Shown here piece after piece: positions 1 to 61,127 of a stretch of DNA of 61,127 nt. The notes beneath the pieces are model-generated. The model was not told the origin of the DNA, did no database searches, and saw nothing but the letters and a program-made list of their open reading frames with translations. Made by a program: the position numbers and the translations under genes. The stretch is taken from contig JBJXDV010000026.1 in NCBI GenBank assembly GCA_046153465.1, positions 1-61,127 of the forward strand, read 5' to 3'. Origin of the DNA: Chitinophagaceae bacterium (GTDB lineage: Bacteria > Bacteroidota > Bacteroidia > Chitinophagales > Chitinophagaceae). Numbering within the stretch: position 1 is the stretch's first letter; each line of letters opens with the position of its first letter.

Positions 1-461
1 TTCACCAATTCACTTACCCGCAATCCGCAACTGTACAAGGTTTCAACAATCGCCTTATTTCGCCCGCCCTCTGGCTTACTTAAATCGATCTGGGCAATGA
101 TTTGTTCAATCTCTTCAAAACTTAATATATCGGGCAAACTTCTTTTTAGCTTCGGTGCTTCTAACAATAAGGTGGGGTCCTTTTTTGTGATCCCTTCCAT
201 TAAACAATACTTATAAAAGGAACGTATACCCGAAATAATGCGTGCCTGGGAAGAAGCTGTCATTCCCAATTCAGCTACCTGTTTAATAAATTGCTGAAGG
301 TTGGTTAGTTCCAGTTCGGTTGGAGATTTTAGTGAATGCTCGTGTTGTAAAAAATCAGTTAATTTATCAATATCGCGCAAATAGGCTTCTACCGAATTAT
401 CGGAAAGTGATTTTTCTAATTGCAACCAGGCCTTAAATCCTTTTTTATGAGAATCCCACAT
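1..461 (-). CDS. xerD: Site-specific tyrosine recombinase XerD, N-terminal part (runs off the window start)
   Basis: Manual translation from the ATG at 461 gives MWDSHKKGFKAWLQLEKSLSDNSVEAYLRDIDKL...SSQARIISGIRSFYKYC...LEAPKLKRSLPDIL...RNKAIVETLYSCGLRVSEL. This has the XerD SAM-like domain and the first catalytic Arg motif. Not in the ORF track because it is partial. Confidence 0.92.
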   Translation of the reverse strand, partial: MWDSHKKGFKAWLQLEKSLSDNSVEAYLRDIDKLTDFLQHEHSLKSPTELELTNLQQFIKQVAELGMTASSQARIISGIRSFYKYCLMEGITKKDPTLLLEAPKLKRSLPDILSFEEIEQIIAQIDLSKPEGGRNKAIVETLYSCGLRVSELV

Positions 462-612
462 GAACAATGTTATTGAGTGGAAAGTTAATTAAATAAATAC
501 AGTTTGAAAGCATCGCCGCAGCACAAAACAAAGTCAATAATACAATGAACCATTTATATCAAACTCATTTAAACAATTTAATTCCATTTTTTTTGGCATA
601 TTTGCAATGAAT

Positions 613-668
613 ATGGTTGGTGAGGAAAATGGTTGGTGAAGAAAATGGTTGGTGAAGACACCAACCAT
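613..668. repeat. REP-like palindrome with tandemly amplified left arm
   Basis: ATGGTTGGTGA(G/A)GA starts at 613, 629 and 645 (16-bp period). The third copy forms a perfect hairpin ATGGTTGGTG-AAGA-CACCAACCAT (645-668). Confidence 0.75.
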
Positions 669-710
669 GATGAAAAAAGGTGAGCGAAAACTTTCTTTTA
701 ATAAAAAAAC

Positions 711-1229
711 ATGCAGATTAATCTTCGAACGTTTAGGCTAAAGGCAACAAAAAATAAATCTCGACTCAAGCGGTTTCTAACAAAACTCAAAAAAAATCCA
801 CCCCGCGGGCTTGATGCACTTGCTACCCGAACAGATAAAGAAGTATGGAAAGAAATCGACTGCCTGAGTTGTGGCAATTGTTGCAAAACCATGTCACCCA
901 CTTATACTAAAACAGATATAAGACGTATTGCCGGTCATTTAGAAATGAGTGTAGCTGCATTCACAAAAAAATGGTTGCGAAAAGACAGCGCGGGAGACTG
1001 GCTCAATAAAACAGAGCCCTGCCAATTCCTGAACCTCAAAAATAATTATTGCTCTATTTATGAGGTTCGGCCAGCCGATTGCGCAGGCTTCCCTCATCAT
1101 AACAAAAGGCATATGAGTGAATACATGCATGTATTTAAACAAAATATCGAATACTGCCCAGCCACCAATAGGTTGGTAGAGATAATGTTGGAAAGCACAC
1201 AAAATGAAGAATTAAAAATGAAAAGTTAA
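711..1229 (+). CDS. YkgJ-family cysteine-cluster (putative Fe-S/Zn) protein
   Basis: CLSCGNCC, PCQFL, CSIYEVRPADCAGFP and YCP motifs. Confidence 0.85.
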   Translation: MQINLRTFRLKATKNKSRLKRFLTKLKKNPPRGLDALATRTDKEVWKEIDCLSCGNCCKTMSPTYTKTDIRRIAGHLEMSVAAFTKKWLRKDSAGDWLNKTEPCQFLNLKNNYCSIYEVRPADCAGFPHHNKRHMSEYMHVFKQNIEYCPATNRLVEIMLESTQNEELKMKS

Positions 1230-1249
1230 TCTTCGCGAGCGTTTTAGAT

Positions 1250-2977
1250 TTAAACTAACGCCTTTACTTTTTTCGAGGGTATTAGCCATTGAACTAACCA
1301 TGAAAAGAAAAGTACACCCGCCGCTCCAATAACATTCAGCCATAAAAACGAAATGATATTGGCGAAGAAGACAACTAAGACAATGAGTTCGGATAATAAT
1401 GCACCAACAAACACAGCATTCCCTTTGATTCTTTTCAAATAAAAAGCAACCAGGAATACTCCTAATATCGTTCCATAAAACAATGAACCCAATATATTCA
1501 CTGCCTCCACTAAACTGTTCCCAAGGTTATAGGCAAACTGTGCGATAACAACACAAAAAATACCCCATCCAATGGTATACCATTTCGACCACTTGTATTC
1601 TTCCTCCTGAGTTAATTTTTTTGTAGAAAATTTATTGTGAAAATCAATCATGGTACAGGAAGCCAGGGAATTGAGTGCGGCTGCAATACTTCCCCATGCA
1701 GCTAAAAAAATAATTGCAATAATCAATCCTATCAAGCCCTTGGGCAAGAAGTCGCCTACAAAACGCAGGAATATATAGTTTGTATCATTTCCATCGGAAC
1801 CGGGATTTGCCTTTTTTACAAAGCTCTTTACAGACTGTCTTATTTCCTGGCTTTGCTGTTGTTGAAGTTGTAATTGATTTTGCAGCAACTCAATTTTATT
1901 GTTATCTGTTGATTTAAGAGCCGCGGCTAATTTTACTACCGTATTTTTTTTTGCTTCCTGCAACACATCGTATTGGGAAACCGCATTATCGTACGCTCCT
2001 GCATAAACGCTTTTTTTGACGACTTGCTCCTGTGCAAGATCAAAATAGGCTGGTGCTCTATAAAACTGGTAAAATGAAAAAACGAAAACGCCCACCAACA
2101 AAATAAAAAATTGCAAGGGCACTTTTACTAACCCATTAATCAATAATCCCATTTTACTTTCCCTTACATTCTTGGCAGTAAGATACCTTCCTACCTGGCT
2201 TTGATCGGTTCCAAAATAACTAAGCGATAAAAACAAGCCACCGATAATACCGCTAAAGATATTGTACTTGTCTTTCCAATCGAAAGACCCATTATTGACG
2301 CCACTGGTAATTACATTCAGCTTCCCCGATTTTCCACTGATTTGTAATGCATCCATTACTCCCACCCCTTCTGGCAACATATCTACCGCATACCAACAGG
2401 CAGCAAACATGGCGGCATAAATAATAATAAACTGAAGTTGCTGCGTGTAGGCTACCGCTTTAGCACCACCAGCAGTTGTATAAATAATTAATAAGCCGCC
2501 CATAGCAATATTGGTAATATAGAAATTCCAGCCTAATAAACTATGCAACACAATGGAAGGGGCAATTACGCTAATACCTGTTGATAATCCCCTTGACAAT
2601 AAAAATAGAAAGGAAGTGAGTGTTCTTGTTTTAAGATCAAAGCGCTGCTCGAGATATTCATAAGCAGTAAACACTTTTAATCGATGAAAAATGGGGACCA
2701 ATGTTACACAAAGGATCACCATTGCAATGGGTAGTCCAAAATAATATTGAACAAATCGCATTCCATCTGTATACGCTTGTCCGGGTACGGTTAAAAAAGT
2801 TACGGCACTTGCCTGCGTGCCCATGATGCTTACCAGAATTATCCACCAGGGCATTTGCCTATTGCCCAAGAAATAACCTTCCAGGTTACGGGATGTCCGG
2901 ATTTTATAAATTCCATAGGCGATAATCAACAACAAGGTTGCTATCAATACCGTCCAATCCAAGCCGGAAAATCTCAT
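1250..2977 (-). CDS. Sodium:solute symporter (SSS family)
   Basis: Many TM helices; YFLGNRQMPWW, TAYEYLEQRFD, GTDQSQVGRYL and ALNSLAS motifs. Confidence 0.93.
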   Translation of the reverse strand: MRFSGLDWTVLIATLLLIIAYGIYKIRTSRNLEGYFLGNRQMPWWIILVSIMGTQASAVTFLTVPGQAYTDGMRFVQYYFGLPIAMVILCVTLVPIFHRLKVFTAYEYLEQRFDLKTRTLTSFLFLLSRGLSTGISVIAPSIVLHSLLGWNFYITNIAMGGLLIIYTTAGGAKAVAYTQQLQFIIIYAAMFAACWYAVDMLPEGVGVMDALQISGKSGKLNVITSGVNNGSFDWKDKYNIFSGIIGGLFLSLSYFGTDQSQVGRYLTAKNVRESKMGLLINGLVKVPLQFFILLVGVFVFSFYQFYRAPAYFDLAQEQVVKKSVYAGAYDNAVSQYDVLQEAKKNTVVKLAAALKSTDNNKIELLQNQLQLQQQQSQEIRQSVKSFVKKANPGSDGNDTNYIFLRFVGDFLPKGLIGLIIAIIFLAAWGSIAAALNSLASCTMIDFHNKFSTKKLTQEEEYKWSKWYTIGWGIFCVVIAQFAYNLGNSLVEAVNILGSLFYGTILGVFLVAFYLKRIKGNAVFVGALLSELIVLVVFFANIISFLWLNVIGAAGVLFFSWLVQWLIPSKKVKALV

Positions 2978-3105
2978 GAAAAATGTTTAGTGACAAGGTA
3001 AAAAACTACGATCAATACCATCAGAAATAGAATAACCATCAGGTACCAGCCTTTCCAGTTTTTAAACAATGGCGGTTTTTCCTGATCGTTATTACTTGAC
3101 TTCAT
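2974..3105 (-). CDS. 43-aa single-TM membrane microprotein, probable SSS accessory subunit
   Basis: Manual translation: MKSSNNDQEKPPLFKNWKGWYLMVILFLMVLIVVFYLVTKHFS*. Its stop overlaps the SSS start (ATGA). Confidence 0.8.
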   Translation of the reverse strand: MKSSNNDQEKPPLFKNWKGWYLMVILFLMVLIVVFYLVTKHFS

Positions 3106-3266
3106 TTCCTTTTTTTTGCCGTTACAATCATTACATATATTAAACTGAACAATACTCCAATCAGCAAACCCAGGGAGAATTTTTTAATCAACTTGCCAAT
3201 AATAACTCCTGAAAATACCGCGATGGCAAATGCAACTCTTGGATTAACTTTTGAACGTTCGCTCAT
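3102..3266 (-). CDS. 54-aa hydrophobic membrane microprotein (probably 2 TM)
   Basis: Manual translation: MSERSKVNPRVAFAIAVFSGVIIGKLIKKFSLGLLIGVLFSLIYVMIVTAKKRK*. It starts 2 nt after the PIG-L stop and has an ATGA overlap with the next microprotein. Confidence 0.72.
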   Translation of the reverse strand: MSERSKVNPRVAFAIAVFSGVIIGKLIKKFSLGLLIGVLFSLIYVMIVTAKKRK

Positions 3267-3268
3267 TC

Positions 3269-5773
3269 TTAAAATGCTTTCTTTCGGTTTAATGCAATAA
3301 TATTTGCGAGCAGGCGGTATGCTCCGGGAATGCCAGCAGGAAGTTCCCTGAAAAACACCAGTCCGGTATATACAAATTTCCCTTTCCCATAACTGGCAAT
3401 CACCAGGCTACCTTCCTGGTCTTTCTCACCCGGATCAGCCATCGAAAGTGGTTTTTCATAAGCGCTATCGAGTTGTTCAGCATTATAAATACTCCGCTCC
3501 TGTAACCATCCCTCAAAATCGGAAGCAATAATTTTATTGGGATAATTCAGTACCGGGTGCTCTGGCAGCAGGATATTTACTTTCGCCCTCTCATCGGTTA
3601 CCCTGCTACGTGATATTGTTAATGGATAGGGGCCAATTTTAGCTTTCACATTACTGATAAAATTATTGGTACTATACTGTGCAATCAGGTTACCACCCTC
3701 TTTCACATAATTCATCAAAACTTCATACTTAGCCGCCATAAAATCATTCACGTTGTACGCCCGTACACCGGTAATGATCGCATCAAATTGTTTTAGATAC
3801 GATGGAACAATATCTTTTTCCTTTAAAACCATTACTTCATATCCCATTTGCTGCAACGCAATCATCACTTTATCTCCCGCCCCTTCAATATATCCAATCT
3901 TCTTACCTACTGTTTTAAGGTCCATATTCAAAATCTTTATCGCATCCTGATACATATAATGAATATGCGGAATATGGTCGTACTTAATGCTTGTTATATT
4001 CAAATATGCCGGGTATTCTTCCTTCCCCTTTCTCAATTCTGTAAAAGCCTGTACATAATCCTGGTCTGATTCTTTTAATAATTTGTTATTGATACTGAAT
4101 AAATAATCTTTCGTCAATCCCCTGGTAAGTGTAAAAGGGCTATCTACCTGTAAACTATTTTCTGTTCGCATACGTTTTGAAACTTTAATTGCGTATTCAC
4201 TAAAATTCCGGTGAGCCGTTACTTTTAAAAGTACTGTCGCCTTTTGATCTTCATTCTTACGAAAAATTACAACGCCTGGTTCCGTGGAGATAGCTACTGG
4301 TGGTACAACTACTAATGGCTGGTACAATTCTCCCCTAACCGGGTCGGTATACTTATATTGAGCGGGTTTGGTAAACCGAAAAAGCTGTCCCTCAATTACA
4401 AGATCAAAATCTACAAGAATGGAAGCATTATTCTGCGGCATTCCAATTAAAGTTTGCTCATTCACGTTGAATGAACCTTCACTCATTTTCTGCTCAAGCC
4501 AATAAGGCTGGGATATTTTCTTTCCCATTGAAACAACCAGCGGCTTTGTAAAAAAATAGTTTTTATTAAGTTCCAATAGCTGGTTCATCGTGCTATCAAA
4601 CCCATCGGTCATTATTTTTACCATACTCATCGTAACTCCACTCCGGTTATTCACAGAAACCGACAACCGAATAGAATCTCCCTGTACAGCGTACTCATTA
4701 TTAGCGGTGGCTTCAAGCCAGAGTCCGCTACACTGTTCAATGATGCGTTGGGTTTCTTCCAATTTTTTATTCTTCCAAAAACCATCCGGTAGTTGTTGAA
4801 TTTTTTTATACAGTGATACAAGTGAAGGAACTGATAAACCGGGTTTTGACAGAGAATAATTGCGAATAATATTATCAATGATAACTGGTAATTCCTCAGC
4901 GCCGGGTAATTTTGACCATGTGGTAACTACATCGTCCATGATATCCGTCTTTGCAACTGAACCATCTACCGGTGTAAAGTATTCGAATTGCGCACCCCTG
5001 CTTGCGGGAACACCAAATCCCTGGCTTTTATGCTGGCTACGGCTTTCGGCGGCTAATTCACCATAACTTTTTCCAAGTATTGCATTGTAGGCCCCTACAT
5101 CAATTTTTAATTGACTTTCATTAGTTGTATTTGTGTTGCCAAAATTAAACGTGTTCCAAACTATTCTTACCGGCTGCCAGGGTTTAACGCCAAATTTCAG
5201 TTGTTCCGGAAAGCGACTCGGATCTGCCGCTGCCTTAAATGCCTCACGGGCTAGTACAGCTGATCCTGAATGGTGCCCGTGACCTGCTCTTCCATCTTCC
5301 GGGAAACGGGCAATCACTACATCCGGTTGAAATTTTCTGATGATCCAAACCACATCGCTTAGTATTTTTTCTTTGTCCCATTTTTCAAATGCTTCACTGG
5401 TTGTTTTACTGAATCCAAAATCATAGGCTCTCGTAAAAAATTGTTCGGCCCCATCAATCCGACGTGCCGAAAGCAATTCCTGTGTTCGAATCAAACCCAG
5501 ATCTATCCCTTGTTCATCACCGATCAAATTTTGCCCCCCATCACCTCTTGTAATAGAAAGATAACCGGTACGGTACAATCTCTCTTTGGAGAGCCAGGCT
5601 AATAAGCGTGTGTTTTCATCATCGGGGTGTGCCGCAATGTATAAAACCGAACCTAAAACATTCAACTTTTTTAACTGAAGATAAATATCAGCGGATGTAT
5701 TAACGGGAGGTGTTTGTGATTGAACTGTTTGAACTAAAATAACAAGTAATACCAGCTCTACAAGTCTTTTCAT
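3269..5773 (-). CDS. Exported PIG-L/LmbE-family deacetylase with C-terminal class I GATase-like domain
   Basis: AHPDDE and HGHH metal motifs, RAYDFGFSK. Signal peptide MKRLVELVLLVILVQTVQSQ favours the start at 5773 over 5860. Confidence 0.9.
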   Translation of the reverse strand: MKRLVELVLLVILVQTVQSQTPPVNTSADIYLQLKKLNVLGSVLYIAAHPDDENTRLLAWLSKERLYRTGYLSITRGDGGQNLIGDEQGIDLGLIRTQELLSARRIDGAEQFFTRAYDFGFSKTTSEAFEKWDKEKILSDVVWIIRKFQPDVVIARFPEDGRAGHGHHSGSAVLAREAFKAAADPSRFPEQLKFGVKPWQPVRIVWNTFNFGNTNTTNESQLKIDVGAYNAILGKSYGELAAESRSQHKSQGFGVPASRGAQFEYFTPVDGSVAKTDIMDDVVTTWSKLPGAEELPVIIDNIIRNYSLSKPGLSVPSLVSLYKKIQQLPDGFWKNKKLEETQRIIEQCSGLWLEATANNEYAVQGDSIRLSVSVNNRSGVTMSMVKIMTDGFDSTMNQLLELNKNYFFTKPLVVSMGKKISQPYWLEQKMSEGSFNVNEQTLIGMPQNNASILVDFDLVIEGQLFRFTKPAQYKYTDPVRGELYQPLVVVPPVAISTEPGVVIFRKNEDQKATVLLKVTAHRNFSEYAIKVSKRMRTENSLQVDSPFTLTRGLTKDYLFSINNKLLKESDQDYVQAFTELRKGKEEYPAYLNITSIKYDHIPHIHYMYQDAIKILNMDLKTVGKKIGYIEGAGDKVMIALQQMGYEVMVLKEKDIVPSYLKQFDAIITGVRAYNVNDFMAAKYEVLMNYVKEGGNLIAQYSTNNFISNVKAKIGPYPLTISRSRVTDERAKVNILLPEHPVLNYPNKIIASDFEGWLQERSIYNAEQLDSAYEKPLSMADPGEKDQEGSLVIASYGKGKFVYTGLVFFRELPAGIPGAYRLLANIIALNRKKAF

Positions 5774-5811
5774 GAATACAAGTTTAATGCATTGAGATAA
5801 AGATAATATTC

Positions 5812-6435
5812 CTATTTCGTGCTCTTTTTGAATTGATAGGGTCCTTTTACAGAACCCCAAACCTGCAGGTTATCAGCATTCCATCCCCGATCCCAGGAAT
5901 GAATATTCATTTTATCGATAAGTACCTCGCTGGTGGCATAACTGGCACCACGCAGCGAACTCTGACAATCCTTGCCTTCAGTGGATCCGGTAAATTTACC
6001 TTGACTGTTTTTTCGGAGATAAACCTCACAACCAGCCCGGCTACTAAGCACGAAGAATTTTATAGAATCAAATCGCTTGGGTTCATTCCAATAGCCAATG
6101 AATCTGGCAGGATCCTTAAATTCGAATACCTGGCTCACGAGGATCGAATCATCCTGAAGATATAAATGGTACATGCGCTGGCGATAAGGTTTATCGGGTG
6201 TTTCTGTAGCTGCCTGTTCTACATACAACCAATAACCATCGTTTCGCTGGGGCCAAACCTGTTTCATATGTAAAGAAATAGATAAAAATGCAGTATCCAT
6301 TTTTGATTGTTGAGCAGTACTAAAGTTTCCCTGCATAAATGTTTTTAACTGCAATAAATCTTTTTTTCCCAATTTCTGGGAAAAAAGACTATAGCCAGTT
6401 GCCAGGAGGCTTATAATAATTAACAGCTTTTTCAT
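5812..6435 (-). CDS. CpcT/CpeT-family chromophore-lyase-like protein with signal peptide
   Basis: WLYVEQA...KPYRQRMY, GCEVYL, CQSSLRGASYATSEV and SWDRGW...QVWGS..GPYQF motifs. Start taken at MKKLLII. Confidence 0.85.
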   Translation of the reverse strand: MKKLLIIISLLATGYSLFSQKLGKKDLLQLKTFMQGNFSTAQQSKMDTAFLSISLHMKQVWPQRNDGYWLYVEQAATETPDKPYRQRMYHLYLQDDSILVSQVFEFKDPARFIGYWNEPKRFDSIKFFVLSSRAGCEVYLRKNSQGKFTGSTEGKDCQSSLRGASYATSEVLIDKMNIHSWDRGWNADNLQVWGSVKGPYQFKKSTK

Positions 6436-6643
6436 TGCACAATATTCGTAAAAATAAATAATAGCAACCAATATAATCAAAACCCCGGCGCATTTGAAGA
6501 TAATGCAGTTAGCTTACCCTATAATATGAGTGAATGTAAGCAACGACTCTAAACTAAAAAAGCATTTAAAAACGGATATGGATGAATCGCCATGAGGCAG
6601 AATAAATCACTAGCATTGTTTTCCATTCATTACAAGTTTCAAA

Positions 6644-6651
6644 TACATTTG
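6644..6651 (+). promoter_or_regulatory. Bacteroidota -7 promoter box (TACATTTG)
   Basis: Exact TAnnTTTG match about 60 nt upstream of the ATG at 6713. Confidence 0.55.
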
Positions 6652-6712
6652 CCCCTTCTTCAACGATCATCCGTTTTCAGTCTTATTTTTTTTAGTTCAT
6701 TATCTTTATCGC

Positions 6713-7474
6713 ATGAAGTATTTTCTGATTTTATATTTAGTACTCATACGTTTTATCGGTTTTGCCCAGGCTGATAATGAAATACAGGTATATTCTTCGC
6801 CAACGATTCAAAATAAATGGACCATTTTTGAATTGCATAGCAATTATACATTCGAGGGAAGCAGGCAATTAAGTGATCAGAAGCTTGCTAACTGGACGAA
6901 CGAAACACTGGAAATAACACATGGCTTTGGGAAAAACTTTGAAATTGGTTTTTACACTTTTTCTGGTTTTGCTCCGAAAAAAGGTGGATATCAATATCTC
7001 GGCAATCAAATCAGGCCAAGGATAACGGTGCCGCTTGAATGGAAATGGAAAGTTGGTGCCAGTCTTTCCGCAGAATTTGGATTTTTCAGACCCGATGATA
7101 CTTCCCGTTTTGTATGGCAGGGAGAATTAAGACCGATCATTGATAAAACAATCGACAACTGGTATTTTACATTCAATCCAAATATTGAATTTGTACTATC
7201 TGGTGATGAAAAACAATTGGTTCTTGCGCCCCAGTTTAAAACCGTTTATACTATTCAACAAAAATGGGGAATCGGTATTGAGTATTATAGTTCGTTAGGA
7301 ACCATACAAAAAATACTTCCATCAAAGCAACAGGAACATTTGCTTGGACCAATGATTGATCTTTATGTACACCCTATGTGGGAAGTTAACGGTGGATTTC
7401 TGTTTGGTCTTACTAACAATTCGAATCAACGGGTTCTGAAATTGTTGCTTGGGAGAAGATCAGGAAAAAAATGA
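6713..7474 (+). CDS. Hypothetical exported protein, probable outer-membrane beta-barrel
   Basis: Signal peptide followed by alternating aromatic/hydrophobic beta-strand patterns (EIGFYTF, WYFTFNP, GIGIEYY). Confidence 0.65.
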   Translation: MKYFLILYLVLIRFIGFAQADNEIQVYSSPTIQNKWTIFELHSNYTFEGSRQLSDQKLANWTNETLEITHGFGKNFEIGFYTFSGFAPKKGGYQYLGNQIRPRITVPLEWKWKVGASLSAEFGFFRPDDTSRFVWQGELRPIIDKTIDNWYFTFNPNIEFVLSGDEKQLVLAPQFKTVYTIQQKWGIGIEYYSSLGTIQKILPSKQQEHLLGPMIDLYVHPMWEVNGGFLFGLTNNSNQRVLKLLLGRRSGKK

Positions 7475-7548
7475 CAGTTTCAATATATCGTCTACCATTA
7501 ATTACTTCTATTTTCAACTTTCCTTTACAAATCTTATTTTTGAATGCA

Positions 7549-8379
7549 ATGGCATTATTTATCACGTCTCTTAACTCAGGTAGTAATGGAAACTGTTACT
7601 ATATTGGTAATTCAACAGAATCCGTATTGATTGATGCAGGTATGTCGTGCCGGGAAACAGAAAAAAGAATGAACCGGTTGGGACTTTCGCTTTCCACAGT
7701 AAAAGCGTTATTTATTTCGCACGAACATTCAGATCACATCACCGGCATACCGTCTTTATCAAAAAAATACAGGATACCGGTTTATATCACCGAAGGAACA
7801 TTGAAAAATATTTCGGTTCCTATTCCGCCCGATCTTGTACAACGAATAAAAGCATCTGAAAAAATTACTATTGGTAAACTGGAGGTTACTCCTTTTGCAA
7901 AACACCACGATGCGGCAGAGCCGGTAAGTTTTGTAGTGTCGGATAACAATACTCATGTAGGAATTTTTACTGATATCGGCTCCAGTTCTAAAGAATTGAC
8001 TCAACATTTTAGTTATTGCCATGCAGTTTTCCTCGAGAGCAATTATTGTGAAGAGATGTTGGAAAATGGCAGTTACCCTCAACATCTTAAAAATAGAATA
8101 AGAGGCAAAAAAGGGCACCTTTCGAATGATCAGGCATTAGAGTTATTCACGAAACACAGGGGAAAACAGTTAAGTCATTTAATATTATCTCATCTCTCGC
8201 AAAATAATAATTCAATGGAAAAAGTGAGGCAGGTATTTACGCCCCATGCAGCTAAAACAGAAATTATTGTTGCTTCCCGATACAAGGAAACACCGGTTTT
8301 CTGTATTGAACCGAATAAAATTGCAGGTACAATACGTAGAAAAAGGGTCGCGAATCAAAATCAGCTTTCCTTATTTTAA
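7549..8379 (+). CDS. MBL-fold metallo-hydrolase (YycJ/WalJ-like)
   Basis: SGSNGN, SHEHSDH, LESNY, GHLSN and HLSQNNN motifs. Start moved to MALF, just after a TATTTTTG box at 7535-7542. Confidence 0.9.
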   Translation: MALFITSLNSGSNGNCYYIGNSTESVLIDAGMSCRETEKRMNRLGLSLSTVKALFISHEHSDHITGIPSLSKKYRIPVYITEGTLKNISVPIPPDLVQRIKASEKITIGKLEVTPFAKHHDAAEPVSFVVSDNNTHVGIFTDIGSSSKELTQHFSYCHAVFLESNYCEEMLENGSYPQHLKNRIRGKKGHLSNDQALELFTKHRGKQLSHLILSHLSQNNNSMEKVRQVFTPHAAKTEIIVASRYKETPVFCIEPNKIAGTIRRKRVANQNQLSLF

Positions 8380-8416
8380 ACAACACCGCACAGATATTTT
8401 TTGACTATTTAAAGGC

Positions 8417-8448
8417 AAAAAAATAGAGCAGCTAAATGCTGCTCTATT
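8417..8448 (-). terminator. Intrinsic terminator between convergent genes
   Basis: Stem AATAGAGCAGC/GCTGCTCTATT with an A-run on the left, giving a U-tail on the minus strand. Confidence 0.8.
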
Positions 8449-8470
8449 GCGTTATTTCTTGTATCAACTA

Positions 8471-11400
8471 TTAATTTCTTACACTAAACTCTACCCGCCT
8501 GTTTTGCGCACGTCCATTAGCGCTAGTATTATCACCTACTCCTTTTTCTGAACCGTATCCTGTGGCACTTAAGCGATCTGCGTCTATACCTTTTGAAGAC
8601 AGGTATTTCTTTACTTCGTCTGCACGGCTCTGTGAAAGCGCCATATTTTTCTCCTTCTTACCCGTATTATCTGTATGTCCATCTACGTTGATGGCCAATT
8701 TCGGGTATTTATTCATAATTGCCACCAGCTCATCGAGCTCTTTTGTAGCTTGTTTAGTTAGTTTAGAACTGCCAGTCAGGAAGGTTACATTCTTAGCATT
8801 GAAATTCATTTCTTCCAGTCTTGGGCAACCGAAGTTAGCTACGGGTCCGGCTGTTTCGGGGCAACGATCCTCATCATCAGCTACTCCATCATTATCTTTG
8901 TCTGGTATGGGGCAACCCTCATAACGGGAAAGACCATAGGTATCCGGGCATTTGTCTTTTGAATCCTGGATGCCATCGCCATCACGATCGGGGCAACCAG
9001 CAAATGCCTTGGGACCAGCTACATCAGGACAAACATCATCTTTATCCGCAACACCATCTCCATCTTTATCTGGACAACCGTTTAAAACTTTTGGACCAGC
9101 CACAGTTGGACAACCATCTAATTCATCAGCAACGCCATCACCGTCTGAATCTTTTGGAACAACCGGCGGTGGAGGAGGTGGTGGTGGAACAATTTTTACA
9201 GGGACTTTCACACACTTACCTAATTCAAAAATATCCAAACTTATACGTGCAAACATAAAACGACCGTTAAATCCAAACTGATTTGCAGAATAAAGGAAGC
9301 GACCACGGTTAGATAAGTCGCGGCCCGCGCTATGACCACCTGAAGTTTTATTCACACCTAATGCAGAAGCAATTGGCGCGTTGTAATAAGCATTTGGATC
9401 GTTACGTGGATCAACAAATATTCTGTCTGGGTAAACATCAAAAAGATTATTAGCACCTACAGATATATTCATCCCGGGGCAAGCTTTATAAGTGAGTACA
9501 AAATCTGTTGTCCACTTTGCACTGAATGTTTGATCGGTACCCAACCCAACATCATTCCAGTAGGCCCCTGTAGCAGCGTTTCGTGACGCCGGGTCGGCAG
9601 GATTTAACGCAGTAATTTCTCCAAACCTAACGGTACGTAATAAAACACTGTATTTACGAAGATCATAATTGAACGTAAAATTCAATTTTGTTTTTGGCTG
9701 CCCAACTTCAATACGAGAGCGTTGCTGCCGATCAAACAATGCCGTTCTTAAATCGTTTACAGGATTTTTAGTAGCGTCGTTTGTGCTTGGATTATTTATT
9801 GGGTCATCAATTACTGAATTCGTTAGAATGGAACCTACAACAGTATTATTATTATAGTTACCCGCAAAAGAAAGAGTCGCATTACCAGCGCCTAAACGGA
9901 AACGATGCGTAATCACCATATCTATTCCCTTTGTTTCTGTATTTACGGCATTTGTCCAAAACTGCAGTGCATTAATCGTTGGGTCTACTCCGTTACTGGT
10001 CAGGATTGATCCAATTAATGGATTGCTTCGGTTAAACTGGGAAGAAAGAACAATGCGATCGTCAATCCTGATGAAATAAGCGTCAATAGTAAGCGAAGTG
10101 TTTCTGCTGATATTTCCAACAACACCGGCTGTAAGGCTTTTAGAAGTCTCCGGACTAAGGCTTTCAACTCCAAATGCTTTGCGAACAATTGGGTTATAGT
10201 TGTTTGCCGTTAATGCTTGAGAAGGAAGACCTGCTACAAATTGTGTAGATGTATTTTGGAAATAACGCTGATGCAAAGACGGAGCGCGGAAACCAGTACT
10301 TGCAGATGCGCGTACCGCAATCTTGTCTGTTATTTCGTAGCGTGCTGCCAGTTTACCACTTAAGTTAGAATAATTAAATTGTAATTCATCATAGGTTTCA
10401 TACCGCAACGCACCACCCAAAACAAATTTGCGGGTCCTTAACTCAAGATCTGTGTAAAACGCATACATATTTCTGTTAGCATTTACTGCATCGGCAGGTT
10501 GAAATCCTGGGAATACCTGTGAACCAGATACGGCCGTGCCCGGGCTAAATGTAAAAAAGCCAGAAGTGCCCGGATAAGGAGGAATAGGATCGGGTTGAAA
10601 TTGACGACCACCGTTAATGTAAGAATTGGCCTCGCCCTGCGCAATGGTAAAACGTTCGTAACGATACTCTCCGCCAAATGCAACGTTCAGAGTTCGGCTT
10701 CCTCCAAGTTCCACCTTTCTATCCAAATCAACATTAATGGTATTCTGAAGAAATCCAAGTGAACCTGCATAAAACTTCGTTTGTACAGCATTGGTAGCAG
10801 GCAGGGAAGAGTTACCTGAATTAGAAATATCGTACCTAAGTGAATTCTCACCGCGGGTATTACTGATATCAAGATCCCATGCTCCGGCTTTAAAGTTTAA
10901 TCCGGCACTTACAGAGTAATCAATAATTCGTGTATTGATTACCGGTAAAAACCCATCGTAATAAAACCGCTGGCCATTTGCCAAAACAGGTTGCTGACTC
11001 CACGAGTTTGGATTTCGGCTAAAGCCACTTGCATCGCCATTACGTTGAGAATAACCAGTAGTCAGGTAGAAATTAATATTTTTAGAAATAGGCACACCTG
11101 CGTTCACAAAAACACCAGTATTTGTATTGGAAGAATTACCCGCAACGATATTACGCCTGTTATATCCTCTTTGACTCACTACTCCTTTATCAAGATCTAT
11201 TAACCATCGATAATAATCGTTTGAGGTAATACCTGCAGGCACAGCCGCGGTACCTGGTAATCCACCGCCATTACCTGTATAGATCAGCGGAATATTATCT
11301 AATCCACTACGGTTCGTATTATCGCGTTGCAACCACTGACCGCTGACATTTACATAGGCCCCATTTTTCCATCCCCAGCCACCACTGAAATCAAATTGGC

Positions 11401-12271
11401 GGTTTAAACCATCTTGAATTTTTACTCCACCTGCGTAGGGCATATTCGTGAAATTTTCACCCAACATTCCTGATATATTCAACCCTTTATAATTCTTTTT
11501 TAAAACAATATTTATTACTCCGGCAATTGCATCTGAACCGTATTGAGCAGCGGCACCATCGCGGAGTACTTCGATGCGTTCGATGGCAGCAGCAGGAATT
11601 GTATTCAAATCTGTTCCAACAGATCCTCGTCCTACGGATCCATTAATATTAACCAGGGCCGAGTTATGCCTGCGTTTTCCATTGATCAACACCAGTGTTT
11701 GATCTGGTCCTAATCCCCGCAAACCAGCCGGATCAATATGATCGGTACCATCCGAAACTGTTTGTCGCGATGATTGAAAAGAAGGAGCTACATAAGTGAG
11801 CATTTGGGTTACATCTGCCTGGGCAAACTGTTTGATCTCCCTTGCGTTGATAACATCAACCGGAACGACGGTATTTAATTTGCTGCGTGGCACCCTCGAA
11901 CGGGAACCAACTACAACTACATCGGTGAGATCTGACGCAACATTTATGTTTGCATTTTGCTCAACGGTTTGTCCAGTACCAACAGTTACCATGTAACGTT
12001 GAGGAGTTGCACCTACATAAGTTACGACCAGTGTATAAGTACCAGCTTTTACTTTAAGCAAATAATTACCATTTGCATCGGTTAAAGTACCGCCCCGTTG
12101 ACCTTCAATAGTTACTGAAGCACTACTGAGTGGACTTCCATTCGCATCCTTTACATTTCCTTTAATAGCACTTGAAGATTGAGCAATGGTCCATTGAAAA
12201 GTGAACATCAAAAAAGCAAAGAAACCTGCTCTACGAATAGTGTAGATAAATTTTCTCATAAACTGTCTCAA
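8471..12271 (-). CDS. TonB-dependent receptor fused to poly-Pro linker, four TSP3 repeats and an OmpA-like peptidoglycan-binding domain
   Basis: N-terminal CarboxypepD_reg-like domain, TonB box (DVVVVG), plug motif IERIEVLRDGAAAQYGSDAIAGVINI, and a barrel ending FGFNGRFMFARISL. Then P8, four DxDxDG...CP...GCP units, and OmpA motifs GHTD, LSQSRA and NRRVEF. Confidence 0.92.
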   Translation of the reverse strand: MRQFMRKFIYTIRRAGFFAFLMFTFQWTIAQSSSAIKGNVKDANGSPLSSASVTIEGQRGGTLTDANGNYLLKVKAGTYTLVVTYVGATPQRYMVTVGTGQTVEQNANINVASDLTDVVVVGSRSRVPRSKLNTVVPVDVINAREIKQFAQADVTQMLTYVAPSFQSSRQTVSDGTDHIDPAGLRGLGPDQTLVLINGKRRHNSALVNINGSVGRGSVGTDLNTIPAAAIERIEVLRDGAAAQYGSDAIAGVINIVLKKNYKGLNISGMLGENFTNMPYAGGVKIQDGLNRQFDFSGGWGWKNGAYVNVSGQWLQRDNTNRSGLDNIPLIYTGNGGGLPGTAAVPAGITSNDYYRWLIDLDKGVVSQRGYNRRNIVAGNSSNTNTGVFVNAGVPISKNINFYLTTGYSQRNGDASGFSRNPNSWSQQPVLANGQRFYYDGFLPVINTRIIDYSVSAGLNFKAGAWDLDISNTRGENSLRYDISNSGNSSLPATNAVQTKFYAGSLGFLQNTINVDLDRKVELGGSRTLNVAFGGEYRYERFTIAQGEANSYINGGRQFQPDPIPPYPGTSGFFTFSPGTAVSGSQVFPGFQPADAVNANRNMYAFYTDLELRTRKFVLGGALRYETYDELQFNYSNLSGKLAARYEITDKIAVRASASTGFRAPSLHQRYFQNTSTQFVAGLPSQALTANNYNPIVRKAFGVESLSPETSKSLTAGVVGNISRNTSLTIDAYFIRIDDRIVLSSQFNRSNPLIGSILTSNGVDPTINALQFWTNAVNTETKGIDMVITHRFRLGAGNATLSFAGNYNNNTVVGSILTNSVIDDPINNPSTNDATKNPVNDLRTALFDRQQRSRIEVGQPKTKLNFTFNYDLRKYSVLLRTVRFGEITALNPADPASRNAATGAYWNDVGLGTDQTFSAKWTTDFVLTYKACPGMNISVGANNLFDVYPDRIFVDPRNDPNAYYNAPIASALGVNKTSGGHSAGRDLSNRGRFLYSANQFGFNGRFMFARISLDIFELGKCVKVPVKIVPPPPPPPPVVPKDSDGDGVADELDGCPTVAGPKVLNGCPDKDGDGVADKDDVCPDVAGPKAFAGCPDRDGDGIQDSKDKCPDTYGLSRYEGCPIPDKDNDGVADDEDRCPETAGPVANFGCPRLEEMNFNAKNVTFLTGSSKLTKQATKELDELVAIMNKYPKLAINVDGHTDNTGKKEKNMALSQSRADEVKKYLSSKGIDADRLSATGYGSEKGVGDNTSANGRAQNRRVEFSVRN

Positions 12272-12409
12272 TTTGGTTTGATTATATGCGGCTCATAGAA
12301 CTATCAGACAAACGGAAAGATAGAGTTTTTTCCTAAAACAAGTTTAAAAATAAGGAATTTAGAGGTACGGAATCTTTCCTAATTTAGACCCTTATTATAC
12401 TATAAATTC

Positions 12410-14125
12410 ATGAAACAATTATTACGAAGTTTTGCCATTTTTTTCCTTTTGTTTCCTTCCTGCAAAACGCAGAACGGACGTACTAAAAGCAACTATCTTG
12501 ATGCGTTTAACTATAACATAGTAAAAAAAGTAAAATGCTCCAATGGTGCTGTCGTTACTGCTCACCCATTAGCAAGCAAAGTTGGTTTAGAAATGCTAAA
12601 AAAAGGAGGCAATGCAATAGACGCAGCGATTGCTATTCAACTTACGCTCGCAGTGGTGTATCCGGGAGCAGGTAATATCGGAGGAGGAGGATTTATGGTT
12701 GCGCGTTTAGCTGATGGTACAAATCTTACGTTGGATTTTCGGGAAAAAGCGCCGGGCAAAGCATTTCGTGATATGTACCTTGATGAAAAAGGAAACGCAA
12801 AGGTAACTTTAAGCCAAGATGGTCACCTGGCTGCTGGTATACCAGGAACAATCGCTGGTCTTTTTGCAGCACATAAATATGGACAACTCTCATTTAAAGA
12901 ATTGATTCAACCGGCTATTGACTTGGCTGAAAAAGGATTTGTAATTACCGAAAACGAAGCAAGCAGTTTAAACGGGACACAAACTGAATTCATAAAATAC
13001 AATACAGTTAGTCCTGTTTTTGTTAAGCACGGCGGGTGGAAAGTTGGCGATACACTTATTCAAAAAGATCTGGCAAAAACCTTGCTTCGTATTCGCGATA
13101 ATGGGCAAAAAGGATTTTATGAAGGAGAGACTGCCCGGTTAATAATAGAAGAAATGGCAAGAGGAAAAGGAATTATTAGTTATGAGGATTTAAAAACTTA
13201 TGAAGCGAAATTTAGAGAACCTGTAGTATTTAATTATAAAGGATATAAGATTGTTACCATGCCCCTGCCCGGCAGCGGAGGAATTTTATTGCCGCAAATG
13301 ATGAAGATGATAGAAGATAAACCAATCAAATCATACGGATTTCAATCAGTGCAATCTGTTCAATTGATGACAGAAGTTGAGCGCAGATCGTATGCCGACC
13401 GGGCAAAATATTTAGGTGATGTGGATTTTTATAAAGTACCTGTAAAAAAATTAATCAGCGACCAGTATTTAAAAGTTAGAATGAGTGATTACGATCCAAA
13501 CAAAGCCGGCAACAGTACACTCGTTAATGCAGGTATTATTGCCGAGAGTGAAGAAACAACTCACTTGAGTGTTTATGATAAAAACGGTAACGCAGTTGCC
13601 GTTACAACTACTCTTAACGGTGGGTACGGAAGCCGAACAGTGGTAAGTGGCGCTGGCTTTTTACTGAATAATGAAATGGACGACTTTAGTGTAAAACCCG
13701 GAGTTCCGAATATGTATGGCGCAGTAGGGGCCGATGCAAATGCCGTAGCACCTGGTAAACGCATGTTAAGTTCAATGACTCCAACAATTGTTTTAAAAGA
13801 TAATAAACCTTACCTGGTGGTGGGTACTCCTGGTGGAACAACAATTACAACTTCCGTTTTTCAAACCCTGGTTAATATTTTGGAATATGATATGAATGCT
13901 TTTGATGCCGTAAATAAACCAAAATTTCATCACCAATGGCTACCCGATATGATTTTTGTTGAACCAGATTTTCCATCGGAGGTACGTAAGGAACTTGAGA
14001 AGATGGGATATAAAGTTACCAGCCGAGGACAAATTGGAAGAACAGAAGTGATTCGCATTTTACCTAACGGCAGTATTGAGGCAGTTGGTGATAAACGTGG
14101 CGATGATGATGCGGAAGGATATTAA
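12410..14125 (+). CDS. ggt: Gamma-glutamyltransferase, lipoprotein
   Basis: GGNAIDAA, LDFREKAP, ETTHLS (Thr nucleophile), NNEMDDF, SSMTPT and GTPGG motifs; lipobox-like LFPSC. Confidence 0.96.
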   Translation: MKQLLRSFAIFFLLFPSCKTQNGRTKSNYLDAFNYNIVKKVKCSNGAVVTAHPLASKVGLEMLKKGGNAIDAAIAIQLTLAVVYPGAGNIGGGGFMVARLADGTNLTLDFREKAPGKAFRDMYLDEKGNAKVTLSQDGHLAAGIPGTIAGLFAAHKYGQLSFKELIQPAIDLAEKGFVITENEASSLNGTQTEFIKYNTVSPVFVKHGGWKVGDTLIQKDLAKTLLRIRDNGQKGFYEGETARLIIEEMARGKGIISYEDLKTYEAKFREPVVFNYKGYKIVTMPLPGSGGILLPQMMKMIEDKPIKSYGFQSVQSVQLMTEVERRSYADRAKYLGDVDFYKVPVKKLISDQYLKVRMSDYDPNKAGNSTLVNAGIIAESEETTHLSVYDKNGNAVAVTTTLNGGYGSRTVVSGAGFLLNNEMDDFSVKPGVPNMYGAVGADANAVAPGKRMLSSMTPTIVLKDNKPYLVVGTPGGTTITTSVFQTLVNILEYDMNAFDAVNKPKFHHQWLPDMIFVEPDFPSEVRKELEKMGYKVTSRGQIGRTEVIRILPNGSIEAVGDKRGDDDAEGY

Positions 14126-14345
14126 AGAAATCAAAGAGAATAGAGAATAAAACGGCCAAAAGGAGAAAGGATTAAAAAGAGAAAATACAAGATAGCGGGT
14201 TCAGAAAAATTTTGAGAGCAGACCGAGCGATCGCTTCACTTAAACAGGGCGTCGGTTCAATAAATAATTTGATAACTTTAAAAAAAATCTTAAGCATCTT
14301 CCTTTAAATGATAAAAAGAATTTCTTTTATAAAGAAGTTTTATCA

Positions 14346-14927
14346 TCAGAGGCGGAATCCCAGATAAACTTGAACGCCATTATTTTTCAGAAAGCTCTTT
14401 GGAGGCGAATCTTTCCATATACTATTTATGGGCGATTGATACCTGACCCCAACAATACCCCTTTCGTTTTTTGCAAAGCTTAATTCAATCCCACCGATCA
14501 TTGCAATGTCTACCGACTTATAGGTATCTTTTACATCTTTCCGGCTATCAAATTCGTCAACCGTTTTCGCACTTAATAGTAAACTTGTCTGCGGCCCAAC
14601 AACAAAACCAATTCTTTTTCCATGAAATTTAAAAAGCAGGGGCAAAGCGATATAATCGGCATTAATCTTTGTTCCGCCGTCCTTGCCACCCATTGCTATA
14701 AACATCAATTCGGGTTGAAAATTCACAAAGTTATTTAGAGATATTTCTTTAAACAATCCAACAATAATGGTTGGTTTAAAATCAAAATATCTTTGATCGC
14801 CATTAAGTTTATAATTCTGCCTGTAGAAGCCAACACCTGCCTTAAACCCAACCCGACTTTTTTCCTGGGCGGTAGATAGTAAAAAAGGCAAAATGAACAA
14901 ACTTATAAGAAAGATATTTTTTCTCAT
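14346..14927 (-). CDS. Outer-membrane beta-barrel protein (porin/PorT-like family)
   Basis: Signal peptide, GFKAGV, FQPELMF, YIALPLLFK and the C-terminal beta-signal VYLGFRL. Confidence 0.8.
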   Translation of the reverse strand: MRKNIFLISLFILPFLLSTAQEKSRVGFKAGVGFYRQNYKLNGDQRYFDFKPTIIVGLFKEISLNNFVNFQPELMFIAMGGKDGGTKINADYIALPLLFKFHGKRIGFVVGPQTSLLLSAKTVDEFDSRKDVKDTYKSVDIAMIGGIELSFAKNERGIVGVRYQSPINSIWKDSPPKSFLKNNGVQVYLGFRL

Positions 14928-15067
14928 GTGAGCATTTTTTTTGTTTGGTACTTTATTCAGAATCGTAAAAATAATGGTTATGAATCAAAAATGAAATTTT
15001 TTTAGCTGCTTCACCTTTACCTGTTTTCCGTAGTGCTATTGTAACTTTATAGTTCAAGCTATGTAAA

Positions 15068-15622
15068 ATGACAACATCATTCGGTAATGAATTTATTGAA
15101 ACAGCTATTAAAAGGGTTTTATATTACAAATCACTTGGTGAAAAAACGATTCACCAACTGAACGATGATCAATTAAATGATTCATGCGGGGCTGAGTCGA
15201 ATAGTATTGCTGTTATTATTCAACATCTCAGCGGCAATATGCTTAGCCGTTGGACTAATTTTTTGACAGAAGATGGAGAAAAACCGTGGAGGCAGCGAGA
15301 TGATGAATTTGAAATTCATGCATTCAATAAAATTCAGCTTATAGAAATTTGGGCGAAAGGATGGGATTGTTTTATAGGCGAACTCCGATCTCTTACCGAA
15401 AATGATTTAACAAAAACAGTTTATATCCGGCAAGAGCCATTAACCGTTACCGATGCTATCATCCGGCAATTGGCACATTACCCCTATCATATTGGGCAGA
15501 TGGTATATATTGGCAGGCTATTAAAAAAAGAAGATTGGATAAATCTATCGATCCCGCGGGGGCAATCGAACCAGTACAACCAATCAGATCAAACAAAAGA
15601 CCCCACAAAAAATTTTAAGTAA
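15068..15622 (+). CDS. DUF1572/DinB-superfamily protein
   Basis: NSIAVIIQHLSGNMLSRWTNFLTEDGEK and HYPYHIGQ (His triad). Confidence 0.88.
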   Translation: MTTSFGNEFIETAIKRVLYYKSLGEKTIHQLNDDQLNDSCGAESNSIAVIIQHLSGNMLSRWTNFLTEDGEKPWRQRDDEFEIHAFNKIQLIEIWAKGWDCFIGELRSLTENDLTKTVYIRQEPLTVTDAIIRQLAHYPYHIGQMVYIGRLLKKEDWINLSIPRGQSNQYNQSDQTKDPTKNFK

Positions 15623-16064
15623 TAGAAAATTTCTGTCGATAGAAGCTCATCCAGCGAAAGAATTAAATTAATAGGATATGCTCAATCTTACCTTATTAAA
15701 TCCAATCAAGCTGATCCAGGCAATGAAATAATTCTTGTGAGAAAAATGCAACTATTTATACGCCTGTTTTATCGAACAAAATCCTAAGTTTATTCTAACA
15801 ATCGAAAAAAGAAAAACCATTTCGCAATATTTTTGAAGTTTGTAAGAATTAAAAAAATAGTCCTGTTTAACGTTCCTAAAAAGCTGTTAAAAAACTCTCG
15901 AAATATCGGTGGAATAATCTCCTTTTATGAAAAATGAGACCAGAACTTAGCGTCCCGGGTATGAATTTTTAGATATGTGGGCATCTGTAATTAATAGATC
16001 GGGGGTTGGTATTGTATTTGCACATCAATCCCGAACACCTAATTTTACAGCTAATACCCCATTT

Positions 16065-19000
16065 CTGAAAAAATTCTTAAAAATAACCCGTACAGTATTC
16101 CTGGTGCTGATTGCGCTGATCATATTTTTATGGTTGGCCATTCAAACTACTCCTGTACAAAACTGGCTGGTCAAAAAAATCACAAATAAACTCTCAACGG
16201 ATCTTCAAACTTCTGTAAGTATTCACCATGTTGATTTTAGTCTTTTTGATAATATGCACCTTGAAGGAGTTCTGCTAACGGATCTTAAAAAAGATACCTT
16301 ATTATCCGCTGGTGAAGTAACGGTAAACATTAGCGACTGGTTTTTTTTAAAAGACCATATCATTTTGAAAAACGTGGCCCTGAAAAATGCCACTGTTTAC
16401 CTTAATCGAAATGATTCTGTCTGGAACTATTCCTTTCTTGTTAATTATTTTAATGGCGGCAAGAAAACTAAATCTGCCAAGCCGATACAGCTTGATTTTA
16501 AAAAAATATCGCTCACGAATATACGTATAATTCAAAAAGATGCCTGGCGCGGTGAAGACCAGGATATTCGATTTACAAGTTTAACGTTTGAAGCGGACCA
16601 CTTTGATTTAAAAGAAAAAAAGGTGCATATTCCTTCTGTCGAAATCATTAATCCCTTTTTTGCACTTAAAAATTATGACGGTAACCGACCCATTCGCAAA
16701 AAATCTTTAAACGCAGATGAAACCATCACTAACAATCCGCTGCATCTTCGCTGGAATCCCGACAATTGGAATATTGTTATAGATAAAGTGAGTTTATTAA
16801 ACGGGCATTTAGAAACAATTCATACCGCAGACACATTGCCTGATCGACACTTCGATGGCAGTAATATTCTTTTTTCGAATATCACGGGAAGCTTCCAGGA
16901 TGTTCGCTTAGCAAATGATACCATTCGTGCGCTCGCTTTACTAAGTACAAGTGAGAGGAGTGGTTTAGAAATTAAGCGTTTAAAGGCATCAATAAAATTT
17001 CATCCGGAAGCAATGGAATTTGCAAATTTGGATTTGCTTACTCCACGAAGCCATATTCGCCAGTTTTTTGCCATGCGTTACCGCTCTTTTGACGATATGA
17101 GTGATTTTATTTCCAAGGTAACGATAGAGGGAGATTTCAGCAATGCTGAATTAAGCAGCGATGATCTTGCTTTTTTTGCACCCGCCCTAAAAGATCTAAA
17201 AAAGAAAATACGCATTGAAGGAAAAATTAAAGGAACTGTTGATGATCTGCAAGCAAAAAATCTAATCGTTGAAGCCGGCAACAGTACCTATCTGAATGGA
17301 AGCATTCGAATGACCGGATTACCCAACATTGAAAAAACATATATAGATTTTGATGCCAATAGTTTTAGGACTACCTATACGGATGCTGCGAGTATTTTTC
17401 CTCAATTAAAAACTATTAAACTACCTCGTATTGATTTGCTCCAATACCTGCGGTTCAAAGGAAATTTTACAGGTTTCATCAACGACTTTGTTACGTACGG
17501 AACCCTTGAAACAAATTTGGGCACTTTGGTAAGTGATGTGAATTTGAAATTTAATGCAAATGAAAATACACGTTATTCTGGCACCGTACAAACAAACGGT
17601 TTTAATCTTGGGCGCTTTATCGAGAACAATCAGGTAGGTAGTATTAATTTTAAAGGAAAAATAAATGGTACCGGAGTAAGTGAAGCCAATTTAAATGCAA
17701 AACTTGACGGATTTGTTAGCGAAATAGGTATAAACGGATATAAGTACCAAAATATAACGGTGAAGGGCACCATTGCTAAGAAATTATTCAATGGAGATCT
17801 TAGATCGAATGATCCCAACCTGGATGCATCCCTTAATGGATTGGTAGACTTTAGCAAAAAAGTACCCACGTTCGACTTTAATGCTCATATTGCAAAAGCT
17901 GATCTTAAAAAAATAAATATTACTAAAGAAAATATTGAATTCAATGGGAAATTTCGATTTGACTTCAGCGGCAATACTATTGATAACTTTTTAGGAACAG
18001 CACGTATTTCCGAAGCAAATGTATTTCGTAATGGCAACCGGATTGCATTTGATTCACTTTTTGTAGAATCGAAAGTATTGGATAATAATAAAGTAATTAC
18101 TGTATTGAGCAACGAATTTGACGCTGCGTTGGTAGGTGAATTTACCATCAATGATTTACCTGCGGCCTTCCAGACTTTTCTAAATAAGTATTACCCAAGT
18201 TATATTAACCCTTCACGGTCGGTACTCAAAAATGAAAACTTCAGTTTTGTTATTACTACAAAAAATATCCAGGAATACATAGACTTGTTTGTAAATGACC
18301 TGAAAGGATTTAATTATAGTACGATAACGGGTAGAATTAACAGTAAAGAAAATTTACTTGACTTAAATGCGGAGATCCCTCAATTTTCGTATAAAAATAT
18401 CGCGTTGTACAATTTAACCCTGAAGGGTGCGGGCACCCTTAACAATCTCAAAGTAGAATCGGCTATTGGTGATGTATATATAAATGATAGTTTGCATTTT
18501 CCGGGAACGACTATCAGTATAAATTCCGCGAACGATTTTTCGGATGTTAAGATTATTACCAGTGCAAACCAAACCCTTAATGCTGCAAATATTTCCGCAA
18601 AAGTAAATACACGTACCAATGGAGTTAGTATCCTTTTCAATGAATCAAATTTTGACATCAATGGAAAAAACTGGACGATCGACAAAGATGGTGAATTGGT
18701 GTTAAGCAAAGATTTAGTATCGGCAGATGGTGTGAAAATATACAATGGTCAGCAGGAAATACGAATCACTACCGTTCCATCTGACATTGGTAATACCAAC
18801 GATATTAAAGTAGAATTACAAAAAATAAATATCGGTGATTTTACTCCGTATGTAGTTTCTGCCAATCGCCTGGAAGGATTGTTGACCGGGGCAGTAGATA
18901 TCATTGATCCGTTTGGAAAATTGCAAGTAGATTTTAGAGGAGAAGCGGAACAGTTTCGATTGGATAATGACTCTGTTGGGAAAATAAAAGTAGGTGCAAA

Positions 19001-20891
19001 CTATAATCAAAAAACAGGAGTCGTAAATTTTGACGGTATTTCCGACAATAAAGATTATCGATTTGATCTCAAGGGAATTTATAATATCTTAGATAGCGCC
19101 GGCGATAAACAGCTTGATATTCTTACAAACTTCAATGATACGAGGATTAATTTGCTCGAGCGCTATTTATCAGGAGTGTTTAGCAATTTAGATGGCCTTG
19201 CTACCGGAACCTTAAGAATAGTTGGCGCCCCAAAATCTTTAAATTATACTGGAAAGGTTGGATTGAAGGATGGAAAATTAACGGTTGCATATACTAACGT
19301 TTCGTATACCATACCAAAAGCTGATTTTGAATTCAAAGAAAATTTGATTGACTTTGGATCATTCATCTTAAAAGATTCTTTGGGAAATACAGGAACCGTA
19401 TCACGAGGGAAACTCCGGCACCGCTCTTTTAATAAAATGGATTTTGATTTTGCACTTAACACCAATAAGCTTCTTGTTTTAAATACCAATAGCCTTAGTC
19501 AGGATCCATTTTATGGAAAAATTATTGCCCGCGCCAATATTACATTTAGCGGCCCGATGGAAGATATGGTTATGAATATTAAAAATGCTGAACCCGCTGA
19601 CAGCTCAGAACTTTCTATACGCTCGGGCAATAGCCGCGAGAGCGGGCAGGCAGATTTTATTGTTTGGAAAACATACGGAAAAGAAATGGAATTGGTAAAA
19701 GGTAATAAAGAAAGTAAACTCACTTTTTTCCTTGACGTAAATACCAATAATCTTGTGAAGATGAATGTTATCATCGACGAGTTAACAAATGATGTAATGA
19801 GTGCGTTGGGTCATGGTAATCTGAAAATACAGGCTAATACCGCAGGGTTATTTAATATGGTTGGCCAATTTGACATTGATAAGGGTAATTACAATTTTAA
19901 TTTTCAGTCATTGTTACGAAAACCATTTGTTTTAAACGGAGATGCGGGTAGCTATATCCGTTGGAGCGGCAACGCAACAGATGCTGACCTAAATGTATTG
20001 GCGGAATACGAAGCAGACAATGTTAAGTTTAGTGACTTGGGCGATCAGTTGTATGCACAGGGAGGTGGAGACATCGATTATATAAAAAAGTATCGTGGAA
20101 AGGTAAGGGTATTGGCAAAACTTACCGGCAAGTTGATGAAACCAGAAATTGACTTTTCCCTTGAAATGCCTGATGGCAATCCATTGAAAAACGATCCAAT
20201 TGTATTGAATCTTTTAAGAGATATCCAGGCCGACAAAAATGAATTGACGAAGCAGGTAGCCTTCCTGATCATCTTTAATAGTTTTGGACCAAGGTCAACC
20301 ACTACCCAGGCGTCTTTAGCAGGAAGAACTTTTGAAGGACTTGTTTCCAGTAGTATTTCCGGATATATATCCAATGCACTGAACAAACAATTTTCCAATA
20401 TTGTTAAAAAATTATTCAATGATGAAAGTATTAAAGTAAACTTCAATGCACAATTGTATAATGGATCTTATCTGTTAAACGACGCAGGTAATAATGCTTT
20501 CAACATAGATCGAACTAATCTGAATTTATCGCTTGCAAAAAGTGTGTTCAATGAACGATTAACGTTTACTTTTGGAAGTGCTTTTGATTTTGGACTAACC
20601 TCCACACAGGCAAGGGCCACGAATAATCTTCAATTTTTGCCGGATATTGCTGCCGAATTGAAGTTAAGACCCGATGGAAAATTGCTACTTACATTTTTTT
20701 ACCGCGATAGTTATAACTACCAATCGGCTACTGGCAAGCAGAATCGCTCAGGGGCCGGTATTTCCTACCGTCGCGATTTTGAACATTTTGGTGATTTATT
20801 CAAGAATGATCAGAAAAAGAAAAAGCTGAAAATTAATAAGAATGAATCTACAGAATCGAAAATAATCCCGGGTACTACCAGTAATAATTAG
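16065..20891 (+). CDS. tamB: Translocation/assembly module TamB-like protein
   Basis: About 1600 aa with an N-terminal TM anchor, long beta-taco-like repeats, and a C-terminal G.Y.F...GSYIRWSG..A.L...A.Y TamB signature. Start uncertain (ATG 15975 or CTG 16065). Confidence 0.85.
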   Translation: MKKFLKITRTVFLVLIALIIFLWLAIQTTPVQNWLVKKITNKLSTDLQTSVSIHHVDFSLFDNMHLEGVLLTDLKKDTLLSAGEVTVNISDWFFLKDHIILKNVALKNATVYLNRNDSVWNYSFLVNYFNGGKKTKSAKPIQLDFKKISLTNIRIIQKDAWRGEDQDIRFTSLTFEADHFDLKEKKVHIPSVEIINPFFALKNYDGNRPIRKKSLNADETITNNPLHLRWNPDNWNIVIDKVSLLNGHLETIHTADTLPDRHFDGSNILFSNITGSFQDVRLANDTIRALALLSTSERSGLEIKRLKASIKFHPEAMEFANLDLLTPRSHIRQFFAMRYRSFDDMSDFISKVTIEGDFSNAELSSDDLAFFAPALKDLKKKIRIEGKIKGTVDDLQAKNLIVEAGNSTYLNGSIRMTGLPNIEKTYIDFDANSFRTTYTDAASIFPQLKTIKLPRIDLLQYLRFKGNFTGFINDFVTYGTLETNLGTLVSDVNLKFNANENTRYSGTVQTNGFNLGRFIENNQVGSINFKGKINGTGVSEANLNAKLDGFVSEIGINGYKYQNITVKGTIAKKLFNGDLRSNDPNLDASLNGLVDFSKKVPTFDFNAHIAKADLKKINITKENIEFNGKFRFDFSGNTIDNFLGTARISEANVFRNGNRIAFDSLFVESKVLDNNKVITVLSNEFDAALVGEFTINDLPAAFQTFLNKYYPSYINPSRSVLKNENFSFVITTKNIQEYIDLFVNDLKGFNYSTITGRINSKENLLDLNAEIPQFSYKNIALYNLTLKGAGTLNNLKVESAIGDVYINDSLHFPGTTISINSANDFSDVKIITSANQTLNAANISAKVNTRTNGVSILFNESNFDINGKNWTIDKDGELVLSKDLVSADGVKIYNGQQEIRITTVPSDIGNTNDIKVELQKINIGDFTPYVVSANRLEGLLTGAVDIIDPFGKLQVDFRGEAEQFRLDNDSVGKIKVGANYNQKTGVVNFDGISDNKDYRFDLKGIYNILDSAGDKQLDILTNFNDTRINLLERYLSGVFSNLDGLATGTLRIVGAPKSLNYTGKVGLKDGKLTVAYTNVSYTIPKADFEFKENLIDFGSFILKDSLGNTGTVSRGKLRHRSFNKMDFDFALNTNKLLVLNTNSLSQDPFYGKIIARANITFSGPMEDMVMNIKNAEPADSSELSIRSGNSRESGQADFIVWKTYGKEMELVKGNKESKLTFFLDVNTNNLVKMNVIIDELTNDVMSALGHGNLKIQANTAGLFNMVGQFDIDKGNYNFNFQSLLRKPFVLNGDAGSYIRWSGNATDADLNVLAEYEADNVKFSDLGDQLYAQGGGDIDYIKKYRGKVRVLAKLTGKLMKPEIDFSLEMPDGNPLKNDPIVLNLLRDIQADKNELTKQVAFLIIFNSFGPRSTTTQASLAGRTFEGLVSSSISGYISNALNKQFSNIVKKLFNDESIKVNFNAQLYNGSYLLNDAGNNAFNIDRTNLNLSLAKSVFNERLTFTFGSAFDFGLTSTQARATNNLQFLPDIAAELKLRPDGKLLLTFFYRDSYNYQSATGKQNRSGAGISYRRDFEHFGDLFKNDQKKKKLKINKNESTESKIIPGTTSNN

Positions 20892-20928
20892 ACGAACACG
20901 ATCAACGCACAGATGAAGGTAGCTGCAG

Positions 20929-22131
20929 TTATCCTTTCAATATATTATGTCCCAGCTTATCTCTTTTCGTTTCAAGATATTTTTCATTATGCGAATTAGG
21001 GATCATTTCGATGCTGACTGCTTCCGTTACTTCCAAACCATATCCTAATAGGCCCGCTCGCTTTTTAGGATTATTAGTGATAAGTTTCAATTTAGCAATG
21101 CCAATATAGCGAAGTATTTGGGCGCCGATACCATAATCCCTTTTATCCATCGGAAATCCCAGGTGAATGTTTGCCTCCACCGTATCCATGCCATTTTCCT
21201 GAAGCTTGTATGCTTTTAGTTTATTAACCAATCCTATCCCCCTTCCTTCCTGGTTCATATAAAGGATAACTCCTGTTCCCTCTTTTTCTACCATTTGCAT
21301 AGCCGCATGCAATTGATCACCACAATCGCAACGCAGAGATCCCAATATATCGCCGGTAAAACAGGAGGAATGCACTCGCACAAGAACGGGGTCTTCTTTT
21401 TTCCAGGATCCCTTTATCAATGCTAAGTGCTCGTTAGAGGTATTTTTTTCACGAAAAGCAATGAGTTTAAAATGACCATATTTTGTAGGCATATCCACCC
21501 GAACAATCTCTTCAATCAGCGAATCAGTTTTTAGCCGGTATTCAATTAAATCTTTAATAGAAATAATTTTGAGCTCAAATTTTTTAGAGATTTCTATTAG
21601 TTCGGGAAGCCGGGCCATGGTTCCATCCTCATTCATAATTTCAACCAATACCCCGGCAGGCCCAAATCCGGCCAATCGGGCAAGATCAATAGTAGCTTCC
21701 GTATGTCCCGTTCTTCTTAATACCCCACCCTTCTTTGCCCTTAGCGGAAAAATATGACCCGGTCGGCCCAAATCATCAGGCCTGGTAGCAGGATCGATAA
21801 GTGCCTGAATCGTTTTTGCCCGATCTTGTGCTGATATTCCAGTAGTGCAGCCATGACCTAAAAGATCCACTGAAACCGTAAATGCGGTTTCATGCAATGC
21901 TGTGTTATTGCTAACCATTTGCTCAAGTTGGAGTTCATCACACCGTTCGTCTAACAATGGCGCACAAATCAAACCGCGGCCATACTTACTCATAAAGTTT
22001 ATGACTTCAGGAGTAACGTGCTGAGCGGCCCCAATAAAATCGCCTTCATTTTCCCGATCCTCATCGTCTACCACAATAATCAGCTTTCCTTTCCGAATTT
22101 CATCAATCGCACTTTCGATAGTATCCAGCAT
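20929..22131 (-). CDS. ribBA: Bifunctional DHBP synthase / GTP cyclohydrolase II
   Basis: [27 protein letters not shown]...CDC and QEGRGIGL motifs. Confidence 0.97.
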
Positions 22132-22146
22132 TCAAGATAATTTGAA

Positions 22147-22154
22147 CAAAGGTA
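22147..22154 (-). promoter_or_regulatory. Bacteroidota -7 promoter box (TACCTTTG) for ribBA
   Basis: Exact TAnnTTTG match 15 nt upstream of the start codon. Confidence 0.6.
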
Positions 22155-22306
22155 TGAATTAAGAGCCTTCCTTTATAGATTGGAAAGTGAGATTAAAGGC
22201 AGAAAAAGGGCGTTTATTTCGATTTTTTTGCCAGTATTTTGTTGACATTAAGTTTCCTATATTTATGCATAATTTGCTTTCTTTGCAACTGTAAAACAAA
22301 ACTAAT

Positions 22307-25300
22307 ATGCTTAAGAGAATTGCGCACTTCTTGCTTGCGTTGATAGTATTTCCTTTTGCCCTCATCGCCCAGGAAACCAATAGTAATATTGGTGGAACCA
22401 TTAAAACAACTAAAGGCGAACCACTTGTTGGAGCAACCATTACCGCAACCCATATTCCTACAGGAACTATTTACCGGATTGCGAGCCGCACTGGTGGTCG
22501 ATTTAATTTATACAATGTCCGTCCGGGCGGACCCTACACTATTGCAGTAAGTTTTGTAGGGTTTAATGATGAAAAAAAAGAAGATATCTTCCTTAATCTG
22601 GGCGAAACATCTATTCAGGATTTTCAATTGGCAGATAAATCAACCAATCTTACAGAAGTTGTAGTAGCTGCAAGAAAAATTCTTTCCTCAGGAAAAGGTG
22701 GAACAGAAACAAGTATTGGCCGGGATAAAATGGCTAACCTTCCGAATGTTGGACGTGGTTTGAATGATTATCTTAAATATACACCACAAGCAAAAGTTAC
22801 TGGAGATGGTGGTGTTGCATTTGCAGGTCAGAATAACCGTTATAATTCTTTTTTCATTGATGGCGCAAACAATACAGATATATTTGGATTGGCCGCTTCG
22901 GGAACCAATGGTGGACAAGCTGGCGTTGCACCCATTTCTATTGATGCAATTGATCAGATACAGGTTATACTTTCTCCATACGATGCGCAATTTGGAAATT
23001 TTACGGGCGGTGCTGTAAATGCAATAACAAAGTCGGGCACCAATCAATTGCAAGGATCTTTATGGTATTATTTCCGTGATCAAAATCTTACCGGCTTATC
23101 TCCAATCGCATTACCTAAAGTTGGTTTTCCAAATGTTGTAGAAAGAGCACGTATTGCTCCATTCACCAATAAAACCTATGGTTTTCGTTTAGGGGGGCCC
23201 TTAATTAAAAATAAATTATTTTATTTTTTCCTTGCAGAATGGCAACGAGATACAAGGCCACAACCATTTAATTTGGCCGATTACCGGGGAACTACTAACC
23301 AAACCGGTTTGGATAATCTTGCAAACCTGCTTCGTTCAAAATACAATTATGAACCGGGTGGTTATTTAGATAATCCAGAGCAGGTAAATGCAGAACGTAT
23401 CAATGCTAAGATTGACTGGAATATTAATGACAACAATCGTTTCTCGCTTTCTTATCGTTATAACAATGGTTTACGATACAATACTTCCAGCAGTGCCAGT
23501 ACCGTGATCAATTATTACAACAACGGATTTCTTTTCCCCAACAAAACACATTCTGTATCTGCTGAATTGAAGTCTAGTTTTAAGAACAATTCGAATAACA
23601 GGTTATTAGTTACTTATACCAACGAGTTGGATGACAGGGGCCCCATTGGTCAATCATTTCCAAGGGTAAGCATTTTGGATGGACCCGGTACAATAGTATT
23701 TGGAACAGAAAATTTTTCTGCCGGCAACCTACTAAAGGCAAAAAATCTCAGCATCCTGGATATGGTAAAGTTCTATAAGGGTAATAATGTTATTAGCGTT
23801 GGAACCGACAATGAATTCAATAATGTTTTGAATACTTTCGTTCGTGATAATTTTGGCACTTATCAATTTAGCAATATAAACGATTTTATTAACGGTGCAA
23901 CACCGCGCAGGTACCAACGTTCATTTTCTTTACTTGATGCCCAGTCTGGCGACGCAACAAAAGCTTCTGCCAAATTTAAAACACTTCGCATTGGCTTTTT
24001 TATTACCGACGAAATTAAAGTCAATGATAATTTTAGTTTGATACTGGGTATACGGGCAGACAGAACCGAACTTCTTACCAAACCATTGGAAGATAAATTC
24101 TTTAATGATACGGCTGTTGCTAAAATTTCTCAGTATTATGATTTGCAAGGGGCACGTTCCGGCCAAACAATGGATCCACGCTGGATGATTTCGCCGCGCA
24201 TTGGATTTACCTATCGTATGCCGGAAGAAGGAGTAGCCATAAGGGGTGGAATGGGAATTTTCGCTGGCAGGGTACCGCTAGTGTGGCCGGGAGGCGTTTA
24301 TAATAACAATGGAATTAGTATTGGTGGTGTTGATTTGAATCCTCCCGCAAGTGGTTTTGTTTTTAACCCCGATCCTCTTAATCAACCTACTGCTGCTTCT
24401 CTTGGACAAAATATTAGTAATTCACGCGGACAAATCGACCTAGTTGCAAAAGATTTTCGTTTGCCAACAGTTTTCAGAACTTCTTTAGCCGTTGATAAAA
24501 AATTAGGAGAAGGCTGGACATTTACTACAGAGCTAATACTTACAAAAAATATTTGGGAGCTTAATTATCAAAATGTAAATATTCTTCCACCAATAGGTAA
24601 ATCGCTTACATTGGATTCGCGTAATGTTTATTCTGCTGGTGCTGCGCCAACGCGTATTCCGCTTAGGTCAAATGGCACTAATCCTTATCCAGGTATGGTT
24701 TATCTTTTGAGCAATAATAAGGGCCGCAAAGGTTTTTCATACTCTTTAACGATGACGATCGATAAAGCGTTCAGAAATGGATTTGCATTCAACGCCAACT
24801 ACACTTACGGAAATTCGGTTACCCTCAATGAAGGAACAAGTTCTCAAAATAACTCTCAGTGGAGGTTTATGGAAACAGTAAATGGCAGAAACTTTACTCA
24901 GCTTTCAACTTCGGATTTCGATTTAGCACATCGTATCAATGCTTTTGTAAGTAAACAATTTGAATACGCGAACAAATCAATGTCGACTACCATTTCACTT
25001 GTTTATATTGGGCAATCTGGTAGTCCTTATAGCTATGTATATAGAAATAGTCCGGTAAACGATCAGGCTTCCACTGAAACTAATGACCTGATTTATATTC
25101 CGTCTGTTGCAGATTTATCGAGCATGTTATTTCTTACTAACACTGTAAATGGTGTTACCTACACAGTTCAGCAACAAAAGGATCTTTTCAATAACTTTAT
25201 CGAAAGCGATAAATACCTAAGAAAGAATCGCGGCAAATTTGCCGAGCGCAACGGAGCTCGTTTGCCATTTACAAATAACCTTGATCTTAAAGTTGAACAA

Positions 25301-25582
25301 AAATTCAATGTAAAAATCAGTGGAAAAAAATACACATTCTCACTTACCTATGATGTATACAATTTCACCAATATGATTAACAAGGATTGGGGCAGAACCT
25401 GGTTCCTTGCAAATGATAACTTTGCCTTAGTGCAGTTTGCAGGGTATGTTAGTCCAACCAATCTTACACCTCAATACCGATTCAGCCCTTTTGCAGGAAA
25501 GCCTTATGGTGTTAGCACTACACTTAACCCAGGTTATACGGCAAGATGGATAAGCCAGTTAGGCTTCCGCGTTAGTTTCTAA
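22307..25582 (+). CDS. TonB-dependent receptor (Oar-like, CarboxypepD_reg N-terminus), no adjacent SusD
   Basis: TonB box EVVV, plug motif ISIDAIDQIQV..SPYDAQFGNFTGGAVNAITKSGTN, and the C-terminal QLGFRVSF. Confidence 0.92.
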   Translation: MLKRIAHFLLALIVFPFALIAQETNSNIGGTIKTTKGEPLVGATITATHIPTGTIYRIASRTGGRFNLYNVRPGGPYTIAVSFVGFNDEKKEDIFLNLGETSIQDFQLADKSTNLTEVVVAARKILSSGKGGTETSIGRDKMANLPNVGRGLNDYLKYTPQAKVTGDGGVAFAGQNNRYNSFFIDGANNTDIFGLAASGTNGGQAGVAPISIDAIDQIQVILSPYDAQFGNFTGGAVNAITKSGTNQLQGSLWYYFRDQNLTGLSPIALPKVGFPNVVERARIAPFTNKTYGFRLGGPLIKNKLFYFFLAEWQRDTRPQPFNLADYRGTTNQTGLDNLANLLRSKYNYEPGGYLDNPEQVNAERINAKIDWNINDNNRFSLSYRYNNGLRYNTSSSASTVINYYNNGFLFPNKTHSVSAELKSSFKNNSNNRLLVTYTNELDDRGPIGQSFPRVSILDGPGTIVFGTENFSAGNLLKAKNLSILDMVKFYKGNNVISVGTDNEFNNVLNTFVRDNFGTYQFSNINDFINGATPRRYQRSFSLLDAQSGDATKASAKFKTLRIGFFITDEIKVNDNFSLILGIRADRTELLTKPLEDKFFNDTAVAKISQYYDLQGARSGQTMDPRWMISPRIGFTYRMPEEGVAIRGGMGIFAGRVPLVWPGGVYNNNGISIGGVDLNPPASGFVFNPDPLNQPTAASLGQNISNSRGQIDLVAKDFRLPTVFRTSLAVDKKLGEGWTFTTELILTKNIWELNYQNVNILPPIGKSLTLDSRNVYSAGAAPTRIPLRSNGTNPYPGMVYLLSNNKGRKGFSYSLTMTIDKAFRNGFAFNANYTYGNSVTLNEGTSSQNNSQWRFMETVNGRNFTQLSTSDFDLAHRINAFVSKQFEYANKSMSTTISLVYIGQSGSPYSYVYRNSPVNDQASTETNDLIYIPSVADLSSMLFLTNTVNGVTYTVQQQKDLFNNFIESDKYLRKNRGKFAERNGARLPFTNNLDLKVEQKFNVKISGKKYTFSLTYDVYNFTNMINKDWGRTWFLANDNFALVQFAGYVSPTNLTPQYRFSPFAGKPYGVSTTLNPGYTARWISQLGFRVSF

Positions 25583-25603
25583 CGAGTACCTTGAATTAAT
25601 AAT

Positions 25604-25631
25604 AAAAACTCCGAAATTTCGGAGTTTTTTT
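25604..25631. terminator. Bidirectional intrinsic terminator
   Basis: Perfect palindrome AAAAACTCCGAAATTTCGGAGTTTTT between convergent genes. Confidence 0.85.
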
Positions 25632-25878
25632 ATTTTATATAGAGATAGATTATAAAATTTAATAAGTTACGGATAATTGAATACTCCATTTAAAAATAGG
25701 ATAACTCTGAGTATTTCATTTTTCGTTGAATAATCTGTTACCCGATACAACGAGCATCGGTATGAAACTCGCTTTACAGAAAAATCTGCTTAAGAAAACA
25801 GCAGGTATACAATAAAGAGTTAGCCATGTAAATTGATTGTATAAAACAGGAATGGAAAGCGGTCAAAAAAAAGTTGTA

Positions 25879-26712
25879 CTATATCCTGACTCTTCCGTCT
25901 TGCCTACCCCATCCCCATATCAAAAACTCAGGGAATATGCTAGCCCAGGTAGGCACATCATGTTTTCCCTCTGGCAATTGAAGATATCGGAAATCTATTC
26001 CCTCTTTATACCCTTTTGATTTCAATTCTCTCAGTAAGTCAATTGTATCATCTATTGAATCAATAACGCCATTATTATTACGATCTTCGGTTTCATCCAA
26101 CTCGCCGCATTGAAAAAAGAATTTAAGCAATGGCTTATTCTTACTAACTCTTATTTGGCGATGCATAAGCCGGTCTGTTGATTCATGAAAATCTTTATCG
26201 AATTTATTTTTAGAGCGCCACCAAAGTGATCCGGAGAAAACACCCACCCTGGAAAAATCTTTATAGTTATTCCAAACCAAATCCAATGCACTTAACCCTC
26301 CTAACGAAAATCCCGCAAATGCCTTTTCTTTGAATGAACTTATTTTATAGGTTTTGTTTATATAGGGAATTAACTCCTCAAAAATAAACTGTTGGTATAA
26401 TGGTGCTTTTGCTCCCCTCCCCTTAAAATCAGGAGACGATATCATACCATATTCGTTTTTTCGATCAACACCACAATGAATGCCGACAACTAATAAAGGT
26501 GATAGTAATTTTTGCTGGTACATTTCACCAATCATTTTATGAAATGCCATCGTTACCATATCCTGACCGTCATTTACTAGTAACAACGAAAGTTGATCAG
26601 GTTGCTCAATATTTGTAGGCAGGTAAAAATCAACTATAACATCCCGATTTAGTGGTGCAGAAGCAAGGGTTACAGATTCAAGGATTACATCAATACTTTT
26701 CTCCAGTTGCAT
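25879..26712 (-). CDS. Alpha/beta-hydrolase-fold esterase (Fes-like)
   Basis: NDGQD, nucleophile elbow GFSLGG, FSGSLWW and C-terminal His (GKHD). Confidence 0.9.
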   Translation of the reverse strand: MQLEKSIDVILESVTLASAPLNRDVIVDFYLPTNIEQPDQLSLLLVNDGQDMVTMAFHKMIGEMYQQKLLSPLLVVGIHCGVDRKNEYGMISSPDFKGRGAKAPLYQQFIFEELIPYINKTYKISSFKEKAFAGFSLGGLSALDLVWNNYKDFSRVGVFSGSLWWRSKNKFDKDFHESTDRLMHRQIRVSKNKPLLKFFFQCGELDETEDRNNNGVIDSIDDTIDLLRELKSKGYKEGIDFRYLQLPEGKHDVPTWASIFPEFLIWGWGRQDGRVRI

Positions 26713-26815
26713 ACTTTCAAAAATAAGCAAACACTGTAAAACAGGTGGAATTATTATATATTTTTCTTTGTTTGATTCAACAAATATTCTTTTTGTTTTT
26801 TACAGGCCGAACAGA

Positions 26816-26823
26816 TAAATTTG
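26816..26823 (+). promoter_or_regulatory. Bacteroidota -7 promoter box (TAAATTTG)
   Basis: Exact match upstream of the ATP-grasp gene. Confidence 0.5.
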
Positions 26824-26869
26824 AATAGTACTGACCGCAAATTTCTAACTAACTACTAAAATTTCTGCA

Positions 26870-27823
26870 ATGAAAAAAATTGGCGTGTTGTTTGGTAAAG
26901 AACGATCATTTCCTATGGCATTTATCGATCGAGTTAACAGTAAAGGAATCGCAGGAATTGTTGCTGAAGCTGTTCGTATAGATAAGGTTGTTCAGGGTGA
27001 TGCTGGAGAGTACGCTGTTATCATCGATCGTATTTCACAGGATATTCCTTTTTACAGAGCCTATTTAAAAGATGCTGCCATTTGTGGTACAGCAGTAATC
27101 AATAATCCATTTTGGTGGAGCGCTGACGAAAAATTTTTTAATAACTGCCTTGCGGTAAAAATAGGAGTCCCTGTTCCTAAAACGGTTATACTTCCATCAA
27201 AGGATTTGCCTGACGATACGACTGATCAATCATTTAGTAATCTTGCGTATCCGTTAGACTGGGAAGGAATTTGCAAGTATGTTGGTTTTCCGGCGTATAT
27301 GAAACCCTTTGCCGGCGGGGGATGGAAAAATGTTTATAAGCTCAATGACCTCGAGGATTTTTTTCAGAAGCACAGCGAAACGGGACAACTGGTTATGTTA
27401 TTACAGGAAGAAATTGTTTTTGAGGAATACTATCGTTGTTATTGCATTGGGGGTAAATATGTACGTATTATGCCCTATGAACCACGCAACCCTCACCATC
27501 TCCGTTATGTAAGCGATTTCAAACCTTCTACTGAAAAGTTAAAGGAAATGGAAGAAATAGTATTGCGCATCAATCATTACCTTGGCTATGATTTTAATAC
27601 TGTTGAACTTGCTTTGCGAAATGGAATACCCTACGCAATTGACTTTTGTAACCCTGCCCCGGATGCCGAACGCTCAAGCGTAGGCGAAGAAAATTTTGAG
27701 TGGGTAGTAGAAACGGCCGCAACCTACGCCATTGAGCGGGCTATGGCACATCAACCAGATCGGGATAATTTGACTTGGGGAAATTATATTAAACGCAGTG
27801 CCAATAAACAACCACTGATTTGA
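26870..27823 (+). CDS. RimK-like ATP-grasp ligase
   Basis: VINNPF...DEKFF, VPVPKT, FPAYMKPFAGGGW, LLQEEI and TVELA...AIDFCNP motifs. Confidence 0.88.
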   Translation: MKKIGVLFGKERSFPMAFIDRVNSKGIAGIVAEAVRIDKVVQGDAGEYAVIIDRISQDIPFYRAYLKDAAICGTAVINNPFWWSADEKFFNNCLAVKIGVPVPKTVILPSKDLPDDTTDQSFSNLAYPLDWEGICKYVGFPAYMKPFAGGGWKNVYKLNDLEDFFQKHSETGQLVMLLQEEIVFEEYYRCYCIGGKYVRIMPYEPRNPHHLRYVSDFKPSTEKLKEMEEIVLRINHYLGYDFNTVELALRNGIPYAIDFCNPAPDAERSSVGEENFEWVVETAATYAIERAMAHQPDRDNLTWGNYIKRSANKQPLI

Positions 27824-27838
27824 AAATAACCACCGCAT

Positions 27839-28951
27839 ATGAGCAGCATTAATTTTAAACATTTCACTTTAGGGGTGGAAGAAGAATATATGGTCTTAGA
27901 TCCTGAAACAAGGGAACTGAAAAGTCATCAACAAAAAATTGTTACAGAAGGACAAAAAATAATTAAAGACAAGGTAAAAGCGGAGATGCACCAGGCGGTG
28001 GTTGAAGTTGGAACCGATATTTGCCAAAACATTGACGAAGCTTTCGAGGATGTTGCTACGTTAAGAAAAACGATTTCACATATTGCCGGCGAATTAGGAT
28101 TATGGACCGCGGCTGCGGGAACTCATCCATTCAGCCATTGGCAAAGCCAGTTGATAACAGATCATGCCAGATATAATGAAATTGTAAATGAATTGCAGGA
28201 AGCAGCAAGAAGCAATTTAATTTTTGGGCTTCATGTACATGTAGGTATGGAAACGCGTGAAATGGCAAACCATATTGCAAACAGCACACGATATTTCCTG
28301 CCCCATATTTACGCACTTAGTACCAATTCGCCTTTTTGGGAGGGAAGAACAACCGGCTATAAATCATTTCGCACAAAAGTATTCGATAAATTTCCACGAA
28401 CAGGTATACCCGAAGCATTTGAAAGCATAGAAGCTTACGATAACTATGTAAAAATGCTCGTTAAAACCAATTGTATTGACAATGCAAAAAAAATATGGTG
28501 GGATCTTCGGGTACATCCATTTTTTAATACGGTAGAATTTCGTATTTGTGATGTGCCGATGACGGTTCCGGAAACCATTGCAATTGCGGCCTTGTTCCAG
28601 GGCATTTGTGCTAAGATTTACAAACTGCGTCTTCAGAATATGAATTTTATTCAGTATTCCAGGGCTCTCATTAATGAAAATAAATGGCGCGCCAGCCGAT
28701 ATGGAATCGATGGCAGGATGATTGATTTTGGAAAGGAAGAGGAAGTAAACACAAGGGTGCTTATTTACGAATTATTAGATTTTATTGACGATGTTATTGA
28801 CCCTCTTGGAAGCCGACACGCAATAAAATATGTACACCAGATGCTTGAAAAAGGCACCGGAGCCGACCGCCAGCTAAAAGTATACGAGGAAACAAATAGC
28901 CTCGTGAATGTGGTTGACTATCTCCATGATCAATTTCTTGCGGGTTTATAG
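27839..28951 (+). CDS. Carboxylate-amine ligase (YbdK/GCS2 family)
   Basis: TLGVEEEY, GTHPFS, FGLHVHVG, NSPFW, WWDLR, TVEFRICD and ENKWRASRYG motifs. Confidence 0.93.
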   Translation: MSSINFKHFTLGVEEEYMVLDPETRELKSHQQKIVTEGQKIIKDKVKAEMHQAVVEVGTDICQNIDEAFEDVATLRKTISHIAGELGLWTAAAGTHPFSHWQSQLITDHARYNEIVNELQEAARSNLIFGLHVHVGMETREMANHIANSTRYFLPHIYALSTNSPFWEGRTTGYKSFRTKVFDKFPRTGIPEAFESIEAYDNYVKMLVKTNCIDNAKKIWWDLRVHPFFNTVEFRICDVPMTVPETIAIAALFQGICAKIYKLRLQNMNFIQYSRALINENKWRASRYGIDGRMIDFGKEEEVNTRVLIYELLDFIDDVIDPLGSRHAIKYVHQMLEKGTGADRQLKVYEETNSLVNVVDYLHDQFLAGL

Positions 28952-29283
28952 AATATATCTCAGAAAATTTCAACTAAAACGGCCCAAAAATTGTTTAGTG
29001 CAAGGTATCAGAACCTATTAATTTTTAGTCTGCTTTTGCAACGAATTTAATAAAGCGTTCGTCTGGAACGTACGATTGATTGTCACTATTTTTAAAGTTT
29101 AACCTGCTTTGAAAGAGGTTAGTTCCATTTTTGTATACTTTAGGCTAATTTTAGTCGTTATCGCAAAGGGAAAATATGAAGGCATATGAACCCGTCAGCA
29201 TTAAGCAGAAATTTGATAACTAGCACTTTAAAATTTCATAGTAAGGCCCCTTAACTGAAAACTATATAAGCGACCCACATATT

Positions 29284-30255
29284 ATGATAGATTTTACTAC
29301 CGTAGATAAATGTTTAGTTTGTAATACTAACAATCCTAAAAACCTTTTTGAGTTTCAGTCGAAAGATGAAAACTGGTATAAGGCATTAAAGTGCCGTAAC
29401 TGTGGGCTTACTTATGCCAGCCCTCAACCTGTTCTTACACATGAAGCGATTAATGAAATTTACTCCAGCGACTATTATGCAAATTATTATGGGCCAAAAC
29501 AGGATTACCAGGACCGGTCCCAGACTGACTATTACATGAAGTGCTACGAAAAAGAATATGCAGTTTATGATCAATACACGGAAAAAAAACCGATCCGCAA
29601 AGTATTTGATGTAGGATGCGGAGATGGAAAATTTTTAGAGATATTTAAAAAAAATGGATGGGATTGCATAGGACTTGAACCCTCTGAAACTTCCCGTAAA
29701 ATTGCTACTGAAAAAGGTTTTAACGTTATTGATGTTCCCTTTCTTGAAGTAGGTAACGATATTGGAACTTTTGATTTTATATTTCTTGATAATGTAATCG
29801 AACATATCAATAACCCAAATCCCTTTATTGCTAAGGCCTATTCGCTTTTAAATGTGGGTGGAATATTTGTAATTAAAACGCCCAATTCGGATTCATTAAA
29901 TGAATCTCTGGAAACAGTGATGCTTCGCACCTTTCCGCGTAATATTAACAATGGCATCATGAGTTCGATTAAAAAATATTTTAATCAGGGTACCGGCCGG
30001 GTTCATCGTTTTGGTAACCTGCACCCACCCGTACATCTTGCCATTTATAATAATAAAAGTATAACCACTGCCTTAATGCAGGGAGGTTTTACTAAAGAAA
30101 AGATTCATAACTTTTTTGTTTCTCCACACCACCCAACCTGGGGCGTAAACGAATCCAGAAAAGGATTTTTTCATAATACCAAAAAACTTATTGATCGCCT
30201 GGCTAATTTCATGAACAGAGGAGAATTTCTTATTACTATTGCAAAGAAAGCATAA
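29284..30255 (+). CDS. Class I SAM-dependent methyltransferase with N-terminal CxxC..CxxC zinc ribbon
   Basis: CLVC and CRNC pairs, VFDVGCGDG, VIEH and KTPN motifs. Confidence 0.88.
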   Translation: MIDFTTVDKCLVCNTNNPKNLFEFQSKDENWYKALKCRNCGLTYASPQPVLTHEAINEIYSSDYYANYYGPKQDYQDRSQTDYYMKCYEKEYAVYDQYTEKKPIRKVFDVGCGDGKFLEIFKKNGWDCIGLEPSETSRKIATEKGFNVIDVPFLEVGNDIGTFDFIFLDNVIEHINNPNPFIAKAYSLLNVGGIFVIKTPNSDSLNESLETVMLRTFPRNINNGIMSSIKKYFNQGTGRVHRFGNLHPPVHLAIYNNKSITTALMQGGFTKEKIHNFFVSPHHPTWGVNESRKGFFHNTKKLIDRLANFMNRGEFLITIAKKA

Positions 30256-30287
30256 TTCAATAATCACACATTAACTATAGTTGAGAT

Positions 30288-30325
30288 AAAAAAAGCACCG
30301 AACAGTCAATGACCGGTGCTTTTTT
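30288..30325. terminator. Bidirectional intrinsic terminator
   Basis: AAAAAAGCACCG-loop-CGGTGCTTTTTT between convergent genes. Confidence 0.85.
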
Positions 30326-30346
30326 CGTCTATAATATCAACAGTTA

Positions 30347-31684
30347 TTAATCTAGTCCGAATAATCCCTTATTAAGCAGTTGAAGCGTTTGAATTTTATA
30401 GGCCGAAGGGACGAGAATTGATATATTATGTTTGCTGCCGCCGTAACTTACCATACTCACCGGTATTGGCGATAGAGAATCAAAAACTTTACTCAATATG
30501 TTTTTCGTTTGTGCAATTTCGTTACCTACTACCGACACAATGGTTTGATTGTCTTCAACGGTAATAGTACCGAAGGGCTCTAACTCTTTAACGATTTGCT
30601 TTAAATGAATGCCATTATCAATGGTAACCGAAACCGCTACTTCGGAGGTTGTGATCATATCTATAGAGGTACGGTATTTTTCAAAGATTTCAAATGTCTT
30701 TCTCAAAAATCCGTAGGCGAGTAACATTCTGCTGCTTTTTATATTAATTGCTATAATTCCATCTTTAGCAGCAACGGCCTTCACACCTACAGAACCTGCT
30801 TCCTGGGTAATAGTGGTTCCGGCAGCGTCTGGCTGCATCGTGTTTAATAATTTCACTGGTACTTTTTCCTGTTGTGCGGGCCAAATACAGGCAGGGTGTA
30901 AAATCTTTGCCCCGAAATAAGCAAGCTCAGCAGCCTCTTCAAAACTTAATTGTTCAATAGGCAATGTCTTCTTCACCACACGAGGATCATTATTATGCAT
31001 TCCATCTATGTCTGTCCAAATTTCACAAACTGTTGCATTGGCTGCAGCAGCAATAAGAGAAGCGGTATAATCGCTTCCTCCCCTTTTTAAGTTATCAACC
31101 TCTCCCCTGGCATTTCTGCATATGTACCCCTGCGTAATAAATAGACTCTTATTCTTATGTTGTTGTAATGATTGTGCAAGTTTTACTTTAATCGTTCCAA
31201 TTTGTGGCTCATCATTGCTATCAATGGTCATAAACTCGAGGGCAGGAAGGAGCGCATGATCAATTCCTTTCTCTTGCAAATAAACGCTGAACAACTTTGT
31301 AGATAATAATTCGCCCTGTGCAAGAATATCTTTATTGAGTGCATCACTAAAGGATATTTTTAGGATGATTGTTAAAAATTCAAAATGTTCAGAAATTATG
31401 CTTTTAGCTTTCAGATAAGCCGAATCTGTATTCACCAATTCCTTTATGAACGTTTGATAATGGGCTTCCAGTTTATCAATATGTTCTTTAGCAAGCTTGC
31501 GATCACCAGATGCCATTGCCTCCCCAATAGAAACTAACATATTAGTAGTTCCGCTAAGGGCACTTAATACTATTACTTTCGGAACATTGTCTTTTGTAAT
31601 TAACTCCGCCACCGAATGCATTCGATCTGGCTTACCAACGCTGGTACCTCCAAACTTCATTACTTTAAATTTATCCAAGCTCAT
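30347..31684 (-). CDS. lysC: Aspartate kinase
   Basis: KFGGTSV, RGGSDYTA, WTDIDG, ELAYFGAKILHP and C-terminal ACT domains. Confidence 0.95.
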   Translation of the reverse strand: MSLDKFKVMKFGGTSVGKPDRMHSVAELITKDNVPKVIVLSALSGTTNMLVSIGEAMASGDRKLAKEHIDKLEAHYQTFIKELVNTDSAYLKAKSIISEHFEFLTIILKISFSDALNKDILAQGELLSTKLFSVYLQEKGIDHALLPALEFMTIDSNDEPQIGTIKVKLAQSLQQHKNKSLFITQGYICRNARGEVDNLKRGGSDYTASLIAAAANATVCEIWTDIDGMHNNDPRVVKKTLPIEQLSFEEAAELAYFGAKILHPACIWPAQQEKVPVKLLNTMQPDAAGTTITQEAGSVGVKAVAAKDGIIAINIKSSRMLLAYGFLRKTFEIFEKYRTSIDMITTSEVAVSVTIDNGIHLKQIVKELEPFGTITVEDNQTIVSVVGNEIAQTKNILSKVFDSLSPIPVSMVSYGGSKHNISILVPSAYKIQTLQLLNKGLFGLD

Positions 31685-31708
31685 TTTTTATTGATTGTTT
31701 TAGGCCGG

Positions 31709-31716
31709 CAAAGATA
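31709..31716 (-). promoter_or_regulatory. Bacteroidota -7 promoter box (TATCTTTG) for lysC
   Basis: Exact match 24 nt upstream of the start codon. Confidence 0.6.
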
Positions 31717-31881
31717 AGTTGAAGATTGTATTACCTGTATATATTAAGATCGCATATTCTACCAAAAATTATAAGTTATCCAATTGATAACCCTATATTC
31801 CTTGTAATTATAACCATCATGTATTAACAAAATCCTTTTCTTTTACTTTACAAAATAAATTTTATACTCAAAAAATAGCTT

Positions 31882-32961
31882 TTACCACTTAATACTCATC
31901 TTCTCTGCCAAAAATTTCAAATCCTCTTCAACAGCATTCAATAAAGGAATTCCTGTACGCAACCTGTTCTCTTCCATTTCACGTTCCGGATCGCCGGGAA
32001 TTAATACCTGTTCTTCACTATCAATTGTTTTAGCGCTCCGGAAACGCCGTATCCACTTATCCATATGCAGTTTAAATTCATCCGCCTTTCTGAAAGCATC
32101 GATCCGCATTGCTCCAAAAAAATGCCCGATACCTTTTCCGGGTTGCTCATCAGGCATTGGTACATAGGCTGGGAATGGAGGAACCCAGGGTCCGTAGTTG
32201 GCCCCGCTTAACACTGCTGACAAAATATCAACAATGGCACCCAATGCATAACCTTTGTGACTTCCATGTTCCCGATCGCCTCCTAACGGTAATAAAGAAC
32301 CGCCCGATTTCAGTTCATGAGGATTAACCGACGAATTACCGTATTTATCCTGCACCCATCCAATAGGTGCTTTTTGATTTTTTCGTTGCAACATTTCCAA
32401 CTTACCATTGGCTGCAGTGGTAGTTGCTAAATCAGCTACAAACGCTGGCTCTTCACCGGCAGGAATAGCTACACAAATAGGGTTAGTGCCTAATAATCGT
32501 TCCACTGAAAAAGTAGGAGCTACCAGCGGGCTTGCATTTGTCATTGCCCATCCAATCATATCCTGTTGAAGAGCCATCATTGCATGATAAGCCGCAATTC
32601 CAAAATGGTTGCTATTTTGTACACTTACCCAACCAGTTCCTGCAACCTTTGCTTTATCGATAGCTACCTGCATGGCGAACGGAGCAACTACTAAACCAAG
32701 ACCACCATCACCATCAATTACAGCCGTAGAAGGTGATTCATGAATGATTTTTATAACAGGAGTTGCGTTTATTCTTTTTACTTCCCATAAACGTACATAC
32801 CCACTAAGACGAGCCACTCCGTGAGAATCAATACCACGTAAATCGGCACTTAATAAAACCCGGGCTGCCGTGTCCGCATCATGTGGTGAACAGCCAATTT
32901 TTTCAAAAACAATTCTGCTAAAATGCAAAAGTTGTAAATAAGGAAATAATTTTTCAGACAT
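31882..32961 (-). CDS. Ldh_2-family (malate/L-lactate/sulfolactate-type) oxidoreductase
   Basis: ADLRGIDSHG, NSNHFG, GTNPI, HKGYAL and LIPGDPE motifs. Confidence 0.92.
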   Translation of the reverse strand: MSEKLFPYLQLLHFSRIVFEKIGCSPHDADTAARVLLSADLRGIDSHGVARLSGYVRLWEVKRINATPVIKIIHESPSTAVIDGDGGLGLVVAPFAMQVAIDKAKVAGTGWVSVQNSNHFGIAAYHAMMALQQDMIGWAMTNASPLVAPTFSVERLLGTNPICVAIPAGEEPAFVADLATTTAANGKLEMLQRKNQKAPIGWVQDKYGNSSVNPHELKSGGSLLPLGGDREHGSHKGYALGAIVDILSAVLSGANYGPWVPPFPAYVPMPDEQPGKGIGHFFGAMRIDAFRKADEFKLHMDKWIRRFRSAKTIDSEEQVLIPGDPEREMEENRLRTGIPLLNAVEEDLKFLAEKMSIKW

Positions 32962-33143
32962 AGGCAAAGAAACGAAAAGGCAATGAGAATATGTAAGACT
33001 AGTTACGGCGACTCAATTACAATTAATCAAAAAAAAAGACAGGTAAAACTCAATGCGAGGACTTATAATTATATAATTACAAAATACATCCGAAAATATA
33101 ATTTTTCAATCCCTATTCGTAAAGATTATGTATGCTCAGTGCA

Positions 33144-34538
33144 CTATTTCACTTTCATATTTACCGGATCCCAACTAATAACCTTCTTTTGAAAATAACT
33201 ATCATTTACTGCAAGACAGGGACCAGCGGCGCGAAAACCAAAAACCGGATCTTCAATCACCGACTTACCAGTTCGTAGGCCATCGAAGAAATTTGCGAAA
33301 TGCTCTACATGTTCATCAAAGTCTTGCGGCTGATTAAATTTAATCGAAGGTTTAACCGGGCGTTTTTTATCTTCAGCACTATACTTAGCATCGTACTGCT
33401 GTTTCAATGTTTCCTGCATTGCCAAGGGATAAGTGTCCAGGGAATCCCATCCTCCAATTCCAGGTGCTTTTGACATGATACTATGGTTAAGGGTGATGCC
33501 ACTCCACCCAACATCTATAGCTCCTTCGCTTCCTATATATCTAGTAACTCCTTTTTCACCGATACCGCTTACAAAATTCACGCGAAGCATTACCTGAAAA
33601 GCAGGGTGCTCTTTTGAATCGGGGTATTCTAAAATAGCCGTCATAACATCTGGCACATCTCTGCCATCCTTCCAATAACACAATTGACCCGACGAAAATA
33701 TTTTTACCGGACCATACGAGCCTGTTATATAGTGAATACCCGTTAACAAATGGACAAATAAATCCCCCGACATTCCCGTTCCAAAATCCTTATAGTTTCT
33801 CCACCAAAAAAATTTCTTCGGATCCCAGGGTTGTTTCGGCATATCGGCAATATAACGGTCCCAATCAACCGTTTGAGAATCTCCATCAGTAGGCATTGTA
33901 TATTGCCAGGCACCATTGGCACTCTGACGATCTGTACTTGCTTCAATACAGTTAAGCTGACCAATTTCACCTGCTTTGTATAACTCTTTAGCCTTTGCAT
34001 GGTTTAAACCGCTGATACCCTGGCTTCCTACCTGCATCGTTTTTTTTGTTTGCTTCCAGGTATTAATTACACCAAGCCCCTGGTCTAATTTATGCACCAT
34101 CGGTTTTTCGCAATACACATGTTTTCCAGCCTTCATTGCATCCGTAGCAATTCGCGCATGATGATGGTCGCTGGTTGCAACTATGACTGCATCAATATCT
34201 TTTCGTAACAATAATTCCCGGTAATCGCGGGTAACAAACAAATTATTACCATGCATCTCCTTCATACGATCCAACCTTCCGGTATATAAATCACAAGCTC
34301 CGGCTATTTCCACTCCTGGTACTTTTAGAGCGGTGCCAATATCATTATGACCCATAATTCCTGTTCCAATAACAGCCACCCTTACTTTATCATTGGCAGA
34401 ATATTTCTTGTGGTGCTGCAAAATGCGTTCTTCCATTTTTTCTTCCGCCTTTAACCGCTCCAACGAGCCTGTTCCAAACAACAATGCCGTACTACTTAGT
34501 TGCTGAATAAATTTACGTCGAGAAGATTCTTTTGACAT
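33144..34538 (-). CDS. Tat-exported Gfo/Idh/MocA-family oxidoreductase
   Basis: SRRKFI Tat motif, IGTGIMG Rossmann motif, HVYCEKP and VGSQ. Confidence 0.92.
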   Translation of the reverse strand: MSKESSRRKFIQQLSSTALLFGTGSLERLKAEEKMEERILQHHKKYSANDKVRVAVIGTGIMGHNDIGTALKVPGVEIAGACDLYTGRLDRMKEMHGNNLFVTRDYRELLLRKDIDAVIVATSDHHHARIATDAMKAGKHVYCEKPMVHKLDQGLGVINTWKQTKKTMQVGSQGISGLNHAKAKELYKAGEIGQLNCIEASTDRQSANGAWQYTMPTDGDSQTVDWDRYIADMPKQPWDPKKFFWWRNYKDFGTGMSGDLFVHLLTGIHYITGSYGPVKIFSSGQLCYWKDGRDVPDVMTAILEYPDSKEHPAFQVMLRVNFVSGIGEKGVTRYIGSEGAIDVGWSGITLNHSIMSKAPGIGGWDSLDTYPLAMQETLKQQYDAKYSAEDKKRPVKPSIKFNQPQDFDEHVEHFANFFDGLRTGKSVIEDPVFGFRAAGPCLAVNDSYFQKKVISWDPVNMKVK

Positions 34539-34585
34539 ATAGATTCATTATAAAAAAGTGAAAAAAAGAATTACCAATGAATTTA

Positions 34586-35458
34586 TTACTTCAGTTTATC
34601 AATTTCCTTTTTAAAATAGGTTGCTGTTTGCATCACATCCGGTACATTATTCTCCCAATTGTTTTCACGTTCAATGGAGAACATTCCGGAAAAACCTTGC
34701 CGTTTTAATTCTGCAAAAATTTCAGGGAATTTTATAACACCTGTTCCTACCAAAACATCATCGGACTCCACTTTATTAAACTCTTTCACATCTTTTAAAT
34801 GCAGGCCAACAATATGCCTTTCCAATTTTTTCAGGCAGTCAACAACATCTAATCCATTGCGAGCCCAATGACCAACATCGGCACATGAACCTATATTGGG
34901 ATGATTTTTTAATGCCGCCAATACAGAATCGGGGTGCCAATAAGCACTTTCTCGGGGATGATCGTGAATGGCTATCCTAATACCATACACACCTGCCAGG
35001 CTATCGGCATAATCCCAATGCTTCTTCAAAGGTTCGGCAGAAATATATTGTATACCCATATCTTTAGCAAAATCAAATGTTTTTTTCCATTCTTCCGGAG
35101 ATTGTGGTACCACAACACCAAACGCAATTAAAGAAATTCCTTTGGAGGTTAATAATGATTTAACCTTCGTTCGACCTTCAGCAGATAAACTTATATCAAA
35201 AGTGGAATCTTTAAAATCACCTCCCAATCGTTGACCGGGAAAAGCTTCGATAAATTTCATGCCGGCACTATCTGCCTTTGCAATTCCGGTTACAAAATCA
35301 AAATTGTGGAACGTCCATAATTGAATACCTAATTTCCAATCATCTACAATAGCTTTTTTAGCTACTACTGTTTCTTCAACAGGTTTGGTCTCGTTATTAC
35401 AATTCGATAATAATACAACACAGAAGAATGCTAACAGGTAACTCAAACATTTTTTCAT
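34586..35458 (-). CDS. Sugar-phosphate isomerase/epimerase-like TIM-barrel lipoprotein (AP_endonuc_2)
   Basis: Lipobox LLSNC; AIHDH, ADVGHW, HLKD and SIERE motifs. Confidence 0.88.
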   Translation of the reverse strand: MKKCLSYLLAFFCVVLLSNCNNETKPVEETVVAKKAIVDDWKLGIQLWTFHNFDFVTGIAKADSAGMKFIEAFPGQRLGGDFKDSTFDISLSAEGRTKVKSLLTSKGISLIAFGVVVPQSPEEWKKTFDFAKDMGIQYISAEPLKKHWDYADSLAGVYGIRIAIHDHPRESAYWHPDSVLAALKNHPNIGSCADVGHWARNGLDVVDCLKKLERHIVGLHLKDVKEFNKVESDDVLVGTGVIKFPEIFAELKRQGFSGMFSIERENNWENNVPDVMQTATYFKKEIDKLK

Positions 35459-35572
35459 ATAGCAGTTGATTTAAAGTATGTACAAATGATGCTTCAAGTT
35501 AAGCATTATTAAGATATGCTTTATCATGATCAATTGTTTTTTATAAATCGAACGTTGTTGTATTTTTGACCG

Positions 35573-36844
35573 ATGAAAAGTTTTGCTTTGTCGTTGATGA
35601 TTCTATTATTCTCTTTAGAACCCTGCCCGGCGCAGTATGCACGCGAAAACATTTATACGGAAGTTGTTTTCTTTAATAAAAGGCAACGACTTGATAAAGA
35701 CCTTCGCGAAAATGTAATTGCCAAAACATTCGAACAAACCCTTACCGCAGATAACGAACATAAGTTTGAATCGGCCTGTTGGGCAATTTCACAATTTATG
35801 TTTCGAAGCAATACAATTGAAAATGGTTTCCAAAAAATCATTGCTTCGTATGATAGTCTGGAGTTAGATACCAAACGAGCATTTCTTGAAGCAGCCTATG
35901 GAGTATACCCGGTAGAATATGAAAAAAAGATCCAAACAATCTTTGAAAAGGAGAAACATCCGAAGTTATTTGCCATGTGTGCACTTTATTTGCACCGTAT
36001 AAATCATTCAATAGAAAACACCAACCGGATTAAACTTCGAATGGTAGAACAATTTCCCGATTATGACTCCACTGATTTATTGATAGAATTGGATAAATAC
36101 CTTTCGCATCACCAAATTTTAATCAAGCAATCAACGCCGCCTGTTACAGACCTTCTCCGTTTCCAACAAAAACAGGGCAATAAAATTATTTATTCTTTTC
36201 AGCGATGGAACAGAGACTACCCTGGACTAGCCATTGTACAAAATGCAGATGGTAGTTTTGTAAGAAGAGAAGACGGTCGATTAATGGTAATTGAACAGCT
36301 TGCCCGTTCCGCGTCTTCACTACCCTATTTTATAACCAATGGCAATACTCCACAGGGTATTTATAGCATTCAGGGAACTGCTGTTGCGAATAATAATTTT
36401 ATTGGGCCCACGCCGAACATCCAATTAATCATGCCCTTTGAAGATAGTTTAAAAAAGTTTTTTCACAGCAATTGGGATTCTTCCATTGCACCATTAAAAG
36501 CATATCAATCTTTATTACCCGATTCCTGGAAAAATTACCAACCATTTGATGAGGCTTTCTACGCAGGCAAGATTGGAAGAACCGAAATTATTGCTCATGG
36601 AACTACCATCGATCCCGACTATTTTAAAAACAAACCCTGGTATCCTATATCCCCCACCCTTGGTTGTTTGTGTGCAAAAGAAATTTGGAATGTTACCAGT
36701 GGACATTTATTAGTAAGTGAACAATTTAATTTATACAGCGCTTTTATTTCTACAAAAGGAACAAAAGGATTTTTAATTGTATTGAATTTGGATGATCAGC
36801 AAAAAGCAGTAACACGAGAAGAAGTGGAAAGGTTTGTGAAATAA
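35573..36844 (+). CDS. Exported hypothetical protein with helical N-terminus and a divergent L,D-transpeptidase-like C-terminus
   Basis: Signal peptide; GNTPQGIYSI, IIAHGT and SPTLGCLC resemble YkuD motifs. The ORF is solid; the function is inferred. Confidence 0.6.
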   Translation: MKSFALSLMILLFSLEPCPAQYARENIYTEVVFFNKRQRLDKDLRENVIAKTFEQTLTADNEHKFESACWAISQFMFRSNTIENGFQKIIASYDSLELDTKRAFLEAAYGVYPVEYEKKIQTIFEKEKHPKLFAMCALYLHRINHSIENTNRIKLRMVEQFPDYDSTDLLIELDKYLSHHQILIKQSTPPVTDLLRFQQKQGNKIIYSFQRWNRDYPGLAIVQNADGSFVRREDGRLMVIEQLARSASSLPYFITNGNTPQGIYSIQGTAVANNNFIGPTPNIQLIMPFEDSLKKFFHSNWDSSIAPLKAYQSLLPDSWKNYQPFDEAFYAGKIGRTEIIAHGTTIDPDYFKNKPWYPISPTLGCLCAKEIWNVTSGHLLVSEQFNLYSAFISTKGTKGFLIVLNLDDQQKAVTREEVERFVK

Positions 36845-37082
36845 AAATAGTAAAATAGAAAAGGCAGTAACCAAGAGAATGGACCAAGGCGAAAGAGGTA
36901 TGAACAAAGAGTAAAAAAACAAAGAGGGAAAGAGAAAAGAGAAAAAAAGGAAAGAGCTATCAGTAAAGAGGAAAAGAGGAAAGAGTAAAAGAACAAAGAG
37001 GGAAAGAGGAAAGAACCAAGGCACAAGAGGTATGAACAAAGAGGGAAAGAGGAAAGAGAAGAGAGGAAAGAGTAAAGAACCA
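36845..37082 (+). repeat. Purine-rich degenerate heptamer tandem array (AAAGAGG-type)
   Basis: About 240 bp of AAAGAGG/AAAGAAC/AAAGAGT units. A larger unit ACCAAGGCnnAAGAGGTATGAACAAAGAG occurs at 36883 and 37015. Confidence 0.85.
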
Positions 37083-37299
37083 ATTTTAAAAAATAATTAA
37101 TATCCTCAATAGCAGTCGATACCTGTTGTTCCTTGAATTTTTTATCTTGTTTACTGCTCTAGATTTGCGCAATTCGCAGAGGATTTAAATGGGAAGTAAA
37201 AACGATAAGAACCAAATATCAAGAACATAAATAAAAACACAAAAAAACTCAATAGTTGCCGCCGTTATTTTTGTTTCTTGAATCTTGTATCGTATTATT

Positions 37300-39192
37300 T
37301 TACTCAACCCTACCGCCATTCAAATTAATTTTTTGTTCAAAAACATTTTCAGAAAGCCTGTTTATCAATACTGCCAGTTGCTTACGAGTTATTAATCTTG
37401 TTCCTTCAATTTTTTCCCCGCCCGATAAATCTTTTGCAACCTGTTGCCATTCATCTGCGATTATGGGTGTAAATTTATGGCCTATTCCCGATTGTAACGG
37501 AATATGATGCTGCATTTCAACAATCATATCCCATGATTTCCGAAAGGTTAATTTTTTTTCAGTAAAGTACTTTTGCTTAGGAAAATCTTTTTCAAACTCA
37601 AACAAACCCAGAGCTAATTCCCTTTCAGTTATTGTACTATCAGGATAAAAAAAAGTTTTATTAGCCCATCCTTCTGGCTTACCAATTCCTTTTAGAATTC
37701 CGGTTGCTCCTATTCGTTGTATGGCTTCCCAACCAGAGTCCGATGGTTTTACATCTACATAAGGCATAATATAGGATTTTTGCTTTAGCAACTCTTTTTG
37801 TACATCGCGTACGCTTAGTTGGCGCGGATTCTTTTGCTGAAGAATACAAAGGGCTGCTAAAATTCCTCCTGCCTGCCCGGTTAATAACACACAAGGTTGC
37901 AGCCTAGTACTTCCATTCACAATATTAGAAACAGATATTCCTTTTTCACAAACAATTAATCCTTCTAATTTCCCTGGAATCAATGCACCTAAGGGAACAT
38001 TGAAGGATGGAACTTTGGGAAAATTGATAACAGGGGCATTTTTTTCAGGCGCGTGGTGGTGATCAACTGGGTAATCGCCCACGGAGATGCCTGTGCGATA
38101 TAATTTCTTAGCCTGACTAAATGGTTTTATAAGATGATTGGCGTTTAATCGAATCACCCCTTTTATTCTCCTTCCTTCCCGATGATAAGGAATAAAGGGT
38201 AGTTTATCGTTGGTCGAAAATTCGTCAGCCAACCCAAGATTTTTATATCCTAAAACTGTTTGAATAAAATAAACAAAGCCCAATGTTTTGTTTTTAGCAG
38301 ATTGTAAAACCTTTTCTCTTTCAATTGGTTTTAAATTGATAACATTTATATAAGAATCATTTCCATGAGCCGGCCAGTTAATCATGTATTTATCATTGGG
38401 CAATTTTCCATAATCAAGCATCTTCTGCGCATCCACTTTATAAGGATTACCTTTTATACAAGGCGCATCTGTACAGCAACAAAAATAGAGAGTAGAATCA
38501 TATCCTTGGGGCCTTGCTATTGTTACATCAACTCCTTTTCCATAATCTTTTAATACAGCGGCCAGGGTAATATCTTGTATTATATTATTTTTTCCAGGTG
38601 CCATCTTTTCTTTTGAATATTCTTTACTTTCCATTCCGATATCGAATGCTGCTCCGGCATCTGCAAATACATCTCCAAGGTCGGTACCATCAATGGTAAG
38701 TTTTGCATGTACAATTAGTTGTTCTCCTGATTTATTTATGAAAATAGCACCCGTTACTTTATTTGCTGTCTTCAACACTTTATCAAAATACCAACCATAC
38801 AACACCGATAATGATTTTTCTTTCGCAGACCAAGCTTTAAAAATGCTATCCCCCACCGAGGGTTCAAAGCAAGTTTCGCTTACCCATCCGGTGAATAAAT
38901 TTCTAGTACCATAATGTGCATACAATGCTTCTCTGAATTCCTGCCACATTCCGCCGGGCAATTCGTCATTTCCATCTGTACAGCTAACACCGGCTGCCGT
39001 AAGCATTCCCCCTAACCAGTTCGTTTGCTCAACAATGATAGTCTGAATACCTAGTCTGGCACATTGAATTCCGGCAGCAGTTCCGCCAGTACTTCCACCT
39101 ACTACAAGAACTTGTGTATTGTAGACCTGCTGCGCAGATAAAGCGAAAAATAAAAAATGAAAAACAATAAATAAAAAAAAGAAGTTCCTCAT
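37300..39192 (-). CDS. Exported FAD-dependent oxidoreductase (FAD_oxidored family) with SLH-like C-terminal region
   Basis: VVGGSTGGTAAG, WLGGMLT, YHREGRR, GDYPVDHHH and GQAGG motifs. C-terminal PYVDVKPSDSGWEAIQRI..TGILKG..FYPDSTIT resembles an SLH repeat. Start taken at MRNFFF. Confidence 0.85.
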   Translation of the reverse strand: MRNFFFLFIVFHFLFFALSAQQVYNTQVLVVGGSTGGTAAGIQCARLGIQTIIVEQTNWLGGMLTAAGVSCTDGNDELPGGMWQEFREALYAHYGTRNLFTGWVSETCFEPSVGDSIFKAWSAKEKSLSVLYGWYFDKVLKTANKVTGAIFINKSGEQLIVHAKLTIDGTDLGDVFADAGAAFDIGMESKEYSKEKMAPGKNNIIQDITLAAVLKDYGKGVDVTIARPQGYDSTLYFCCCTDAPCIKGNPYKVDAQKMLDYGKLPNDKYMINWPAHGNDSYINVINLKPIEREKVLQSAKNKTLGFVYFIQTVLGYKNLGLADEFSTNDKLPFIPYHREGRRIKGVIRLNANHLIKPFSQAKKLYRTGISVGDYPVDHHHAPEKNAPVINFPKVPSFNVPLGALIPGKLEGLIVCEKGISVSNIVNGSTRLQPCVLLTGQAGGILAALCILQQKNPRQLSVRDVQKELLKQKSYIMPYVDVKPSDSGWEAIQRIGATGILKGIGKPEGWANKTFFYPDSTITERELALGLFEFEKDFPKQKYFTEKKLTFRKSWDMIVEMQHHIPLQSGIGHKFTPIIADEWQQVAKDLSGGEKIEGTRLITRKQLAVLINRLSENVFEQKINLNGGRVE

Positions 39193-39295
39193 ATCGCTTT
39201 TTTTGGGAAGATAAACGAAAAATAACTGGTAGAAAACAAAAATGCCCTTGCATAGCAAAGGCATATAATTTTTATCTAATAATAAAATCAACTGC

Positions 39296-39718
39296 TTAAA
39301 ACGGAAGATCATCAATAGGCTCTGTAATATCACTTGCTGAGGGAACGCTTACTGCCATTGATGAAGAAGCGTTATAGTTCGATCCGCCAGAGCTGCCTTC
39401 ACTTTTAGCTCCTAATAGCTGAACACTTAATACCCGTAAATTAAGTGAAGCACCATTGGTACCATCGTTTTTTGCATAGGTTTTTACTTCGGGAGACCCA
39501 TCTACATAAACCTGTGTTCCTTTACGGAGATAAGGGGCGATGGCGGTTCGATCGGTCCAATAAGCACATTCTACCCAAATTGTTTTGTCTTTCTGATTAC
39601 CTTGAGAATCTTTATACTTCTCAGTATGTGCCACACTGAAATTTATTACGCTTTTACCATTTACCACGTTGGTAACACAGTCTTTACCCAGGTTTCCGAT
39701 CACTTGTAACTTAATCAT
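39296..39718 (-). CDS. ssb: Single-stranded DNA-binding protein
   Basis: IGNLGKD, YLRKGTQVYVDG and the C-terminal DDLPF. Confidence 0.97.
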   Translation of the reverse strand: MIKLQVIGNLGKDCVTNVVNGKSVINFSVAHTEKYKDSQGNQKDKTIWVECAYWTDRTAIAPYLRKGTQVYVDGSPEVKTYAKNDGTNGASLNLRVLSVQLLGAKSEGSSGGSNYNASSSMAVSVPSASDITEPIDDLPF

Positions 39719-39787
39719 AACTTTAAAATTTAGCTTCGTACTTAATTAATTTGAATAGGCAATTTACAACATTCCATGAGTGCAGGT

Positions 39788-39846
39788 AACAAGAAAATCC
39801 TCACGTTGATAAGTTTTAATAACTGAGGAAAAGAGGATTTTCTGTT
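39788..39846 (-). terminator. Hairpin, probable terminator between the M14 peptidase gene and ssb
   Basis: Inverted repeat AGAAAATCCTC...GAGGATTTTCT. Confidence 0.5.
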
Positions 39847-39983
39847 GTACAAGTTGAATGAAAGGTTTTTACTATGCCCCAGATCATATATATCAGACAG
39901 ATCCAATGCGTCTGTAATGGTTTCCGGTTGATACTATCGACTTTTGCCTGTCCATTTGTTCCAAACTATTAGCTTTTCCCATC

Positions 39984-42566
39984 CTATTGTTCCTCTACCC
40001 TTGCGCTTCCTCCATCAATTATTCTTCCAAAGAAAATAGCATTCATAAACAATTTAGTTCCTCCTAACCAAAAAGCGCGGAAGTTTGGGTTGTCTGCAAT
40101 ATTGATCACTCTACCTGCACCTACTGTATTTACAATAACTGCGGAGGAGTTTTTTATAGCATCCCCATTTTCTTTACTAACCCAACCACTTTGCAATGGC
40201 TGGCTTCCATAATAAAAAGGAGAGCCAAAAGGGTTTTTTCCTTTTTCCATAAATACTTTATTTGCCTTAAAAAGGCTGATAATTTTTGTATGATACCCGT
40301 AAGCCAATGGATGTGTGAGGTCTGTTTCGGCTCCAAAAATAGCACCGCTCACCTGCTGTGCTCCTTCAATCTGTTCTCTTTCCACATAAGAAAACTTCTT
40401 GTTGCTGTCAACCGGCGATTTAGGTGTTTTAAAAGAAATAGAACTAATACCATTTTGCGCCGACCATTGAACGGCTTCTTCCAATGCTATTAAAACACCG
40501 CCACCCTGTACCCATGCTTTCAATTTTTCTTTATTCAATTCTGCGTAATTACCTCCAACCATAACGATCGTATTGTACTTCGACAAATCGATACGGTTAA
40601 AAGTAGTTTGCTCAAGGTGTGTAGCAGGTATGTTCATGCGCTGATCCAGCAAATACCAAATTTCACCGGCATCCGTTGGATTTACACCGGTTCCTACTAA
40701 CATGGCTATAACGGGCCGGGCAACCGAAATCATTTTATTACTGCCCAGATCACTGCCGATTTGCACATTTCCAGTTTTTACACTGTAAATGGTAATTCCA
40801 TTTTTTTCAGCTACTCCATTTATGAGCTCATATAGTTTTACCGCATCCAGTTTCTGTAATTTTACTGGTATTGAAATCGTTCCATAATCAAATCTCTTTA
40901 CTCCATTCATTGTTTCTATTTCAAACTTACTGGTGGCTGTTTTAACGAGTACTCCGGCTTCCTGTAATTCATACAAAGCTTTTGGTGCAAGTAACTCATC
41001 CCATTGAAACAAATAGGCATAGTCACTTTTTCCTCCGATAAGGTTCCCTTTTGGCAATGATATTGTTTCCACTTTATTTCCTAATAAAGAAATATTGTAT
41101 TTTGCTGCATCCAATTCGGCATAATTCAATCCGAAGGCAAGAGGCATCGTCCACGCAGTAATGTCATAAAATAAACTGTCCTTGTAAGAAAGTGTTTTAT
41201 CGAAGATAGCATGAATCAGTCTGTTTTGTGGCTGATTGGTTGGAACAACAAAGGCATTTCCTTTTTCAAAATTTAAGCCCTCGATCGAGAAATTAGTATT
41301 CAATTCATATACCTCCACCTGATGACGCCGGAGCATTTCAACAAACAAAGTTGTTTTTGTCAAATCGTCTTTATCGCCCAGTACATACCCTTTAATCAAC
41401 GACTTGCCCGCTTCGGCAATAGCCGTTCGATAAAATTCTCTTTGCCAGTTTAAAAAGTCTTTTCTTAATATTTTTGCCCCTTCCAGTGTAGACAAGGCCG
41501 TTACAAATTGATTTTTTATGGTTGCCGGAAATTTTAAAATTCCGTTAGAAGTTTGTTGTGCATGACCTCTTGACGAAGCCTGCTCGAATAAAATTCCGAT
41601 TGCTCCATTAATATCCGGATACGTGGATCCTTTGCCGTAATAGTAATCATCATAGTTTTCTTTTGTAAAATATAACGAGCCAATCCGATCTAAAAATTGA
41701 GCATGAAATTTTCCCAGGCTGGCCGTAAGCTCCTGATTTCTGGAAGGTGTTAATGGATTGACTCTTGAAGCGACACCTGGTTGAAAAAAGAAGGTAGCAT
41801 TGCTTCCCTGCTCGTGATGATCCGTTAAAATATTTGGTTTCCAATAATGAAACCATTTTAGGCGGTTCTGGCTTTCTAGATGAACTGCGGGTAACCAATC
41901 CCGATTCAAATCAAACCAATAATGATTGAAACGACCACCTGGCCAGGCCTCATTAAACTCTCTGGAATTTGGATCGCTTACCAGGTTCTTACTTTTATGT
42001 TGATTAACCCAGGTGGAAAAACGCTGCAATCCATCCGGATTGAAGGAAGGATCCAAAAGAATAACTGTATTATCCAGTAATTCATCAATTTGTTTTCCCT
42101 GTGCAGCAGCAAGGTAATAAGCAGTTACTAAGGATGCATTTGCACCACTTGGTTCATTTCCATGAATGGAATGACCGATCCAAACCACAATCGGCATTTG
42201 ATCAATGTTGATCAAAGATGATTTTGCCGGATCAGTAAGTTGAACATGCTGCCGACGTATAGATTCTAAATTATCATGATTTTTTTTTGACGTGATAATG
42301 AGTAATACCTGTGGGCGATTTTCATAGGTAAACCCCATTGTTTCCAACTTAACACGATCCGGCGCCGCCGCAGCAATTGCCTTCATATAGTTAACTAACC
42401 GATCGTGGGTAACATGCCATTCACCAACTTCGTGGTAGATAATTTCTTTTGGTTTGGGAATTGATGGATTATAATTAACTGAATCTGGTAAATAGTATTT
42501 CAGATCCTGGGCAAAAAATAAAGAGGGAATTGCAACTATTGAAATTGCAAGAAAAATTTTTCTCAT
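39984..42566 (-). CDS. M14-family zinc carboxypeptidase, exported, with C-terminal GATase-like region
   Basis: SIHGNE, NPDG, DLNRDW and DHHEQ motifs; signal peptide. Confidence 0.92.
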   Translation of the reverse strand: MRKIFLAISIVAIPSLFFAQDLKYYLPDSVNYNPSIPKPKEIIYHEVGEWHVTHDRLVNYMKAIAAAAPDRVKLETMGFTYENRPQVLLIITSKKNHDNLESIRRQHVQLTDPAKSSLINIDQMPIVVWIGHSIHGNEPSGANASLVTAYYLAAAQGKQIDELLDNTVILLDPSFNPDGLQRFSTWVNQHKSKNLVSDPNSREFNEAWPGGRFNHYWFDLNRDWLPAVHLESQNRLKWFHYWKPNILTDHHEQGSNATFFFQPGVASRVNPLTPSRNQELTASLGKFHAQFLDRIGSLYFTKENYDDYYYGKGSTYPDINGAIGILFEQASSRGHAQQTSNGILKFPATIKNQFVTALSTLEGAKILRKDFLNWQREFYRTAIAEAGKSLIKGYVLGDKDDLTKTTLFVEMLRRHQVEVYELNTNFSIEGLNFEKGNAFVVPTNQPQNRLIHAIFDKTLSYKDSLFYDITAWTMPLAFGLNYAELDAAKYNISLLGNKVETISLPKGNLIGGKSDYAYLFQWDELLAPKALYELQEAGVLVKTATSKFEIETMNGVKRFDYGTISIPVKLQKLDAVKLYELINGVAEKNGITIYSVKTGNVQIGSDLGSNKMISVARPVIAMLVGTGVNPTDAGEIWYLLDQRMNIPATHLEQTTFNRIDLSKYNTIVMVGGNYAELNKEKLKAWVQGGGVLIALEEAVQWSAQNGISSISFKTPKSPVDSNKKFSYVEREQIEGAQQVSGAIFGAETDLTHPLAYGYHTKIISLFKANKVFMEKGKNPFGSPFYYGSQPLQSGWVSKENGDAIKNSSAVIVNTVGAGRVINIADNPNFRAFWLGGTKLFMNAIFFGRIIDGGSARVEEQ

Positions 42567-42801
42567 AAGCTATAAATGAAAAAGAAAGATAAATAAAAAA
42601 TACTACCGCCGTTCAATCGTAAAATCAAATTAGAAATCATTTTTTTATGTAATAAGAAAGATCAGAGACTGACGAATTTCTCACTGTTAACGCTAAGTGT
42701 GCTAATTACTACTTAAAGATTGGTACAAGAAACTTGCATCGGTATAAACACTTGAGAACCATAGGAAGAATTGGGACTTTTATCAACCCACCCTTTCCTT
42801 G

Positions 42802-42809
42802 TATATTTG
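42802..42809 (+). promoter_or_regulatory. Bacteroidota -7 promoter box (TATATTTG) for mnmA
   Basis: Exact match 44 nt upstream of the start codon. Confidence 0.55.
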
Positions 42810-42853
42810 CCATTCACATTAATATAAATCCTTTATAAAAGGACCGTGTTGTT

Positions 42854-43945
42854 ATGAGTAGAAATGGAAAAGTTTTAGTGGCAATGAGTGGTGGTATTGA
42901 TAGTACCATAACCGCCCTTATGCTTAATGATGCCGGTTATGAAGTGGTAGGCATTACGATGAAAACATGGGATTATGCAGCTAGTGGCGGTGGCAAAAAA
43001 GAAACTGGCTGCTGCAATATCGATAGTTTTAATGATGCCCGCATGGCCGCTGTTCAACATGGATTTCCTCATTATATACTCGATATCCGGGATGAATTTG
43101 GTGATTTTGTAATTGATAATTTTGTTGAAGAATATTTAGCAGGAAGAACACCCAATCCATGCGTAATGTGCAATACTCATATCAAATGGAGAGCCTTATT
43201 AAAAAGAGCGGATGCATTGGGCTGCGACTTTATTGCGACCGGACACTATGCAAAAATAAATCGGCATACAAACGGAAGATATTTTATTAGTAAGGCAATT
43301 GACGATACAAAGGACCAGAGCTATGTTTTATGGGGACTACAGCAAGATTTATTGAGCAGAACATTACTACCCTTAGCACCGTATAAAAAAACAGCGATAC
43401 GGCAAATGGCGGAGGATTATGGATATCCCGAACTTGCCAAAAAAAGCGAGAGTTACGAAATCTGTTTTGTTCCGGATAATGATTACCGTGGGTTTTTAAA
43501 GCGAAGAGTAGAAGGTTTGGAAGAAAAAGTAGCCGGGGGAAGCTTTATAGATAAGCAGGGAAAAATTCTTGGCCAACATAAAGGATATCCATTTTACACA
43601 ATCGGCCAACGCAAAGGGCTAGATATTACTTTCGGCAAACCCGTTTATGTTACTGGCATTGATCCCGAAAAAAATACGGTGGTATTGGGCGATGAAGAGG
43701 ATTTGAATCAACAGGAAATGGTGGTTGGCAAAATAAATTGGTTGAAATACGAGGGTATAAACGAGGGAATGGAGGTCAATACTAAAATTAGGTATAAAGA
43801 CAAAGGGGCACTCAGTAATTTATTCAATAATGAAAAAGGAGTTGCCGTTCGGTTTTATGAGGATGTAAAAGGAGTTGCACCTGGCCAAAGCGCAGTTTTT
43901 TATGAAGGAGAAGATGTAATTGGCGGGGGTATCATTCAAAGGTAG
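42854..43945 (+). CDS. mnmA: tRNA 2-thiouridine(34) synthase
   Basis: AMSGGIDS, TPNPCVMCN, ATGHYA, KDQSYVL, YTIGQRKGL and APGQSAVFY motifs. Confidence 0.97.
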   Translation: MSRNGKVLVAMSGGIDSTITALMLNDAGYEVVGITMKTWDYAASGGGKKETGCCNIDSFNDARMAAVQHGFPHYILDIRDEFGDFVIDNFVEEYLAGRTPNPCVMCNTHIKWRALLKRADALGCDFIATGHYAKINRHTNGRYFISKAIDDTKDQSYVLWGLQQDLLSRTLLPLAPYKKTAIRQMAEDYGYPELAKKSESYEICFVPDNDYRGFLKRRVEGLEEKVAGGSFIDKQGKILGQHKGYPFYTIGQRKGLDITFGKPVYVTGIDPEKNTVVLGDEEDLNQQEMVVGKINWLKYEGINEGMEVNTKIRYKDKGALSNLFNNEKGVAVRFYEDVKGVAPGQSAVFYEGEDVIGGGIIQR

Positions 43946-44207
43946 ATTGCTTGGCAACTTGAACTGAGCAGTAATAGCACTACTGGAAACCAGGAGTCTA
44001 ATAGAAAAAACCGATTGAGCGTGTTATAATTACTTATAGATACTTCTTAGTTACTGTTTTTCTCCCTAATAGCTGGATTTTCAAGCAATAAAAGGAAATA
44101 CAACACGTTTTAGTTGAAGGCTAAAACGCTACTTTTTTGTTTAAGCAGCGATCTTAATAAATTGATTGCCTAAATGAACAAGATCCAAATCAACAGCACT
44201 ATTGATT

Positions 44208-44954
44208 ATGAAAAAAATTTTAACATCGGCGGCAATGATATCGATACTGTTGATATCGTTCAACAGTTGTAAAAAAACGGAAACTTATCCGTCTGCTGAA
44301 CTTTCTGAGTACATGAATTTACAGGTAGGAAAGTATGTTCGATATCGCCTCGATTCTACCCGGTTTATCAATTTTGGGCAAAAAGATACCGTTATTAAAT
44401 ACCAGGCAAAAGAAGTTATTGATGCAGCCATTACTGATAACCTGGGAAGACCCGGATGGAGAGTTATCCGTTACCTGAGTGATACAACAGGCACTTCCCC
44501 ATGGACGCCAAGTGCAACCTATTCACTTATTCCTTCGAGAGAAGCTATTGAAGTAGTTGAAAATAATTTACGCTTTCTAAAACTAAGGTTACCCGTAACA
44601 GAGGGATATAACTGGAAAGGGAACTCGTTTATTGATACCTATTCCAGTAATTCCGAGGTTCGGTTTATGGATGATTGGGATTATACGTTTGAAAACGTTT
44701 CAAACAGTTTTACGGTTTGGAATAACAAAATTGTAGAGAAGACTATTACCGTAAATCAACGCGATGAAATTATTGGAGCTCCTGCTGATCCAACGGTATA
44801 CAGCGAAAAAACATTTAGCAAAGAAGTATTTGGGGAAGCAATTGGACTTATCTACCGCGACTTTCTTCATTGGGAGTACCAGCCCACCAATGGCCAAAAC
44901 CCGGGTTACAAAATTGGCTATGGTATAAAAATGGTAATGATAGATCACAACTAA
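44208..44954 (+). CDS. Hypothetical lipoprotein
   Basis: Lipobox-like SFNSC followed by KK; beta-rich body. Confidence 0.75.
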   Translation: MKKILTSAAMISILLISFNSCKKTETYPSAELSEYMNLQVGKYVRYRLDSTRFINFGQKDTVIKYQAKEVIDAAITDNLGRPGWRVIRYLSDTTGTSPWTPSATYSLIPSREAIEVVENNLRFLKLRLPVTEGYNWKGNSFIDTYSSNSEVRFMDDWDYTFENVSNSFTVWNNKIVEKTITVNQRDEIIGAPADPTVYSEKTFSKEVFGEAIGLIYRDFLHWEYQPTNGQNPGYKIGYGIKMVMIDHN

Positions 44955-44996
44955 GTGGCTTTCTCTTTTGTTAAGTTAGTATTAAACTGTTTTGAG

Positions 44997-46724
44997 ATGA
45001 AAAAAATATATTTTTTTCTATTGTTAGCACTTTGTTTTAGTACAAACTCAAAAGCACAATACACCGGTTATATTGTACAATTAAAAGATAAAAAAGGAAC
45101 TGTACATAGTTTATCCAATCCGTCAACCTACTTATCACTAAAGGCCATTCAGCGGAGAACCCGTCAAAAATTAACGATTGATTCAACAGATCTTCCCGTA
45201 TCAGGCGCGTACCTGGATAGTCTTCGGTTAGTTCCTAACGCTACTATTGTTAATATCTCAAAATGGTTGAACCAGGTTTTAATAAGAACTTCAGACGCCA
45301 ATGCAATTTCAAAAATAAATTCCTTTCCATTTGTAAAATCATCGGGGCCAATTGGATTTCAGACGCGCGCAATTGACGTAACCCCCATCACAAATAAATT
45401 CAATGAGGTTATAAAGCCAATAGACGAAAAGCCAATTGTTTTTGGCAGAAATGGCAACAATGGACAAACTGGAACAGCCGGGGTTTCATCCTTGAATTAT
45501 GGAAACAGCTTCAATCAAATTCATTTGCACGAAGGGGAATATCTTCATGATCTTGGTTTTACAGGAGCTGGAATTACCATTGCAATTTTAGATGCAGGAT
45601 TTTTTGGATACAAAACAAACAGTGCCATGGATAGTGTGCGTTTACAAGGACGCATACTGGGTGAATGGGATTTTGTAAAAAATGAACTTAGTGTTACAGA
45701 AGATCACCCTCATGGTCTTTACTGTTTTTCGATAATCGCGGCGAATAAACCTGGCCAAATCATTGGCTCGGCTCCTCACGCTAAATTTTTTCTTTTTAGA
45801 ACCGAGGATGCGCCAACCGAGTATCCAATTGAGGAACAAAATTGGGTGGCCGCTGCCGAGTATGCAGATAGTGCCGGTGTTGATATGATTTCTTCCTCTC
45901 TGGGATATTCTGATTTTGATGATCCGGTGTTCAATCATAGCTATGCGCAACGTAATGGTAATACAAGTATCATTACCATTGGTGCTGATTTAGCGGTAAA
46001 AAAAGGACTGATTGTTACCAATAGTGCAGGTAATTCAGGAGCACAGGCAGGTGATGCGAAGTTTGTTGCTTGTCCGGCAGATGGTGATAGCGTTTTTACC
46101 ATTGGAGCAACTACCGTTACCGGAACGATTGCCAGCTTTAGCAGTTGGGGACCTAACAGTGCAGGTAAAACGAAACCAAATATCGTTTCGGTAGGGCAAG
46201 GAACAGTACTTGCCAACACCTCAGGAAATGCTTCAGCAGGTAACGGAACCTCTTTTTCAAATCCATTGGTGTGTGGTTTAATTGCTTGTTTATGGCAGGC
46301 ATTCCCGGAATTTACAAATATGGAAATAATGAATGCGGTACAAAAGAGTTCGCATAAATATCTTACACCCGATGATCGTTTTGGTTACGGTATTCCTAAT
46401 TTCCGAAAAGCGCATGAAGCACTAACGCTGGAAAGAGAAGTAAGAAATATTGATTCCTTGTTAGGTAATAAATGGCTGAAAGTCTACCCCAATCCTTTTA
46501 AACAGGATTTCAGGTTAGTATTAAAAGCTCCCACCAGCGGAAAGGCCGTGGTACAATTACTGGATGCACTTGGAAGATTGGTAGACGCAAAATCACTGGA
46601 GATAAACAATCAAACTATTTATTTTATTGACTTCACAAATGTACCCAAGTTGTTAAAAGGAGTCTACTTTATTCGATATACAGACGGTAAGAACAAGCAA
46701 ACAATTAAGATGCTGAAGCAATAA
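44997..46724 (+). CDS. S8 subtilisin-like serine peptidase with T9SS type A sorting domain
   Basis: ILDAGF (Asp), HPHG (His), SAGNSG and GTSFS (Ser). C-terminal VYPNP...KGVYFIR...K sorting domain. Confidence 0.93.
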   Translation: MKKIYFFLLLALCFSTNSKAQYTGYIVQLKDKKGTVHSLSNPSTYLSLKAIQRRTRQKLTIDSTDLPVSGAYLDSLRLVPNATIVNISKWLNQVLIRTSDANAISKINSFPFVKSSGPIGFQTRAIDVTPITNKFNEVIKPIDEKPIVFGRNGNNGQTGTAGVSSLNYGNSFNQIHLHEGEYLHDLGFTGAGITIAILDAGFFGYKTNSAMDSVRLQGRILGEWDFVKNELSVTEDHPHGLYCFSIIAANKPGQIIGSAPHAKFFLFRTEDAPTEYPIEEQNWVAAAEYADSAGVDMISSSLGYSDFDDPVFNHSYAQRNGNTSIITIGADLAVKKGLIVTNSAGNSGAQAGDAKFVACPADGDSVFTIGATTVTGTIASFSSWGPNSAGKTKPNIVSVGQGTVLANTSGNASAGNGTSFSNPLVCGLIACLWQAFPEFTNMEIMNAVQKSSHKYLTPDDRFGYGIPNFRKAHEALTLEREVRNIDSLLGNKWLKVYPNPFKQDFRLVLKAPTSGKAVVQLLDALGRLVDAKSLEINNQTIYFIDFTNVPKLLKGVYFIRYTDGKNKQTIKMLKQ

Positions 46725-47949
46725 AGAGTGTTGCAAACATCGTATCAGCTTTCTTATCATACCCATTTAAAATTTCCATCTTAATCAAATTGAGCTGGAA
46801 ATTTTTTTTCAAAAAAGACACCATCTCTTCATTTTCCTTTTTAAATACAGAACAGGTGCAGTACAGGAAATAACCATCAGGTTTAAGGCGTGGTATTACA
46901 TTAGATATAATTTTTTTTTGCAGAGAAACATAGCGATCAATGGTCTCCTCGTCAAAAAAATACAATTGTTCCGGTGTTCTGCCCCAGGTACCACTGCCCG
47001 AACAGGGAACATCACAAATGATAAGGTCGAAACCTGTTGCTGGAATGAGTTGATCGTAATTCTGTTGCTTCACAACCCCGATTGTTAGATCGCACACAAA
47101 TGATTTATATTGATGGATACCCGCCGATTGAAATCTATTTTTCAAATTTATTAAGATGCTATCCCTTATATCGGACACCGTTAGGTTAATATCACCTAAT
47201 ATATCTTTTGCCAAAATAGATTTGCCGCCGCTGCCAGCGCAACAATCCCAAACGGATAGTTTACGGTTTATGGTTTGTGGTTGAAGGTTCTCCAAAAATC
47301 CAGCGATGAGTTGCGAGTTATAGTCCTGTACCACGGCCTCTTTATCTAATTCAATGATCTCGTCAATTTTTGTAGCATTCTGCAATGCGATGCAATGATC
47401 ATTTACAAACTGCATCCATTTCTTATTCAAGGTTACTGGCTCTTGGCTCCCGGCTACTTCCTTGTACCCGGCAAGCTGTAACTTATTTGCAACAATTTTC
47501 TCATCCCCGGGTCTTATCCTTATAAATAGATTTGGTTGAACCAGGAAAGATTGGTTAAATAATTTAGTATCTATTCCATCACTTAATTGATTTACCCAGG
47601 GAAAAATCAATAATTCACTTTCGTTGATTTGAATGAATCTTATTTTATCCTCCAATGAAAGTGAAGTCTTTTCATTCCATTCTGGTTTAACAGTCGCAAG
47701 TACTTTAGAAGATTCTATTGAGCATAAAAAAATGCCTATCATTAATTTTTCCTCTATAGTTTGATTTAAAAACGCTTTACCCAATCTAAAATAGCAATAA
47801 CAAAGATGGGCGATCTGTTTGCGATCGGTTGATCCGTATTTTTTATGTAGCGAAAGGAGTTTTTTTAAATAAACAGCAAAAGGCTCCTCTCCTTTATATC
47901 CGTTAATTATGTCAACAGCGCTATTAATATAAGAATGGTAACGACTCAC
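46705..47949 (-). CDS. RsmB/Sun (NOL1/NOP2/Fmu)-family RNA m5C methyltransferase
   Basis: VQD, WDCCAGSGGKS, DVPCSGSG and YCTCS motifs. Confidence 0.92.
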   Translation of the reverse strand: MSRYHSYINSAVDIINGYKGEEPFAVYLKKLLSLHKKYGSTDRKQIAHLCYCYFRLGKAFLNQTIEEKLMIGIFLCSIESSKVLATVKPEWNEKTSLSLEDKIRFIQINESELLIFPWVNQLSDGIDTKLFNQSFLVQPNLFIRIRPGDEKIVANKLQLAGYKEVAGSQEPVTLNKKWMQFVNDHCIALQNATKIDEIIELDKEAVVQDYNSQLIAGFLENLQPQTINRKLSVWDCCAGSGGKSILAKDILGDINLTVSDIRDSILINLKNRFQSAGIHQYKSFVCDLTIGVVKQQNYDQLIPATGFDLIICDVPCSGSGTWGRTPEQLYFFDEETIDRYVSLQKKIISNVIPRLKPDGYFLYCTCSVFKKENEEMVSFLKKNFQLNLIKMEILNGYDKKADTMFATLFIASAS

Positions 47950-48015
47950 ATTGTAATCATAAATGAAAAATTTTTGTCGGTAAAGAGAGGCATTACTATT
48001 TTATAACCCTGTTGG

Positions 48016-48888
48016 CTATTTGTAAAAATAAGTAAAGGTTGTTTTTTTGTTGCCGGGTATTTGTGTGCTTACCCCGCTGATAGGTTTGTTTTTCGAATTG
48101 TAGGTATATACGGCAGACAACTTAAAACTTGATGGGCCTCCATTTGCAATATCTGTAAATTCATAGTTGGAAAGATTTGAGGTTGCTGAGAAATCAATTC
48201 GAAGAATTACTGCCGCCTCTCCATTCGGAATTATCAATGGGCTAACTTTTGTGTCGTAACTGTATTTTGCAATTGTTGTGGGAATTGGAGGTGCTCCGGG
48301 ATTTTGAAAATCTGAAGCACTTTGGCGCATTTCGATTATTCCAGCAGCTCCATAGGAGAAATCTGTAACTAATGATAAAACTGGGGAGGGTCCAAGAAAT
48401 TGGCTTACTAAATAATTATCCTGCCTTAAAATTTTCCCATCTGTTCCATAAACAAATGATGAACTGTCTGCCACAGAAAATCCACCAACTGATATTTCAG
48501 AGACTACCGCCGTATACTTATTAGTGGAAGAATTATAATATACGATTGAAAGAACGCTATCTATACCTTGTGTGATTGATCCTTGATTTTTTTGAACAGT
48601 AGCTGTAATAATACCTGACGCATTTCGTATTACTCTTAAATCATTACCAATATCTGTTCCCTGGGATGTTCCCGTTATCTTTTCCCTTATCAATCTCTTT
48701 TCGGAATCGTATTCGTATTCGGTGGTATTTGTTTCAGTTCCAGAAACAGCAACGATCTTCGTCAGCAGATCTCCCGACGTTCCTGTAACAGGTCCGCCAT
48801 TGCCGTCGAAACTTATTTCTTTCTGGCAGGAAGAAATACAAATACCCAGCACTGCAATAACAATCAATAATTTTGCTTTCATGCTCAT
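48016..48888 (-). CDS. Hypothetical lipoprotein with YD-like beta-hairpin repeats
   Basis: Lipobox ISSC followed by QKE; YEYDSEKRL, YSYDTK and YTYNSKNKP repeats. Confidence 0.7.
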   Translation of the reverse strand: MSMKAKLLIVIAVLGICISSCQKEISFDGNGGPVTGTSGDLLTKIVAVSGTETNTTEYEYDSEKRLIREKITGTSQGTDIGNDLRVIRNASGIITATVQKNQGSITQGIDSVLSIVYYNSSTNKYTAVVSEISVGGFSVADSSSFVYGTDGKILRQDNYLVSQFLGPSPVLSLVTDFSYGAAGIIEMRQSASDFQNPGAPPIPTTIAKYSYDTKVSPLIIPNGEAAVILRIDFSATSNLSNYEFTDIANGGPSSFKLSAVYTYNSKNKPISGVSTQIPGNKKTTFTYFYK

Positions 48889-48903
48889 CTAGTTTGTTTA
48901 ATA

Positions 48904-50160
48904 TTATAATTCCAATAGTGTTTTCACAGGATCCTTTCCAAATAATAATAATTCAGGATTTTCCAATAGCTCTTTTACCCGCACCAAAAAACTTACACTT
49001 TCTCTTCCGTCAATAATACGATGATCGTAACTTAATGCCAGGTACATCATCGGCCTGACTTGTACCTGACCATTTATGGCAATGGGCCTTTCCTGAATTT
49101 TATGCATTCCCAAAATAGCACTTTGAGGAATGTTGATAATAGGAGTACTCATTAAACTTCCAAATACACCTCCATTGGTAATTGTAAAGGTACCGCCGGT
49201 CATTTCTTCTATACTTAATTTATTTTCTTTTGCCTTAGTAGCCAGTTCAACTACTTTTTTTTCTATTTCAGCCATTCCCAGGCTTTCTGCATTTCGAATA
49301 ACGGGAACAACCAGCCCTTTTGGAGCAGATACCGCTATAGATATATCACAGTAGTTATGATAAAGAATCGTTTCTCCATCAATATAGGCATTTACCGATG
49401 GCCACTCCTGTAAGGCAAAACAACAGGCCTTTGTAAAAAAACTCATGAATCCAAGATTGGTACCGTGAATCTCTTTAAACTTATCCTTATGCTTTGTTCG
49501 CGTAGCCATTATATTCGACATATCCACTTCATTAAAAGTGGTAAGCATTGCCGTTGTATTTTTTGCTTCAACTAAACGCCGGCTTATGGTTTTACGCAGG
49601 TTCGTCATCTTATCCCGCTTTTCATCTCTGCTAAATGCAGCACCAGCAGTCCTTCCGGGATTATTCAACGCAGCCATCACATCTTCTTTAAGTATTTTCC
49701 CTCCTGCGCCACTGGCTGTAACTTTTTTAGCATCTACTTTTTTATCGGCAATTATTGCTGATGCAACCGGGGTTGCCTTTATATCAGCAGGCTGAGATTG
49801 AACATTCAACTGCTGTAGCTTACCGTTAGATTTAGTGTCTGTTGCCTCTGGTTTAATCCCAGGCTCCTGGCTATCGGCTACTGGCTTTTGTATTCCGCCT
49901 CCAGACTTTCCCTCAGGCTTAACCGCAGTTTCATCAATCGTTGCCAGTATATCTCCAATCTTTATCGTATCACCCTCATTCAGGTTACCCAGCTTTAATA
50001 TTCCTGCTTTCTCAGCATTTACTTCAAAAGTAGCTTTCTCACTTTCAAGTTCGGCAATGACCTCGTCTCTTTCTACATAAGATCCATCTTTTTTTATCCA
50101 TTTTAGAAGGGTTACTTCGCTGATAGATTCCCCTACGGTTGGCACTTTTATATCAATCAT
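48904..50160 (-). CDS. sucB: 2-oxoglutarate dehydrogenase E2 (dihydrolipoyl succinyltransferase)
   Basis: Lipoyl domain (ESEKA), E3-binding domain and YDHRIIDG. Confidence 0.97.
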
Positions 50161-50236
50161 AAAACTCTTATTAACGCTAGTTTAAATGAATCGGTACTAA
50201 TTTAATATTGTTAGAATTCAGTTCCTTTAGATTAAT

Positions 50237-52996
50237 TTAAATACTAAAGGCTGTATCAATTATTTCGTCTTGTTCCTGCTTATGAACTTTAGAATAACCT
50301 GTAGCAGTAGCTGCCCCAGGCTGCCGGCTGATCACTCCATAATTAATGCTCTTCAGGTTCATTTGTAAATAGGAGGCCGCTCCCATGTTCAATGGTTCCT
50401 CCTGAATCCAAAACCAGGTAGCCCTATTGTATTTTTTATAAAGCGCCTCCAATTGCGTAAGCGGCAACGGATATAATTGCTCAAGCCTGATAATTGCTAT
50501 ATCTTTTATAGTGTCTTTTTGCTGCTTTTCTGCCAGATCAAAATATATCTTACCGGTACAGAACAATACTTTTTTTACCTGTATTGCATTATTGATAAAT
50601 GGATCATCAATTACTTCTTTAAACCCTCCTTTCGTGAAATCATCCATTACCGAATAAGTACCCGGGTGACGCAGATTTGCCTTAGGAGAAAAAACAATCA
50701 ATGGTTTTCGAAATGGCCACGCTAACTGCCTGCGCAATGCGTGAAAGAAATTAGCCGAGGTAGTAATATTTACTGCTACCATATTTAATTCGGCACACAA
50801 TTGTAAAAATCGTTCAATACGAGCACTGCTGTGTTCAGGGCCCTGTCCTTCATATCCGTGCGGTAATAGCATTGTTACACTATTCATACGGTTCCATTTC
50901 TGCTCACCTGCACAAATAAATTGGTCAATCATCGTTTGTGCTCCATTGCAAAAATCGCCGAACTGTGCTTCCCATAATACGAGTGCATGCGGATTAGCCA
51001 GTGTATATCCATATTCAAATCCTAAAACACCATATTCGCTTAATAAAGAATTATAGATACGAAATTGTCCTTCGGCTCCTTCAATACGACTTAACCTGCT
51101 ATAAGAACTATCATTATTTTCATCTCGCAATACCGCATGCCTGTGACTAAAGGTACCACGACGAACATCCTGTCCGCTCATTCGCACATCATTTCCATCT
51201 AACAACATACTTCCATAAGCCAACAATTCACCTGTAGCCCAATCTACTTTACCATCCGTCTCAAACAATTTTATTTTATCCTGAATAATTTTTTCAACTT
51301 TCTTCAATGGTTTAAAATCTGCGGGCCATTGCATTAGGGCATCAAATAATTTCTTAAAGTCAATAGCCGTAATGGCTGTTACAGGGCTTTGTTCAAAATC
51401 TTCTATCGAAGCCCGGCGCAAACTTTTCCACCATAGTTCGGGTTGCTGGTAATTATAAGGAAGTGGGTGTTGTTTTACACCATCCAACCGTTCCTGCAAA
51501 TCGGCCCAAAATTTCTTTTCCATTTCTCTTGCCAGCTCCTGTGCATCCGATTCTCCATTCTCTAACAAAAATTTCACATATACTTCCCTTGGGTTCGGGT
51601 GTTTTTCAATAAGCGCATAAAGATGAGGTTGAGTAAATTTTGGATCATCTCCTTCATTGTGGCCGTGCCTGCGGTAACAGACCATATCAATAAATACATC
51701 ACAATTAAATTGCTGCCGGTAGCGGGTGGCAATTTCCACACATTTAACAACCGCTTCCGGGTCATCCCCATTAACATGCAATACCGGCGCTTGTATGGCC
51801 GCTGCCAGCGAAGTACAATAATCCGAGCTACGGGCATCATCAAAATCGGTAGTAAAACCAATTTGGTTATTAATTACAAAATGAATGGTACCACCGGTAG
51901 AATAACCTTCCAGTTCACTCATTTGTAAAATCTCATAAACAATACCCTGACCTGCAACCGAAGCATCTCCATGAATAAGTATAGGAAGAATTTTATCATA
52001 ATCACTTTTATAAAGCACATCTGCTTTCGCTCTTGCAAAACCCAGAACAACCGGATCTACAGCCTCAAGGTGTGAAGGATTGGGCATTAATTTCAGGTGG
52101 ATGGTATTTCCATTGGTGGCTTTCAGTTCGCTTCCATAACCCATATGATATTTTACATCGCCACTGCCCATGGTTTGATCCAAAATAGCAGTTCCTTCGA
52201 ACTCACTAAATATCTGTTCATAGGTTTTGCCCATGATATTTGCTAGTATGTTCAACCTACCCCTGTGCGCCATTCCAATGACTAACTCCTGTACATCATT
52301 TTCAGCAGCAGTATTAATGATCGCATCCAATGCCGCAATCGTAGTTTCACCACCTTCCAGCGAAAATCTTTTTTGACCAACATATTTAGTATGAAGAAAT
52401 TTTTCAAACATTACCCCCTGGTTCATCTTCTCTAATATTCTTTTCTTTTTTTCAAACGACAATGGAATAGTGAATTTCTTCTCCATTTCATTCGTGATCC
52501 AGTCGACCTTTTTCTGATCACTTATATATTTGAATTCTATACCAACATGCGAAGCATAACATTTTTCAAGATGAAGATGAATGGCGCGCAAGGTAGTAGT
52601 GCCTAATCCAATGAGATTTCCTGCCTGGAATGTTTTATCCAAATCTGCATCCGTGAAACCATAAAACTCCAGTTCTATATTCGCTCCACGATCTTTACGT
52701 TTACGAATCGGATTAGTATTGGCAATCAAATGTCCTTTGTTTCGATATCCCAAAATCATCCGATAAGCCCTGATTTCCCTCATCCAGTCAATATCTGCAG
52801 GTAGTACAGGTGTAGGAGTTGAATTTTTTATTGATTCACCATTAACAGTAGCAACTGTTGAACCGATCGCATAATCAAAGCCCTCAAAGAATTTTTTTAG
52901 ATCCGGGTCAATACTATTGGGATCGTTGACGAAATCCTTGTAAAGGTTCTCGATAAATTGAGGATGGGAGCTGGTGATATAAGAGAAATCTTTCAT
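50237..52996 (-). CDS. sucA: 2-oxoglutarate dehydrogenase E1
   Basis: KRFSLEG, GMAHRGRLN, HGDA, WEAQFGDF and PHGYEGQGPEHSSAR motifs. Confidence 0.97.
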   Translation of the reverse strand: MKDFSYITSSHPQFIENLYKDFVNDPNSIDPDLKKFFEGFDYAIGSTVATVNGESIKNSTPTPVLPADIDWMREIRAYRMILGYRNKGHLIANTNPIRKRKDRGANIELEFYGFTDADLDKTFQAGNLIGLGTTTLRAIHLHLEKCYASHVGIEFKYISDQKKVDWITNEMEKKFTIPLSFEKKKRILEKMNQGVMFEKFLHTKYVGQKRFSLEGGETTIAALDAIINTAAENDVQELVIGMAHRGRLNILANIMGKTYEQIFSEFEGTAILDQTMGSGDVKYHMGYGSELKATNGNTIHLKLMPNPSHLEAVDPVVLGFARAKADVLYKSDYDKILPILIHGDASVAGQGIVYEILQMSELEGYSTGGTIHFVINNQIGFTTDFDDARSSDYCTSLAAAIQAPVLHVNGDDPEAVVKCVEIATRYRQQFNCDVFIDMVCYRRHGHNEGDDPKFTQPHLYALIEKHPNPREVYVKFLLENGESDAQELAREMEKKFWADLQERLDGVKQHPLPYNYQQPELWWKSLRRASIEDFEQSPVTAITAIDFKKLFDALMQWPADFKPLKKVEKIIQDKIKLFETDGKVDWATGELLAYGSMLLDGNDVRMSGQDVRRGTFSHRHAVLRDENNDSSYSRLSRIEGAEGQFRIYNSLLSEYGVLGFEYGYTLANPHALVLWEAQFGDFCNGAQTMIDQFICAGEQKWNRMNSVTMLLPHGYEGQGPEHSSARIERFLQLCAELNMVAVNITTSANFFHALRRQLAWPFRKPLIVFSPKANLRHPGTYSVMDDFTKGGFKEVIDDPFINNAIQVKKVLFCTGKIYFDLAEKQQKDTIKDIAIIRLEQLYPLPLTQLEALYKKYNRATWFWIQEEPLNMGAASYLQMNLKSINYGVISRQPGAATATGYSKVHKQEQDEIIDTAFSI

Positions 52997-53285
52997 GTAA
53001 CACAACTACTTTAATATAGGAAAACAAATATCGGTGAAAATGTGTAAAGAGAAAGTAATGTGAACCCTGATTGCCTGATAACCACCAATTTTAAGAGTGA
53101 ATGGCAACGCCTCAGGAACGAAATGCACAGGCAAAAACAATTGTACCTGCCGAAAACCCGAAAGAATTTAGGAGCAGGCCCTGTTTTGAAGTTTTTTCAG
53201 AACTCAGGCTTTGTTTTTTGGAATTTCCCCCGTTCAAACCTACCTTCGCCTCCCGAAATTTATCGGAATTAAAATTTTCGTGTTC

Positions 53286-53543
53286 ATGGCTAATCACAAA
53301 GCTACCTTAAAGGATGTTCGTCAGGCTACTAAGCGCAGAGAGAGAAATAAGTATTATGGCAAAACTACCCGTAATGCTATCCGCGATTTAAAAGAAATTA
53401 AATCTGGAACAGAAGCCTCTCCCAAATTAACAGAAGTTGCATCTATGCTTGATAAGCTCGCGAAAAGAGGTATCATTCATAAAAATAAGGCTGCAAACTT
53501 AAAAAGTAAGCTAACGAAGAAGGTAAATAAACTGACTAAGTAA
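53286..53543 (+). CDS. rpsT: 30S ribosomal protein S20
   Basis: MANHKATLKDVRQ...LDKLAKRGIIHKNKAANLKSKL. Start moved to the ATG at 53286. Confidence 0.97.
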   Translation: MANHKATLKDVRQATKRRERNKYYGKTTRNAIRDLKEIKSGTEASPKLTEVASMLDKLAKRGIIHKNKAANLKSKLTKKVNKLTK

Positions 53544-53594
53544 TTATTTTATTTTATTCTGTTCTTGCTCAACCGATGGAGGTTATTATATTTT

Positions 53595-53624
53595 AAAGGC
53601 TGTTCTATTGAACAGTCTTTTTTT
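53595..53624 (+). terminator. Intrinsic terminator of rpsT
   Basis: AAAGGCTGTTC-TATT-GAACAGTCTTTTTTT. Confidence 0.8.
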
Positions 53625-54026
53625 ATTGGGTGCATCTAAAATTATCGCTGTCGTTTTTCCTCCCCCCTTTAAACAACATTTTAAATACCCTCTTCTTATT
53701 TGTATATACGAAGAAGCTGTTTTGTCAAATAGGAATAATTCGCAGGCAGGTGATAAAACAAATAGCATTACGTGTCGCAGGAACATGAATTCAATGTTTT
53801 ATTTTTATCTAAAATGTTTCAATACAGACAATAGTTTTAAGAAGCAGTTTGAATTAATTAATTTTAACTGGAAAATACTTTGCAGTGGTTTTGATAATTT
53901 TTTCACAGCAAGCTATTGACAATGGCTTTAAAATTCACTTCGCTTTGCGCATAAATCATTCAAAAATAGATTCTAATTAATTAATTCAAACGGCTTCTAA
54001 ATTTTTATATCATCTTTAATAGGTAA

Positions 54027-56363
54027 ATGTTACTAATAAAATTTACGAAATATTCAATTGTCTTATTTCTTCTTTTCATTATAACGGGAAGCAGTACCTT
54101 TATTTACTCACAGGATTGTACTAAGAACTGTATCTATTTTGAAACAACAGATTTTCCTGAGCTTAAGCCGGTAATTGAAGAAATCAAATTATACATCGGT
54201 AAGAACCGTTCAAACCTAACGCCCGATTGCAGCCGGCGTTTGTATTATTTGTTAGCGGTTATTTATGAATCGATGAGTCAAAAAGATTCCGCCGCTTATT
54301 ATATGGATCTTCAATACGCCTCCGGCAGATTATGTTCCAGTGATACAGCAAAAATACAAGCGGGCCTGAATGCAGCAGGATTTCAATCCAGGAATTTTAA
54401 TCTTGTAAAGGCAACGAGGCTGGTCGATTCGTCGCAGTTCTGGTTGCGCGCTCATCTTAAAAAAGAATTCATTAATTATAATTTTGAAGGGGCCACTAAT
54501 TTATATGCAGGTATAGAAGATACCATTGCCTCCACTCGGGAAATTGGCGGATTTTCAATCAGTAAACTTTCGTCTACTACCCAGGAGTTATTTCGAAAAT
54601 ACTACCAAACCAAAGCCAATATCTATACAAATGAGAGCAATATACCTTCAGCCAGAGCAAATTTTTTGCTTGCTTATCAATTTGCAAAAGCAAATAGTTT
54701 AGACAGCACTGAAGGTAATATTCTGAATAACCTTGGTTTATTACTAACCAACGAGGGTTACTATCAAAAGGCAGTATCCATTTTAAATGAAACAATGCTT
54801 TTATACGAACAACAGGGAAACTACGCCTCCATGCCAACAGCCCTTATCAACTTATCGTACTGCTATCGAAAAATGAAAGCCTATAAGGAAGCAGAAGACT
54901 ATGCAGCCAAAGCAGTTGCCATTTCTAGCAAGAATGGCTATAAAAGTTTTTTCTGCCGGGCCTCAGGATTTTTAGCGCGTGCCTATTCCTTACAAAATAA
55001 ATTCACTGAAGCAGAACGAACCCTTAGGCAAAGTATTGATACGGCACGTTTCTATAAAAATAAAATAGAATTGTGCTACAACCTACGGGCACTGGCAGAA
55101 ATATTCCTTCACCAGGGTACTAAAATTGAGGAAGCGCGAAACCTGGCAATAGAAAGTATGAATCTTGCAGTCGAAATTAATGATAAAAGTTTTTTGGCAA
55201 GCATCTATTGTACACTTGGAAATTATTATTATTTAAAGGGCGCTTATCCGCTGGCATTGGACTATACATTCAAGAGTACAGCTATCAGTAACGTTTATAA
55301 CGATGCAGGAGAGATAGAAGTAGCCAATAAACAATTGGCTGATATCTATGAAGCATCCGGAAATCATCGGGAAGCCATACGCTATTATAAAAAATATGTT
55401 CAAATAAAAGATAGTCTGCTTAACAGGGAAGTAACGCTGCAAACCCAGGATCTCGAAAGCAAGTATAACAATCAGTCAAAATCGCTGCAGATTGTCCGGC
55501 TGGAGAAAGATCAAAAGGAAAAAGAAATAGAATTAAGAGAGCAAAACAATCGAATAAAGCTATTCTCAATCATAGCAATTATAACGCTGATGGGCATACT
55601 TTTTTTTGTATACTTAAACCGAAAATTGGCAGTTCAAAAAAAACAGGTAGAAACCGCTAACCGTAAACTAAATGAACTAACCACGCTGCAGAACCAATTA
55701 TTCCGAATCATTGCGCATGATTTAAAAAGTATGGTGTTTCCGTTTAACCGCGCTGGAAGAATTATGCGTTCTTATTTTCAAAAAAATGATATCGCCAATG
55801 CGGCAGTATATGCAGAAAAATTAGAAGAGAATGCCGTGAGAATTTCAAGTACCATCAATAATTTACTGTTTTGGAGTGTGCAGCAGTTGGATGGATTTAA
55901 ACCAAGAAAAGAACAGGTATTGGTACGGGAAACTGTTGAAGAAGTACTTCAACCCTTTTATGAAATGATTCGTCTTAAAAATATAGATATCGTAAGCCTT
56001 TTAAAAAACAATGATACAATCTCCATTGATAAAGAAGCTTTTCAGCTTATCGTTCGAAATATTATTTCCAATGCAGTGAAGTTTACTGAAAAAGCGTCTA
56101 TTGCCATTTATAGTGAACAAATGGAAAAACTTTATACAATAGTGATTGCCGACTGTGGTATTGGGATGAGTCAGGAAAAAGTAAAAGAATTAATGGAGAA
56201 ACCTTTACAACAAACAACCAGCGGTACCCGGGGAGAAAAAGGAAGCGGCATTGGTTTTTCACTTATAAAAAAAATGGTTGCCCTGAATGAAGGAGAATTA
56301 TTTTTGGAAAGCGAATTGGAAAAAGGAACTACTATTCGCATTCAATTCAAACAAGATTTGTAA
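54027..56363 (+). CDS. TPR-repeat sensor histidine kinase
   Basis: Signal/TM segment, periplasmic TPRs (LNNLG, LINLS, TLGNYY), a second TM, H-box IIAHDLK, N-box NIISNAVKF, DCGIGM and GSGIG. Confidence 0.93.
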   Translation: MLLIKFTKYSIVLFLLFIITGSSTFIYSQDCTKNCIYFETTDFPELKPVIEEIKLYIGKNRSNLTPDCSRRLYYLLAVIYESMSQKDSAAYYMDLQYASGRLCSSDTAKIQAGLNAAGFQSRNFNLVKATRLVDSSQFWLRAHLKKEFINYNFEGATNLYAGIEDTIASTREIGGFSISKLSSTTQELFRKYYQTKANIYTNESNIPSARANFLLAYQFAKANSLDSTEGNILNNLGLLLTNEGYYQKAVSILNETMLLYEQQGNYASMPTALINLSYCYRKMKAYKEAEDYAAKAVAISSKNGYKSFFCRASGFLARAYSLQNKFTEAERTLRQSIDTARFYKNKIELCYNLRALAEIFLHQGTKIEEARNLAIESMNLAVEINDKSFLASIYCTLGNYYYLKGAYPLALDYTFKSTAISNVYNDAGEIEVANKQLADIYEASGNHREAIRYYKKYVQIKDSLLNREVTLQTQDLESKYNNQSKSLQIVRLEKDQKEKEIELREQNNRIKLFSIIAIITLMGILFFVYLNRKLAVQKKQVETANRKLNELTTLQNQLFRIIAHDLKSMVFPFNRAGRIMRSYFQKNDIANAAVYAEKLEENAVRISSTINNLLFWSVQQLDGFKPRKEQVLVRETVEEVLQPFYEMIRLKNIDIVSLLKNNDTISIDKEAFQLIVRNIISNAVKFTEKASIAIYSEQMEKLYTIVIADCGIGMSQEKVKELMEKPLQQTTSGTRGEKGSGIGFSLIKKMVALNEGELFLESELEKGTTIRIQFKQDL

Positions 56364-56381
56364 ACTACCATTTTCCCGCGC

Positions 56382-57107
56382 ATGAAGAAATTATTCCTGA
56401 TTGAAGACGAATGGGTGCATGCCGAAGATATCCGGATAACCACAGAGGAACTGGGATATACCTGGCTGGGATACACGAATGAAGGTATTGATGCCCTGAT
56501 GAAGATCAGGCAGCTTCAACCGGATATATTACTAATCGATCTCAATCTTAATGGCACTTTTTCCGGTATCTCCATCGCCAAAGCGATTAAAGAAGAAACT
56601 GATATACCGTTTATTTTTGTTACTTCCTACCTTGATGAAGAAGTAATCCGAAAATGTTATGAATTAAATCCGATTGCCTATTTGCATAAGCCTGTTAATA
56701 AGGGGGATTTAAAAGCGGCTTTACTTAAATCCGATTTTCCGCAGGATTCTTTTTACCGGGAGATCGATGAGGAAGCAACTAGAAGCCAACAACTGATGAT
56801 TAGAACGGGCAAAAATTTAAAGCCTGTTTTAAAAGAAGATATTACCATTGTGCAAACAGATGCCAAGAATTATATTCGGTTGTTTACCCGCCAAAAAAAT
56901 CAATATGCCATCAAACAATCGTTAACTGCTTTTGAAAAATCATTACCCCCTGCCATTTTTATCAGGGTTCATAAGGAATATATGGTGAACCTGCTTTGCA
57001 TTACCGCCATTAATGAAAGTGATCAAACGATACAGATAGATGGTCAGCATATTCCAATTGGGAAAAATTATAAAGCTGATTTTATGGCCAGGTTTAATAT
57101 TCTTTAA
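56382..57107 (+). CDS. LytTR-family response regulator
   Basis: REC domain (IEDE, LIDLNL, VTS, KP) plus LytTR domain (FIRVHKEYMVN, IPIGKNYK). Confidence 0.94.
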   Translation: MKKLFLIEDEWVHAEDIRITTEELGYTWLGYTNEGIDALMKIRQLQPDILLIDLNLNGTFSGISIAKAIKEETDIPFIFVTSYLDEEVIRKCYELNPIAYLHKPVNKGDLKAALLKSDFPQDSFYREIDEEATRSQQLMIRTGKNLKPVLKEDITIVQTDAKNYIRLFTRQKNQYAIKQSLTAFEKSLPPAIFIRVHKEYMVNLLCITAINESDQTIQIDGQHIPIGKNYKADFMARFNIL

Positions 57108-57125
57108 AAAATTCATAAGCGCATT

Positions 57126-57689
57126 TTACTTTTGAATGGTTACTTCGGTGCCTGGCTTAATAAAATGCATTAGATCCCTGATAGCTGCATTTTTTAAAGA
57201 GATACAACCATCTGTCCAGTTGTTATACCGATCAATTAAATAGTTATCGTTTGGCCAGGTACCATGAATGCCAATACTCCCGCCAATTTTATCCATTTCA
57301 TTAATCACATGTTCTTTTTTCCGCCGTTCAAATTTCTCAATACTGAGTCTGTTCGGATAATCGAACAATAAAAAATAATCCCATTTCTTATGTTTTTTGA
57401 TTGTTCGAATACTAAAGTTTCCTTCGGGTGTTCTACGATCTCCTTCATTTAGCTTATCCTTATCTGGTTCGGCCCCAAATACCACCGGATATCGTGCAAA
57501 TAATCCCTGCTCATCATACAATCGCAATAAATAATCTGATTTATCAATTACAACGCGACAATTCCCAACCGGTAAATCATTCTTTCTTTTCAGTTTCTCC
57601 ACTTTTCGTTCTTTCTCCGTATCTAAGAAATTAGATACGCACACAAAAATTATTGGCGACAGTAACAATTTTAAAACCAGCGGATGCAA
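57126..57689 (-). CDS. L,D-transpeptidase family protein (YkuD; YafK-like)
   Basis: EGDRRTPEG, DYPN, IGIHG and WTDGCISL motifs. Confidence 0.9.
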   Translation of the reverse strand: MHPLVLKLLLSPIIFVCVSNFLDTEKERKVEKLKRKNDLPVGNCRVVIDKSDYLLRLYDEQGLFARYPVVFGAEPDKDKLNEGDRRTPEGNFSIRTIKKHKKWDYFLLFDYPNRLSIEKFERRKKEHVINEMDKIGGSIGIHGTWPNDNYLIDRYNNWTDGCISLKNAAIRDLMHFIKPGTEVTIQK

Positions 57690-57869
57690 TGTTCTGAAAT
57701 TAATTGATTGTTAGAAAAAGGTACAACAGGCCGACAGAAAATTGACTTTGCTTATAAGTAATCCAGGAAACATCTGCCGGCCCATTAATACCTATGCCTT
57801 TTTGACTTAATAACTCTTCCTGGTGAGGTAACGGACAAAGAATGAATACAAAGTACAACCTACTACCTA

Positions 57870-58478
57870 TTATTTTTCGTCAACATCTACCTGCGCATCA
57901 GAAGCAACAGAAGCGTTTGAACCAGTTCCTGCTTTTAATTCAGCCGGTTTGCCCTTGATAAAAAAACCGATAGCGCCACCAACCAATGTAAGAATTAATA
58001 ACCCGATCGATAAACTCCAAGCCAGGGCTCGTTTATTTTGGCCCTCTGCTATCATAGGCATACCGCTTACCAATACCTGCTGACCATCAACAGCTTGAAT
58101 ACTCTGAATTTGCAATTCAATTCTTCCGGGTTTCCCAAACATACCCGGCTTAGAAATTTCAGAAATGGTTGCATTGCCCAATGCGCCTGCAGCCACCACA
58201 ATTTGTTTAGCTACCACTACATTGTATTTTACACGAACATTCACTGTTTGCCCTTCGGAAAGATTTTTCGCATTCAGCGTTTGAAGTGTTTCAATTACAA
58301 TTGGGGTTCCTGATCTTAATGTTACCGGTCCTTCGGGAGTAGAAATTGTAATATCACTTGCAATTACGATTTCCTTACCGGATTCATTGTTTGTTTTTTT
58401 TCCTGGATTTGTTGTAGTGTTACCTCCGGGTATTAAGAAGGAAACCAACACATACATAAGCAAAGTTTTCATAATCAT
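57870..58478 (-). CDS. Exported protein with VirB10/TrbI-like beta domain and hydrophobic hairpin
   Basis: LRSGTPI..ET...L......GQTV...V...VVV....VVAAGA...A.I......GMFGKPGRIEL......AVDG, a hydrophobic segment, then GKPAELKAGT. Family call from pattern recognition only. Confidence 0.55.
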   Translation of the reverse strand: MIMKTLLMYVLVSFLIPGGNTTTNPGKKTNNESGKEIVIASDITISTPEGPVTLRSGTPIVIETLQTLNAKNLSEGQTVNVRVKYNVVVAKQIVVAAGALGNATISEISKPGMFGKPGRIELQIQSIQAVDGQQVLVSGMPMIAEGQNKRALAWSLSIGLLILTLVGGAIGFFIKGKPAELKAGTGSNASVASDAQVDVDEK

Positions 58479-58500
58479 TCTATTTAAAGGTGAATAAATA

Positions 58501-58932
58501 CTAACGGTTATAAATAAGCCAGGTTGTTCTGCCATTAGACTTTATTGGCTCGGTATGGATTTCTTTATCGTTTTTAATATCGAAACGAATACTTCCATTG
58601 GCTGGATCCATGATGGTAATTGATTTGCCATCCGTATTTACCTGCCAATCACCGCGCATGGTAAATACGTTTCCATTTGTTCTGATAGAATAGGTGTAAG
58701 TACCATTATTATCCAGATTGAGGTCAGACGATCCATTGATGGCTTGTATTTCACTTGCATCTACTACTCCATTGCCATTGGCATCTTCCGCTCCTTTAGA
58801 AGAAACCCAAAAGCCGGTGTATTTGGTTTTAAGATCTTCGGCCGGATCTTTTTTCTTATCAAATAAGGTTTTAATACAACCTGTACTAAAGAATGCGCTG
58901 ACGATAAGCAAAGTCGTAATACTCTTTCTCAT
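58501..58932 (-). CDS. Lipocalin-like domain lipoprotein
   Basis: Lipobox FSTGC, TGFW strand, LDNNGTY, GDWQV, and an EF-hand-like DANGNGVVDASE loop. Confidence 0.7.
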   Translation of the reverse strand: MRKSITTLLIVSAFFSTGCIKTLFDKKKDPAEDLKTKYTGFWVSSKGAEDANGNGVVDASEIQAINGSSDLNLDNNGTYTYSIRTNGNVFTMRGDWQVNTDGKSITIMDPANGSIRFDIKNDKEIHTEPIKSNGRTTWLIYNR

Positions 58933-59032
58933 AACGTGTTTTTAATGAATTAAAAAATGTTTTTGAATGCGGTGTATCTCCTGGCATTGAATGCAAGAGT
59001 AAATTACAGTTGACTTATAGGTAAAAAGTTGG

Positions 59033-59087
59033 TAAAGGGGAAGAAGGGATCAATGACGGGGATGAAAGATATACTTATGGGGAGGAA
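59033..59087 (-). promoter_or_regulatory. Triple direct repeat with 21-bp period, candidate LytTR operator
   Basis: TnAnGGGGAnGAA at 59033 (TAAAGGGGAAGAA), 59054 (TGACGGGGATGAA) and 59075 (TTATGGGGAGGAA), about 100 bp upstream of the 58932 start. Confidence 0.75.
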
Positions 59088-59401
59088 CCAGACCACCAGT
59101 ATTAGTATTGCTTCTTTTATTATTTCGTTGGGGAAAAGCCTTGGAGACTCAATGCTTTCTTAAAAAAAGATTCGGAGGGAAATTTTCATAGCATGAATCT
59201 ATAAACTGATAAATTTATTCTGCCCGCTTGTGCTACATTGGGTAATTTATAGAAAATCAAACATGAGATAGAAACGTTTACCAAATACAATGTAATTACC
59301 GGCAGTTTTAATACTTTGATGAAAAAATTCAGGCTTTAAATTAAAATAGCTTACGTAAATTGATAAAAAAAATAGTACATAAGCGCTAGAAATAAGTTTT
59401 A

Positions 59402-59453
59402 ATAATAAACATACAAAGCATCTAATTAATTGGATGCTTTGTATGTTTATTAT
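59402..59453. terminator. Long near-perfect palindrome downstream of the BNR-repeat gene
   Basis: Perfect 21-bp arms ATAATAAACATACAAAGCATC / GATGCTTTGTATGTTTATTAT. Confidence 0.7.
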
Positions 59454-59499
59454 GATGATAACGGGCTTACCTGTTTTTCAGTAAGTCAAAATTTAAATT

Positions 59500-61127
59500 T
59501 TATTGCTTTATTAATGAACTATCGCCTGAGACCTCTGTTGAGTTTATTTTAAGGGGAACCCCTCCAGAACAATCAGCAATTTTTGCATTCACTTTTGATC
59601 CCTGGAGAGCCTGGAAACCGGATAAAAGATTAATAGCATTTCCGGCACGATAATTTATTTCATTACCAAGGTTTCCGTTTACCTGGTTTTGCGTTTGAAT
59701 AGTATTGGAGGCCTGGTAAAAAATTTGTCCGCCTAAGACCCCAGCTAAAATTAAATTAAGCGTGCAATTTTGAAAAGGTGCAGTGCGCCATATTCCTCTT
59801 CCAAATGTTCCAATCAAAACCTCTGGATTTCCTACAGTTGGATTATTTCTAAATTCAATATCGGTTACAGGAACACGTGGCAACCCATTATAAAATGGGG
59901 TCCAGTCCAATAAACTGTTATTTCTTACATAAACACCAATATCTGTTCCTATATAAACATTACCTGCACCATCCATTTTAATACAATTTACAGGCAGGTT
60001 AGGTAATGAACCACTTACATTTTGCCAGGTTAAACCTGCATCAAGAGATTTATATACTTTTACTCCTGATCCATAGCCTGCAATAGAAATCCATACCTCA
60101 GAGGAGTTTACAGGATTTACAGCAATTCCCGTAATACGTGCCCAAGAACTAATAGGGAAAACAGAACCTGCAAGTTCTGGCGGAGTAATAACAGTAATTG
60201 AAGGAGTTGTTGATCCTATATTATCTGAACGAATAAGCACGGTATTGCCAGCATAAATTCTGTTTACATTATTGGGGCAAACTGCCAGTGCTCCCTGGCA
60301 ATTGTTTGTATTAATAACACCCCAATTACTTCCCCGATCAACTGATCTCCATAAAGCAGATGCACTTCCGGCATAAATCCTGTTTTCATCAGTAGGATGC
60401 ATAGCAAGTAGCTTAAAAAAATTCTGCTCGTTTGGAATACTGATATCAATATCTATTATTCCGTCTGCTATGATACGTTGATTTACGGACCAATAAGAAT
60501 CATTTTGATTTTCTACATCAGTCAGTACATCATAACCATCGCCCGGTCTAAATGATTTATAATTGTATATATTATCATTCTCGTCGTCATTAAATTCAAT
60601 GATACCGTTATCCTGGGCGCCACCCCAAACATGTCCTCTTTCATTAATACCTTCGATTTTATAAAACTGGGTGATTTGCAGATTATGTATCTGTACCCAA
60701 TTGTCTCCTGCATTATCCGTCCACGCCATACCGCCATCACAAGCAGCATAAAAGCGGTTATTCAATGGGTTTACAATTATCTGATGAATATCCGCGTGTA
60801 CATAATCAGCATCGCCATAATTTGAACTTAGGTTGTCAAATGTCCAGTCAGTAATTTCTGTCCAACTACTTCCTCCATCGTTCGATCGCCAGACAGAAAT
60901 ACCTCCCATTAAAAGTTGGTTTGTATTTAATGTATTTACAGCAAGGGTTATATCGTAATTGGATTGGTTCCTGGCTGGTCCACCAGTTCCATATTGAGTA
61001 CCAAAAATATTCGGCGTGTTGCTTCTCAAACCAAACAAACCCCCACTATTATTCGATACAAAAAGACCTACAAAAGCGGTAGTGCCCGAGCCACCTGCCA
61101 GTAAGTATACATTATTCGGAGCTGCAG
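59500..61127 (-). CDS. BNR/Asp-box (VPS10-like) beta-propeller protein with C-terminal 3-coathanger-stack-like domain (5' partial)
   Basis: The frame stays open to the window end (…AAPNNVYLLAGG…). SxDGGxSW Asp boxes, VHADIH, GGAQDNG and GTFGRGIW motifs. C-terminal YQASNTI...YRAGNAINLLSGF.A..GS...AKIADC. Confidence 0.85.
   Translation of the reverse strand, partial: AAPNNVYLLAGGSGTTAFVGLFVSNNSGGLFGLRSNTPNIFGTQYGTGGPARNQSNYDITLAVNTLNTNQLLMGGISVWRSNDGGSSWTEITDWTFDNLSSNYGDADYVHADIHQIIVNPLNNRFYAACDGGMAWTDNAGDNWVQIHNLQITQFYKIEGINERGHVWGGAQDNGIIEFNDDENDNIYNYKSFRPGDGYDVLTDVENQNDSYWSVNQRIIADGIIDIDISIPNEQNFFKLLAMHPTDENRIYAGSASALWRSVDRGSNWGVINTNNCQGALAVCPNNVNRIYAGNTVLIRSDNIGSTTPSITVITPPELAGSVFPISSWARITGIAVNPVNSSEVWISIAGYGSGVKVYKSLDAGLTWQNVSGSLPNLPVNCIKMDGAGNVYIGTDIGVYVRNNSLLDWTPFYNGLPRVPVTDIEFRNNPTVGNPEVLIGTFGRGIWRTAPFQNCTLNLILAGVLGGQIFYQASNTIQTQNQVNGNLGNEINYRAGNAINLLSGFQALQGSKVNAKIADCSGGVPLKINSTEVSGDSSLIKQ

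Follow-up and report, generated by a model that had tools for sequence, protein, structure and literature searches.

The window, a stretch of 61,127 nt from a Chitinophagaceae bacterium, carries on its minus strand a single open frame (8471-12271) that begins with TTG and encodes 1266 aa without internal stops. Since homologues start at the point of an ATG at 12259, the true start is likely four codons downstream of the TTG, giving a protein of 1262 aa. Pfam matches fall at residues 36-121 (CarbopepD_reg_2), 131-252 (Plug) and 406-943 (TonB barrel), followed by TSP_3 and by OmpA at 1163-1258. The features of this TonB-dependent transporter (TBDT) gene and its neighbour are as follows.

8422..8448, both strands: terminator-like hairpin directly 3' of the stop codon
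8474..8818, minus: predicted OmpA-like peptidoglycan (PG)-binding domain with Asp1201, Asn1209 and Arg1216 (PF00691, E 1e-21, 77.5 bits)
8819..9151, minus: four TSP3 repeats with eight Cys (PF02412; PDB 5wtl, E 2.5e-86)
9152..9208, minus: Lys/Val/Pro linker including eight prolines (9164-9187), of the type seen on small-barrel OmpA proteins
9209..9232, minus: periplasmic helix behind the last strand, bearing Cys1020 (9212-9214); helix 904-911 of the AlphaFold2 model
9233..11485, minus: 22-stranded beta-barrel, last strand 1004-1013 (PF00593, E 5e-28, 99.7 bits; AlphaFold2 strands)
9479..9481, minus: Cys931, at the end of strand 20 (a turn on the periplasmic side); the barrel has no other Cys
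11498..11905, minus: Plug domain (PF07715, E 1e-19, 71.5 bits vs cut-off 23.9)
11906..11926, minus: residues 116-122, whose sequence and pre-plug position we take to resemble a TonB box; conserved in homologues
11939..12175, minus: Bacteroidota N-terminal extension, CarboxypepD_reg-like (PF13715, E 4e-17; PF13620, E 9e-16)
12182..12259, minus: likely start (ATG 12259, from homologue starts) and Sec signal peptide, residues 5-30, with a putative cut before Gln31 (site by inspection alone; Gln invariant in homologues)
12410..14125, plus: divergent gamma-glutamyltranspeptidase gene (ggt; PF01019 and TIGR00066 over cut-off), its product (GGT) with a lipobox-like Cys18 (by inspection)

As the initial annotation had described, a complete TBDT in an uninterrupted frame is followed by a run of eight prolines (residues 1029-1036), four TSP3 repeats with DxDxDG motifs at residues 1041, 1068, 1095 and 1124, and an intact OmpA-like domain. 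A short helix precedes the prolines. The AlphaFold2 model, which covers residues 111-1266 (mean pLDDT 77; plug and proline linker <50), agrees: 22 barrel strands were counted in its DSSP list, the final strand (1004-1013) is followed by a helix at 1014-1021, and the model puts the tail in the periplasm. The top Foldseek matches were PfeA, PirA and FepA, with 14% identity. TBDTs are taught as ending at the last strand, without a direct link to the wall, and the chains of canonical relatives stop at the position of Ile1014. The tail of the fused protein extends 252 residues beyond its last strand. The earlier emphasis on continuation past that strand holds for the long tail but not for the overrun itself: of 105 unfused barrels examined, 99 extend 2-24 residues beyond the Ile1014 position, so that overrun characterises the entire close clade, fused and unfused alike.

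A chimeric assembly, or two genes joined by read-through, had to be considered, since the source is metagenome-assembled (526 contigs) and TSP3 repeats are prone to picking up foreign reads (with loose ends at 9018-9086). The probability of this is practically negligible. Relatives do not always carry two separate genes: 43 of the 120 best homologues (counting the window's own record), from several sources, are fused at the identical point, and fused homologues with the same tail reach down to 53% identity. The read support that had been sought at about 9150-9260 was also obtained, as two read-derived contigs (X1 record 3, 9033-9401; X3 record 18, 9007-9263) bridge the junction without gaps or differences; both come from one study, which may be the source sample.

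The tail is 53% identical (Foldseek) to the periplasmic part of Capnocytophaga gingivalis OmpA (PDB 5WTL), and the proline linker, four TSP3 repeats and OmpA-like domain are shared with Bacteroidota OmpA-family proteins having a TSP3 spacer. These have a small barrel, however, and in place of the eight-stranded N-terminal barrel of two-domain OmpA/OprF proteins the window protein has a plugged barrel of 22 strands. With FepA, PfeA, BtuB and the Bacteroidota TBDTs that bear an N-terminal extension it shares that extension, the plug and the 22-strand barrel, with a TonB-box-like stretch before the plug; it differs from canonical TBDTs (∼14% identity) in its 252 extra periplasmic residues and the lack of SusD. 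Assignment to SusC/RagA was rejected (TIGR04056, 92 bits vs cut-off 368; no susD downstream). Myxococcus TraB (NF033763) and PorE (NF052230) are likewise outer-membrane (OM) proteins with a TSP3/OmpA-like or OmpA-like wall anchor; both models matched the tail only (147 vs cut-off 700 bits and 76 vs cut-off 600 bits) and were rejected. The nearest counterpart in the literature is the cyanobacterial AMIN-TBDT (CctA; 10.64898/2026.07.30.741596, PMC2572700), in which a PG-binding domain is also fused to a TBDT and wall anchoring is so far a proposal. The AMIN domain is restricted to cyanobacteria and sits at the N-terminus, adjoining the TonB box, whereas the window protein carries its anchor, an OmpA-like domain, at the C-terminus, after the final strand. 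The window protein is not itself of that type, as Pfam gave no AMIN match and its N-terminal extension is CarboxypepD-like. OmpM of diderm Firmicutes also unites nutrient channel and OM tether in one protein; it is described as a passive porin with an SLH domain, in contrast to an energised TBDT. We found no characterised orthologue of the window TBDT, nor anything in the openly accessible literature on a TBDT that carries an OmpA domain at its C-terminus. Among the ESM Atlas rows listed, no cluster of at least 50 combined the barrel and OmpA families, a blank that carries no weight.

The fusion is present in 14 of 301 genomes of the family (eight genera). Of 300 other genomes of the family, 211 carry the same tail, chiefly on OmpA proteins of 440-490 aa, which agrees with its earlier description as the usual tail of small barrels; it is also borne by DUF5723, PorP/SprF and DUF6089 proteins. 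Identity to OmpA tails of the family reaches 61%. The tail is missing from 105 of 159 close barrels, unfused ones being up to 71% identical, and from all but one of the 43 Plug-bearing ORFs of this genome. At least 13 changes of tail state are required on the barrel tree, their direction depending on cost (from eight gains and five losses to one gain and 21 losses). Locus L052 retains TSP3 only and L053 a linker stub, stages of decay; no decayed tail DNA was found 3' of unfused genes in L001-L063. The tail probably came from several donors, judging by the sequence tree: the tail of the window's clade is nested among OmpA tails (93/99), that of clade E groups with two OmpA tails (99/96), and a single clade of TBDT tails is marginally disfavoured (AU p 0.040). 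Resemblance to the tails of clades A and B alone guided the choice of donor tails for this tree. By sequence measures the tail is under purifying selection: 51 of the 52 complete tails retain Asp/Asn/Arg, dN/dS against L001 is 0.017 (TSP3) and 0.090 (OmpA), and in seven further relatives pN is 0.07-0.22 vs near-saturated pS.

Among the 159 barrels both Cys931 and Cys1020 are present in 39, the turn Cys only in nine, the tail Cys only in three and neither in 108; the pair occurs in 34 of the 54 proteins with a fused tail and in 5 of the 105 without one. In comparisons of independent pairs the two residues co-vary (5.8 same : 0.2 opposite, median p 0.031), while association of the Cys pair with the fused state is not significant (median p 0.125). 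New metagenome rows had both Cys in 6/6 fused and 0/25 unfused proteins, five of the six fused rows being near kin of the window. The pattern suggests that a Cys931-Cys1020 disulfide likely staples the tail's root to the periplasmic barrel turn. The pair is lacking in 20 of the 54 fused proteins, and L249 has the tail Cys alone.

The gene looks monocistronic: 3' of it are the hairpin and a convergent MBL-fold gene, with no SusD partner there; a sigma-70 promoter scan performed at chance level. The ggt gene adjoins the TBDT gene in 31 of 52 distinct loci of the family and in 5 of 39 loci outside it (four families, differing orientations). Among 19 fused loci examined, 18 have ggt as a neighbour and the remaining one has no upstream DNA; 16 of 36 unfused members have it too. 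An M14 peptidase gene, likewise kept among unfused members, is downstream in 17 of the 52 loci. The conserved adjacency hints at gamma-glutamyl peptides as cargo. It may be plain synteny within the family, and 21 of the 52 loci have no ggt; we regard as possible, at somewhat less than even chances, a small gamma-glutamyl peptide such as glutathione that would be cut by the neighbouring periplasmic GGT. In the openly accessible literature a GGT-linked TBDT is not described.

We consider it probable that the protein is an importer doubling as an optional OM-to-wall tether, its OmpA tail predicted to bind meso-diaminopimelate (mDAP). As in the case of OmpA, the last strand from which BAM folds the barrel would be internal to the chain. 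The Cys931-Cys1020 disulfide would fasten the tail at its base to the barrel rim on the periplasmic side, the TSP3 repeats would form a disulfide- and Ca-stabilised spacer, as reportedly seen in the structure of the periplasmic part of C. gingivalis OmpA, and the OmpA-like domain would bind mDAP of the cell wall from the periplasm. The benefit would be envelope coupling and a transporter kept on the cell, rather than plug opening. The wall-tethered transporter of the initial annotation is well supported by the modelled periplasmic topology, the conserved Asp/Asn/Arg, whose spacing equals that of Asp576/Asn584/Arg591 in PorE (PMC7192894), and purifying selection. Of the three roles then offered, the OM-PG link fits best, while bracing and fixing of position are weakened, the latter because OmpA reportedly stays immobile even without its PG-binding domain (PMC3637615). 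Bacteroidetes are without pal genes and OmpA-domain proteins have been proposed as tethers there (PMC12204202). According to PMC11648852, OmpA links OM and wall via a flexible linker, and an E. coli chimera of the OmpX barrel with the OmpA tail does not fully replace OmpA; a foreign barrel may thus tether poorly. Since the genome has 12 other OmpA-domain ORFs, the TBDT would add little tethering unless abundant. Codon bias of the fused gene is moderate (78th percentile) and uninformative as a proxy for abundance.

The tail could instead be a mechanical brace, the disulfide-pinned helix, polyproline rod and rigid TSP3 block acting as a strut against the wall that would provide counter-force or withstand torque as TonB pulls the plug, and so raise transport efficiency. 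Pulling on the plug and wall anchoring on the motor side have been proposed (PMC10771500), and the Cys pair suggests that the junction of barrel and tail bears load. We regard the brace as unlikely: the linker is of low confidence in the model, losses are frequent, an inward pull would slacken rather than tighten the barrel-wall link, and the many close barrels without a tail suggest that transport likely does without it, as do the genome's other Plug-bearing ORFs. PG-binding domains do recur on TBDTs, AMIN being found in 66% of cyanobacterial TBDTs (10.64898/2026.07.30.741596). Anchoring might then be a recurrent, selected TBDT accessory, with independent OmpA-tail origins in several lineages and AMIN in cyanobacteria, in which a stapled strut gives TonB its counter-force or catches gamma-glutamyl-mDAP peptides for GGT; we find this broader account rather unlikely.

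The number of state changes and the decay stages would also suit a near-neutral passenger, an OmpA tail that recombines readily onto barrels and is tolerated, selection keeping only its fold. This is decidedly unlikely given the retained Asp/Asn/Arg, the low dN/dS, the co-varying Cys pair and a whole genus-level clade that retains the tail at saturated synonymous distance. A receiver function, with the TBDT scavenging gamma-D-Glu-mDAP peptides of other bacteria, the OmpA-like domain catching them in the periplasm and GGT and the M14 peptidase cutting them, draws on the gene neighbourhood and on PorE, which co-purified with L-Ala-gamma-D-Glu-mDAP-D-Ala, OmpA-like domains binding free stem peptide (PMC7192894). 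Still, it is highly improbable: unfused members retain both enzymes, barrels of unrelated kinds bear this tail too, the binding site would already be filled by the wall of the cell itself, and the M14 protein, which gave no useful PDB match, has no solved relative to indicate its specificity.

For an importer that doubles as a tether, the finding means that the C-terminus of a TBDT can carry folded cargo behind the last strand, which is useful for engineering and for studies of the BAM signal in Bacteroidota. Orthologues with and without the tail offer a natural test of whether anchoring helps uptake, and, suitably matched, allow TonB force transfer to be separated from envelope coupling alone. 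The conserved link to GGT offers, for the first time, a pointer to the substrate of a TBDT family that is widespread and uncharacterised.

The initial annotation described one uninterrupted TBDT-TSP3-OmpA frame of 1266 aa, and the open frame, the Pfam domain order (CarboxypepD-like N-terminal extension, plug, TonB barrel, TSP3, OmpA) and the barrel in an AlphaFold2 model all bear this out. In a comparison with homologues, their start codon matches the ATG at 12259. The features are as follows.

8471-12271, minus strand: fusion ORF, a single open frame of 1266 codons
Residues 1029-1036 of the product: eight prolines
Residues 1041, 1068, 1095 and 1124: four DxDxDG motifs
Divergent from the fusion gene: gene (ggt) for gamma-glutamyltranspeptidase (GGT), with a lipobox-like Cys in the product

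The AlphaFold2 model (residues 111-1266, 109-sequence alignment) has a mean pLDDT of 77 and a pTM of 0.67, with pLDDT <50 for plug segments and the proline linker. Its DSSP list gives 22 barrel strands, the final one at 1004-1013, followed by a helix at 1014-1021. In TBDT barrels even-numbered strands end in the periplasm; the last strand being the 22nd, the tail is expected to be periplasmic. BAM is known to handle last strands internal to a chain, as in OmpA. Foldseek ranked PfeA, PirA and FepA highest for the model (∼14% identity) and matched the tail to 5WTL (53% identity; sequence match with E-value 2.5e-86), where TSP3 reportedly has a Ca-binding and disulfide role. A second TBDT-like gene in the window (22307-25582, PF25183 barrel) has the canonical end at the last strand.

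The tail is present at the identical junction in 43 of the best 120 of 7550 matches (the window's own record counted); fused homologues, own record excepted, are 53-84% identical to the window protein, and the named records are Chitinophagaceae MAGs. Sequence support across the junction, where the initial annotation had allowed for an artefact, comes from two read-derived contigs that span it unchanged (a single study, possibly of the source sample). Since the junction is both shared and bridged, the fusion is not an artefact. Among 301 family genomes, 77 carry a family member at an E-value of 1e-100 or better and 14, from eight genera, carry a fused one (in one case truncated at the end of a contig, in another reduced to TSP3); the remaining genomes were scored as unfused from inspected loci or open frames <1000 aa. 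A 401-genome sample of the phylum gave 39 matches outside the family, none with the tail. The window genome encodes 13 OmpA domains and 43 Plug-bearing frames, with a single case of both in one frame. Other Bacteroidota families contain tandem paralogues of this TBDT family (loci L125/L246 at G315:C95, and L128).

The TSP3-OmpA tail is a promiscuous anchor module of Bacteroidota. The proline-TSP3x4-OmpA unit occurs in 211 of 300 other family genomes, chiefly on OmpA-type proteins of 440-490 aa; tails of the TSP3-OmpA type, frequently rich in repeats, also occur on DUF5723, PorP/SprF and DUF6089 proteins (P0139, P0235 and P0130). A tree of 80 tails (103 minus 23 near-copies) places clade A tails, the window's included, within OmpA tails (93/99, unstarred; the first tree gave 99/99). 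Clade E tails join a pair of OmpA tails (99/96), and clades B, C, D and F form a separate group (91/95). A single TBDT-tail clade is only marginally rejected (AU p 0.040, with donors sampled by likeness to clade A and B tails). In the barrel tree, fused and unfused members interleave with at least 13 changes, the counts ranging between 8 gains/5 losses and 1 gain/21 losses. Two TBDT loci adjoining ggt are natural stages of tail decay: L052 (934-4116) stops at the end of its four TSP3 repeats and lacks the OmpA domain, and L053 (755-3547), next to the fused L055, ends in a 24-residue linker stub. We infer an early fusion followed by many truncations and by tail swaps from OmpA paralogues; possibly, tails were instead gained repeatedly de novo on a permissive C-terminal stub. 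Of 159 distinct barrels (183 rows minus 22 duplicates and two fragments), 105 are unfused; 99 of these extend 2-24 mostly basic residues beyond the canonical end, while relatives outside the family mostly end at the last strand. Reading on past the last strand, as first noted, holds for the window protein and is common to the close clade in general, unfused members included.

The tail appears functional by its sequence. PorE is reported to bind mDAP via Asp576, Asn584 and Arg591 (PMC7192894); equivalents occur at equal spacing in the window protein (Asp1201, Asn1209 and Arg1216), and 51 of 52 complete tails retain all three putative mDAP residues. Against the related locus L001, dN/dS is 0.017 for TSP3, 0.090 for the OmpA domain and 0.039 for the barrel; seven further relatives gave pN of 0.07-0.22 and pS of 0.67-0.92 against the window gene. 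Synonymous divergence from L001 is uneven: the N-terminal extension shows 0.03, the plug 0.11, and barrel and tail roughly 0.3. This suggests recent within-gene recombination.

Of the ten Cys of the window protein, eight lie in TSP3; the other two are Cys931 and Cys1020. In the model Cys931 lies where strand 20 ends, at a periplasmic turn, and Cys1020 sits two strands away, in the helix that follows strand 22; the two are a likely disulfide staple. Both Cys occur in 39 of the 159 barrels, the turn Cys only in nine, the tail Cys only in three and neither in 108; by independent pairs the two change in the same direction 5.8 times versus 0.2 in opposite directions (median p 0.031). Fused barrels have both in 34 of 54 cases and unfused ones in 5 of 105, those five within fused clade B; new metagenome rows, excluding contig-end cuts and rows without the last strand, have both in 6/6 fused (five near kin of the window) and 0/25 unfused. 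Against the staple, the pair is absent in 20 of 54 fused barrels, L249 has the tail Cys alone, and the association of the pair with fusion does not reach significance when judged on independent pairs (p 0.125).

In the proposed mechanism the ligand would be imported through the barrel by the normal TonB route, while the tail is likely to bind wall mDAP, coupling outer membrane and wall as OmpA is described to do (PMC11648852). The initial interpretation is supported in part: of the roles proposed for a wall tether, this outer membrane-PG link seems the most likely. Bacteroidetes reportedly have no pal genes, and OmpA-domain proteins have been proposed as their tethers (PMC12204202), which fits an anchor module spreading over many barrels. 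Counting against the tether, the window genome has 12 other OmpA-domain proteins, and in E. coli an OmpX barrel carrying the tail of OmpA is reported not to substitute fully for OmpA (PMC11648852). The main rival, a brace against the pull proposed for TonB (PMC10771500), is kept alive by the likely Cys staple. It is weakened by the number of orthologues that lack the tail, and also by geometry, as an inward pull would slacken a barrel-to-wall link unless it were a stiff strut. Fixing of position is weakened too, because OmpA is reported to be immobile even without its PG domain (PMC3637615).

The window gene looks monocistronic, with a two-way hairpin at its end. A SusC identity was rejected (score far below the SusC cut-off, no susD partner at the locus). 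Within the family ggt flanks the TBDT gene in 31 of 52 distinct loci, and an M14 peptidase gene lies downstream in 17; ggt adjoins 15 of 16 fused loci (the sixteenth without upstream DNA) and all three further fused loci. Outside the family it is a neighbour in 5 of 39 loci (four families; divergent, upstream or downstream). An M19 dipeptidase occurs at one locus and amino-acid permeases at two, but the majority of these outside loci have unrelated neighbours. On the strength of these neighbours, small gamma-glutamyl peptides such as glutathione are a tentative cargo, with the chances somewhat below even. The order ggt, TBDT, 840 aa M14 peptidase is conserved in L007, L009, L040, L042, L058, L061 and others, often followed by genes for a PIG-L protein and a sodium:solute symporter, and would constitute an uncharacterised peptide-scavenging locus. 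The window retains the latter two (1250-5860) without an adjacent M14 gene; an M14 paralogue at 39984-42566 is 31% identical to the usual partner, whose close orthologue was not found in the window's assembly. Locus L010 has ggt, TBDT and M14 peptidase genes of Bacteroidota type but comes from a record titled Williamsia sp., a genus of actinobacteria; it is probably bin contamination.

Literature searches found no report of a TBDT fused to an OmpA domain at its C-terminus; such a fusion is not mentioned in the text consulted of a TBDT review (PMC11658791), a Bacteroidota BAM paper (PMC12578637), an outer membrane tether survey (10.1101/2021.05.31.446380) or PMC5413942, whose supplements could list the architecture. 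The nearest published analogue, the cyanobacterial AMIN-TBDT (AMIN reported on 66% of cyanobacterial TBDTs, anchoring putative; 10.64898/2026.07.30.741596, PMC2572700), has its PG-anchor domain at the N-terminus, whereas the OmpA domain here is C-terminal. The window protein combines known parts in an architecture not found in print. It offers a likely disulfide staple and a substrate lead, and its natural relatives with and without the tail are matched pairs for comparison.
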